The translations under genes and the position numbers were made by a program. DNA of 36,571 nt from a virus (Duplodnaviria > Caudoviricetes), in the IMG/VR virus record IMGVR_UViG_3300017978_000126, positions 1 through 36,571 of that record; one strand, written 5' to 3'. Every line of letters begins with the position of its first letter. Position 1 is the stretch's first letter. The notes beneath the pieces are model-generated. The model had not been told where the DNA came from. It did not search any database and saw only the letters and a list, made by a program, of their open reading frames with translations. Below, one piece after another: positions 1 through 36,571 of this stretch.

Positions 1-70
1 CCATCAGCGTGAGCAACAGATTTGCGAAATGTAGGGTTTTCCATAATTGCAATTCTATCATTGAGGTAGT

Positions 71-109
71 AAACAAAAAAGCCCCCCAAGGTTTCCCAAG
101 GGAGGCTTT
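71..109 (-). terminator. Intrinsic terminator after major capsid gene (second copy 34963-35001)
   Basis: Minus strand AAAGCCTCCC-loop-GGGGGGCTTT followed by a T-run, just after the capsid stop codon. Confidence 0.85.
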
Positions 110-126
110 CTCTAACTTACGTCAGA

Positions 127-1071
127 TCAGCTCAGGTCGGCAATGATACCGTGAGCGGCTTCGTTCTTGATTTCCAAAGTCAATTCGGCCAACAGTTGAG
201 TCTTCTCGCTGTCGCCTGTCTTTGCCAGTTCGATAGTCTCGAAAGGACGCAGATAGGCAATAGCAGCCATGTCTGGATCAACCAAGAAAGCAACCTCATC
301 ACCAGAGTTAGTGCTGTTCATAAAAATGTTCGGAACGATAGAAATTGTCCCGAAATCACTCATATAGACATCAGCCGCGCCCACAATAGTAGTAGGTTCG
401 TTTGCAGGAGCCATGTAACGCTGAGCAGCGATACCGGCAAAAGCCGACACCAGTTGCTTGTGCGCAGGGTTCACCATCAGCACTTTTGGCGAACCGCCAG
501 CGGTGTAGACTTCAGCAACCACAGTTTTCAACAGGGTTTCGGTGAAAGTACGGTCTGTACCATCGGTACGGGCAGTTGTACCACCCGAGCCAGCCACGCC
601 AGAAGTGCCACCGTCATAGTTGGTAGACAACCATGCTTGCAGACCACCCAAGGTACGGGCAGTGCTGGAGTTGCCAGTAGCAGCCACTTGGTTGGACAAC
701 AGGGTCAGTTCAATGTTGCGCTTCAGTTCAGCCGACACTTTAGCCAATTGATAAGCCTTTTCAGACTTACGGCCAGCTTTGTCAACTGCTTCCAAAGTGC
801 CAGCGACAGCAACAGACTTAGTGAAAATCTGAGTGCGGTTACCGATACGGGTTGTTGGCGAGGCAGTGATGGTCGAGGCATCAGCACCTTCAACAGCGCC
901 GCCCAAAGCAGCAGCGGCCAAGCTGTCGGTCTGCCACTCGTGATAAGTTGCAGTTGCCTTTGTCTTGCCAATGGAAGACATGAAAGGTGTGGAAGTTGGG
1001 CTGATGTTATAAATAACGTCAGAGAGGTCTTCGCGCATACCGATAGCGGTATATGTCTGATAGGTTGCCAT
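127..1071 (-). CDS. Major capsid protein (DUF5309/SU10-like, HK97 fold)
   Basis: GMREDLSDVIYNISPxxTPFMS..HEWQTDSL and N-x-TQIF motifs. Follows the scaffold gene, has GGAG RBS and a downstream terminator. Confidence 0.92.
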   Translation of the reverse strand: MATYQTYTAIGMREDLSDVIYNISPTSTPFMSSIGKTKATATYHEWQTDSLAAAALGGAVEGADASTITASPTTRIGNRTQIFTKSVAVAGTLEAVDKAGRKSEKAYQLAKVSAELKRNIELTLLSNQVAATGNSSTARTLGGLQAWLSTNYDGGTSGVAGSGGTTARTDGTDRTFTETLLKTVVAEVYTAGGSPKVLMVNPAHKQLVSAFAGIAAQRYMAPANEPTTIVGAADVYMSDFGTISIVPNIFMNSTNSGDEVAFLVDPDMAAIAYLRPFETIELAKTGDSEKTQLLAELTLEIKNEAAHGIIADLS

Positions 1072-1088
1072 TTTTAAAGCTCCAAAAA

Positions 1089-2036
1089 TTAAAGGAATCG
1101 TTCAAATGCAACAGCAGCATCACGGACTTTGCCGGATTGACGCAACCGTTGCATCACTTGCTTTTCTTGCGATGACTTAGTATTTGGCGTTGATGTTCCT
1201 GGCTTCAGCATCTTGGGCGCTTGCTGGACTTTCTTCAAAGTCTCGGGCTTACCCTTTTGCAGTTGCTCAAACTTCATTGCTTTGTACAAAGTCAACACAG
1301 CACGATGGTCATACACTGAGGCGAGTTCCTGATCCGACCATCCAACAGACTTTGCATATTCTCGGATTTCTTTCCGGATAGCATCACCTTTTGGCGTAGC
1401 CAGTTCTGGGATAACAGACGCGAGCTTTTCAGATTCAGACTTGAGATGGTTTTGCAGGGACTGCTGCTGCTCCGCTTGTTGCTGTTGGGCAATGCGTTGC
1501 TGTTCGGCACGAACGACTGCAAGTTGTTTCTCACGCTGAGACTGTTCCGCTACCTTCACGGCATAGCCGATGGGGTCTGTCTCTTTCAAAACTTCCAAAT
1601 CCTCACCCTTATTCTGCTGGCTCAAGAAGCTATCGAGTGCCTTCAGTTTCTGGGCGTAGGCCATACGCTCTTGTTTAACATGCTCAAGATGTTCGCGCTC
1701 GGCTTCCATAGCCTTACGCTGTTCAGCAAGAGCTTGAGACTTTTGGGTGTAATCCTTGCTTCGTTGATAGCCGTTAATCAGTTCGTCAAGTTCGACCTCG
1801 ACTTCCTCACCACCGACTTTTGCTTTGTAGCGGGGTTTTACTTCCTCTACAGGCTCTGATTCTTCTGAATACTCAGTTTCCTCAGATTCAACTTCACCAT
1901 TCGCTTCAAGTTCTTCGGATTGTTCTTCTGGTTGGCCTTCATCGGCTCCGTCATCACTACCCATCAAACCCATAAACGCATTGGCGGCTTGGTTTACGTT
2001 CAGGCTTTCACTCCCTTGCGGGTTGGTGTTTTCCAT
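1089..2036 (-). CDS. Capsid scaffolding protein
   Basis: Acidic N-terminus, KVGGEEVEVELDELINGYQRSKDYTQKSQALAE motif, coiled coil, directly upstream of the capsid gene. Confidence 0.88.
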   Translation of the reverse strand: MENTNPQGSESLNVNQAANAFMGLMGSDDGADEGQPEEQSEELEANGEVESEETEYSEESEPVEEVKPRYKAKVGGEEVEVELDELINGYQRSKDYTQKSQALAEQRKAMEAEREHLEHVKQERMAYAQKLKALDSFLSQQNKGEDLEVLKETDPIGYAVKVAEQSQREKQLAVVRAEQQRIAQQQQAEQQQSLQNHLKSESEKLASVIPELATPKGDAIRKEIREYAKSVGWSDQELASVYDHRAVLTLYKAMKFEQLQKGKPETLKKVQQAPKMLKPGTSTPNTKSSQEKQVMQRLRQSGKVRDAAVAFERFL

Positions 2037-2086
2037 TTGTCATCTCAGTTTTCACCAGAAACCGTCTGGACTGCGGGTGAGTTTCC

Positions 2087-2326
2087 TCACAGAATCTTCC
2101 ACTTCTTTTCCTGTATCTTGGTTTCTGCGGCAATGCCTTGCAGGTGTCCAACAAACAAGTCAAGAGTCTTGATGTGGCTGTAAGCGGCTTCACGCTCCTC
2201 AACCTCATCTCTATTCGTGTTAATTATCACACTAATCTGCTGATTTTTCAAATCATCCATGACTTTTACGAAAAAGTCATCCTTCAGCAGGTTGTTTGCC
2301 CACTCAGCTTGCAGCTTTTTGTCCAT
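2087..2326 (-). CDS. Small conserved head-module protein (79 aa from MDKKLQAEW)
   Basis: Helical ORF of the kind usually found between portal and scaffold. Start moved to ATG 2326. Confidence 0.65.
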   Translation of the reverse strand: MDKKLQAEWANNLLKDDFFVKVMDDLKNQQISVIINTNRDEVEEREAAYSHIKTLDLFVGHLQGIAAETKIQEKKWKIL

Positions 2327-3647
2327 ATTGGCTTTGAATTCCTGAAATGATGTCAGAGATAGAGACTTGTCTTCCATTCAAGCCGCCGATGATGTCATTG
2401 ACACCGACAGTTGGCTTTGTCTGGAATTGCTGAAGAATATCAGGCATAGCAAACGACTGCTCAACCGGCTGCATCTGCTGTTGCATAAATGGAACAGATT
2501 GGTAATTCAGCGTGTTAATAACGTCTGACAAGCTGTAATTCATCTGTGTTGGCTGAACTTGCTGGTTTGCCCATTGGGTTCCTTGGAGCAAATCAGGAGA
2601 ACCAAAGTCCAGCGCAGCCGATGGCGTAAAGGCCATGCTGTACTCTGGAGCCTTCCACTCAGAAGGGATTGGCAGAATTGGATAACCCGTCTGCTCATCA
2701 GTTGTTGCCTGTGGCTGATCCTTGGCAAGCGCAGCAGTAACAGCAAAAGGCGCAAGAGCCTTAACCAAGTCCAGTGCGGCCAATTCGCCAGATATGTCTT
2801 TTGGCGCTTCTTCAGTAGGCTCTTTTACTTCTGGTTTTGTATCTACAGGAACAAACGCTGTATCTGTTGCATTTGTAAAAGAAAGAACATTAAATGATGG
2901 GTCTACAGTTATAGTACTTCCATCATCCCATGTATACGTCATTGTTCCATCATCACTCTGTGTGTAAGCAGATGTATTTTCTTGGGTATAAAAAGGAGTA
3001 TTAACATCAACTGGAACACCAAAATTTTGAACAGGGAAATCAGAGCTATTTGCAATAGAAGGTTGCCCAATTGCCTCTAAATTCAATGATGTATCAATCG
3101 GCGGAGCCAACTCAGGATAAGCAGCAATGACATCAAGCTCTGTTGGCGATGTTGCTGGATCGTAACCAATGCCAGGCTCTACGCTGTTAATGTACTGGTC
3201 AGCCAGTGCCAACTTTGCGTCATTGATGCCGCCAGAGATACCGCCTTGAATAGCGCCTTGCAGAAAGTCGCCACCGCTTAATTCGGAAATTGCCCCGCTA
3301 GTCAACCCGCTTGCAATAGCATTTGATCCTGTCAAATCAACCAGTTCAGGTCGAATGATCCCACCTAATGCAGACCCAGCCCCAGCAGTTAATGCGCCTT
3401 TTAGGAAATCGCCGCCCTGCGCCTCTGACAAAGTTCCACCAATTACAGCGTTTCCAAGCGCGGTTGCTGCGGCTCCAGTTCCAGCTCCCAATGCTGAACC
3501 AATAGCCGTACCAAGTCCAGGCGCAGCAACTGATAAAGCAAGACCAGCTAAAGCAACTGGGTTTTCTTTTACTGGCTCAATGATTTCATCATCAATCTTT
3601 CGGCCAACGTCTTTAATTTTGTCTTCAACTTTTCTAAAAAATCCCAT
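2304..3647 (-). CDS. Hypothetical 447-aa protein with N-terminal glycine-zipper region; possible ejected/internal virion protein
   Basis: Long ORF with hydrophobic Gly/Ala N-terminus (GxxxG repeats), acidic low-complexity middle and TAATG coupling to the upstream gene. Confidence 0.6.
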   Translation of the reverse strand: MGFFRKVEDKIKDVGRKIDDEIIEPVKENPVALAGLALSVAAPGLGTAIGSALGAGTGAAATALGNAVIGGTLSEAQGGDFLKGALTAGAGSALGGIIRPELVDLTGSNAIASGLTSGAISELSGGDFLQGAIQGGISGGINDAKLALADQYINSVEPGIGYDPATSPTELDVIAAYPELAPPIDTSLNLEAIGQPSIANSSDFPVQNFGVPVDVNTPFYTQENTSAYTQSDDGTMTYTWDDGSTITVDPSFNVLSFTNATDTAFVPVDTKPEVKEPTEEAPKDISGELAALDLVKALAPFAVTAALAKDQPQATTDEQTGYPILPIPSEWKAPEYSMAFTPSAALDFGSPDLLQGTQWANQQVQPTQMNYSLSDVINTLNYQSVPFMQQQMQPVEQSFAMPDILQQFQTKPTVGVNDIIGGLNGRQVSISDIISGIQSQYGQKAAS

Positions 3648-4024
3648 TACAAACTCACTTTCGCAGTGAAAAGACCATTGTCTTCTGTGATTTCAACAGG
3701 AAATTCGTCCCCAGCATTTTCAAACAACTTTGTTATTTTTGGATTTTGATAAGTTGTGTACGCCATAGTTGCACCCGCCTTTTTCAGCAAGCGCCACAAA
3801 CTCTTGTTTGCATCAATGAGAGATTGGGGCGTTCCAGCGTTAAAACTGTGATGCTCAACAATTCCGGGCTGTACGGTTTGATAAACAATCAACGTATCGC
3901 CAAATTGCAAGACTTCGCCACCAGACCGAATTGAATTATTGATGTCAGCACGTAAGTGCCCCGCCACAGTTCCAGCAGGGTGGTTACGTTTAGCGTCTAT
4001 TTTAAGGATTTCGTTAGGTGTCAT
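3647..4024 (-). CDS. Hypothetical protein, possibly GNAT-fold (P22 gp14-like)
   Basis: ATGA-coupled to the portal stop. VEHHSF...LLKKAG..AYTTYQNPKITKLFENAG pattern suggests GNAT; the fold is inference. Confidence 0.5.
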   Translation of the reverse strand: MTPNEILKIDAKRNHPAGTVAGHLRADINNSIRSGGEVLQFGDTLIVYQTVQPGIVEHHSFNAGTPQSLIDANKSLWRLLKKAGATMAYTTYQNPKITKLFENAGDEFPVEITEDNGLFTAKVSL

Positions 4025-6165
4025 CCGGGTATCTCAATGTTGGAAGTAATGCCAGCGCCGACCTTCATGGCCTTCAACTGAGCCTCTGCCTCAAACTCTT
4101 GCTGCTTCATCATGAAGTGCATGTTCATCTTCTCACGCTCAAGCTGGAGCTTTGATGCTTCTTTCTCGCGCATGATCTGAAGCTCTGCTTCTGCTTTGTC
4201 ACGTTGAAGTTGCAGCTCAAGCGCAGCCTTCTGGCGTTCAAATTCCAAGTCGGCTTGCATTTTCTGCTGTTGCATCTGCATATCAGCTTGGAACTTAGCC
4301 TGTTGGCCTTGAATCTCAGCTTGAGTCTTAGCCATGTAAGCCTGAACCTCTGGAGGCATTTGCGGCTGTTGTGGTGGCGGGTTGGACAATTGCTGGTCTT
4401 GCTCTGGGCTGATTGGCTTGAAGAACTCAGCGGAGTCTTTGAAGCCAGCGGCCTCGACCATACGGCCAAGAGTGCCACGGTACTGACCAAAGCTCACAAA
4501 CGGGTTAGCAGGGCCATACTGCCCAATCATTTGCTCTTGCTTTGCCATCACCATCTGAAGCATTGCCATCTGTTGATCGCGGTTACCGTTACCCAAGCCC
4601 ACGTTGATCGAGATGTCAAACTTGTTCGCCCATGTGCGAGGGTCAACAGTCACATAAGTGCCGCGCAGACGAATGATTCGCTCTTTCTGCTGGTACTTGC
4701 TGACCAAGTGCATGATGCCTTCAAACAGCTCTTTCACGCCAGACTCGGCAAAGATACGTGCAATCAGCTCAATCTTGCCGGAACCAGCTTGCTGCATAGA
4801 AGCCACGGCTGCGGCTGTCACGTTCTGCAAAATGTTTGGGTCAAGACCTTGAGACATCTCAGTCACGCCAGTGCGCTTTGCCTGGACAGAATCCAAGTAT
4901 TGAAGCATTGGGAAAGACTGCTGCGCCATGTTCTGCACAACCAACTGCTGCACAGCGTTTGGAGACTTGGTGCGAATCACGCCACCAGCGGTAGAGGTCA
5001 GCAAGTCATCCAAGTTCACTTGGCCTTCAACTGCTGTCACTCGGCTGTTGTTGGTCAGATACATGTTATCCAGCATCTGACGGGTCACAGTGGTCTTAAT
5101 CAGTTGCAGATCAACAGTGCGATCAGCAAGCGAGTTACCAAAGAACTTGTGCGGAATTGGCAGTGGGCAGATCGAGTAGAAAGGCACATAGTCCGTTTCT
5201 TCATCGCTCAGAATGTCGTTGCCAGCGTAGAAGACCTGATGCAACTCAGCGATACCGTCTTCATCGCCATCGTAGTAGATGTAGCATTCAAAGACCTCGA
5301 CCTCTTGCATGGCAAAGTCATCAGGCTGAACGTCATAAGGCTGCTCACCGGGAGAGAATCGAGCAACACGCTCTGGTGTGTAGGCAAGAGCATCACCAGT
5401 TGGCAAGCCGTTTACGATGTCTTCATCAAAGCCCATAGCGATCAGGTCGCTGCGGGTAATCATTCGGCGGTGTGCGCAGAATGGCGTGTTCTTGACAGTC
5501 TTGCCAGCCTTGGCAATCAGGAATTCTTCAGGCGGCACGTTGGCAATAACAACCTTGCCAGACTTCTCTGTCTTCTTGATAGTGACATCATGGATGCCAT
5601 AAGTGGCTGGTGCGCCTGTTTCATCAAAGACAGGCATACCCATTGGGTCGAGGATTGGATTGGTTACCGTATCCTGCTCAACAACTTCAATGCTCTCGTC
5701 TTGCAGCAGCATCGCCAGCTCGTCATCCGACAGACCTTCGTAAGTCTCTTTGGATACGTCTTCCTTGTCTTCCCAAACAGCCTTAACAATGCCGTTCTTT
5801 TGCAGCAGGGCATCAAAGAACCAATCATGCAAGATGGTGATGCCGGGGTTATCCTTTAGGAAGATGTGGTTCAGGTAGTCAGTTGCTTGCTTTGCGCCAG
5901 CTTCATCGCCTGGGCCAACAGGGTCAGCCACCACAATCTGGTCAGAGCCAGTGAAAATGCGAATCAGCGCAGGTAAAGCACCGTCAATGGCCTCAGCAAC
6001 CTCACCAGTAACGATCTGAGACTTGCCTTCAACCTCATTTCCGTAAGGTTGGCGCAAGTACGCTTGGAGCGCCAGCTTACGTTGCTCAACAGTTTCGGTT
6101 TCTAGAAACCCGATTGAATCGTCAATCGCTGCTTGAAGGGCTGCTTTCAGTTGGTTTTGGCTCAT
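4021..6165 (-). CDS. Portal protein (P22-like, Gln-rich C-terminal barrel)
   Basis: 714 aa after TerL. GNEVEGKSQIV, DALLQKNGIVKAVWE, NVPPEEFL and RQMLDNMYLTNN motifs, with a coiled-coil tail. Confidence 0.93.
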   Translation of the reverse strand: MSQNQLKAALQAAIDDSIGFLETETVEQRKLALQAYLRQPYGNEVEGKSQIVTGEVAEAIDGALPALIRIFTGSDQIVVADPVGPGDEAGAKQATDYLNHIFLKDNPGITILHDWFFDALLQKNGIVKAVWEDKEDVSKETYEGLSDDELAMLLQDESIEVVEQDTVTNPILDPMGMPVFDETGAPATYGIHDVTIKKTEKSGKVVIANVPPEEFLIAKAGKTVKNTPFCAHRRMITRSDLIAMGFDEDIVNGLPTGDALAYTPERVARFSPGEQPYDVQPDDFAMQEVEVFECYIYYDGDEDGIAELHQVFYAGNDILSDEETDYVPFYSICPLPIPHKFFGNSLADRTVDLQLIKTTVTRQMLDNMYLTNNSRVTAVEGQVNLDDLLTSTAGGVIRTKSPNAVQQLVVQNMAQQSFPMLQYLDSVQAKRTGVTEMSQGLDPNILQNVTAAAVASMQQAGSGKIELIARIFAESGVKELFEGIMHLVSKYQQKERIIRLRGTYVTVDPRTWANKFDISINVGLGNGNRDQQMAMLQMVMAKQEQMIGQYGPANPFVSFGQYRGTLGRMVEAAGFKDSAEFFKPISPEQDQQLSNPPPQQPQMPPEVQAYMAKTQAEIQGQQAKFQADMQMQQQKMQADLEFERQKAALELQLQRDKAEAELQIMREKEASKLQLEREKMNMHFMMKQQEFEAEAQLKAMKVGAGITSNIEIPG

Positions 6166-6307
6166 CTTTAACCTTTGCGGGTCGCCCGACCTTTGGGCGT
6201 TCTGAGGATTGTAATGCCTTTACCACATTTTCGAGCATTTCAATACGCTTCTCAAGAGCGTTAACACGAATGGCGCTTGAAATATCGCCCTGTTTCATCA
6301 TGAACAT
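6122..6307 (-). CDS. Small hypothetical protein (61 aa)
   Basis: TGATG-coupled to TerL; short coiled coil plus KVGRP motif. Confidence 0.6.
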   Translation of the reverse strand: MFMMKQGDISSAIRVNALEKRIEMLENVVKALQSSERPKVGRPAKVKDEPKPTESSPSSSD

Positions 6308-7557
6308 CAGACCACCCATTTAGGTATTTTGTTGATAGATTTACCCCAAGACCCGACATTCTCGTCAAGTCCTACGGCTACGTAACGCCAAGCATCAGCA
6401 GCGTGTGAGTGCTGGTCATGCAATGGCTTATTGGAGAACATCTTGGTGTTCGGGTCAACGTCATAACGATAGTGACGCAGGTTCTGCAAACCATCAGCGC
6501 ATCTTGTTTCATCAAAAAACGCTCTGTCCATCAATGTTCTGGCTGCGTTGATGCCGTCAGCGATTGACAGTTTTGGCGTGATTCTGATCGGCTTTCCCAT
6601 GCCCTCAAGAATGTCCTTGACCGATTTGCCCGTCATATTCTTGTGTTCAGCATCGTGCGGAAGCCACCAATCCTTGTAAATGTAACCACGGTCTTGCAAG
6701 ACTTGAGCGTAATGGTCAATGGTTTTTTGGCAGTTCTGGTAGAAGTCAATCACCCTGATTTCCCCGCCTGGAATAACCTGCACAAACCAGATTGAGGTCA
6801 TGTCAGCCCATCCAAGGTCAAAGAACAATTGAACAGGAATGTTCTTGTCAATGATTAACTCACGAATGCGCCCTTGCTCTTGCGCCCGTCTTAGTTCGTT
6901 GGCGTACACAGCACCGTCCAGCATCTGGCGGGTGTGGCCTTCCCAGACGTTCAGGTAGGAGTCAATATTCTTGGCCTTCAGGTCTTCCAGCTCATCCTTG
7001 AGGACTTGGGGGAACCACGGGTTATCAGACCAGTTAACTTTGGCGACTCTTGCACTAGCCGGAGGGTTGACCACAAACCGCTTGTAAGTCTCGTCTGTGT
7101 CCAGGTCAGGGTTGAAAGTCACCCATATTTCAGAGTCAGGCTTGCGGATGGTTGGTATCAGAGTCTCCCAAGACACCTTAGAAACCGCTTGACCTTCTTC
7201 AATCCAGCAGACATCGACCCCCTCGAATGACTTGATTGAGGTGACATTGTGCTTCAGACCCGCAAAGCTGAACTCAGACCCGTTCTTTCCGTAGATAGCT
7301 GTTCGCTGTACGTCAAAGAACGACTCAAGCCCCATAGCCTTGATCTGGTCGCCCAATAGAGCAATCACAGAGTCTGAGATAGAGTTCTGCAACTCACGGG
7401 CGCACAAGATACGTGTTTGCTTCTGTACCGCAATGGCGATCAATGCTCGAGCAACAGACCAAGACTTGGCAGACCCACGGCCACCATAAAGAATCTTGTA
7501 TCGGTGCGGCTCAAACAGGAATCCCAGCTTTTCAGGGAAATCCAGTTCAAGATTCAT
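6307..7557 (-). CDS. terL: Terminase large subunit (PBSX/T4-like ATPase-nuclease)
   Basis: Walker A GGRGSAKS, Walker B CWIEEG, coupling motif TFNP, nuclease FFDLG...HAADAWRY. Confidence 0.96.
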   Translation of the reverse strand: MNLELDFPEKLGFLFEPHRYKILYGGRGSAKSWSVARALIAIAVQKQTRILCARELQNSISDSVIALLGDQIKAMGLESFFDVQRTAIYGKNGSEFSFAGLKHNVTSIKSFEGVDVCWIEEGQAVSKVSWETLIPTIRKPDSEIWVTFNPDLDTDETYKRFVVNPPASARVAKVNWSDNPWFPQVLKDELEDLKAKNIDSYLNVWEGHTRQMLDGAVYANELRRAQEQGRIRELIIDKNIPVQLFFDLGWADMTSIWFVQVIPGGEIRVIDFYQNCQKTIDHYAQVLQDRGYIYKDWWLPHDAEHKNMTGKSVKDILEGMGKPIRITPKLSIADGINAARTLMDRAFFDETRCADGLQNLRHYRYDVDPNTKMFSNKPLHDQHSHAADAWRYVAVGLDENVGSWGKSINKIPKWVV

Positions 7558-7885
7558 TCGGCTTGACCAGTTTGATCTGAATCGCTGAAATCTCTACAGG
7601 CCCACCGCCTTCACCTGTCATCTCAGTGCGGTTAAGTTTGGGCGTAGCGTACTCAGCCATTTGAGCCAGCAAAGTCAGAGCGCCTTTCGGGTCTGCTCTC
7701 AGCTCTTTTTCCACGCTTCCTTCAGCAACCTCTATAAGCCACTTAGAGACGTTTTCAGCGTTATCCTCTAGCAACCTGCTGACAGTCTCTCTAAACGTCT
7801 TGGTGGCCTTATTAACGCTTCCCGGAGGCCTTCCCCTGCCACGGTTAGTTAAGTTCGCAGGATTTCCGGCTTGTAATTTATTCAT
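7547..7885 (-). CDS. terS: Terminase small subunit (probable)
   Basis: GRPPGSVNKAT N-terminus and PKLNRTEMTGEGGGPVE C-terminus; overlaps the TerL start. Confidence 0.8.
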   Translation of the reverse strand: MNKLQAGNPANLTNRGRGRPPGSVNKATKTFRETVSRLLEDNAENVSKWLIEVAEGSVEKELRADPKGALTLLAQMAEYATPKLNRTEMTGEGGGPVEISAIQIKLVKPNES

Positions 7886-7942
7886 CTTGGTTTGACTCCC
7901 GTAGGTTGGTCAAGGTTAGTGCTGACTTACATCAGCGGGTTG

Positions 7943-9046
7943 TTACTGGCCCAAAAGACCACCTATTCTTGGAACGACCATATTATTATCGTTGTTCATT
8001 ATCACACGCAATTGATCCAGAGGAAATTCGTAATCAAGCCACGGCGCTCTAAGTCTGCGTTCTTCATCAGTCATGTCTAGACGTTTTCTGGTTGCTTCAG
8101 CTTCTACCTCGCCCATGAGTCTTCGGTATTCCTCAAAATTCCCGCCGAACTGCTCAAGCCGATTTGCTTGAGCATCAAGATTTTGTGCCTGTTTTTGCAT
8201 TTGAAGGGCTTGCGATCGCAATCCTGGCTTCAATACTTTTGAAGGGTCTAATGGGTCTTGCGCCATTGCCTCATTGAGCATTGCCTTGGCTTGCGCTCTT
8301 AGTCTGTCCGATTCTTCTCGGTAAAGTTCAGGCATGTAGTCAGGAGAGCCACCTTTTGCAAAGCCCTCTCTAGATTGAATAGCGTGCTGAAGTTCGTGAG
8401 CAACTGTTCCTCTGTTAATGCCTTGCCCTGTCATGCCTGTTTCAATTGCATCGCCAGAGTATGAACCAGCAATTGTCTCATCAGGGCGAACTTTCATCAT
8501 TAGCCGCCGATCAGCATCACCAAAATCAATCAGTCCATCATATGCTTGCTCAAGTTTTGGATGCTGAACAAACTCAGAAACAGGGCCAACGGTTGACTGT
8601 TTAGCCTTATTCTCGGTTCTGCTTGACCACGACCAATCATCTACGGGCTTTGCCAGCAAGCCTTGATCGCTGATTTCTTGCCGCCATTTACCGTCTTTCC
8701 CTTTGAATGTGCCTGTTTTTTCCCAAATTTGTTCTGGAGTAAATTTTCTCTCCATTTTTTTGGCGGCATCGGCGGCTTGCTTGTCCCAAAGTTTTGACGA
8801 TGGCCCAATGAACATTCCCACAGGGTTGTAAGCATCAGCCATCAAGCCAGCCAGACGCTGCGTAGCTGGCCCGTAGTCCATGCCTTCCCGTGCGGCTGCT
8901 GATGTCATTTCGTTAAGGTTACGCGCTCTGTCGTTCAGGTTGCCCACGAACTGCTGTGCGCTCAACACTGGATTGCCAAGCAAATCCGTCAGTTTGCGCT
9001 TGGCTACGTTGCCAGCACTAAAGATTTCACCAAGCAATCCAGCCAT
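7943..9046 (-). CDS. LPD23-like domain plus HExxH zincin metallopeptidase protein
   Basis: IWEKTGTFKGKDGKWRQEISD, VAHELQHAIQSREGFAKGG and YRRLMGEVEA motifs as in large polyvalent protein domains. Confidence 0.78.
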   Translation of the reverse strand: MAGLLGEIFSAGNVAKRKLTDLLGNPVLSAQQFVGNLNDRARNLNEMTSAAAREGMDYGPATQRLAGLMADAYNPVGMFIGPSSKLWDKQAADAAKKMERKFTPEQIWEKTGTFKGKDGKWRQEISDQGLLAKPVDDWSWSSRTENKAKQSTVGPVSEFVQHPKLEQAYDGLIDFGDADRRLMMKVRPDETIAGSYSGDAIETGMTGQGINRGTVAHELQHAIQSREGFAKGGSPDYMPELYREESDRLRAQAKAMLNEAMAQDPLDPSKVLKPGLRSQALQMQKQAQNLDAQANRLEQFGGNFEEYRRLMGEVEAEATRKRLDMTDEERRLRAPWLDYEFPLDQLRVIMNNDNNMVVPRIGGLLGQ

Positions 9047-9047
9047 G

Positions 9048-9179
9048 TCACTTCCCCTTTGGCTTAGAAAACTTGTATGCCATTGATTGCCAGCCCTTGG
9101 ACTCGGCCTGTTTACGGGCCTGTTCTGCCAGTTTCTTGGCCTCTTTTGAGGTCATTGGCTGTGAATTCGTGGTTCCCAT
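9048..9179 (-). CDS. Small basic protein, 43 aa (MGTTNSQPMTSKEAKKLAEQARKQ...), not in the ORF track
   Basis: Translated by hand. TAATG-coupled upstream; stop lies 1 nt before the next ATG. Confidence 0.7.
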   Translation of the reverse strand: MGTTNSQPMTSKEAKKLAEQARKQAESKGWQSMAYKFSKPKGK

Positions 9180-9538
9180 TATTCCATCTCCTGTGCAGAT
9201 TCCCATTTCTTGCAGGTTTTGCCTTCCTGACAGACAAATTCGTATTTCTTGCAGTAGATGGCCTCGTCACCGTACATCTCTTTGCACTCAGGGCTGTCAT
9301 CACCGTATTCGCAGTTTGAACACCGCTTGCGCTTGGCCTGATCTGGAGCAATGCGCCAGTAATTGGCAAGGTCTCGCCAGAAGTCGCTGCTTGGCTTGCT
9401 TGGGTCTTTTGGCCCAAACATCTGCGCTTCTTCCATGTATTTGACCGTCTTGGCGTTCTCAGCCTCGTCAAATGATGGTTCTTCAGCTTCCTCAATCTCA
9501 ATCGAGATTTCCAGCTCAGTGCCTAAAAGTCCAGCCAT
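9179..9538 (-). CDS. Cys-containing hypothetical protein, probable first gene of the late operon
   Basis: GGAG RBS before MAGLLG; CSNCEY...YCKKYEFVCQEGKTCKKWE metal-binding pattern. Confidence 0.75.
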   Translation of the reverse strand: MAGLLGTELEISIEIEEAEEPSFDEAENAKTVKYMEEAQMFGPKDPSKPSSDFWRDLANYWRIAPDQAKRKRCSNCEYGDDSPECKEMYGDEAIYCKKYEFVCQEGKTCKKWESAQEME

Positions 9539-9558
9539 GATGTTCTCCAGTTGCATGG

Positions 9559-9573
9559 ATTTTATCACCCTAA
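9559..9573 (-). promoter_or_regulatory. Leftward (late operon) extended -10 promoter
   Basis: Minus strand TTAGGG-TGaTAAAAT about 20 nt upstream of ATG 9538. Confidence 0.6.
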
Positions 9574-9594
9574 CACAGTTTTGGCTATTTGCCT

Positions 9595-9639
9595 ATTAGG
9601 GTTTGTCCTAGTGGAGTTTTTTGTTGATAACCTGATAAT
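9595..9639 (+). promoter_or_regulatory. Promoter A: operator ATTAGGGTTTGTCCTAGT plus -10 GATAAT
   Basis: Same motif and spacing as at 17926, 13655 and 15966. Confidence 0.7.
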
Positions 9640-9665
9640 TGAGTCATCAACAACAGGAGTTCCCC

Positions 9666-9761
9666 ATGAAAGAAACAATCGCAGACATCACCCTGGCAGT
9701 GGCATTGGGCTTAGTGTTTTGTGGCTTTGCCCTTGCATACTTTGACGTTTTGACTTACTGA
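9666..9761 (+). CDS. 31-aa single-pass membrane peptide (MKETIADITLAVALGLVFCGFALAYFDVLTY), not in the ORF track
   Basis: AGGAG RBS, dedicated promoter A, one hydrophobic helix. Confidence 0.72.
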   Translation: MKETIADITLAVALGLVFCGFALAYFDVLTY

Positions 9762-10218
9762 TGATGGGTCTTGCCCTCTTGTGCAGGATTTGATGCCTCA
9801 CATAGTCAGTCATTTTTTCAAGCTCTTTGACGCTTGAAGCCTCTAATTGAGCATCGTGAACCTCCATTGCGAGGTTTACGGCTTGCATCTCTGGCCCACG
9901 GAACAAAAACTTTTCTGTCTCCACACCTCTGAGCGCCATGCTATAGAGCGCATCTTGGGCCTCTTTTATTTCAACTCTCCAATCCTCACCCTTGCCGTGA
10001 ACAGCATAGGCTTCTGTCATGTTCAAGGCAGCGATCAGAATGTCGATCTGGTCACGGTTACCCCTGCCCTGGACAACTTCTGTCAGTGCTGAGTGATTCT
10101 TGGCCTTTAAGACTGTCAAGGCATCACCACACTCAGATATTGGTTTCAGGCCAGCCAAGACCCAATTAAGAGCGTCCAGACGGACTCCCTTGGGTTTGTA
10201 GTTGCTTTTCTTCCTCAT
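9688..10218 (-). CDS. Hypothetical helical protein
   Basis: ATGA-coupled to the upstream gene; last gene of the middle operon. Confidence 0.75.
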   Translation of the reverse strand: MRKKSNYKPKGVRLDALNWVLAGLKPISECGDALTVLKAKNHSALTEVVQGRGNRDQIDILIAALNMTEAYAVHGKGEDWRVEIKEAQDALYSMALRGVETEKFLFRGPEMQAVNLAMEVHDAQLEASSVKELEKMTDYVRHQILHKRARPIISKSKRQSMQGQSHKTLSPMPLPG

Positions 10219-10553
10219 TGCCAAAGACTCCCACCGACAAATGTTGTTTTTGGTGTAAATGTATTCCTGATGGCTTTTTTCTTCAGGTAGCTCCTGCGGC
10301 TTCTGTCTTCCTGAGACTGCGTTTGCTTTGGCTGTGCGTCTTCACCATCACCAAAACTGTAAATCTTGACTCGGTTACGTCCATCAGTTGCGTTCTTGTA
10401 GTCAATGACGTAAATCATTTTCTGCTTTTTAAGCTCTGTCAGCATCCTGCCTACAGCCTTTGGTGTTGCCCCAGTCTTGTCAGCTAAACCTTGTCGGCTT
10501 GCTGGCCCCTCCATCAGGGCTTTAAATACCTGAACTGCTTGCTCGATATTCAT
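10215..10553 (-). CDS. Winged-helix DNA-binding protein
   Basis: GPASRQGLADKTGATPKAVGRMLTELKKQKMIYV HTH pattern. Confidence 0.7.
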   Translation of the reverse strand: MNIEQAVQVFKALMEGPASRQGLADKTGATPKAVGRMLTELKKQKMIYVIDYKNATDGRNRVKIYSFGDGEDAQPKQTQSQEDRSRRSYLKKKAIRNTFTPKTTFVGGSLWQ

Positions 10554-10720
10554 TCATCCTCCAACAGCTCAACAGCAATCTTGTACAGAATGTCATATGG
10601 ATCTACACCCATCTCCCAAGCTCCTCTTTTTTCCAGCATCTTGTTTAACCTTTTTTCAGCGGGTGATCGTGTGTCAGGAACGATCAAGGCTTTGGTTTCT
10701 TCTTCACTTGCGTAATTCAT
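10550..10720 (-). CDS. Hypothetical protein (56 aa from MNYASEEE)
   Basis: AAGGAG RBS before ATG 10720; ATGA overlaps at both ends. Confidence 0.6.
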   Translation of the reverse strand: MNYASEEETKALIVPDTRSPAEKRLNKMLEKRGAWEMGVDPYDILYKIAVELLEDE

Positions 10721-10782
10721 GAGCAGCTCCTTGTTGTTAAAAGTACCAGCATCACAATGATGAAAGTCCATGCGATTTTCAT
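10717..10782 (-). CDS. 21-aa hydrophobic peptide (MKIAWTFIIVMLVLLTTRSCS)
   Basis: Fills the gap exactly with ATGA overlaps on both sides. Confidence 0.5.
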   Translation of the reverse strand: MKIAWTFIIVMLVLLTTRSCS

Positions 10783-10892
10783 TCGTCATCTCGCTTTCGT
10801 TTGTCCTGCCGCCATATGGCATAGCCACACAGCAGACCGTGAAACCATGTGATGCCCAGCATGATCCATGTGTCGGGGTCTAGTTCTCTCAT
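10779..10892 (-). CDS. 37-aa membrane peptide (MRELDPDTWIMLGITWFHGLLCGYAIW...)
   Basis: AAGGAG RBS, ATGA coupling, one TM-like segment. Confidence 0.6.
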   Translation of the reverse strand: MRELDPDTWIMLGITWFHGLLCGYAIWRQDKRKRDDE

Positions 10893-11287
10893 GGTGTTCT
10901 CCTTGCTTCTGCCAGTGCATCGGTCAGGATGTTGACCTGTCGCTCCATTGCTTCCATCTCTGCTGGCCAACTGTTGCGCTCGTCAGCCCTCTCCTGCTCC
11001 AGCCGTGCCTTGAATGACTCTGCAATGAAGTCAAAGAACACCTTGGCGCTCTCGTCTGCATCGCCAGTAAACGTCATCTCTGGCCCATTGAAGTCCAGCG
11101 TACCCACCTGCTTACCGTCCTGATTATGGAAGGTCATGTTTTGGTTGGGCTTGGTGTCTAAGAAGGCAAACACTGGCTCCGATGGCGGCTTGAATGTGTA
11201 CGCAGGTAGTTCTTCAGGGCACTTGCAAGTTGATGCCGTGCCAAGCTCCCAGCGCTCTCCGCATGTCCAACATTGTCCGTAAAACAT
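10889..11287 (-). CDS. Modular protein with MFYGQC zinc-ribbon N-terminus
   Basis: AAGGAG RBS and TAATG coupling; N-terminus paralogous to 15640-15897. Confidence 0.75.
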   Translation of the reverse strand: MFYGQCWTCGERWELGTASTCKCPEELPAYTFKPPSEPVFAFLDTKPNQNMTFHNQDGKQVGTLDFNGPEMTFTGDADESAKVFFDFIAESFKARLEQERADERNSWPAEMEAMERQVNILTDALAEARRTP

Positions 11288-11406
11288 TATGTGTTCTCCT
11301 TGAGTAATGCACTGATGATGTTGCCGCATCGTTTGCACTGATAGCGGTGTCGATTTGGGTTGCTGCTTAACAAGTCAAGTGGATGCCAGTTGTGTTTGCA
11401 AGTCAT
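11287..11406 (-). CDS. 39-aa zinc-ribbon peptide (MTCKHNW...YQCKRCG), not in the ORF track
   Basis: CxHxW..CxxCG pattern; coupled at both ends. Confidence 0.65.
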   Translation of the reverse strand: MTCKHNWHPLDLLSSNPNRHRYQCKRCGNIISALLKENT

Positions 11407-11828
11407 GAGTTTTTTTCTCGCAGTTTGGCTTCGATGGCTCGTGCAAAATCTTCATGATCCAAGTGGTAAGTCGGCCAATTGTTAAAAATGCTTTCAATAT
11501 CCTCCTCACTCAGCCCAACCCATGTGCGCTGTGGTGGGGTGGTGAAGAGAGGGATAGTGCAATCATCATGCCTTGTTGGATATGCAGTCCAGCACTTAAA
11601 ATCCTTCAAGGCTTCAAGACCTTCTGGATATAGCCACGCCACAGGCTCCTGCTCCTGCTGTGCTGGCTGCTCTGCCAGTGATGGCTGTGCCAGTGCCTTG
11701 TCAATAGCAGCCAATGCAGTAACTGCGTCTTGTCTAGCGTCCCTCCAATACTGCGGGTCTGTTGCATGGCTTGATGCGATTAAGTTGTTAATCGCCAACT
11801 GCGCCAGCTTCATTGCTTTTTTTCTCAT
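11403..11828 (-). CDS. Modular hypothetical protein (AMKLA / LAEQPAQQEQEPVAW / WVGLS / RAIEAKLREKN)
   Basis: ORF track; shares repeat modules with its neighbours. Confidence 0.8.
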   Translation of the reverse strand: MRKKAMKLAQLAINNLIASSHATDPQYWRDARQDAVTALAAIDKALAQPSLAEQPAQQEQEPVAWLYPEGLEALKDFKCWTAYPTRHDDCTIPLFTTPPQRTWVGLSEEDIESIFNNWPTYHLDHEDFARAIEAKLREKNS

Positions 11829-12283
11829 GTGTCCTCCTTGATGTTGTGGGCGGCTTCGATGGCTCTTACAAAGCGGTCTATGCTGTCTTTGGGGCCACCT
11901 TCGGCAACCTGCTTGCTAATTGCTGTTATTTCTTCATACGTCAGAGGCTTGCGCTGTGCTGGCTGCTCTGCCAGTGCTTCTCGCAGGGCGGCGTCAACGG
12001 GCGGGATCGGTATCCAGTGTGTCGGCTTATTCTCAACGGAACATCCAGTTGTCCACCAAGTGTTGCTGTATGCGAGTTGAGGCCACTTGCTGGGCGGCAG
12101 CAACAAAATGAGTTCACGCCCTGTTTTTGGTGCCGTCTCAATCGGTTGCCACTCACGCGCTGGCGGCTCTGCCAGTGCTGCCGCTACTTTTCTCAGCGTT
12201 GTAGCCTGAATGAACACCTGACGACCATGCTCCAGATCGGTAGCCCAAGCCTCCAGCACCTGTCGAATTGCTTCTTTGCTCAT
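11825..12283 (-). CDS. Modular protein with DUF551-like insert
   Basis: WQPIETAPK...PTHWIPIPP pattern flanked by shared modules. Confidence 0.78.
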   Translation of the reverse strand: MSKEAIRQVLEAWATDLEHGRQVFIQATTLRKVAAALAEPPAREWQPIETAPKTGRELILLLPPSKWPQLAYSNTWWTTGCSVENKPTHWIPIPPVDAALREALAEQPAQRKPLTYEEITAISKQVAEGGPKDSIDRFVRAIEAAHNIKEDT

Positions 12284-12429
12284 AGCTTCTCTCCGTTCGT
12301 GATGCCGTGGGCGGCTTCGAGTTTCTGCACCCGCTTAAGCAACTGCAAAAGCAACATTGCAACTTCGTCTCGGTCAAGTTCACCGCTGTTGCTCAGCAGG
12401 TGTCGAATATCTTTTTCAAGGTCATCCAT
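12280..12429 (-). CDS. 49-aa protein ending EAAHGITNGEKL, not in the ORF track
   Basis: AAGGAG RBS, ATGA coupling, shared C-terminal module. Confidence 0.7.
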   Translation of the reverse strand: MDDLEKDIRHLLSNSGELDRDEVAMLLLQLLKRVQKLEAAHGITNGEKL

Positions 12430-12432
12430 GTC

Positions 12433-12738
12433 TTACTCCTTGATGCCGTGGACGGCTATTTCTTCAGGCGTTGCTGTGCGCTCGTAGTCGCAGTGCTTGC
12501 AGCCCATCCGCGAATACTCATTCGGCCAGCTCTTGCGAAACGCCAGCTCGTGCTCGGCGCCGTTCAGGCAATCGGCCTTGCTGGGCTCGTAGTCGAAGCT
12601 GATGTAGGTCTCAAACACGAACGTCTTTTTGCATTCGCTGCATTCGTGCTCATGCTTCACACCTTCGGCATAGCCGTGGCCGTCATCGTGGCAAACCTCT
12701 TGGTCTGCTCCACAGTAGGGGCATTTCATGTCGCTCAT
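12433..12738 (-). CDS. Zinc-finger protein (CPYCG..CSECKK..CKHCD)
   Basis: Start moved to the ATGA overlap at 12738; multiple CxxC; ends AVHGIKE. Confidence 0.75.
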   Translation of the reverse strand: MSDMKCPYCGADQEVCHDDGHGYAEGVKHEHECSECKKTFVFETYISFDYEPSKADCLNGAEHELAFRKSWPNEYSRMGCKHCDYERTATPEEIAVHGIKE

Positions 12739-13370
12739 GCTGCACCGCCTTTCGTGATGCCGTGGGCGGCTGGTAGTGGCATCCAGCGACACTCCCAAGT
12801 GTTGAAGTGCCGTGATGTAGCGCCAGGGCCGTAGTGGAATGAGCCGCCCGTGTGTCGTCCGAAGTAAGTGTTTCCATCGTGACAAAACAAAACCGGCACA
12901 CCAATACCCGGAAGGTATTGCTTCTGCGTCTTGTCGTTCGGGTCAATCCACTCCGTCAGCGGCTGTGCTGGTGGTTGTGGGGATGGATACACATCACGCA
13001 CAGGAACGCCAGCAGCTTCCGTGTTGGCTCGGTGGTTGTTCGTTTCCATGCCGTTGTGCCACTTTCCATCTTGGAAAAACTGCCAACCGCACGGCTCCTG
13101 CTGTGCTGGCTGCTCTGCCAGTGCTTCTCGCAGGGCGGTGCTGGCTCTTTCCTTGGCTTCTCTGATGGATGATCCCCATGTGTCCTTGGACTCCAACGCC
13201 CCCAGCGCCAGCTTCATTGCTTCTTTGCTTTTATCAGTAGCCATCCTTGCTCTCTCGTCAGCACGGACAAGCGCTGCCAGTCTGTGTATCTCAGGCATGT
13301 ACTCCTGAAACAATCCCCAGTCATCACCCGCAGCTTCACGGGCCATCTCAATAGTTGTCTTAGTAGCCAT
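12735..13370 (-). CDS. Modular hypothetical protein (RADER / EAMKLA / LREALAEQPAQQEP / DUF551-like / AAHGIT)
   Basis: GGGAG RBS before MATKTT; contains several of the shared modules. Confidence 0.78.
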   Translation of the reverse strand: MATKTTIEMAREAAGDDWGLFQEYMPEIHRLAALVRADERARMATDKSKEAMKLALGALESKDTWGSSIREAKERASTALREALAEQPAQQEPCGWQFFQDGKWHNGMETNNHRANTEAAGVPVRDVYPSPQPPAQPLTEWIDPNDKTQKQYLPGIGVPVLFCHDGNTYFGRHTGGSFHYGPGATSRHFNTWECRWMPLPAAHGITKGGAA

Positions 13371-13584
13371 TTGCGCTCTCCCAGCCAGACTCCCAAAAGC
13401 CTTTCTCGCCTTCCATCTCAAGCTCGGCAATCTGCTCTTTGCTGAGAATTGGCGTTACGTCCTGGCACTCAAAGAACACACCGTTAAAGCTAGGAGTTGC
13501 GTTACCGTCATCCCAGCTAACGTCAAACCATACCGACACGACAGCACCGTTCAGTGTTGTCTTGTACTCAAAATCTTCGATCAT
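13360..13584 (-). CDS. Acidic hypothetical protein, first gene after promoter C
   Basis: AGGAG RBS and upstream promoter. Confidence 0.75.
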   Translation of the reverse strand: MIEDFEYKTTLNGAVVSVWFDVSWDDGNATPSFNGVFFECQDVTPILSKEQIAELEMEGEKGFWESGWESANGY

Positions 13585-13609
13585 GGACTTCTCCTGTGTT
13601 GATGTGTTT

Positions 13610-13655
13610 ATTGTCTAACAGGAGATCAGTCTTTGGAATTAGTAGAAACCCTCAT
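13610..13655 (-). promoter_or_regulatory. Promoter C: operator ATGAGGGTTTCTACTAAT plus -10 GACAAT
   Basis: CTAT start of the motif to ATG is 73 nt, the same as promoters A and B. Confidence 0.7.
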
Positions 13656-13970
13656 AGGGTTTGGCACATCTTTAGGCCACAAACCAAATAAGATCAGTCG
13701 ATTGATCGTATTTTTGTGCGCTTCTTCCCACATAGCCATGCGCTCGGCTTTGGTCATTGATGTGCCTTGGTCAAGCTGGCTGTGACAGGTAAAGCAAAGG
13801 CTTGCAATTAGGTTGTCATCAGCCTTGATGCCTCTACCCTTACCACCACCCCAGTTTGTATGTGCAGCCACCACAGTACCGTCATCAGCACCACAGTGTT
13901 GACAAGGTATTTGTCTAGCAGCCTCAAGCAGTTTCTTGCTGCGGATGTATTTATGCTTCGGGAACATCAT
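13626..13970 (-). CDS. DUF1364/YbcO-like His-Me finger nuclease
   Basis: RSKKLLEAARQIPCQHCG..TVVAAH..GRGIKADD....CFTCH motif. Confidence 0.8.
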   Translation of the reverse strand: MMFPKHKYIRSKKLLEAARQIPCQHCGADDGTVVAAHTNWGGGKGRGIKADDNLIASLCFTCHSQLDQGTSMTKAERMAMWEEAHKNTINRLILFGLWPKDVPNPMRVSTNSKD

Positions 13971-14373
13971 GCTGTTCTCCAATGCTTGTTGGCGACCACT
14001 TAACTTCACGCTCGTCACCAAAAGCGTGAGCCAGCGTTATCAAGTCTGTCATTTCTTGCTTTGTCATCTTGCTGGTTGATGTGCCAAGAACAACAAAGCC
14101 ACCATCTATTCCTGGAATGGCTCGTTGCTTTTTTAGGCCAGCAGTCAGCAAGTCCTTATATTCGTCTTTTGTTAGCTTTTGACCGTGCCACATAACTTGT
14201 CGTGATAAGTCTGTCAGCACTGACCACATTAACTGGTTCTGCTCTTGGCTGCGCTTTTCCTGCTCAATTGTCAGCACCAGCTTATTACCTGCCAACAAGT
14301 AAGGCTTGGCTTTCTGCCAAATGTCTAGCAGGACAGTGTGACCATGTTGAGCATTGTGGAGAGTTACTTTCAT
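13951..14373 (-). CDS. ninB: NinB (Orf) recombination protein
   Basis: RSQEQNQLMWSVLTDLSRQV and PGIDGGFVVLGTSTSKMTKQEMTDLI motifs. Confidence 0.9.
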   Translation of the reverse strand: MKVTLHNAQHGHTVLLDIWQKAKPYLLAGNKLVLTIEQEKRSQEQNQLMWSVLTDLSRQVMWHGQKLTKDEYKDLLTAGLKKQRAIPGIDGGFVVLGTSTSKMTKQEMTDLITLAHAFGDEREVKWSPTSIGEQHDVPEA

Positions 14374-14783
14374 TCCAGCTCCTCCCTGACGCAAACATGG
14401 ACGCTGGCAATGGTGTCATATCTCTTCGTCACATGAAGGCTCACCACTTGAACGTCATCCTTGTAGACAATCCCATTCATAGCATCGAGAAAAGACTTAG
14501 CCACGTTATCAAGGTCAGGTTTCTTTGGCCTCTCCAAACGATTTAAACAGGCTTCCTTGCGCTTTTTTGAATAACTGGCGGGGATTGCATGGTTGATGTA
14601 GATATAGACAGCTACAGGCGTTTCTAGTGGCAATGATGGGCACATTGCTGACAGTGCTTGTGATGCAATCAGGTTTTCATAATCCACAGACTTCTTCGGC
14701 GTGTAGGTGCGGCCTCTTGAAAACCTTGGGCGCTGCTTCCCAATAGGGTCGCCCTCTATGTTAAAAATTAACTGAAACGTCAT
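14370..14783 (-). CDS. rusA: RusA-family Holliday junction resolvase
   Basis: GKQRPRF and KPDLDNVAKSFLDAMNGIVYKDDVQV catalytic motif. Confidence 0.92.
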   Translation of the reverse strand: MTFQLIFNIEGDPIGKQRPRFSRGRTYTPKKSVDYENLIASQALSAMCPSLPLETPVAVYIYINHAIPASYSKKRKEACLNRLERPKKPDLDNVAKSFLDAMNGIVYKDDVQVVSLHVTKRYDTIASVHVCVREELE

Positions 14784-15052
14784 TCTGACTTTCCTGTTGC
14801 TTTGGCAATAGCGGCACGGGCTACGCTTGCTGCGGCATAGTCTTTCCCGCAGCAATCCAAGGCGCACAAAGCATCCTTCAACGCCTCTAACAACTCAGGC
14901 ACTGCGGCGATTAAGCGGGCGTTTTCTGTTCCATGTACCACCTCTGCAACACATTCGCCAATTTCTGACCAATGAATTTGATATTCGGGCAAGCCGCTTC
15001 GAGCCAGTCCAGTTGGGTGGGCTTTCCACGGCCCATGTGTGTGTGTTGTCAT
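14780..15052 (-). CDS. Common phage hypothetical protein (HTxGPW...NARLIAAxPELLEAL type)
   Basis: Recognisable motif; ATGA-coupled. Confidence 0.8.
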   Translation of the reverse strand: MTTHTHGPWKAHPTGLARSGLPEYQIHWSEIGECVAEVVHGTENARLIAAVPELLEALKDALCALDCCGKDYAAASVARAAIAKATGKSE

Positions 15053-15261
15053 TCCAATTCTCCTTTTTGTAACTTAACCATGTAAGACCGAATTCGTTCA
15101 ACAGAACCTCTACCGTAAACACGCTCCAGCCATTCCATGCGAACAGGTGTCAGCACTTTTTGACCTGTTGACTCGTAGGTGCGGTAAAGGACTCTGGCCT
15201 CCCCCAATTCAATGATGTATCTGTCACCAGCATTGGATATTTCTTTTCTGCTTTGCGCCAC
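15049..15261 (-). CDS. Hypothetical protein
   Basis: GTG start; coupled to the downstream gene. Confidence 0.65.
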   Translation of the reverse strand: MAQSRKEISNAGDRYIIELGEARVLYRTYESTGQKVLTPVRMEWLERVYGRGSVERIRSYMVKLQKGELE

Positions 15262-15272
15262 AGTGTTTACCC

Positions 15273-15464
15273 TTAGTACGGCATTGGGTTAAGTGAAATC
15301 AAGCCCCACTTCATTTGCGGGTACTTGCGAACAATGTTGAGCTTTTGAAGTCTAGTGATGGCGTACCAGACTTGCTTTGTTGTCCAGAAGGTGATTTCTT
15401 CTATCTCTTTGCTCGACAGTTCGCCGTGTTCAAGTAAGCGTCTTAGTGCGTATGGTCGTGTCAT
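15273..15464 (-). CDS. Small winged-helix-like protein
   Basis: LLEHGELSSKEIEEIT.WTTKQVWYAITRLQKLNIVRK pattern. Confidence 0.65.
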   Translation of the reverse strand: MTRPYALRRLLEHGELSSKEIEEITFWTTKQVWYAITRLQKLNIVRKYPQMKWGLISLNPMPY

Positions 15465-15643
15465 TTTTTTTCCTTCATATCTTTCAGGATTTTGTCAACA
15501 CTGTCTTTAGTCTCAAAGTACTTTTCAATTGTTTCAACAATGTTTTTTACTCCACCGTGCATTTTTATGAATAGCTTTATTAAAAACCATCCCCAAAAAA
15601 CACCAAGAGCGATTGTTGATATTGGATACTCGTACTCTTTCAT
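15461..15643 (-). CDS. AT-rich small membrane protein
   Basis: One TM segment; ATGA coupling on both sides. Confidence 0.6.
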   Translation of the reverse strand: MKEYEYPISTIALGVFWGWFLIKLFIKMHGGVKNIVETIEKYFETKDSVDKILKDMKEKK

Positions 15644-15897
15644 GTGTTTTTCTCACGCAACTTTTCTTCAATAGCACGACCATAATCTTGGTAGTAATAC
15701 ACTGGCCCCATCTCAAGATGCAATTCCTTGTATTCATCGTCAGTCAAACCGATCCATACGCGATCTTGCAAAGTAGACTGTTTAGCCGATGTGCAAGGCA
15801 TAGAAAACTTGTAATTAGGTAATTTAGCGCATTTGCAAGTGCTGGCAGCACCCAATGACCAGCGTTCTCCACAAGCGTTGCATTGTCCGTAAAACAT
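15640..15897 (-). CDS. Modular protein: MFYGQC zinc ribbon fused to WIGLT..RAIEEKLREKN module
   Basis: AAGGA RBS. N-terminus resembles the 11287 gene; C-terminus resembles the 11403-11828 gene. Confidence 0.75.
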   Translation of the reverse strand: MFYGQCNACGERWSLGAASTCKCAKLPNYKFSMPCTSAKQSTLQDRVWIGLTDDEYKELHLEMGPVYYYQDYGRAIEEKLREKNT

Positions 15898-15921
15898 ATC
15901 AGTTCCTTTCAGTGTGCTTTT

Positions 15922-15966
15922 ATTGTCCACAGCTTTTTCTTGTTTGTCATTGGTACTTACCCTATG
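15922..15966 (-). promoter_or_regulatory. Promoter D: operator CATAGGGTAAGTACCAAT plus -10 GACAAT
   Basis: TAGGG to -10 spacing is 37 nt, as in promoters A and B. Confidence 0.65.
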
Positions 15967-16274
15967 TTTTATTTTTTAAGCATAGGTGACCCCCGAGACT
16001 CCCGACCTGTACCAATGTGTACTGTCTTTATGAATCTCTCAGCCAACCAATTAAAGGTCTATAACCAAAAAAGGTCCACTGCTCACTTGATGCCGTATTC
16101 CATTGTCGAGCGCCCGTTTCGTGGGCCATGCGCTGAGTGTCGGTTTGCTTGCTCGTTTTTGTGGTCGCTACGGAACGCCACGCCGCCGGGGGTCATATAG
16201 CGGCATCGGTTTCTTGAGTACGGCCCCGACATTGGCCTATTAGCTAACCCGCTCTGAGGGTTGGTGATGTTGAC

Positions 16275-16377
16275 AAACAAAAAGCCGTTACTACTGCCCT
16301 CGGTGGAAACCCTAAAGTAAAAACCAAGGGCGAAGGCATGAGTAACGGCTCTAGAGTCGGTCGCTTTCCACGGCAAC
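16275..16377 (-). ncRNA. Structured leader/attenuator-like RNA (element 1)
   Basis: Stem AGCCGTTACT-CA-TGCCTTCG / CGAGGGCA-GT-AGTAACGGCT plus T-run. The 5' hairpin loop GTGGAAA is complementary to internal TTTCCAC. Confidence 0.6.
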
Positions 16378-16392
16378 AACTCCATTTAACCA

Positions 16393-16418
16393 TAAAAAAA
16401 GGGGCCTGTAAAGCCCCT
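16393..16418 (-). terminator. Intrinsic terminator after the replication gene
   Basis: AGGGGC-loop-GCCCCT followed by a T-run on the minus strand. Confidence 0.75.
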
Positions 16419-16422
16419 GTTG

Positions 16423-16836
16423 TTAAAAAAGTGAATTTATCATCGCATCCAATTGCACAGATAGCGGCGCTTGTTCTACCTTTGGCTTTCTGTACTTATT
16501 CAGCATTTCCCTTACATGGTCAGGCATTGGGGCTGCTTTCTTGGAATCTTGCTCGATCTTGACCAGCGCAGGGTCTTTGTAAACACTCACATTGACCGTG
16601 ATGTCAGGCACTTCAGCGCCATCCCACCGCATTTGGTTGATGTAAACCAAGGGAGCTGGAATAAAAGCGCCGCTTTCCTTCTTCCAATCGTTAGTTGTTT
16701 TCATCCAGGTCACATGAGCAATGATCTGCTCGGCCTGAGTTTCTAGCTTTAGTTTGTCCCATTTTGCTTTGCAAAGAGATTTAGCGCCTTTGCGTTGTGA
16801 CTTAGGCCAAGCGTCCCAGAATTGTTCAAATGTCAT
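16423..16836 (-). CDS. Phage replication-initiator-like protein, C-terminal domain only
   Basis: FEQFWDAWPK..KGAK...W and WKKESGAFIPAPLVYINQMRWD motifs typical of the C-terminal half of phage initiators. Confidence 0.7.
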   Translation of the reverse strand: MTFEQFWDAWPKSQRKGAKSLCKAKWDKLKLETQAEQIIAHVTWMKTTNDWKKESGAFIPAPLVYINQMRWDGAEVPDITVNVSVYKDPALVKIEQDSKKAAPMPDHVREMLNKYRKPKVEQAPLSVQLDAMINSLF

Positions 16837-17063
16837 TTTGTGCCTTTCGGTGCTTTACCAAAGTATTGTTTGGTTCCGTCTGGATTATCACGCTTGGTGA
16901 TCGTCCAGCCATGAGTACGGACCAGACGGGCCATCTTACTGTGAGGACTGGTTGTCGGAAGGTAACGCGCTATCTCCGCTGCTGTCGTGCCTTCCTTCTT
17001 GGCTAACAATACCTTGATGCGCTCCGTCTGGCTGACAGGCTTCTTTTTGAACAGTGACATCAT
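16833..17063 (-). CDS. Small HTH DNA-binding protein
   Basis: SQTERIKVLL..EGTTAAEIA...SKMARL..HGWTI pattern; AGGAG RBS. Confidence 0.7.
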   Translation of the reverse strand: MMSLFKKKPVSQTERIKVLLAKKEGTTAAEIARYLPTTSPHSKMARLVRTHGWTITKRDNPDGTKQYFGKAPKGTK

Positions 17064-17154
17064 CTGACTTCTCCTTGCCAAAAATGGCGTTCCAACGGTT
17101 TGAAAAATCCTCTGCGGTTACAGAGAACGGGCGACTTGCTGAACCTTTGCTCAT
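16936..17154 (-). CDS. Hypothetical protein (KGSxSRPFSVxxEDFxNRWxAIF type)
   Basis: Plausible N-terminal 28 aa; the remainder overlaps the HTH gene by 128 nt. Confidence 0.55.
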   Translation of the reverse strand: MSKGSASRPFSVTAEDFSNRWNAIFGKEKSDDVTVQKEACQPDGAHQGIVSQEGRHDSSGDSALPSDNQSSQ

Positions 17155-17342
17155 TTAGGTGATCTCTTGAAGGTTTGCTTTTTAGGCGTAGCGTGACCAA
17201 CGTGGAAGAATCCACAATGACCACAGCGATATGCTTGCATAGGGCTATCCCTACGGCGACCTACGATAACCAGTGCAAGCTCCTTTGTTGGCAGTTTGTC
17301 TTTACCCTGGCACTGCGAAACGGAATCTGTTTTGTAAGTCAT
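17151..17342 (-). CDS. Small zinc-binding protein (C..K...AYRCGHCGFFH)
   Basis: Common phage Y-x-CxxC-G-x-x-H motif; ATGA-coupled. Confidence 0.72.
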   Translation of the reverse strand: MTYKTDSVSQCQGKDKLPTKELALVIVGRRRDSPMQAYRCGHCGFFHVGHATPKKQTFKRSPK

Positions 17343-17728
17343 GCTCGGCTGTAGGCGATAACCTGGATTGGAATGTTGTAGTTGAGTGGCTTACCTTTGT
17401 TCTGTGAAGCAGCAAGCTCAGACTTGTTGAACAGACCCTTTGCGATAGACAAATCAAACGCATTGCCACGGCTTTTAGGTGTACCGTCTTCCCACACTGA
17501 TCTTGGCATTTCACTTGGAACTGTTCTGCCTGTCAGCTTGTAGAAAACATGGTTCTTACCCTCTTTGTCCATCTTTACTTTGTCTTCAGAAATCACGCCA
17601 TCACGCAAAAGCTCATCGCGGATGATTGATGAAGATACTGTCCATCGGCCCATCTTGGCAATCTGTCGGTGTGACTTGCCTTTGGCGATGTAGTTCAAGT
17701 ATCTTTGTTTGTCGTCAAATTTGCTCAA
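17339..17728 (-). CDS. Basic winged-helix-like protein (probable TTG start)
   Basis: AGGAG 8 nt upstream of TTG 17728; SHRQIAK...DELLRDGVI..FYKLT pattern. Confidence 0.6.
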   Translation of the reverse strand: MSKFDDKQRYLNYIAKGKSHRQIAKMGRWTVSSSIIRDELLRDGVISEDKVKMDKEGKNHVFYKLTGRTVPSEMPRSVWEDGTPKSRGNAFDLSIAKGLFNKSELAASQNKGKPLNYNIPIQVIAYSRA

Positions 17729-17891
17729 TGTAGATTCTCCTGTTGTAAAGATGCTCAAGTGTGACAATCAGAAGGGCTTTAGTGGCCGCATCAAGATCGC
17801 CTGGGTGATCGGTGTAACGTGTAACCAGTGAAAGCGCATAGTCTAGCAATGCTTCACTGGCCTCGTACTCGTCTTTGTCATGTGTGTTCAT
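17715..17891 (-). CDS. 58-aa protein (MNTHDKDEYEASEALLDYAL...), first leftward gene, probably leaderless; not in the ORF track
   Basis: Translated by hand. -10 TAATCT ends 7 nt before the ATG and no RBS is present. Confidence 0.68.
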   Translation of the reverse strand: MNTHDKDEYEASEALLDYALSLVTRYTDHPGDLDAATKALLIVTLEHLYNRRIYIEQI

Positions 17892-17898
17892 AGCGCAA

Positions 17899-17970
17899 AG
17901 ATTACATGGAAAAAAGCATCTGTCTATTAGGGTTTGTACGGATGTTTTTTTTGTTTTAGGGTCATAAGAT
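17899..17970. promoter_or_regulatory. Divergent early control region (promoter B) with central operator ATTAGGGTTTGTACGGAT
   Basis: Operator centre 17934.5 is 30.5 bp from both the rightward -10 (TAAGAT, 17965) and the leftward -10 (TAATCT, 17904). Confidence 0.75.
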
Positions 17971-17996
17971 AGAGGCTCAACAACTTAGGAGTGTCC

Positions 17997-18164
17997 ATGA
18001 AAATCACCATGACCCGTGCAGAAGTCGAGAAAATCTTGCTCGATTACGCAAACCGAATGATTGAGGGCTACGGCTTTAATCACGTTGAGGGCAGCAGCTA
18101 TCGCGGTCTGCCAGAAAGCATTGAGCTGACAAAGGAAGAAAATGAAAACACAAGCACTGAGTAA
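17997..18164 (+). CDS. 55-aa protein (MKITMTRAEVEKILLDYAN...), not in the ORF track
   Basis: TAGGAG RBS; first rightward gene. Confidence 0.75.
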   Translation: MKITMTRAEVEKILLDYANRMIEGYGFNHVEGSSYRGLPESIELTKEENENTSTE

Positions 18165-18297
18165 GGTTCGCAGCCTGTTCTGCGTTGATGGTGTGCCAAC
18201 ACACATCCAGCGTCACAATTGCCGCCAATGGGTCAAGTCGATCAGGCATCTTGGCGACAAGTGGCTGCTTGCTCAACCAATCAAGAGGCAGCAATGA
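18142..18297 (+). CDS. 51-aa protein (...RHNCRQWVKSIRHLGDKWLLA...), not in the ORF track
   Basis: AAGGA RBS; ATGA-coupled to the next gene. Confidence 0.72.
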   Translation: MKTQALSKVRSLFCVDGVPTHIQRHNCRQWVKSIRHLGDKWLLAQPIKRQQ

Positions 18298-18437
18298 CCG
18301 ACTTTGAAGGCGTACAATTCTGCGCTTACTGCTGTGAAGAGCGAGGAGACAAACGCTCTTGCTGTCAGGAAAATCACTGGGTTGAGTATGAAGACCTGGA
18401 TGAAGAAACTAAAAACTCACTGAAGGAATCAAAATGA
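18294..18437 (+). CDS. 47-aa Cys-rich protein (CAYCC..SCCQENH)
   Basis: GAGG RBS; ATGA coupling at both ends. Confidence 0.7.
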   Translation: MTDFEGVQFCAYCCEERGDKRSCCQENHWVEYEDLDEETKNSLKESK

Positions 18438-19042
18438 ATGTCTATCAAAAACTGAATGCTGCTCGGGCTAAGTTCCACAGCATTGAACTCAAGAAGTCAG
18501 GCCACAACAAGTTTGCTGGTTACAAGTACTTTGAACTTGGCGACTTCATCATCCCCGCCTTGGGAATCTTTAAAGAGTTTGGACTGACAGGCATCATCAG
18601 CTTTGGCAAAGAAACTGCTGATCTGCGGATTGTCAACAACGAAAAGCCAGAAGAGGTAATCGTTATTGAGTCGCCCATGTCTAGCGCAGCTTTGAAGGGC
18701 TGTCATGAGGTGCAAAACCTTGGCGCAGTGCAGACATATTTACGCAGGTACTTGTGGGTTGCAGCCCTCGAAATCGTTGAACACGATGCCCTTGACTCGT
18801 CAAAGCCTGTTGAGAAAGTAATCATCACCCCATCGCAAGGTATTGCAGACAGCATTCCTCCAGAGGAAATGCAGTACCTACAAGAATTAGCAGTCGAGTT
18901 GATTGCTAACGTAGCTGAAGGCAATCCGAAACAAGCACTTACAAGGCTTGATGCGGAGGCGCTAGAGGCAGATCAAAAGGTCGCTTTGTGGTCACTGCTG
19001 GACAGCAAGACCCGTTCGGCCATCAAAAAAGCAAAGGAATGA
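18434..19042 (+). CDS. erf: ERF-family single-strand annealing protein
   Basis: KKSGHNKFAGYKYFELGDF and QNLGAVQTYLRRY motifs. Confidence 0.88.
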   Translation: MNVYQKLNAARAKFHSIELKKSGHNKFAGYKYFELGDFIIPALGIFKEFGLTGIISFGKETADLRIVNNEKPEEVIVIESPMSSAALKGCHEVQNLGAVQTYLRRYLWVAALEIVEHDALDSSKPVEKVIITPSQGIADSIPPEEMQYLQELAVELIANVAEGNPKQALTRLDAEALEADQKVALWSLLDSKTRSAIKKAKE

Positions 19043-19043
19043 A

Positions 19044-19301
19044 ATGCAATACGACAACAGCAATCGCGGCGCTCTTTTCAAAAATGACGAAAAGACGCAG
19101 GATAACTTTCCAGATTACAAAGGTTCTTTGAACGTCAATGGCGTTGACCTCTGGATTTCTGGATGGCTTAAAACAAGCGAGAAGACAGGTAAGAAGTTTA
19201 TGAGCCTGTCTGTCAAGCCTAAAGACGCAGCGCCCGTTAAACAGGCTTCTAAGCCTAAATCAAGCGGGTTTGATGACATGAATGATGACGTACCTTTTTG
19301 A
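19044..19301 (+). CDS. Small ssDNA-binding protein (DUF736-like)
   Basis: GALFKN..PDYKG..W..GW..K.MSLSV pattern with acidic DDVPF tail; follows ERF. Confidence 0.8.
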   Translation: MQYDNSNRGALFKNDEKTQDNFPDYKGSLNVNGVDLWISGWLKTSEKTGKKFMSLSVKPKDAAPVKQASKPKSSGFDDMNDDVPF

Positions 19302-19310
19302 GGAACCAAC

Positions 19311-19460
19311 ATGAAAAAAGCAATCATCGGCGTTTACCTGGCAACACTTGCCACAATGACTTGGGCCAGTTGCACAACCAACACTTACTACATCAATGGC
19401 AAGATGACAACTTGCACTGTTTGCTGTACTCAGTTCGGTTGCACAACTAGCTGCTTCTGA
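19311..19460 (+). CDS. 49-aa secreted six-cysteine peptide, not in the ORF track
   Basis: GAGGA RBS; MKKAIIGVYLATLATMTWA signal-like segment followed by SCTTNTYYINGKMTTCTVCCTQFGCTTSCF. Confidence 0.78.
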   Translation: MKKAIIGVYLATLATMTWASCTTNTYYINGKMTTCTVCCTQFGCTTSCF

Positions 19461-19463
19461 TTT

Positions 19464-19546
19464 TTGGCCGAAAGCGGATGCTGGGCAACGCGCCGTAAGA
19501 GAGTGGGCGAAAGCCCTGTAGCACTCAGACGCAGCGAGTAGGCCAA
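19464..19546 (+). ncRNA. Candidate structured RNA with loop-E-like motif
   Basis: Closing stem TTGGCC/GGCCAA, opposed GAA and AGTA, GAGTG/CACTC helix and GGGC-GAAA-GCCC tetraloop. Confidence 0.6.
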
Positions 19547-19570
19547 CTTATAACCCCCCTTGGAGAAAAC

Positions 19571-19732
19571 ATGACTTTCACACTTGACCCCAACGAAGCA
19601 GCTTTCATCGTCCGTGTTCTTGGACAACTTGCCACCGAAACAGGTGCATACCCCCTCCATCAAAAACTTGTTCAGCAGTTCAAAGAACAAGAGGCAGAGC
19701 AGGAAGTGATGCAGGTTGGAGGCACTGACTGA
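19571..19732 (+). CDS. 53-aa protein (MTFTLDPNEAAFIVRVLGQL...), not in the ORF track
   Basis: GGAG RBS; TGATG-coupled to the MazG-like gene. Confidence 0.72.
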   Translation: MTFTLDPNEAAFIVRVLGQLATETGAYPLHQKLVQQFKEQEAEQEVMQVGGTD

Positions 19733-20052
19733 TGAAAGAAACCCAATCGTTTGGCATGACAGAGTTTCAGGTCATGCAGTGGGCTGAAGCCAGAGGCATC
19801 TACGAAAATGGAACAGCACTAGGCCAAGCCAGCAAGACCGTTGAAGAAGCCTGTGAGTTGTTGGTAGCAATTGCCAAGAATGACAAGGCTGAGATTGCTG
19901 ATGCCATAGGGGACTGTATGGTGGCACTTACCAATGTAGCTGTTCTTACAGACCTCGATCTAAGGCAATGCTATTACAAGGCATTTAAAGTGATTGAGCA
20001 TCGAAAAGGTCGAATGAATGCTAATGGAGTTTTTGTAAAAGACTCTGTATAA
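19732..20052 (+). CDS. MazG-like nucleotide pyrophosphohydrolase
   Basis: QWAEARGI...Q..KTVEEACEL...EIADAIGD motif and IEHRKG C-terminus. Confidence 0.85.
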   Translation: MKETQSFGMTEFQVMQWAEARGIYENGTALGQASKTVEEACELLVAIAKNDKAEIADAIGDCMVALTNVAVLTDLDLRQCYYKAFKVIEHRKGRMNANGVFVKDSV

Positions 20053-20179
20053 TTTCCACATCACTGGGGAGTGATGTTCTAGTAAGCCCATCAAGGCAGT
20101 CTGCACCGTACTAGCGGTGTCTCCCCACGGTTAAAACCCGAGACTGTCTTTGTGGGCTTTTTTGTTGCTGGGGAGCAAT
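20048..20179 (+). ncRNA. Promoter (TATAAT) plus structured leader RNA/attenuator upstream of HNH (element 2)
   Basis: Hairpins ACATCACT-GGGG-AGTGATGT and GTTGCT-GGGG-AGCAAT flank a long terminator-like stem that encloses CTCCCCA. Confidence 0.65.
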
Positions 20180-20812
20180 ATGGATAGCAGAGTTAAAAAC
20201 ATTGTTGGATGTCGTTTCGGTTTTTGGACTGTCAAAAGTTATTTTGATAGGCATAAAACACACACAAGATGGCTGTGCGTATGTGATTGCGGATCAGAAA
20301 AAATTGTTATTGGCGACTCTTTGAAAAAAGGCTTGTCAAAATCTTGTGGCTGCAAACAATATGAACTAGCCTCATCAAAAAACACAAAACACGGCATGGC
20401 TAGCACGCCTACATACAAATCTTGGCACGCAATGATTCAAAGAACACAAGGCAAAGGAGGCCATGAATCTTATGTTCTGAGAAATATCTCAGTGTGCAAG
20501 GAGTGGTTTGTTTTTGAAAACTTTGTTGCAGATATGGGACTTAGGCCAAAAGGCAAAACCCTTGATCGAATAAACAATTCCCAAGGCTATTCAAAAGAAA
20601 ATTGCAGGTGGGCAACATCATTGCAACAAAGTAACAACAGACACAACACTATATTTGTTGTTGTCAATGACGAAAAATTGTCTTTGTCCGAGGCTTGCAA
20701 AAAATACAACATTGGAATCAGTTGCGCAAGACATAGACTAAACAGGGGTATGTCTCATCAAGAGACATTTACACAACCAAACATGAATATGAGGAGTCGT
20801 GATGCTTTGTAA
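20180..20812 (+). CDS. HNH-type homing endonuclease
   Basis: WLCVCDCG, KSCGC, ISVCKEW..FENFVADMG.RP..TLDRINN..GYSKENCRWAT..QQSNN motifs; visibly AT-richer than its flanks. Confidence 0.88.
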   Translation: MDSRVKNIVGCRFGFWTVKSYFDRHKTHTRWLCVCDCGSEKIVIGDSLKKGLSKSCGCKQYELASSKNTKHGMASTPTYKSWHAMIQRTQGKGGHESYVLRNISVCKEWFVFENFVADMGLRPKGKTLDRINNSQGYSKENCRWATSLQQSNNRHNTIFVVVNDEKLSLSEACKKYNIGISCARHRLNRGMSHQETFTQPNMNMRSRDAL

Positions 20813-21107
20813 CGCTTGCCAACCATTTGGCTCTTGTGGAGGCACTAACTTGTGCCCAGAGTTTAAACAGTCAGAGTTCAAACCATCTGCTCTTGATGTG
20901 CAAATTTCGGGCAATCACTACAAAGACAAAGGCATCCAGCCCATTGTCTACATCCATGCAAACAATCTAGGTTTTTGTGAAGGCAACGTCATTAAGTACG
21001 TTACTAGGCACAAGGAAAAAAACGGATCGGCTGACATCAAGAAAGCAATCCATTACCTAGAACTGCTTTTGGAACTGGAGTACAAAGATGGTAACACTGC
21101 CGTTTGA
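20799..21107 (+). CDS. DUF3310 (SaV-like) protein
   Basis: GNHYK..IQPI...GFCEGNVIKYVTR..KNG..DIKKAIHYL motif. Confidence 0.88.
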   Translation: MMLCNACQPFGSCGGTNLCPEFKQSEFKPSALDVQISGNHYKDKGIQPIVYIHANNLGFCEGNVIKYVTRHKEKNGSADIKKAIHYLELLLELEYKDGNTAV

Positions 21108-21288
21108 TTACAGCAGGTGTGAGCCAGAGCTACCAGACTCACACTGCAAGAACTGCCGCCGATGGTTTCATCACCCTGAACAGGTGAATAATCCTCACGG
21201 TCAGTCTGTTGTCAGTGTGGAGTCCAGCAGCTCAGAGGCTTGCGTGTATACGCCAATCAGCCTTCTAGAACGTCCAAAACGTGCTTGA
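21088..21288 (+). CDS. Small Cys-rich hypothetical protein
   Basis: GGAG RBS; DYSRC..CKNCRR..C pattern; converges on the endolysin gene. Confidence 0.65.
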   Translation: MVTLPFDYSRCEPELPDSHCKNCRRWFHHPEQVNNPHGQSVVSVESSSSEACVYTPISLLERPKRA

Positions 21289-21856
21289 TGTGCTTCAGGC
21301 GGTCTTCTAAGCCGATTGTGCCGCCATTGATCTTCTTGGTCATGGCGACATAATCTTTTGCATCGGCCTCTTTGTTCAGGCCACGCTTATTCCAGAACCA
21401 TGCAGCACTCAAAGCAGCATACTTTGGAGACAACAAAAGGTCAGGCGAATGAATGAAATCTTCACGCAAGGCATCACCACACAAGGTGTAATTGTCCTTG
21501 CCAGTCAACTGGATCAGGCCTCTGCCCTTGTACAGGCTACCTTCCTCAGTCTCTTCAGTGCCATTCCCCATTCGACCACCGTATACCTTGTTTGCGATCT
21601 TGTCGGGATTGCGGTGATACGGTTGTGCTGCCTCAAGATTAGGGAAGCGGCTAGGCCAGACACGGCACAGGGCTTCCGCTGAGTAGTTAAGGTTCTCTTG
21701 CAGGGTCTTGAAGTTTCCAGACTCATGGGCGCATTGACCAATGAAAGCAGCTATACGCAGTGGCGTGTTGATCTCGTACCGCTGCATAGCCTCGTTCAAA
21801 GGCTCAAGCCAGTCATCATCAATCTTCAGCTCTTTAAGTTGTTCAACAGTAATCAC
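21257..21856 (-). CDS. Endolysin, glycoside hydrolase family 19
   Basis: AAFIGQCAHES..ENLNYS, YKGRGLIQLTGKDNY, SAAWFW and TKKINGG motifs. Confidence 0.93.
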   Translation of the reverse strand: MITVEQLKELKIDDDWLEPLNEAMQRYEINTPLRIAAFIGQCAHESGNFKTLQENLNYSAEALCRVWPSRFPNLEAAQPYHRNPDKIANKVYGGRMGNGTEETEEGSLYKGRGLIQLTGKDNYTLCGDALREDFIHSPDLLLSPKYAALSAAWFWNKRGLNKEADAKDYVAMTKKINGGTIGLEDRLKHIKHVLDVLEG

Positions 21857-22272
21857 TGCTTTCCTTTCAGAATGTCTTTTTGCTGGCTGGAGTTAGAACT
21901 TCCAAGCCAGAAGTTATAAACCGATGCTGTTTCACGGGCAAGAACACCCAAGAGCATCATCATGATATCTGAACCTGTCAATGTCAAAACACCGAAAGCA
22001 GAACCAAGCAACAAGCTAAAAAAACCAACTACAGTGATGATTGACAAGAAAGCTGGCATCTTAGACTTGTTAGTCTTTTGCATATCTCTTGCATCTGCTG
22101 TATTTGCGTTGGCGATCTCAAACAGCTTGGTGTCGTTAGCCATCTTTGCCAACTCACCGTTCTGCTGCATCTGAGCCAACTCAGCCTGGGCTTTAGCCTT
22201 AGCTTCTGGATCGGGGATCAGCTTATCAATCAGCTTACCGCCGACATCAAGTAGGGCTGTCAGTGGGAGCAT
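21853..22272 (-). CDS. Holin-like membrane protein
   Basis: GGKLIDKLIPDPEAKAKAQ N-terminus, two C-terminal TM segments and NFWLGSS motif; adjacent to the endolysin. Confidence 0.75.
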   Translation of the reverse strand: MLPLTALLDVGGKLIDKLIPDPEAKAKAQAELAQMQQNGELAKMANDTKLFEIANANTADARDMQKTNKSKMPAFLSIITVVGFFSLLLGSAFGVLTLTGSDIMMMLLGVLARETASVYNFWLGSSNSSQQKDILKGKQ

Positions 22273-22561
22273 CTTGCACCTCTTTCGGTTCTTGTTTAAC
22301 AACAGCACTCACAGCACGTTTGCCCATGATGCCGCCAATGCCACCAACAATTAGCAAAACGATGTCGTTCAGCATCTTGGTGTACGCCTGATCTATCGGA
22401 GCCATAGCCTTGATCGGCTGCTCAACAAAGGTCACTGAGTAAAGCAAAGCGCCAACAATGAATGACAAGATCAGAGTGACAGCAACAACCACAAAGGCCC
22501 ATATGCGTACCTCGATAGCGTCTGCTGATAGGCGTTCACTCGGCTGGTTTGACTTGTTCAA
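22247..22561 (-). CDS. Two-TM membrane protein (probable TTG start)
   Basis: GGAG upstream of TTG 22561; two hydrophobic segments. Confidence 0.65.
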   Translation of the reverse strand: MNKSNQPSERLSADAIEVRIWAFVVVAVTLILSFIVGALLYSVTFVEQPIKAMAPIDQAYTKMLNDIVLLIVGGIGGIMGKRAVSAVVKQEPKEVQDAPTDSPT

Positions 22562-22730
22562 TTTGTTTCTCCAAGACAGGCGCAATGATGTATTCAGGAC
22601 AAACCTGCGAAAACTGGCATAAAGGCTTTTGACACTGTTCTTTATGAAAGTTCTGCGGGTTTTGGCATTGGTATCTATAAGTAGGTTCACAGCCAGCCAG
22701 TAAAAACAGGATTAGAAAAAGTCGCTTCAT
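22536..22730 (-). CDS. Small lipoprotein with four further cysteines
   Basis: MKR + hydrophobic core + LAGC lipobox. Confidence 0.8.
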   Translation of the reverse strand: MKRLFLILFLLAGCEPTYRYQCQNPQNFHKEQCQKPLCQFSQVCPEYIIAPVLEKQIEQVKPAE

Positions 22731-23209
22731 GGCTTCATCCCATACATCACTAGGTAAACACCAAAGCCAACCAGTGCAAAAATGACAATGATGCCGCCAA
22801 CAACAATCAAGATTTCAACAAGCTCCTCCTGATCTTTCTTGGCTCGTAAAGCACGGTCACGGGCAAGCTGTGCGTCAATCTTGTCTTGCTTATCCATCTC
22901 AGCCACTCGGACCATGATGGAGTTCCACACATCCATGTTGTTGGGAAAGAACAGACCTTTGACTTGCTCTTCAAAGTCTCGTTGTGCCTTCAGGTCAAGT
23001 TCGATTTGAACAGCTTGGCCCATGTTAGAACCACCCTTTTTCTTGGCATCCTTCAGGGCTTTGGTAACTTCGTGCTTTTGCTCAAAGTACTTACCGAGCA
23101 ATGGACCAAGGCTGCGAACATCATCCGCTGTTTTAGAGGCTTGCTTTATCAGAGAAACCGTTTTCTGGACAGCGGCCATTGCTGTCAGGGCCATTGTGAT
23201 CGGTTCCAT
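22727..23209 (-). CDS. Helical protein with C-terminal membrane anchor
   Basis: ORF track; hydrophobic C-terminal segment; coupled at both ends. Confidence 0.75.
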   Translation of the reverse strand: MEPITMALTAMAAVQKTVSLIKQASKTADDVRSLGPLLGKYFEQKHEVTKALKDAKKKGGSNMGQAVQIELDLKAQRDFEEQVKGLFFPNNMDVWNSIMVRVAEMDKQDKIDAQLARDRALRAKKDQEELVEILIVVGGIIVIFALVGFGVYLVMYGMKP

Positions 23210-23310
23210 CAGAATACTCCACGCAAAACCTCAATAAATACCTTGGCACACCAAACGATGAGGCCAACAAGAAGGGCCGCAGCGGTGAAACTAACGGCCC
23301 AATCTTTCAT
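23209..23310 (-). CDS. 33-aa membrane peptide (MKDWAVSFTAAALLVGLIVWCAKVFIEVLRGVF), not in the ORF track
   Basis: ATGA and TGATG coupling; one TM segment. Confidence 0.65.
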   Translation of the reverse strand: MKDWAVSFTAAALLVGLIVWCAKVFIEVLRGVF

Positions 23311-23531
23311 GGCTTGTCTGCCTTACCGTCTAGCTTGTCAAAGATTTGCTTGAGGATCGCTTTGACCTCTGCAATATCAGACCGATAGTCATCCTTGGCA
23401 ACATAAACATGAGGTAAGTCATTAACCTTGTCTTCTAGCTTCTGAATCGTGCGGGTCAAGTTGTTGATGACATAGACCGCCAAGCCCCCTGCAACTGATA
23501 CGACTAAGTTGAAAAGCTGTTGATTGTCCAT
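23307..23531 (-). CDS. N-terminal TM plus coiled-coil protein of the lysis region
   Basis: TM followed by LPHVYVAKDDY...IFDKLDGKADK. Confidence 0.75.
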   Translation of the reverse strand: MDNQQLFNLVVSVAGGLAVYVINNLTRTIQKLEDKVNDLPHVYVAKDDYRSDIAEVKAILKQIFDKLDGKADKP

Positions 23532-23562
23532 GTCAAAACTCGGCTAGAAAAGGTGGTTTATT

Positions 23563-23868
23563 TTATGCTGACCAAGGTGTGCCGGTAGCATTTTTAGGGG
23601 CTTTCTGTTCGGCAATGTTTGCGGCCAGAGCAGTATCAACAGCAGCCACACCTTCTTCGCCCAAAGAGGCTTTGACCCACTCAACCACTTGAGCTTGTGT
23701 CAGTTGGTCATAGGGGATGTAGCTCTCTCCGGGTTGCTCTGTGAAGCCCACTGTGGAGTAGGTCGATGCGCTGTAGTCGCCATCGGTCTGTGATGCGGTC
23801 CAGTGAACGGTGACGACAAAGCCATCAGCGGTCAGGCGGTCCATGTTGGTGATTGTCCAGTTTGTCAT
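23563..23868 (-). CDS. Tail-fibre-associated protein (101 aa from MTNWTIT)
   Basis: AAGGA RBS; VVTVHW...IPYDQLTQAQVVEWV..GTPW pattern; directly after the fibre gene. Confidence 0.75.
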   Translation of the reverse strand: MTNWTITNMDRLTADGFVVTVHWTASQTDGDYSASTYSTVGFTEQPGESYIPYDQLTQAQVVEWVKASLGEEGVAAVDTALAANIAEQKAPKNATGTPWSA

Positions 23869-23879
23869 GATGAGTCCTT

Positions 23880-25658
23880 TCAGTTTGATTCGAGTGCCGC
23901 GACACGGGCACGGAGGGATTGGATTTCGGCCCACATCACAGGGATAAGGGCGCTTGCATCCATTTGCTGATACACAGGGTTGCCGTCAGCATCAACAGCG
24001 TCTTTCTCGCCTGTGTGTGCGTACTCAGGTGTTTCGTGAGCAATGAACATTGGGCGCTCTTGTGTTGCGCCTTTCATCTTGCCCATATAAACAGGCACAG
24101 AATCAATCAATGCCCCGCTGTTAACAATAGGGCCAGTAATGTCCTTGGCTCGGTAGTCAGAAGTGGTGTTGTACGCAACAAGGCCCGCACCTCGGTTATA
24201 TGAAATTGATCCGCGAATAGTTGCTGCGGCTTCCGTTTCAAACGAATGGAAAACATTGTTGCCGTTATTGAACGGAGCCCATGCGGAATAAACAAATTGA
24301 GTTGCTGCACCAGCAGGGTCTGTTTTTGCACAAATTCCGGGCTGTACGCTAGTGGCTTGGACATTTAATCGACCATCCATGTATGAGCTAGTTGCAGTCA
24401 AACCGCACAGCAAGTTACCGCTGGAGTCGATACGGGCGCGTTCGCCATTGTTTGTGCCAAAAACTATATTTCCGGCAGGGCCGTTCCACAGTTCAGTGTT
24501 GGTTCCATCTGAAAACAAGTAAGTTCGATAAGAACCAGCAACACCAAGAGTCAGAATTGAACTTGATGCACCGTTGATGGTGACGTTGCCACGCCCTGAC
24601 GAAGTAACCAGTGCAGAAGTGCCACCAACGACCAAATTCCCACTCGCATCCAGCGTCATCGCCTGAGTAAAGCTAATAGCGTTACCTGCTGTGCCGGAGG
24701 GGGCGGTGAACCAGCGGTGCTGTCCTGACTGCTGCTGATAATTGGTGGCCGCAACGCCAGTTGCGATGTAGCGGAAATCGCCTGTGCCGTAGTAGGCGTT
24801 GTGGATTAGGCGTGTCTCAGTGTCCGCGCCAAACAGCAGACCACGCTTAATTTGAAGGACTGGGCCACCAGAGCCAGTGGCATCCCAAGCACTCGGAGTA
24901 ACTCCCAAGCCGAGGTTGCCGGAGTTGGTCAGCGTCATGTTCAGCGTCCCGGTGGAGTTGCTGAACGTCAGGTCAGGTGTTGCGCTGTCTGTTGCACCAA
25001 GGAAATACGTTTGAGCCGATGCTACGCGAGCGCCAGAAAAACCAATGGCAACAGCAAAAGGATCGCTAGCTGCGCCAAAATATGATCGTCCACCAGAAAC
25101 TTGAAGCTTTCCAATGGGCGAACTCGTCCCAATACCCAGACCTGTGCTGGTCAGGCGCATTTGTTCGGAGCCGGAGATTGCAAAAGTAGCCCCGCCGGAG
25201 TTGAGCATCGAAATAAACAACGACTGGTCGTTGTTCGCAGATGCCGCGAAGTAGCCGCCAAGGATGGAGTCTGTGGCTTGCCGTAGCTGAATTCTCGAAA
25301 CAGTATTGTCAGACGCGCCAACCAGAAAATTTGAGCCCGTAAATGCGAGCGCAGACCCAGTGGTCAGGACTTTGGAGCCGTTGAGGTAGGGGACTGAATT
25401 TGCGGTTGCTCCAGACAAAGTTACAGCACCAGAAGCCGCAAGCGTAGTGAATGCGCCAGCAGCAGCAGTTGTAGTGCCAATAGGCCCGTTAAACGAGTCA
25501 CCAGCAGTACCAGCCTGGAAGTCCTTCAGTTGGGCCATCAGTTCACGGATAGCATCGTTAATGCCACTAGGGGCACAGCCCTCGGCAATGTTGATGCTGT
25601 CAATGTCTGTGTTATTCGCAGGGTTTGCGGAAAATTCGCTGATCTTTGTCTTTGCCAT
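23880..25658 (-). CDS. Tail fibre with C-terminal intramolecular chaperone (peptidase S74)
   Basis: Repeated xRxxSSGNL/GIGT fibre units, SDYRAK cleavage motif, FIAHE and terminal coiled coil. Confidence 0.9.
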   Translation of the reverse strand: MAKTKISEFSANPANNTDIDSINIAEGCAPSGINDAIRELMAQLKDFQAGTAGDSFNGPIGTTTAAAGAFTTLAASGAVTLSGATANSVPYLNGSKVLTTGSALAFTGSNFLVGASDNTVSRIQLRQATDSILGGYFAASANNDQSLFISMLNSGGATFAISGSEQMRLTSTGLGIGTSSPIGKLQVSGGRSYFGAASDPFAVAIGFSGARVASAQTYFLGATDSATPDLTFSNSTGTLNMTLTNSGNLGLGVTPSAWDATGSGGPVLQIKRGLLFGADTETRLIHNAYYGTGDFRYIATGVAATNYQQQSGQHRWFTAPSGTAGNAISFTQAMTLDASGNLVVGGTSALVTSSGRGNVTINGASSSILTLGVAGSYRTYLFSDGTNTELWNGPAGNIVFGTNNGERARIDSSGNLLCGLTATSSYMDGRLNVQATSVQPGICAKTDPAGAATQFVYSAWAPFNNGNNVFHSFETEAAATIRGSISYNRGAGLVAYNTTSDYRAKDITGPIVNSGALIDSVPVYMGKMKGATQERPMFIAHETPEYAHTGEKDAVDADGNPVYQQMDASALIPVMWAEIQSLRARVAALESN

Positions 25659-25660
25659 GA

Positions 25661-27715
25661 TTAATCTTTCTGTTCAATGATTCCGTAACGACTCAAAAGT
25701 TGACCCGTCAATGCCCATCGTTTTGCCGATGTTGGCGACATTTGACGCAATTCTTTTAACCTGTTAATGCCATCAGGAGATGTAATGATGCTTGCCAGCT
25801 TATCAGCATCATTTGCAAATCGGCGCTCAACAGCCCAATCAGCAATCATTTTCCCCCAATTCTGCGGCTGCAACAATGTGCCGCCACCAATTGCTACCAT
25901 AGCAATTGGATCACCTTTTGCTTGATCTTTCCATTGCTTCATGATCTCTTGATTGAAAGCAGTGTCTGAGCCAAGTTTCTGAACTCTAGCAGAAGCCTCC
26001 AAAACTGAAGCAAGGTCAGTTAACGCTTGGAACTGTTGAGGAGACAAAGCAGCACGCAAAGCAGCTTGAGAATTCTCATCTCCAATCAACATATTTTGCC
26101 AACTGTTACCCGTATCAAGCTTCATCCCACGCTGATTTTTTGCTGGTGTTTTGGCCTTTGTCCATACGTCTTGCATATACGCGCGAGTTACAGCATCCCA
26201 AGCATCAGGATCAACTTTCTGGATCTGTTGTTTAGCGTACCGAATTGCGGGGACTGAATTGCTTTCAAAAAGTCGCTTGGAAAATTGGTTCAAGTTGTCA
26301 GGAGAAACAGCCGTAAGACTCAAGCCAGCCTTGCTTGTATCAAACCTATTAAGTGGCTTAGATGCCTCTTCAAATTTCTTGTTTGCCTCAATATAAGCAG
26401 GATTTTCTTTGCCCATCTGAGCAACAAGGTCTTTCTGCAAATCAGTAAGTTGAGCTTGAATTTTTGCGTCCATAGATGTAAAAGTATCTTCTTTAAACAT
26501 CTTGTCAATTTCAAATTTTGAGTTTTGCAGTGCTGGCAAACGGTCATCAAGCGACTTCTCCATCACAACATCACCAGCCTCATTCAATCGAGGCTTTTCT
26601 GTATACAGAAGGTCTTTCATCTTTAGCAATGTTGACCGTTGAGAACCTTTTGCGGTCTTCAAGTAATCATCAATTTTGCTAACAACTGGAGACACATCAA
26701 CAGGCACAGACGATGCAAAAGCATCTTTGTAAATTGGGTCAACAATTGCTGTGCGCTCTGTCTTAATTAATTCCCTTGCATCTTTCAATGCCGCTTGACC
26801 TCTTGCGCCAGCTTCAGCCACATCAGACACTGGAGAAATGTTGGCAAGGAAGTTTTCAACAGCAGGGCGAATTTGCTGCACCTCACGCTGTTGATACATA
26901 GTGTTCAACTTCTGTGAAGATGCAGGTACATTGCCAAGAATCTTTTGCTGACCCATCAAAGAAGACAAGTTTGTGATTTCAGCAGGGGTAAGGAAAACAC
27001 CTTGCTGGTTTGCTTGATTGATAAGTTTACGGGCAGACTGTTGATCCATCGTTGCAATGTCACGAACAAGATTTCTCTGGTTCACTGCTTTTGCAACAGC
27101 AGGGATTGCTTGTGTACCACCACCAATCAAACCAGACAAAGCAACTTGTCCAAGATTGATGTCTTGACCGCCAACTTGCTGACCAATCTGTTGGCGCAAA
27201 AGGTTTGTCAGCGCATCAACGCCACCAGTTGCAGCCATGCTTGCAGTAACACCAAGTGGGCCACCAAGAGTCAATGGAGCAGTGGCAATGCCAGTTGCAA
27301 AGCCCGGAATCATCTCAAGAATGTCAGGCGCGTAATAGGCAGCAGTTGCAGCAGGGCCAGCAATCTCTTTGTAGAACTTGCCATCATCTGCTTGATATGC
27401 AATCTCGCCATCAACAACGCGATAGCGGCTTGTTGGCAAACCACGTTTTTCAGCAAAGAATTTAATGGCAGCTTGCTTGTCAGTTGGAATCCCGCCAACA
27501 AAAGCAGCGCCAGCATCAGAACCCATTTCCTGAGAACTGATTGCTGTGATTGCCTCATTCAAGCCGGGGAATCTGCCACTACCAACCTCAGGCGTTAAAG
27601 CTCTGCGGCCAGAAATGAGTTGAGATGCAAAATCAACTTTTTCAGTTGGCGCTAATTCATCTTCTCTTTTCCGCTTACTTCCAAGAAGTTCGCTAGCAAA
27701 ATCAAATTCGCTCAT
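25661..27715 (-). CDS. Large internal virion/ejection protein
   Basis: 684-aa helical Ala-rich protein with Gly-rich hydrophobic patch; third of three genes before the fibre. Confidence 0.7.
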   Translation of the reverse strand: MSEFDFASELLGSKRKREDELAPTEKVDFASQLISGRRALTPEVGSGRFPGLNEAITAISSQEMGSDAGAAFVGGIPTDKQAAIKFFAEKRGLPTSRYRVVDGEIAYQADDGKFYKEIAGPAATAAYYAPDILEMIPGFATGIATAPLTLGGPLGVTASMAATGGVDALTNLLRQQIGQQVGGQDINLGQVALSGLIGGGTQAIPAVAKAVNQRNLVRDIATMDQQSARKLINQANQQGVFLTPAEITNLSSLMGQQKILGNVPASSQKLNTMYQQREVQQIRPAVENFLANISPVSDVAEAGARGQAALKDARELIKTERTAIVDPIYKDAFASSVPVDVSPVVSKIDDYLKTAKGSQRSTLLKMKDLLYTEKPRLNEAGDVVMEKSLDDRLPALQNSKFEIDKMFKEDTFTSMDAKIQAQLTDLQKDLVAQMGKENPAYIEANKKFEEASKPLNRFDTSKAGLSLTAVSPDNLNQFSKRLFESNSVPAIRYAKQQIQKVDPDAWDAVTRAYMQDVWTKAKTPAKNQRGMKLDTGNSWQNMLIGDENSQAALRAALSPQQFQALTDLASVLEASARVQKLGSDTAFNQEIMKQWKDQAKGDPIAMVAIGGGTLLQPQNWGKMIADWAVERRFANDADKLASIITSPDGINRLKELRQMSPTSAKRWALTGQLLSRYGIIEQKD

Positions 27716-27723
27716 GGTAGTCC

Positions 27724-29232
27724 TTAATCAGCAGAGATGCCAAACTCAACCGAAAGCTGGCGCTTGATCGCGTTCATTTGTGTTGGTGTTGCCTTCTTCA
27801 AATCAACTTGATATTGTTTTGCAAGTTCAGCGGCACGATCATTGATAAGTTTTGGAACATTATCTAAAGGTACATCTTTGAAAGACAAACCTTTTCTCAA
27901 GATGTAAGCATTACGAGCCTCAACAAGCCGCAATTCTTTCATTGTATTGTTGAGTTTTGCTTGGAATTCTGTAGGACTATCGCCATCAAAAATTCCTTGT
28001 CCAGCACTTGGCAAACCAGCCTCAATTCGGGCAGCTTCCTGAATGCCCATAGAGGCTCCAGTAAGTGCTTTAATTGTCTGACTCAAGTTGTTAAGGGTGT
28101 TCTGCTTGAACTGAGAAAACTGTGCAAGTGACTGCTTTTCTTCTGGAGCAAGATTTGCACCAGATTTTTCTTTGATTGCCGACCATGCTTGACCAGCCTT
28201 AAACTTTGGCTGCAAATATTCTGGCTTAAACTGACTTTCAATCTGGTTATACATTGAAAGACGAGAGCCAGATTCAAGCAATGAGGTCTGCAAATCTTTT
28301 GCAACGCCTTTGTCTGGAGCCAAAGCGCCTGGAGGATAAACAACAGTGGCACTTTCTTTTCTTGCTTCTTTTGAAAGTTTGCCAACCATTTCATTTTGTT
28401 CTTTGGTCAGCTTTGTTGGGTCATTTGTACCAAACATCCTCAAAGCAATGTTGCTTTCTGTGCCAGTCAAAAGTGGCGGCTTGTCTGACAATTTACCAAC
28501 CATTTCATTTTGCTCTTTGGTCAATTGTGTTGGATCATTTGTCCCAAAAAGACGCAAGGCAATGTTGCTTTCTGTGCCAGTAAGAAGTTGTGGTTTTTTC
28601 GATCCGCTGGCTACAACCTCGATTTTGCCTGTCAATGGATTAGTGCGGATAAGTTGAGTATCGGCAGCAACAGAAGTTGTTTCGCCAGCCAGTGCTTTTT
28701 GCAAGTTAACAAAATTAAGCAATGATTTTTGGCCTTCTGGCGATGCAGACAATGCTTTAAATACATCTTGATTCAGACCAGCAGCACGACCAGCAACAGG
28801 AGCAGCCGCCCCCGGCATCATGTTGCCTTCATCATCCATCAAAGGCATCTGAGTTTCTTGACCATAATATTGCGCTGGTATCGCAGCAATTTCTGGTTGC
28901 ATCAGGCTTGGTAAAAGTCTGTTTGCCATTGTTTGACGGGCCAAAGCCTCTTTTTCAAGTTTGCGCTTCTCAAGCAAATCTTTCATCTGAAAGCCCTGCA
29001 ATTGCTCTTGCAGTTGTTCTTGCATTGCGCCTTTGTACAGCTTCTGGCCTTGCTGCAAGCCTTCAGCAATAGATTGACCAGTGTTGCCACCTTGGAACAA
29101 TCGAGCGGCCAAGCCATAAAGAGCCTGTGCTTGTGCGTCTTCACGGTTGCGCTGAATGTCACCAGCACTCATGCCCAAAAGGCCAAGAGTATCAGTGCCA
29201 CCAGTGCCGAAAATGTCAAGTAATCCAGCCAT
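27724..29232 (-). CDS. Internal virion/ejection protein with 38-aa tandem repeat
   Basis: Position in the ejection cluster; MAGLLD start; Gln-rich. Confidence 0.7.
   Translation of the reverse strand: MAGLLDIFGTGGTDTLGLLGMSAGDIQRNREDAQAQALYGLAARLFQGGNTGQSIAEGLQQGQKLYKGAMQEQLQEQLQGFQMKDLLEKRKLEKEALARQTMANRLLPSLMQPEIAAIPAQYYGQETQMPLMDDEGNMMPGAAAPVAGRAAGLNQDVFKALSASPEGQKSLLNFVNLQKALAGETTSVAADTQLIRTNPLTGKIEVVASGSKKPQLLTGTESNIALRLFGTNDPTQLTKEQNEMVGKLSDKPPLLTGTESNIALRMFGTNDPTKLTKEQNEMVGKLSKEARKESATVVYPPGALAPDKGVAKDLQTSLLESGSRLSMYNQIESQFKPEYLQPKFKAGQAWSAIKEKSGANLAPEEKQSLAQFSQFKQNTLNNLSQTIKALTGASMGIQEAARIEAGLPSAGQGIFDGDSPTEFQAKLNNTMKELRLVEARNAYILRKGLSFKDVPLDNVPKLINDRAAELAKQYQVDLKKATPTQMNAIKRQLSVEFGISAD
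28376..28587 (-). repeat. Two-copy 114-bp in-frame tandem repeat
   Basis: LLTGTESNIALR(L/M)FGTNDPT(Q/K)LTKEQNEMVGKLS twice; ccaacc at 28382 and 28496. Confidence 0.92.
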
Positions 29233-29241
29233 GAATAGTCC

Positions 29242-30441
29242 TTAAAGATACTGACCAAGGTCTTCATTACCGTAGGAGCTACCAGTACCAAAGCCGCCAC
29301 TACCAAACCCACCAAGCCAGTTTGAACCAGCATTCCAAAGATTGCTGATGCCAGTTGCGCCACCAAGGTTCTTGTACAAACCGCCAAATGTTGCGGCAGT
29401 GCCCAAGACGTTTTGCAGTGTCGATGTGTCAGCCGATCCGCTTTGTGTTTGGCTCTTTAATGTCGCCATTGGGTTGCCGTACACGCCAGACAAGAACGTA
29501 GCCAAGTTCTGTTGAGGCGCATTCTGTTGGAAGTTGAAACGAGCAATGTCAGCCGCAGTCTGTTGACCTGTGTAGCCTTCACGGGCTTGACCAGCAGCCA
29601 ACAGGTTCTGGATGTCTTGATAGTCAGACTGAGCAAAAGCAGGAGCCATGCCAGCAGCAGTGAGCTGTCGAGCAACATCAGACGCAAAGGTCTGACCAAC
29701 ACCACCAGTAGCGGCCAACTGTGTCGCCAAAGCTTGTTGGTAGTTCTGACCCAAACCAGTTGCGCCAGCCATTTGGTTTGCAATGTTTTGTTGCGCCAAT
29801 GCGCCAAAGCGGCCTTGAGCAGACTCTTGCAAACCACGCTCTTGAGCGTAGTTCTGGTAGGCCAGTTGACCAGCGGTGTCGCTCAAAGACTTGGCAAGCT
29901 GACCAGAGGCGCGATCTTGCAGCGTACCCATTGCGCCAGAGCCATATCGGCCAGCCTTAGACGCAGCCGAGCCAATGTCGCCAATTGCAGTTTGGAATTG
30001 TTGAGTAGCAGCTTGAGCAGCAGGAGCAAAAGCACCTTGAAAGAATGGATTGCCACCCAAGAATTGACCGCCAGCAGTCGCCTGAGTGCCAGCCATTGCC
30101 GGATTTACAGAGCCACCCATCAAACCTGTAAAGAACTGGTTTGTAGGGCTTGACGCAGCTTGACCATAGATGTTCTGATACATCTGTGCAGCAGGGCTTT
30201 GCTGGCCTTGGATAGCGCCTTGAACAGCACCTTGAGCAGCGCCAACCAGAGGATTGCCCTGCATCGCACGTTGCTCAAGAGCTTGCAAGCCTGTTTGAGT
30301 GGTCTGCGATGGGCCAACGTAGGTTTGACCTGGGTAGTACTGAGGGCCACCAGCTTGATAAAGCCGCTGTGCCTCTGTCAATCCGTAGCTCAGAAATGGC
30401 TGGATTGTTGGATCAACTTGTGTGGTGGTAGTGACCGCCAT
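29242..30441 (-). CDS. DNA pilot/ejection protein (Gln/Gly/Ala-rich)
   Basis: TTTTQVDP..QPFL..GL.EAQRLY, AGRYGSG and QNYAQERG motifs; AAGGAG RBS. Confidence 0.75.
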   Translation of the reverse strand: MAVTTTTQVDPTIQPFLSYGLTEAQRLYQAGGPQYYPGQTYVGPSQTTQTGLQALEQRAMQGNPLVGAAQGAVQGAIQGQQSPAAQMYQNIYGQAASSPTNQFFTGLMGGSVNPAMAGTQATAGGQFLGGNPFFQGAFAPAAQAATQQFQTAIGDIGSAASKAGRYGSGAMGTLQDRASGQLAKSLSDTAGQLAYQNYAQERGLQESAQGRFGALAQQNIANQMAGATGLGQNYQQALATQLAATGGVGQTFASDVARQLTAAGMAPAFAQSDYQDIQNLLAAGQAREGYTGQQTAADIARFNFQQNAPQQNLATFLSGVYGNPMATLKSQTQSGSADTSTLQNVLGTAATFGGLYKNLGGATGISNLWNAGSNWLGGFGSGGFGTGSSYGNEDLGQYL

Positions 30442-30463
30442 GATTAACTCCTTGAAGTCTTGG

Positions 30464-30497
30464 ATTCCATAGCGGGTGATCCGATGGAATGATTATA
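30464..30497 (-). promoter_or_regulatory. TATAAT promoter and 5' hairpin for the ejection-protein operon
   Basis: Minus strand TATAAT at 30497-30492 followed by TTCCATCGG..CCGCTATGGAA hairpin. Confidence 0.55.
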
Positions 30498-30504
30498 GAC
30501 AATT

Positions 30505-31296
30505 TCAGCCGACAACAACATAAGCATATGTCTTGTCAGCCGTTGAATTTGCGTAGTGAGACACCACCGCGCTTCCCTTTGATTGTGAACTGACGTAAAT
30601 ATTTGAGTACGCCATTGGCGCAACGTATTGAGCCGTCAAGATTACAGCGGGAATTGCTGGTCTTGGAATCGCTCCGTCAGCAGCAAAGTGTTCAAGAGTC
30701 ACGCCAACATCAGAAACAGCGCCAGCGATCTCAACATAATCGTTTGCAACCAGATCAAGGAAGATGTTCATTGATCCAATAATGTGGCTTGGACTTCCGC
30801 CACTTCTCCGTTGTGGCAAGCCAAAACGACTTCCAGAACGAACAACATCAGTCCCATTGATTCTGAACCAAATATCCGCATACTGGACATCGTTGGTGCT
30901 GTTTTGCAATTGCAGCGAATACTGAAAGTTGTAGAGGCCAGCGTTTCTTACGTTGATGCGTGTGGTGTTGGACAGATAAATGCCGTTGCTTTCTTCTGTT
31001 GTGTCAAAAACAACAATGGCAGTTGTCCCAGCACTTGGCGCTGTTTGGTCTGTGTTGTTACTGAATGCACCATATGGAGCCGAGTCAGCTTCAGCAGCAT
31101 CAGAAAACGGGATCAGAATGATTTTGCTGTCAGGGCTGATGCGCTCATCATAAATGGTTGTTGTTGACGCATTCCCGGTGGCAAGCGTGATTGTTCCGGT
31201 ATTGTTTGTCTTGCCGTTCATGATGCCGTTAACGACCTCAGACACAGCCCGAGGGTCGCTACCAAAAGCAGGAAGGGTTCTGAATTGAACAGTCAT
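30505..31296 (-). CDS. Tail protein with C1q/BclA-like beta-sandwich region
   Basis: YGAF..TDQ..IVVFDT..NGI...AGLYNFQYSLQ...DYVEI pattern. Confidence 0.65.
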   Translation of the reverse strand: MTVQFRTLPAFGSDPRAVSEVVNGIMNGKTNNTGTITLATGNASTTTIYDERISPDSKIILIPFSDAAEADSAPYGAFSNNTDQTAPSAGTTAIVVFDTTEESNGIYLSNTTRINVRNAGLYNFQYSLQLQNSTNDVQYADIWFRINGTDVVRSGSRFGLPQRRSGGSPSHIIGSMNIFLDLVANDYVEIAGAVSDVGVTLEHFAADGAIPRPAIPAVILTAQYVAPMAYSNIYVSSQSKGSAVVSHYANSTADKTYAYVVVG

Positions 31297-32741
31297 CGCG
31301 TACCTTGCCCAGACAAGTCAACATTCAATGACACAGCAGTTGTCCAGTTGCTTCCAGTTGGAACAACCTTGAACCGATGATAGTTCCCATTGGATCGCAA
31401 AGACACACGGTTTTCATAGTCGGCAGCGACAGCAGTGCCAAACGTCAAGCCCTCGCTCAAAAGCGTCCTAGAAGCCACGGAAACGGTCGCAGAGCCGTTA
31501 TCTACCTGCGGCCTAGCCAATGTCACCACCGAGCGCCCACCAGCGTTTAAATCGCCTGTAACCAGTTGACCAGTAGCAGGTGCGCCGTTGTACGTCACCA
31601 CATAAGCGCCAGACGTTCCACCGAGGAAGTACTTGCCGCCCATATAAAGAATCGAGTCCAGGCTTACAGGCAAAGCATCAATGCTAGAAGAAATAGCATC
31701 CAAGCCTTCAAGCGTTGTTGCAGATGTTGAAGCATCTGAGATGTAATCTGTCCCAGCATCGCCATACGTCCATTTTTGTGTTTTAAAGTTGTAGATGATG
31801 AGCTGGCGCTGTGCAAAGGATGTTTTAAAGTTCCAGATAATCAGCTTACGAACAGGATCAACTGCTGCGCTCATTGTGTCAAAGGCGCTCTCGTCTGCAT
31901 TAGAGAAAAACCAGCGATCTACCTTCTCGGAGCCAATGCCCTGCACTTGCTGACCATCGCACATATAAAAGCCATCGTCCGACAAGAAGAACGTCACGCC
32001 TTGAGTCTGAGCAATTGAACCTGCTGCAATACAGCCCTTGCCACGGCTGATGTTGTCAAACTGGAAGATGAAGGGTGTGCCGATGTAGGTCATCCGGCTG
32101 ATACCCTTTTCCATGAACACCAGACCAAACTCACCACCACGGATGCCAACGATCTGACCGCCATCAGCGATGTCTTGAAAGTCAGCCTGAGTGACTTGGC
32201 TTGAACCCCATGCGGTTTCATCGTTGATGCCAGACCAGCGAACCCGAGATGGGTAAGTGGTGCTTGACTCATTGGTGAACGCAGTCACAACGAAATCACG
32301 AACAACAGTCAGGAACCTGCAAACAGGAGCGCCAGCAGCAAGGTCAGCAAACGCTGTTGATGTACCCAATGTATAGGCTTGCATTGGGTCACTGAAGTTT
32401 GTCCCAATAATCACATTGCCAAACTGAGTGAAACGAAAACGATCATTGAAGGCGTTGGGCGTATAGCCACCAGATTTTGATACCTCTGTCAGTGCGCCAA
32501 CACCAGACACATCGTAAATCTTTGTCAGTCCAGAAGCAAACAGCTTTGTGGCGTTGGCAGGAGTCTTTCCGGCAACCAGTGTCGTGAGGTTTTCAGCGGC
32601 AGCAGCAGAAAATGTCGCAGCAGTCGGCAAAGGCCCGTAACCAATGGCTTGAGAAACCACGTTCTTGGCATCGGTCAAAGCGCCCGAGATACCTGGCTGG
32701 TCTGGCATCCATTCGCCAAATGTTAGTGTTGTAGTTGCCAT
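31293..32741 (-). CDS. Tail hub/nozzle protein (P22 gp10-like)
   Basis: 482-aa beta-rich protein with FGEWMPDQP, VRWSGIND..W and IGSEKVDRWF motifs; tail-module position. Confidence 0.75.
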   Translation of the reverse strand: MATTTLTFGEWMPDQPGISGALTDAKNVVSQAIGYGPLPTAATFSAAAAENLTTLVAGKTPANATKLFASGLTKIYDVSGVGALTEVSKSGGYTPNAFNDRFRFTQFGNVIIGTNFSDPMQAYTLGTSTAFADLAAGAPVCRFLTVVRDFVVTAFTNESSTTYPSRVRWSGINDETAWGSSQVTQADFQDIADGGQIVGIRGGEFGLVFMEKGISRMTYIGTPFIFQFDNISRGKGCIAAGSIAQTQGVTFFLSDDGFYMCDGQQVQGIGSEKVDRWFFSNADESAFDTMSAAVDPVRKLIIWNFKTSFAQRQLIIYNFKTQKWTYGDAGTDYISDASTSATTLEGLDAISSSIDALPVSLDSILYMGGKYFLGGTSGAYVVTYNGAPATGQLVTGDLNAGGRSVVTLARPQVDNGSATVSVASRTLLSEGLTFGTAVAADYENRVSLRSNGNYHRFKVVPTGSNWTTAVSLNVDLSGQGTR

Positions 32742-33610
32742 GAGTTATTCCCGTTCGATGATTGCGCCCATGTGTTGCTTGACGCAGCAACATCAGACCA
32801 AGTGTTATCAGAAACGCTTATCGGAGTCCATGCGTTTGAGTCGCTTGATACTGGTGACCATGTGTTATCAGACTCAACAACATCTTGCCAACTTCCGCCA
32901 TTTGATGCGCCTACCGTGACAGATACAGTGCAGGAGACTGAAGCAGCGCCAGCATAGTCAGCAGTGGCCGCAGCCTCAACATCAGCCACACAAGTGACAG
33001 ACGCAACACCATCAGCAACAACACCACCCAGAGCCGTAACAGTTGCTGTGCATTCAACAGCAGCGTCAGCAGTTCGCACCCTGATTGCTTCAGCACTGAC
33101 ACTTGCGTCAGCCGTTACGCTGGCAGAAGCATTAGCAACGATACCGCCAAGAGCTTCAACAGTTGCAGTAGCAGTGATGGCAGCATCGCCAAACTGAACC
33201 CGTGTGCCACTTGCCGTAACAGTCGCATTCGCGGTGATTGCACCAGACCCGAATTGAACCCGAGTTGCATCAGCAGTGACTGTTGCATCAGCGGTTACGG
33301 CAGCACTTGCAAACTGGACTCTTGTTGCGTCAGCAGTTACCGTAGCCGTTGCGGTAACGCTTGCATCAGCAAATTGCACCCTTGTAGCGTCAGCAGTTAC
33401 AGACGCAGTACAGGTTACAGAAGCCGATGCAAGTTGAACACGGACAGCATCAGCCGTTACTGTTGCTGTTGCATTGACGCTTGAGTAAGCATCCCACAGC
33501 GTGACCGATGTTATGTAGAGTTCACTGTCCAGCGTGAGCGTCAGATCATCAAGACTAGCTTTTAGCTGGTCAAGACTATCTATTGTCCACGGTGGCAGTA
33601 AATCAGCCAT
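32723..33610 (-). CDS. Ala/Thr/Val-rich repeat protein (putative fibre/filament)
   Basis: About ten 20-aa repeats (ASAxVTAxATVTADATRVQF) followed by six Trp residues at 10-aa spacing. Confidence 0.8.
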   Translation of the reverse strand: MADLLPPWTIDSLDQLKASLDDLTLTLDSELYITSVTLWDAYSSVNATATVTADAVRVQLASASVTCTASVTADATRVQFADASVTATATVTADATRVQFASAAVTADATVTADATRVQFGSGAITANATVTASGTRVQFGDAAITATATVEALGGIVANASASVTADASVSAEAIRVRTADAAVECTATVTALGGVVADGVASVTCVADVEAAATADYAGAASVSCTVSVTVGASNGGSWQDVVESDNTWSPVSSDSNAWTPISVSDNTWSDVAASSNTWAQSSNGNNSWQLQH

Positions 33611-33611
33611 A

Positions 33612-33998
33612 TCAGGCGAATGTCACGCTCAATGAACCGATGGCAACACGGAAAACGTCACCAGTGGCGATTGCTTTAGACGCATCCAATGGCGAATGAA
33701 AAAGCAGGTTGCCAGACGTAGACGCATCACGAATGCCGATATAAGCCACAGTGCCCCAAGAGCCAGTGGCTTGAGGGAATTCAATGGCCGCGCTGTTTGT
33801 GCTTACGCCGTTTGATGGTGCGCCAAACGTGATTGCTTGACGAACGTATGCGTTACCAGAAACTTCAGTTCCAGCATCAGCATCAGTAGGATCAGAGGTG
33901 TACAGCGCCAAATACACAGTCGCTGGACTTGTGTAAGACGTATTGCGCAGAGTTGCGTTAATCAGCGCATTCTCAAGATAGTTCGACATTTCAGACAT
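33612..33998 (-). CDS. Small virion structural protein
   Basis: SNYLENAL..YLALYTSDP..GTEVSG..Y.RQ..F..ATGSWGT..D..TSGNLL pattern common in tail modules. Confidence 0.75.
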   Translation of the reverse strand: MSEMSNYLENALINATLRNTSYTSPATVYLALYTSDPTDADAGTEVSGNAYVRQAITFGAPSNGVSTNSAAIEFPQATGSWGTVAYIGIRDASTSGNLLFHSPLDASKAIATGDVFRVAIGSLSVTFA

Positions 33999-34006
33999 GA
34001 TTCACC

Positions 34007-34624
34007 TCACAGGGTTGTTTTGATTGCAAGTGGTACGCCTGAATACTGACCTTGTTCATCAGAGCGTGTGATTGATGCCATTGCGCGATCAAACATAGTT
34101 CCCCATGTGTTGATTCGTGCATCATCCATGAGGTATGGCGATGCCTCAAGCAAAGCGCCATAAAGCAAGGCATCAGGCGTGTTTGCCAAAAAAACGTTGC
34201 TTGTGTTTGTGTCGCTCAAGAATGCAGGAGCGGCAAAGTAGAAAAGCTGGACTGTGTAAACAGTGTCAGGAACTGGCGACAACTGAAAGTCATTTGCCAA
34301 CACGGTGTAGCTGTTTGGCTTTCCGCTTTCCCAAGTACGGGTGTTGCGATTGAATGCCGATGGGCTAAAGTAGCTCAAGGGCTGAACAGGATTGCCAACA
34401 ACAACAAAGTCACGCACTTCAAGGAAGTCGCTTGGAAGCTCAACAGTGCTATCAGCGGCCACAGTCGCAGTGGTCACGCTCTTGAGCATCTGACGAATGC
34501 GCAGATCACGCCGCAAACGGGTTTCAGCCAGACGAATGAAGTCGGGGATTTGTGTGGTCAGATCAGTACGCGCAAGATAGCCAGCGATTGTTGTCTGTAA
34601 ATCAGAGTAACTGGTGAAGCTCAT
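34007..34624 (-). CDS. Head-tail adaptor protein
   Basis: YSDLQTTIAGYLARTDLT.QIPDFIRLAE.R..RDLR, LPSDFLE and PDALLYGALLEA motifs. Confidence 0.82.
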   Translation of the reverse strand: MSFTSYSDLQTTIAGYLARTDLTTQIPDFIRLAETRLRRDLRIRQMLKSVTTATVAADSTVELPSDFLEVRDFVVVGNPVQPLSYFSPSAFNRNTRTWESGKPNSYTVLANDFQLSPVPDTVYTVQLFYFAAPAFLSDTNTSNVFLANTPDALLYGALLEASPYLMDDARINTWGTMFDRAMASITRSDEQGQYSGVPLAIKTTL

Positions 34625-34936
34625 TTAAATTACTCCTGGGCGTGTTCGCCATGCGCGATTGTCTGGATTGTTTAGCCACATCGCAAATCGAGCGTTATCA
34701 ATGACATGGAACCCACGCATGATGCCCTGATGGTTTAGCTCATCAATGGCAGTCAATGGGATAGATGCGACCTTGTTGCCATACAAGTCATCAGACCACT
34801 TGGCCCGTTCGTCATAGCTGTTGAACTCTTGCTTGTTGCGTTCGATGATTGCCGATACATCTTGAGCAGTTTGAATGACCAAACCGCCTTCACCATCAGC
34901 GTGAGCAACAGATTTGCGAAATGTAGGGTTTTCCAT
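34625..34936 (-). CDS. Conserved small protein after the capsid gene, probably leaderless
   Basis: QDVSAIIERNK..VASIP..WLNNPDNRAWRT pattern; TGaTAGAAT ends 7 nt before the ATG. Confidence 0.8.
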   Translation of the reverse strand: MENPTFRKSVAHADGEGGLVIQTAQDVSAIIERNKQEFNSYDERAKWSDDLYGNKVASIPLTAIDELNHQGIMRGFHVIDNARFAMWLNNPDNRAWRTRPGVI

Positions 34937-35018
34937 AATTGCAATTCTATCATTGAGGTAGTAAACAAAAAAGCCCCCCAAGGTTTCCCAAGGGAGGCTT
35001 TCTCTAACTTACGTCAGA

Positions 35019-35963
35019 TCAGCTCAGGTCGGCAATGATACCGTGAGCGGCTTCGTTCTTGATTTCCAAAGTCAATTCGGCCAACAGTTGAGTCTTCTCG
35101 CTGTCGCCTGTCTTTGCCAGTTCGATAGTCTCGAAAGGACGCAGATAGGCAATAGCAGCCATGTCTGGATCAACCAAGAAAGCAACCTCATCACCAGAGT
35201 TAGTGCTGTTCATAAAAATGTTCGGAACGATAGAAATTGTCCCGAAATCACTCATATAGACATCAGCCGCGCCCACAATAGTAGTAGGTTCGTTTGCAGG
35301 AGCCATGTAACGCTGAGCAGCGATACCGGCAAAAGCCGACACCAGTTGCTTGTGCGCAGGGTTCACCATCAGCACTTTTGGCGAACCGCCAGCGGTGTAG
35401 ACTTCAGCAACCACAGTTTTCAACAGGGTTTCGGTGAAAGTACGGTCTGTACCATCGGTACGGGCAGTTGTACCACCCGAGCCAGCCACGCCAGAAGTGC
35501 CACCGTCATAGTTGGTAGACAACCATGCTTGCAGACCACCCAAGGTACGGGCAGTGCTGGAGTTGCCAGTAGCAGCCACTTGGTTGGACAACAGGGTCAG
35601 TTCAATGTTGCGCTTCAGTTCAGCCGACACTTTAGCCAATTGATAAGCCTTTTCAGACTTACGGCCAGCTTTGTCAACTGCTTCCAAAGTGCCAGCGACA
35701 GCAACAGACTTAGTGAAAATCTGAGTGCGGTTACCGATACGGGTTGTTGGCGAGGCAGTGATGGTCGAGGCATCAGCACCTTCAACAGCGCCGCCCAAAG
35801 CAGCAGCGGCCAAGCTGTCGGTCTGCCACTCGTGATAAGTTGCAGTTGCCTTTGTCTTGCCAATGGAAGACATGAAAGGTGTGGAAGTTGGGCTGATGTT
35901 ATAAATAACGTCAGAGAGGTCTTCGCGCATACCGATAGCGGTATATGTCTGATAGGTTGCCAT
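35019..35963 (-). CDS. Major capsid protein (repeat copy)
   Basis: Identical translation to 127-1071. Confidence 0.92.
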   Translation of the reverse strand: MATYQTYTAIGMREDLSDVIYNISPTSTPFMSSIGKTKATATYHEWQTDSLAAAALGGAVEGADASTITASPTTRIGNRTQIFTKSVAVAGTLEAVDKAGRKSEKAYQLAKVSAELKRNIELTLLSNQVAATGNSSTARTLGGLQAWLSTNYDGGTSGVAGSGGTTARTDGTDRTFTETLLKTVVAEVYTAGGSPKVLMVNPAHKQLVSAFAGIAAQRYMAPANEPTTIVGAADVYMSDFGTISIVPNIFMNSTNSGDEVAFLVDPDMAAIAYLRPFETIELAKTGDSEKTQLLAELTLEIKNEAAHGIIADLS

Positions 35964-35980
35964 TTTTAAAGCTCCAAAAA

Positions 35981-36571
35981 TTAAAGGAATCGTTCAAATG
36001 CAACAGCAGCATCACGGACTTTGCCGGATTGACGCAACCGTTGCATCACTTGCTTTTCTTGCGATGACTTAGTATTTGGCGTTGATGTTCCTGGCTTCAG
36101 CATCTTGGGCGCTTGCTGGACTTTCTTCAAAGTCTCGGGCTTACCCTTTTGCAGTTGCTCAAACTTCATTGCTTTGTACAAAGTCAACACAGCACGATGG
36201 TCATACACTGAGGCGAGTTCCTGATCCGACCATCCAACAGACTTTGCATATTCTCGGATTTCTTTCCGGATAGCATCACCTTTTGGCGTAGCCAGTTCTG
36301 GGATAACAGACGCGAGCTTTTCAGATTCAGACTTGAGATGGTTTTGCAGGGACTGCTGCTGCTCCGCTTGTTGCTGTTGGGCAATGCGTTGCTGTTCGGC
36401 ACGAACGACTGCAAGTTGTTTCTCACGCTGAGACTGTTCCGCTACCTTCACGGCATAGCCGATGGGGTCTGTCTCTTTCAAAACTTCCAAATCCTCACCC
36501 TTATTCTGCTGGCTCAAGAAGCTATCGAGTGCCTTCAGTTTCTGGGCGTAGGCCATACGCTCTTGTTTAAC
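35981..36571 (-). CDS. Scaffolding protein, 5'-truncated repeat copy
   Basis: Matches the C-terminal part of 1089-2036; cut by the window end. Confidence 0.88.
   Translation of the reverse strand, partial: VKQERMAYAQKLKALDSFLSQQNKGEDLEVLKETDPIGYAVKVAEQSQREKQLAVVRAEQQRIAQQQQAEQQQSLQNHLKSESEKLASVIPELATPKGDAIRKEIREYAKSVGWSDQELASVYDHRAVLTLYKAMKFEQLQKGKPETLKKVQQAPKMLKPGTSTPNTKSSQEKQVMQRLRQSGKVRDAAVAFERFL

Follow-up and report, generated by a model that had tools for sequence, protein, structure and literature searches.

Site-specific invertase systems, such as shufflons, employ inverted repeats and a dedicated recombinase, and a diversity-generating retroelement relies on template repeats, variable repeats and a reverse transcriptase. 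Older work on the "boundary sequences" of lambdoid phages may cover related repeats. De Paepe et al. reportedly studied in 2014 how Rad52-like phage recombinases carry out relaxed homologous recombination, and Trojet et al. are said to have described in 2011 the glycine-rich motifs and hypervariable segments of the gp38 adhesins of T-even phages. In the T4-type phages RB49 and phi1, PeSL cassettes lie between genes, combine a promoter with a stem-loop and mobilise whole genes; mini-circles have been shown for them (Arbiol et al. 2010, PMC2839356). In gp38, glycine-rich motifs part the hypervariable segments, and many exchanges map to these motifs or their vicinity (PMC3157838), while Ea22 variants are mosaic, with exchangeable C-terminal domains (PMC10834534). 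Rad52-like recombinases, including Erf, act on sequences that are short or have diverged, and homology remains at the borders of the resulting mosaics (PMC3945230), and protein-fragment shuffling is described in phages, with accessory proteins of unknown function as an under-sampled reservoir of mosaicism (PMC10684548).

The window, i.e. the whole stretch of 36,571 nt analysed here, represents a complete podophage of 34,892 bp, whose habitat, judged from its relatives only, is freshwater. Seven consecutive genes on its minus strand (G1-G7) form an array at 10889-13370, for which a sequence-only reading had claimed exact DNA repeats serving as joints between variable domains. These repeats were found where they had been reported: 39 bp (11953/13100), 30 bp (11651/13094), 24 bp (11657/11953), 21 bp (12296/12751), 18 bp (11801/13205) and five of 14 bp. 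Maximal exact repeats of at least 12 bp number 13 in the array versus at most 4 in 2.65-kb stretches outside it, in which the longest repeat (23 bp) belongs to a tandem-repeat structural gene. All 11 checked joint-related repeats of at least 14 bp are direct, with equal codon phase in both copies, as had been claimed; for two 12-mers the phase differs between the copies: the first lies in the ribosome-binding stretch of the next gene, and the second is a chance match.

G1 (12735..13370, 211 aa) is composed of an N-terminal RADER module, the SKEAMKLAL joint (13205..13229, sharing 18 bp with 11801-11818 and 14 bp with 12267-12280), a variable segment, the LREALAEQPAQQEP joint, two more variable segments and an AAHGI end, and every one of its segments was also found elsewhere with different partners. 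Its AEQPAQ joint (13094..13138) has 39 bp in common with the G4 copy (11953..11991) and 30 bp with the G5 copy (11651..11680), both located by the exact-repeat search. The terminal AAHGIT joint of G1 (12751..12771, 21 bp shared with 12296-12316) lies directly upstream of the ribosome-binding site and the overlapping start of the next gene. G2 (12433..12738, 101 aa) is Cys/His-rich and zinc-ribbon-like, with zinc-ribbon Pfam matches that are weak and under the cut-off; it has a degenerate AAHGI-type end, and the entire gene is present in L135 at 79%. G3 (12280..12429, 49 aa) terminates in an EAAHGIT joint with 21 bp identical to G1. G4 (11825..12283, 152 aa) comprises an SKEA start, an ALAE joint, a segment that had been read as DUF551-like, an LREALAEQPAQ joint with 39 bp identical to G1, a KPLTxEEI motif and a RAIEA/AAHNI end. 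G5 (11403..11828, 141 aa) is the canonical family member, organised as joint-V1-joint-V2-joint-V3-joint, and its QRTWVGL joint (11494..11540) has no exact partner in the genome. G6 (11287..11406, 39 aa), a Cys/His gene, is coupled to the KLREKNS end of G5, and the same unit of KLREKNS end and G6-type gene was found in an unrelated phage (L083). G7 (10889..11287, 132 aa) has a zinc-knuckle-like MFYGQC start, a middle domain and a RADER joint. A further family gene on the same strand lies outside the array (15640..15930); its first 17 bp are the same as those of G7, and it contains C-terminal joints (WIGLTDDE and RAIEEKLREKNT).

The claim that six of the seven genes reuse modules stood in part. 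Exact joints of at least 14 bp connect G1, G3, G4 and G5, but the rest of the array is not so linked: RADER is common at the peptide level only (16/28 nt alike), and the sole joint of G2 and G6 is a degenerate terminal one. The two segments described as DUF551-like gave no Pfam match (whole proteins at E<=0.1, segments at E<=5); DUF551 is present in another family member, P0119 (Pfam E 7.6e-9), and falls below the cut-off in a family member that aligns with G4 and comes from the cultured phage DSL-LC05, which carries two family genes.

The array resembles both the PeSL case and the Botstein-Campbell linker model, in which homologous recombination at short, conserved repeats of a hyperplastic accessory region allows small ORFans to be gained, lost or replaced (cited part of PMC2839356). 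In PeSL, recombination between repeats replaces accessory sequence, to which the breakpoints at joints described below would correspond. No site-specific recombinase was identified in either system (PMC2839356, cited part); here none was found among 57 window proteins scanned with Pfam and PHROG, in agreement with the earlier claim. Unlike PeSL elements, the joints are in-frame coding DNA within genes, they accompany the movement of sub-gene segments, and they are shared by unrelated backbones. In contrast to intergenic PeSL promoters, promoter-like sites are not above chance: the "promoter C" proposed earlier was not identifiable, with 7 sigma-70-like sites observed versus 8.1 expected. Hairpins or cruciforms, expected of stem-loop terminators of the PeSL type, gave no signal in six joint folds (z -1.9 to +0.5). 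Conserved intragenic motifs that flank variable segments are also a feature of gp38, which, in the cited part of PMC3157838, is one essential structural gene with strict motif synteny, whereas the array family comprises several genes per genome with varying modules and cross-gene fusions. In the parts cited, PMC3945230 would supply the likely chemistry and PMC10684548 describes a similar general domain mosaicism, but neither describes fixed, reusable in-frame joints. Unlike shufflons, the array has direct repeats and no recombinase family among the 57 proteins, and unlike a diversity-generating retroelement it has no reverse transcriptase among them and no non-terminal exact repeat in the stretch longer than 39 bp. 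What differs from PeSL and gp38 shuffling is that the joints are in frame, occur in many genes and are carried by unrelated backbones. No literature on the joints or the gene family was found in searches that covered few subscription journals.

The array repeats are, by sequence comparison, local copies of joints common to many phages. The 24-bp core of the AEQPAQ joint occurs exactly in 63 IMG/VR viral and 60 metagenome stretches, and the QRTWVGL peptide in its family form in about 670 IMG/VR stretches. One query led to 3,615 family protein clusters, nearly all unnamed; the homolog list was clustered at 90% identity, so that full copies that are nearly identical do not show in it. Module count and order vary (23 architectures), and 299 of the 301 genes of the family set are non-redundant. 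Depending on the phage, the exact AEQPAQ 24-mer adjoins Erf, Sak or Sak4 genes, and one phage with the 24-mer lacks any annotated annealing protein. Joint-bearing backbones include those with Erf (L142), Sak4 (L093), Sak (L087), a DNA polymerase (L085, L092, L098, L123) or an integrase (L099, L113), and no recombinase common to the loci compared was found. A scan of cellular genomes for joint peptides gave 120 matches with unrelated codons, and the single Limnohabitans contig inspected had no family gene.

In peptide scans that accepted any codon, identity at fourfold third positions reached 0.94 for the ALAEQPAQQEPV joint (25 contexts), 0.83 for EAMKLALEALE (107 contexts) and 0.75 for QRTWVGLTDEE (115 contexts), versus 0.41 for a peptide without variation in the DUF968-like neighbour gene (31 contexts, all with different DNA words) and 0.40 for the matches in cellular genomes; the codon bias of the window predicts only 0.29-0.35. 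An ordinary conserved peptide reaches 0.73 among 8 close relatives, therefore the argument is carried by the paired tests alone. Within the same phage pairs, the joints had 0.747 and the neighbour gene 0.395, the joint being higher in 301 of 327 locus pairs. A second paired comparison gave 0.73 versus 0.36, with similar second positions (0.89 versus 0.82), and when each locus was used once the joint was higher in a mean of 12.1 of 13.6 pairs. Where the neighbour gene was below 0.4, i.e. near saturation (192 pairs), the joints were still at 0.71. Silent sites of the joints are thus over-conserved, as the sequence-only reading had expected.

It had also expected breakpoints to cluster at the joints, and ends of shared segments are indeed enriched there over the null. 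At data-defined hubs we located 415 of 485 unique ends (86%) versus 46% expected (68-90% versus 34-58% over six settings), although modules that are widely shared count as joints under this definition too. When joints were defined strictly by motif, the number was 227 of 485, versus 28% expected; ends lying in joints of both genes numbered 123 (null 37) and single-gene ends 182 (null 128), whereas ends within a joint of either gene showed no excess (234; null mean 224, maximum 261). Segment ends are non-independent, falling into 19 clusters, one of which holds 90 genes. The reading frame was the same in 459 of 468 shared tracts.

Module order is not fixed among relatives, again in line with the earlier expectation. 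At the 110 sites of the AEQPAQ joint, 89 left types and 95 right types formed 108 combinations; all 15 repeated left types had at least two right types, and the converse held for 10 of 11. No locus of this set joins the left flank of one window copy to the right flank of another, nor does the graph of left and right types contain a cycle, as a proof of the four-gamete type would require. Among the 119 best homologs of G5, one variable segment was shared in 71, two in 1, three in none, and none in 47. The start of G1 is fused to the middle domain of G7 in L179 and to V3 of G5 in P0053 and P0020, while P0056 combines the start of G7 with V2 of G5. L016 carries V1 of G1 at 92%, the identity stopping at the joints, and syntenic relatives keep both flanking genes with the array replaced. 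In four metagenomes, whose runs hold 0.20-0.26 of the words of the region and lack the phage itself, summed contig depth was highest over the joints and loose ends lay at joint edges. The family also suggests a reason why de Bruijn assemblies could break or mis-join at joints.

The joints are likely crossover points, because they are near-identical at silent sites and the same parts recur in other combinations across hundreds of contigs. The array belongs to a very large family of small accessory genes, built of variable segments and short in-frame joints that unrelated freshwater phages have in common with hardly any change, and we propose, from sequence comparison, that new genes probably arise via ordinary homologous recombination at the joints between phage genomes. 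Exchange would occur during co-infection or against a prophage, with crossovers catalysed by the annealing protein or host recombinase that happens to be available (Erf, Sak, Sak4, RecA). Joints may often be the sole homology between such phages, which would funnel exchange there, and repeated exchange would keep them uniform. Recombinants would stay viable because the frame is kept, because the joint peptides are predicted to be clamping helices or strands and linkers of small independent domains, and because terminal joints would bring the ribosome-binding site of the next gene. The cited part of PMC3945230 deals with substrates of 700-800 bp, longer than the exact joints of this genome (14-39 bp).

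An ERF-family annealing protein (18434..19042, plus strand; Pfam ERF E 2.5e-7, PHROG 155) and NinB/Orf and RusA genes (13951..14867, minus strand) are encoded in the genome, as had been stated and as Pfam and PHROG searches of the window proteins confirmed; they provide context only. The ERF protein is likely a catalyst of joint exchange, though not a specific one. On the other hand, the proposed genome-internal, ERF-driven shuffling was not supported: joint identity is near equal within and between loci (0.823 versus 0.815 of nucleotides), and joints adjoin Erf, Sak, Sak4 or no annotated annealing gene. Moreover, a crossover between direct repeats in one chromosome deletes the intervening genes, so gains require a second genome. 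The sequence data thus favour exchange between genomes over shuffling within one genome; the exact repeats inside this genome may represent several draws from a shared pool, with occasional deletions also possible.

It is unlikely that the array is a dedicated diversification system, in which joint DNA would be a selected or protein-recognised hotspot and the phage would reshuffle its own array, yielding deletions or circles like those of PeSL cassettes. The 39- and 30-bp exact in-frame repeats side by side in one genome would suit such a system, as would the AEQPAQ fourfold sites, which agree in all 168 comparisons whereas second positions show variation (0.946), and the slightly higher fourfold identity of joints within a locus (0.81) than between loci (0.75). 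However, overall joint identity is almost equal in the two cases, the joint folds have no hairpin signal and the joint-bearing loci have no common recombinase. No joint-to-joint deletion of the array, nor a circle such as 11953/13100, was seen among the listed joints in the four runs not containing the phage, which counts weakly.

Still less probable is illegitimate recombination followed by protein-level selection, in which joins would be random, only domain-boundary fusions would survive and uniformity would reflect a recent expansion. Joints do match predicted domain boundaries and linkers, so that selection alone would concentrate the surviving breakpoints there, and the ribosome-binding sequence in terminal joints explains their conservation without recombination. 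Yet silent sites are not conserved by protein-level selection, and internal joints remain at 0.71 where the neighbour gene is near saturation; the non-redundancy of the family set and its relation to P22 EaA (see below) also argue against a young, simple expansion. Decay of tandem paralogs, i.e. duplication of one gene in the lineage with diverged middles and left-over repeats, fits the clustering and equal orientation of the copies, but is highly improbable and, by sequence comparison, largely refuted, as the middles are unalignable within the genome, yet 80-96% identical to segments elsewhere with different neighbours, and identical joints occur in unrelated backbones.

Exchange between phage genomes at shared joints bears on the long-standing contest between the linker model and random joining with selection, for which clear natural cases are few. 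The family is a large, quantifiable intragenic case, with silent sites and breakpoints both indicating the joints, and it suggests an origin for very many "hypothetical proteins" of lake phages. A farther-reaching version, which we consider conceivable but doubtful, would make the joints a DNA-level interface common to unrelated freshwater phages, with selection maintaining its uniformity, through which any two co-infecting phages, across phage families, assemble new multi-domain early proteins in frame out of thousands of pooled segments. It would amount to a recombinase-free generator of combinations that works beneath the gene level and yields host-directed effectors.

The function of the array family is probably non-structural, and no tail family or fold match indicative of a tail-fibre adhesin was found for the array proteins (Pfam, PHROG and structure searches). 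By analogy with the lambdoid ea genes, the host, early in infection, would be the likely target of the cargo segments; if they act on host defences, the joints would mark a searchable library of small domains. The model of G5 (pLDDT 84, pTM 0.43) predicts three small domains on flexible linkers: a helical hairpin, a strand-clamped domain and a helix pair, with a low-confidence linker between. No PDB fold matched at E<=0.001, and the phage anti-activator Aqs1 was rejected as a fold relative (Foldseek E 1.8, without sequence support); matches in BFVD and the ESM Atlas were mostly uncharacterised phage proteins.

A palindrome at 13646-13662, considered along with "promoter C", was discarded, as it has the same position in only 5 of 72 relatives, and the gene at 10550-10828, followed as a route to close relatives, shares with them its first 38-48 residues only.

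A distant relationship appears to connect the family with the N-terminal module of EaA from P22. Among 50 aligned family members, 14 matched PHROG 60 (best E 8e-6) and 13 matched PHROG 660 (best E 6e-6), over the same profile stretches as the EaA N-terminus. Unlike EaA, the window's own proteins match neither PHROG 60/660 nor the Ead_Ea22 coiled-coil domain (PF13935), the latter having no Pfam match in any array protein, and an hhalign profile comparison with EaA gave a probability of 4%. In the literature searched on EaA and Ea22, we found no description of DNA-level joints or population-wide assortment. EaA carries DUF550 and DUF551 cargo, of which DUF551 also occurs in P0119, and in the ea array of P22, eaD and eaF share exactly 26 bp at their starts, as a direct repeat.

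Sequence comparison showed that the joints (short shared in-frame coding stretches) recur as exact repeats, are conserved at silent sites, coincide with clustered breakpoints, lie between segments that assort independently, and are spread over unrelated backbones. The array (10889-13370, minus strand) appears to be an unusually clear instance of genuine linker-type shuffling at the sub-gene level. The array consists of seven short, mostly overlapping genes on the minus strand, from G1 (12735-13370) to G7 (10889-11287), none of which gave a Pfam match above the cut-off. An eighth family gene lies 2.3 kb outside it (15640-15930, minus strand) and has a 17-bp start in common with G7, as well as both C-terminal joints.

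The exact repeats on which the sequence-only reading was built are present, and one of 24 bp joins them (39, 30, 24, 21 and 18 bp, plus five of 14 bp); 13 repeats of at least 12 bp occur in the array, compared with at most four in any non-overlapping window of the same size, and each of the 11 joint-related repeats that were checked has direct orientation and keeps the phase, as had been stated. The proposal that six of the seven genes reuse modules stood in part: exact joints tie together four of the genes, whereas RADER is common as a peptide only (16 of 28 nt identical between copies), and G2 and G6 (11287-11406, minus strand) carry terminal joints only, in degenerate form. The DUF551-like label given to segments in the window found no support in a Pfam search of those segments; a DUF551 domain is present elsewhere in the family.

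The 24-bp core of the AEQPAQ joint occurs exactly in 63 IMG/VR and 60 metagenome stretches, and a single plan (joint-variable-joint-variable-joint-variable-joint), with unrelated fillings, is common to the other 56 distinct proteins in which it lies. With G5 (11403-11828, minus strand) as query, 3,615 protein clusters were obtained at E<=0.001; among the 120 listed, most were single-member and none had an informative name. A motif model, which passed 0 of 3,000 shuffled ORFs, recognized 301 family ORFs in 244 loci and 23 joint architectures, and 299 of the 301 could not be aligned to another over 85% of both lengths. In four aquatic metagenomes loose contig ends lay at joint edges and summed contig depth was highest over joints (for X1, 3,303 in bin 11387-11603 versus about 2-150 in non-joint bins), a sum over many organisms which shows only that a joint is common to many contigs. 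A mobile 18-residue module (ALDKKAENARELGLDYEP type) was also seen in many unrelated family genes with >90% DNA identity (e.g. at locus L003, 2047-2601, and in P0010), acting both as joint and as cargo.

Tracts, i.e. segments common to non-redundant family genes, were in frame in 459 of 468 cases. The prediction that breakpoints lie at joints was borne out at data-defined hubs, where 415 of 485 unique tract ends were located versus 46% expected, with an excess in 6/6 settings; these ends are non-independent and fall into 19 clusters of up to 90 genes. Strict motif-defined joints held 227 of the 485 (28% expected), and the ‘either gene’ count of tract ends in them did not exceed the null. Assortment was evident at AEQPAQ, where just 2 of the 27 site pairs that matched in the left flank also matched in the right; across these sites neither a cycle nor a recombinant of two window copies was found. 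The first 40-57 residues of G1 have at least eight different continuations after RADER, and its start is combined with the G7 middle domain in one locus (L179) and with the last segment of G5 in two homologs (P0053 and P0020), while another homolog (P0056) joins the G7 start to the middle segment of G5. The first variable segment of G1 is 92% identical in locus L016, the identity beginning and ending at joints, and relatives that share the flanking genes have wholly different arrays.

In one contig (L022, 784-2006) the DUF968-like gene, which neighbours the array upstream in the window, is followed directly by a ParB-like and an ABC-type ATPase-like gene, which stand where the array would be. 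In L117 a G7 homolog (381-1070) carries a fused domain, which in L010 forms a gene of its own (3803-4108), apparently by fusion or fission at the gene boundary.

Scans admitting all synonymous codons revealed one dominant DNA word per joint. For the ALAEQPAQQEPV joint it occupied 20 of 25 contexts (fourfold identity 0.94), for EAMKLALEALE the top word 43 of 107 (0.83), and for QRTWVGLTDEE two words 70 of 115 (0.75). For comparison, the adjacent DUF968-like gene has an invariant peptide whose fourfold identity was 0.41; cellular matches gave 0.40, and codon bias predicts 0.29-0.35. As a second control, on 8 close relatives, was as high as 0.73, a paired test was run on the 38 of 81 loci with the neighbour gene and a joint identified by protein motif. 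The over-conservation of silent sites that had been anticipated was found: joints reached 0.747 versus 0.395 for the neighbour gene and exceeded it in 301 of 327 pairs; where the neighbour gene was below 0.4, they gave 0.714. Second positions were near-equally conserved (0.89 versus 0.82), and disjoint pairings of loci gave the same outcome. Joints are therefore uniform as DNA, beyond the uniformity of their peptides, which can reflect either frequent exchange or selection on DNA; the data fit both.

The window is one circular phage genome in full, 34,892 bp long, with a 1,679-bp terminal overlap (its record is rated complete, with direct terminal repeats). It encodes a capsid, portal and adaptor of SU10 type, as well as a terminase and an O-like initiator. 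Among the 57 proteins scanned, ERF (18434-19042), NinB (13951-14394) and RusA (14370-14867) are present, as reported, and integrase, invertase and reverse transcriptase are all absent. The suggestion that ERF drives shuffling within the array gained no support, since joint copies are hardly more alike within a locus than between loci (0.823 versus 0.815 overall, 0.81 versus 0.75 at fourfold sites) and the exact 24-mer is found beside Erf, Sak and Sak4, as well as DNA polymerases and integrases. Its contexts were surveyed in 21 of 63 loci (64 of their 124 long ORFs), with an ERF match inside the fetched flank, of about 5 kb only, in 1 of the 21. Two family genes are present in the cultured phage DSL-LC05, for which no annealing protein is annotated. 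Erf can recombine diverged DNA according to PMC3945230, on substrates far longer than the joints here. By geometry, crossover of direct repeats on one chromosome only deletes; for gain or replacement a second genome is required. The comparison points to exchange between genomes rather than internal shuffling, and we infer a pathway in which general recombination would exchange segments between phages at the joints.

An AlphaFold model of G5 (50 sequences; pLDDT 84, pTM 0.43) divides into three parts: a hairpin of helices, a small domain enclosed by the EPVAW and PLFT strands, and a pair of helices at the terminus. AEQPAQ forms a low-confidence linker, and no fold match was found among solved structures. 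Judging from the secondary structure, the joint halves would clamp each insert. Terminal joints extend into the ribosome-binding site and overlapping start of the next gene, and a swap there therefore keeps translational coupling; in L083 a G5-type end with G6 stands on another backbone. We infer that this is the structural logic of viable recombinants.

A literature search found no paper on the family or its joints. The array operates in the manner of PeSL cassettes and of the Botstein-Campbell linker model, but, by the description in PMC2839356, it is not a PeSL, its joints being intragenic and without promoter or hairpin. It also resembles GRM/HVS shuffling of gp38 (PMC3157838); unlike gp38, it extends over many genes, whose order varies. 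By descent, the family is probably a distant relation of lambdoid EaA: relatives and P22 EaA match the same stretches of the PHROG 60 and PHROG 660 profiles; direct comparison of the family with EaA was not significant. PMC10834534 describes Ea22 as mosaic. In P22, an exact 26-bp direct repeat (4482-4507 and 4838-4863) lies where eaD and eaF begin, possibly representing a joint in the early accessory array of a textbook phage.

The gene at 10550-10828 (minus strand) is also mosaic, only its first 38-48 residues being common to relatives, so the shuffled zone reaches left of 10889; in contig L611 its start is joined to a different domain. Upstream of the array, a 17-bp palindrome (13646-13662) lies where the DUF968-like gene ends and recurs at the matching site in 5 of 72 relatives, and a related 14-bp exact repeat precedes two other gene blocks (9593-9606 and 17924-17937); together they are a possible operator or promoter element. 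A gene of 367 codons for a protein bearing an LPD23 (large polyvalent protein) domain (7943-9046, minus strand) is inserted directly upstream of the terminase genes. In the structural region, gene 32723-33610 contains degenerate 60-bp tandem repeats (33003-33475), and gene 27724-29232 contains a 114-bp duplication (28372-28596).
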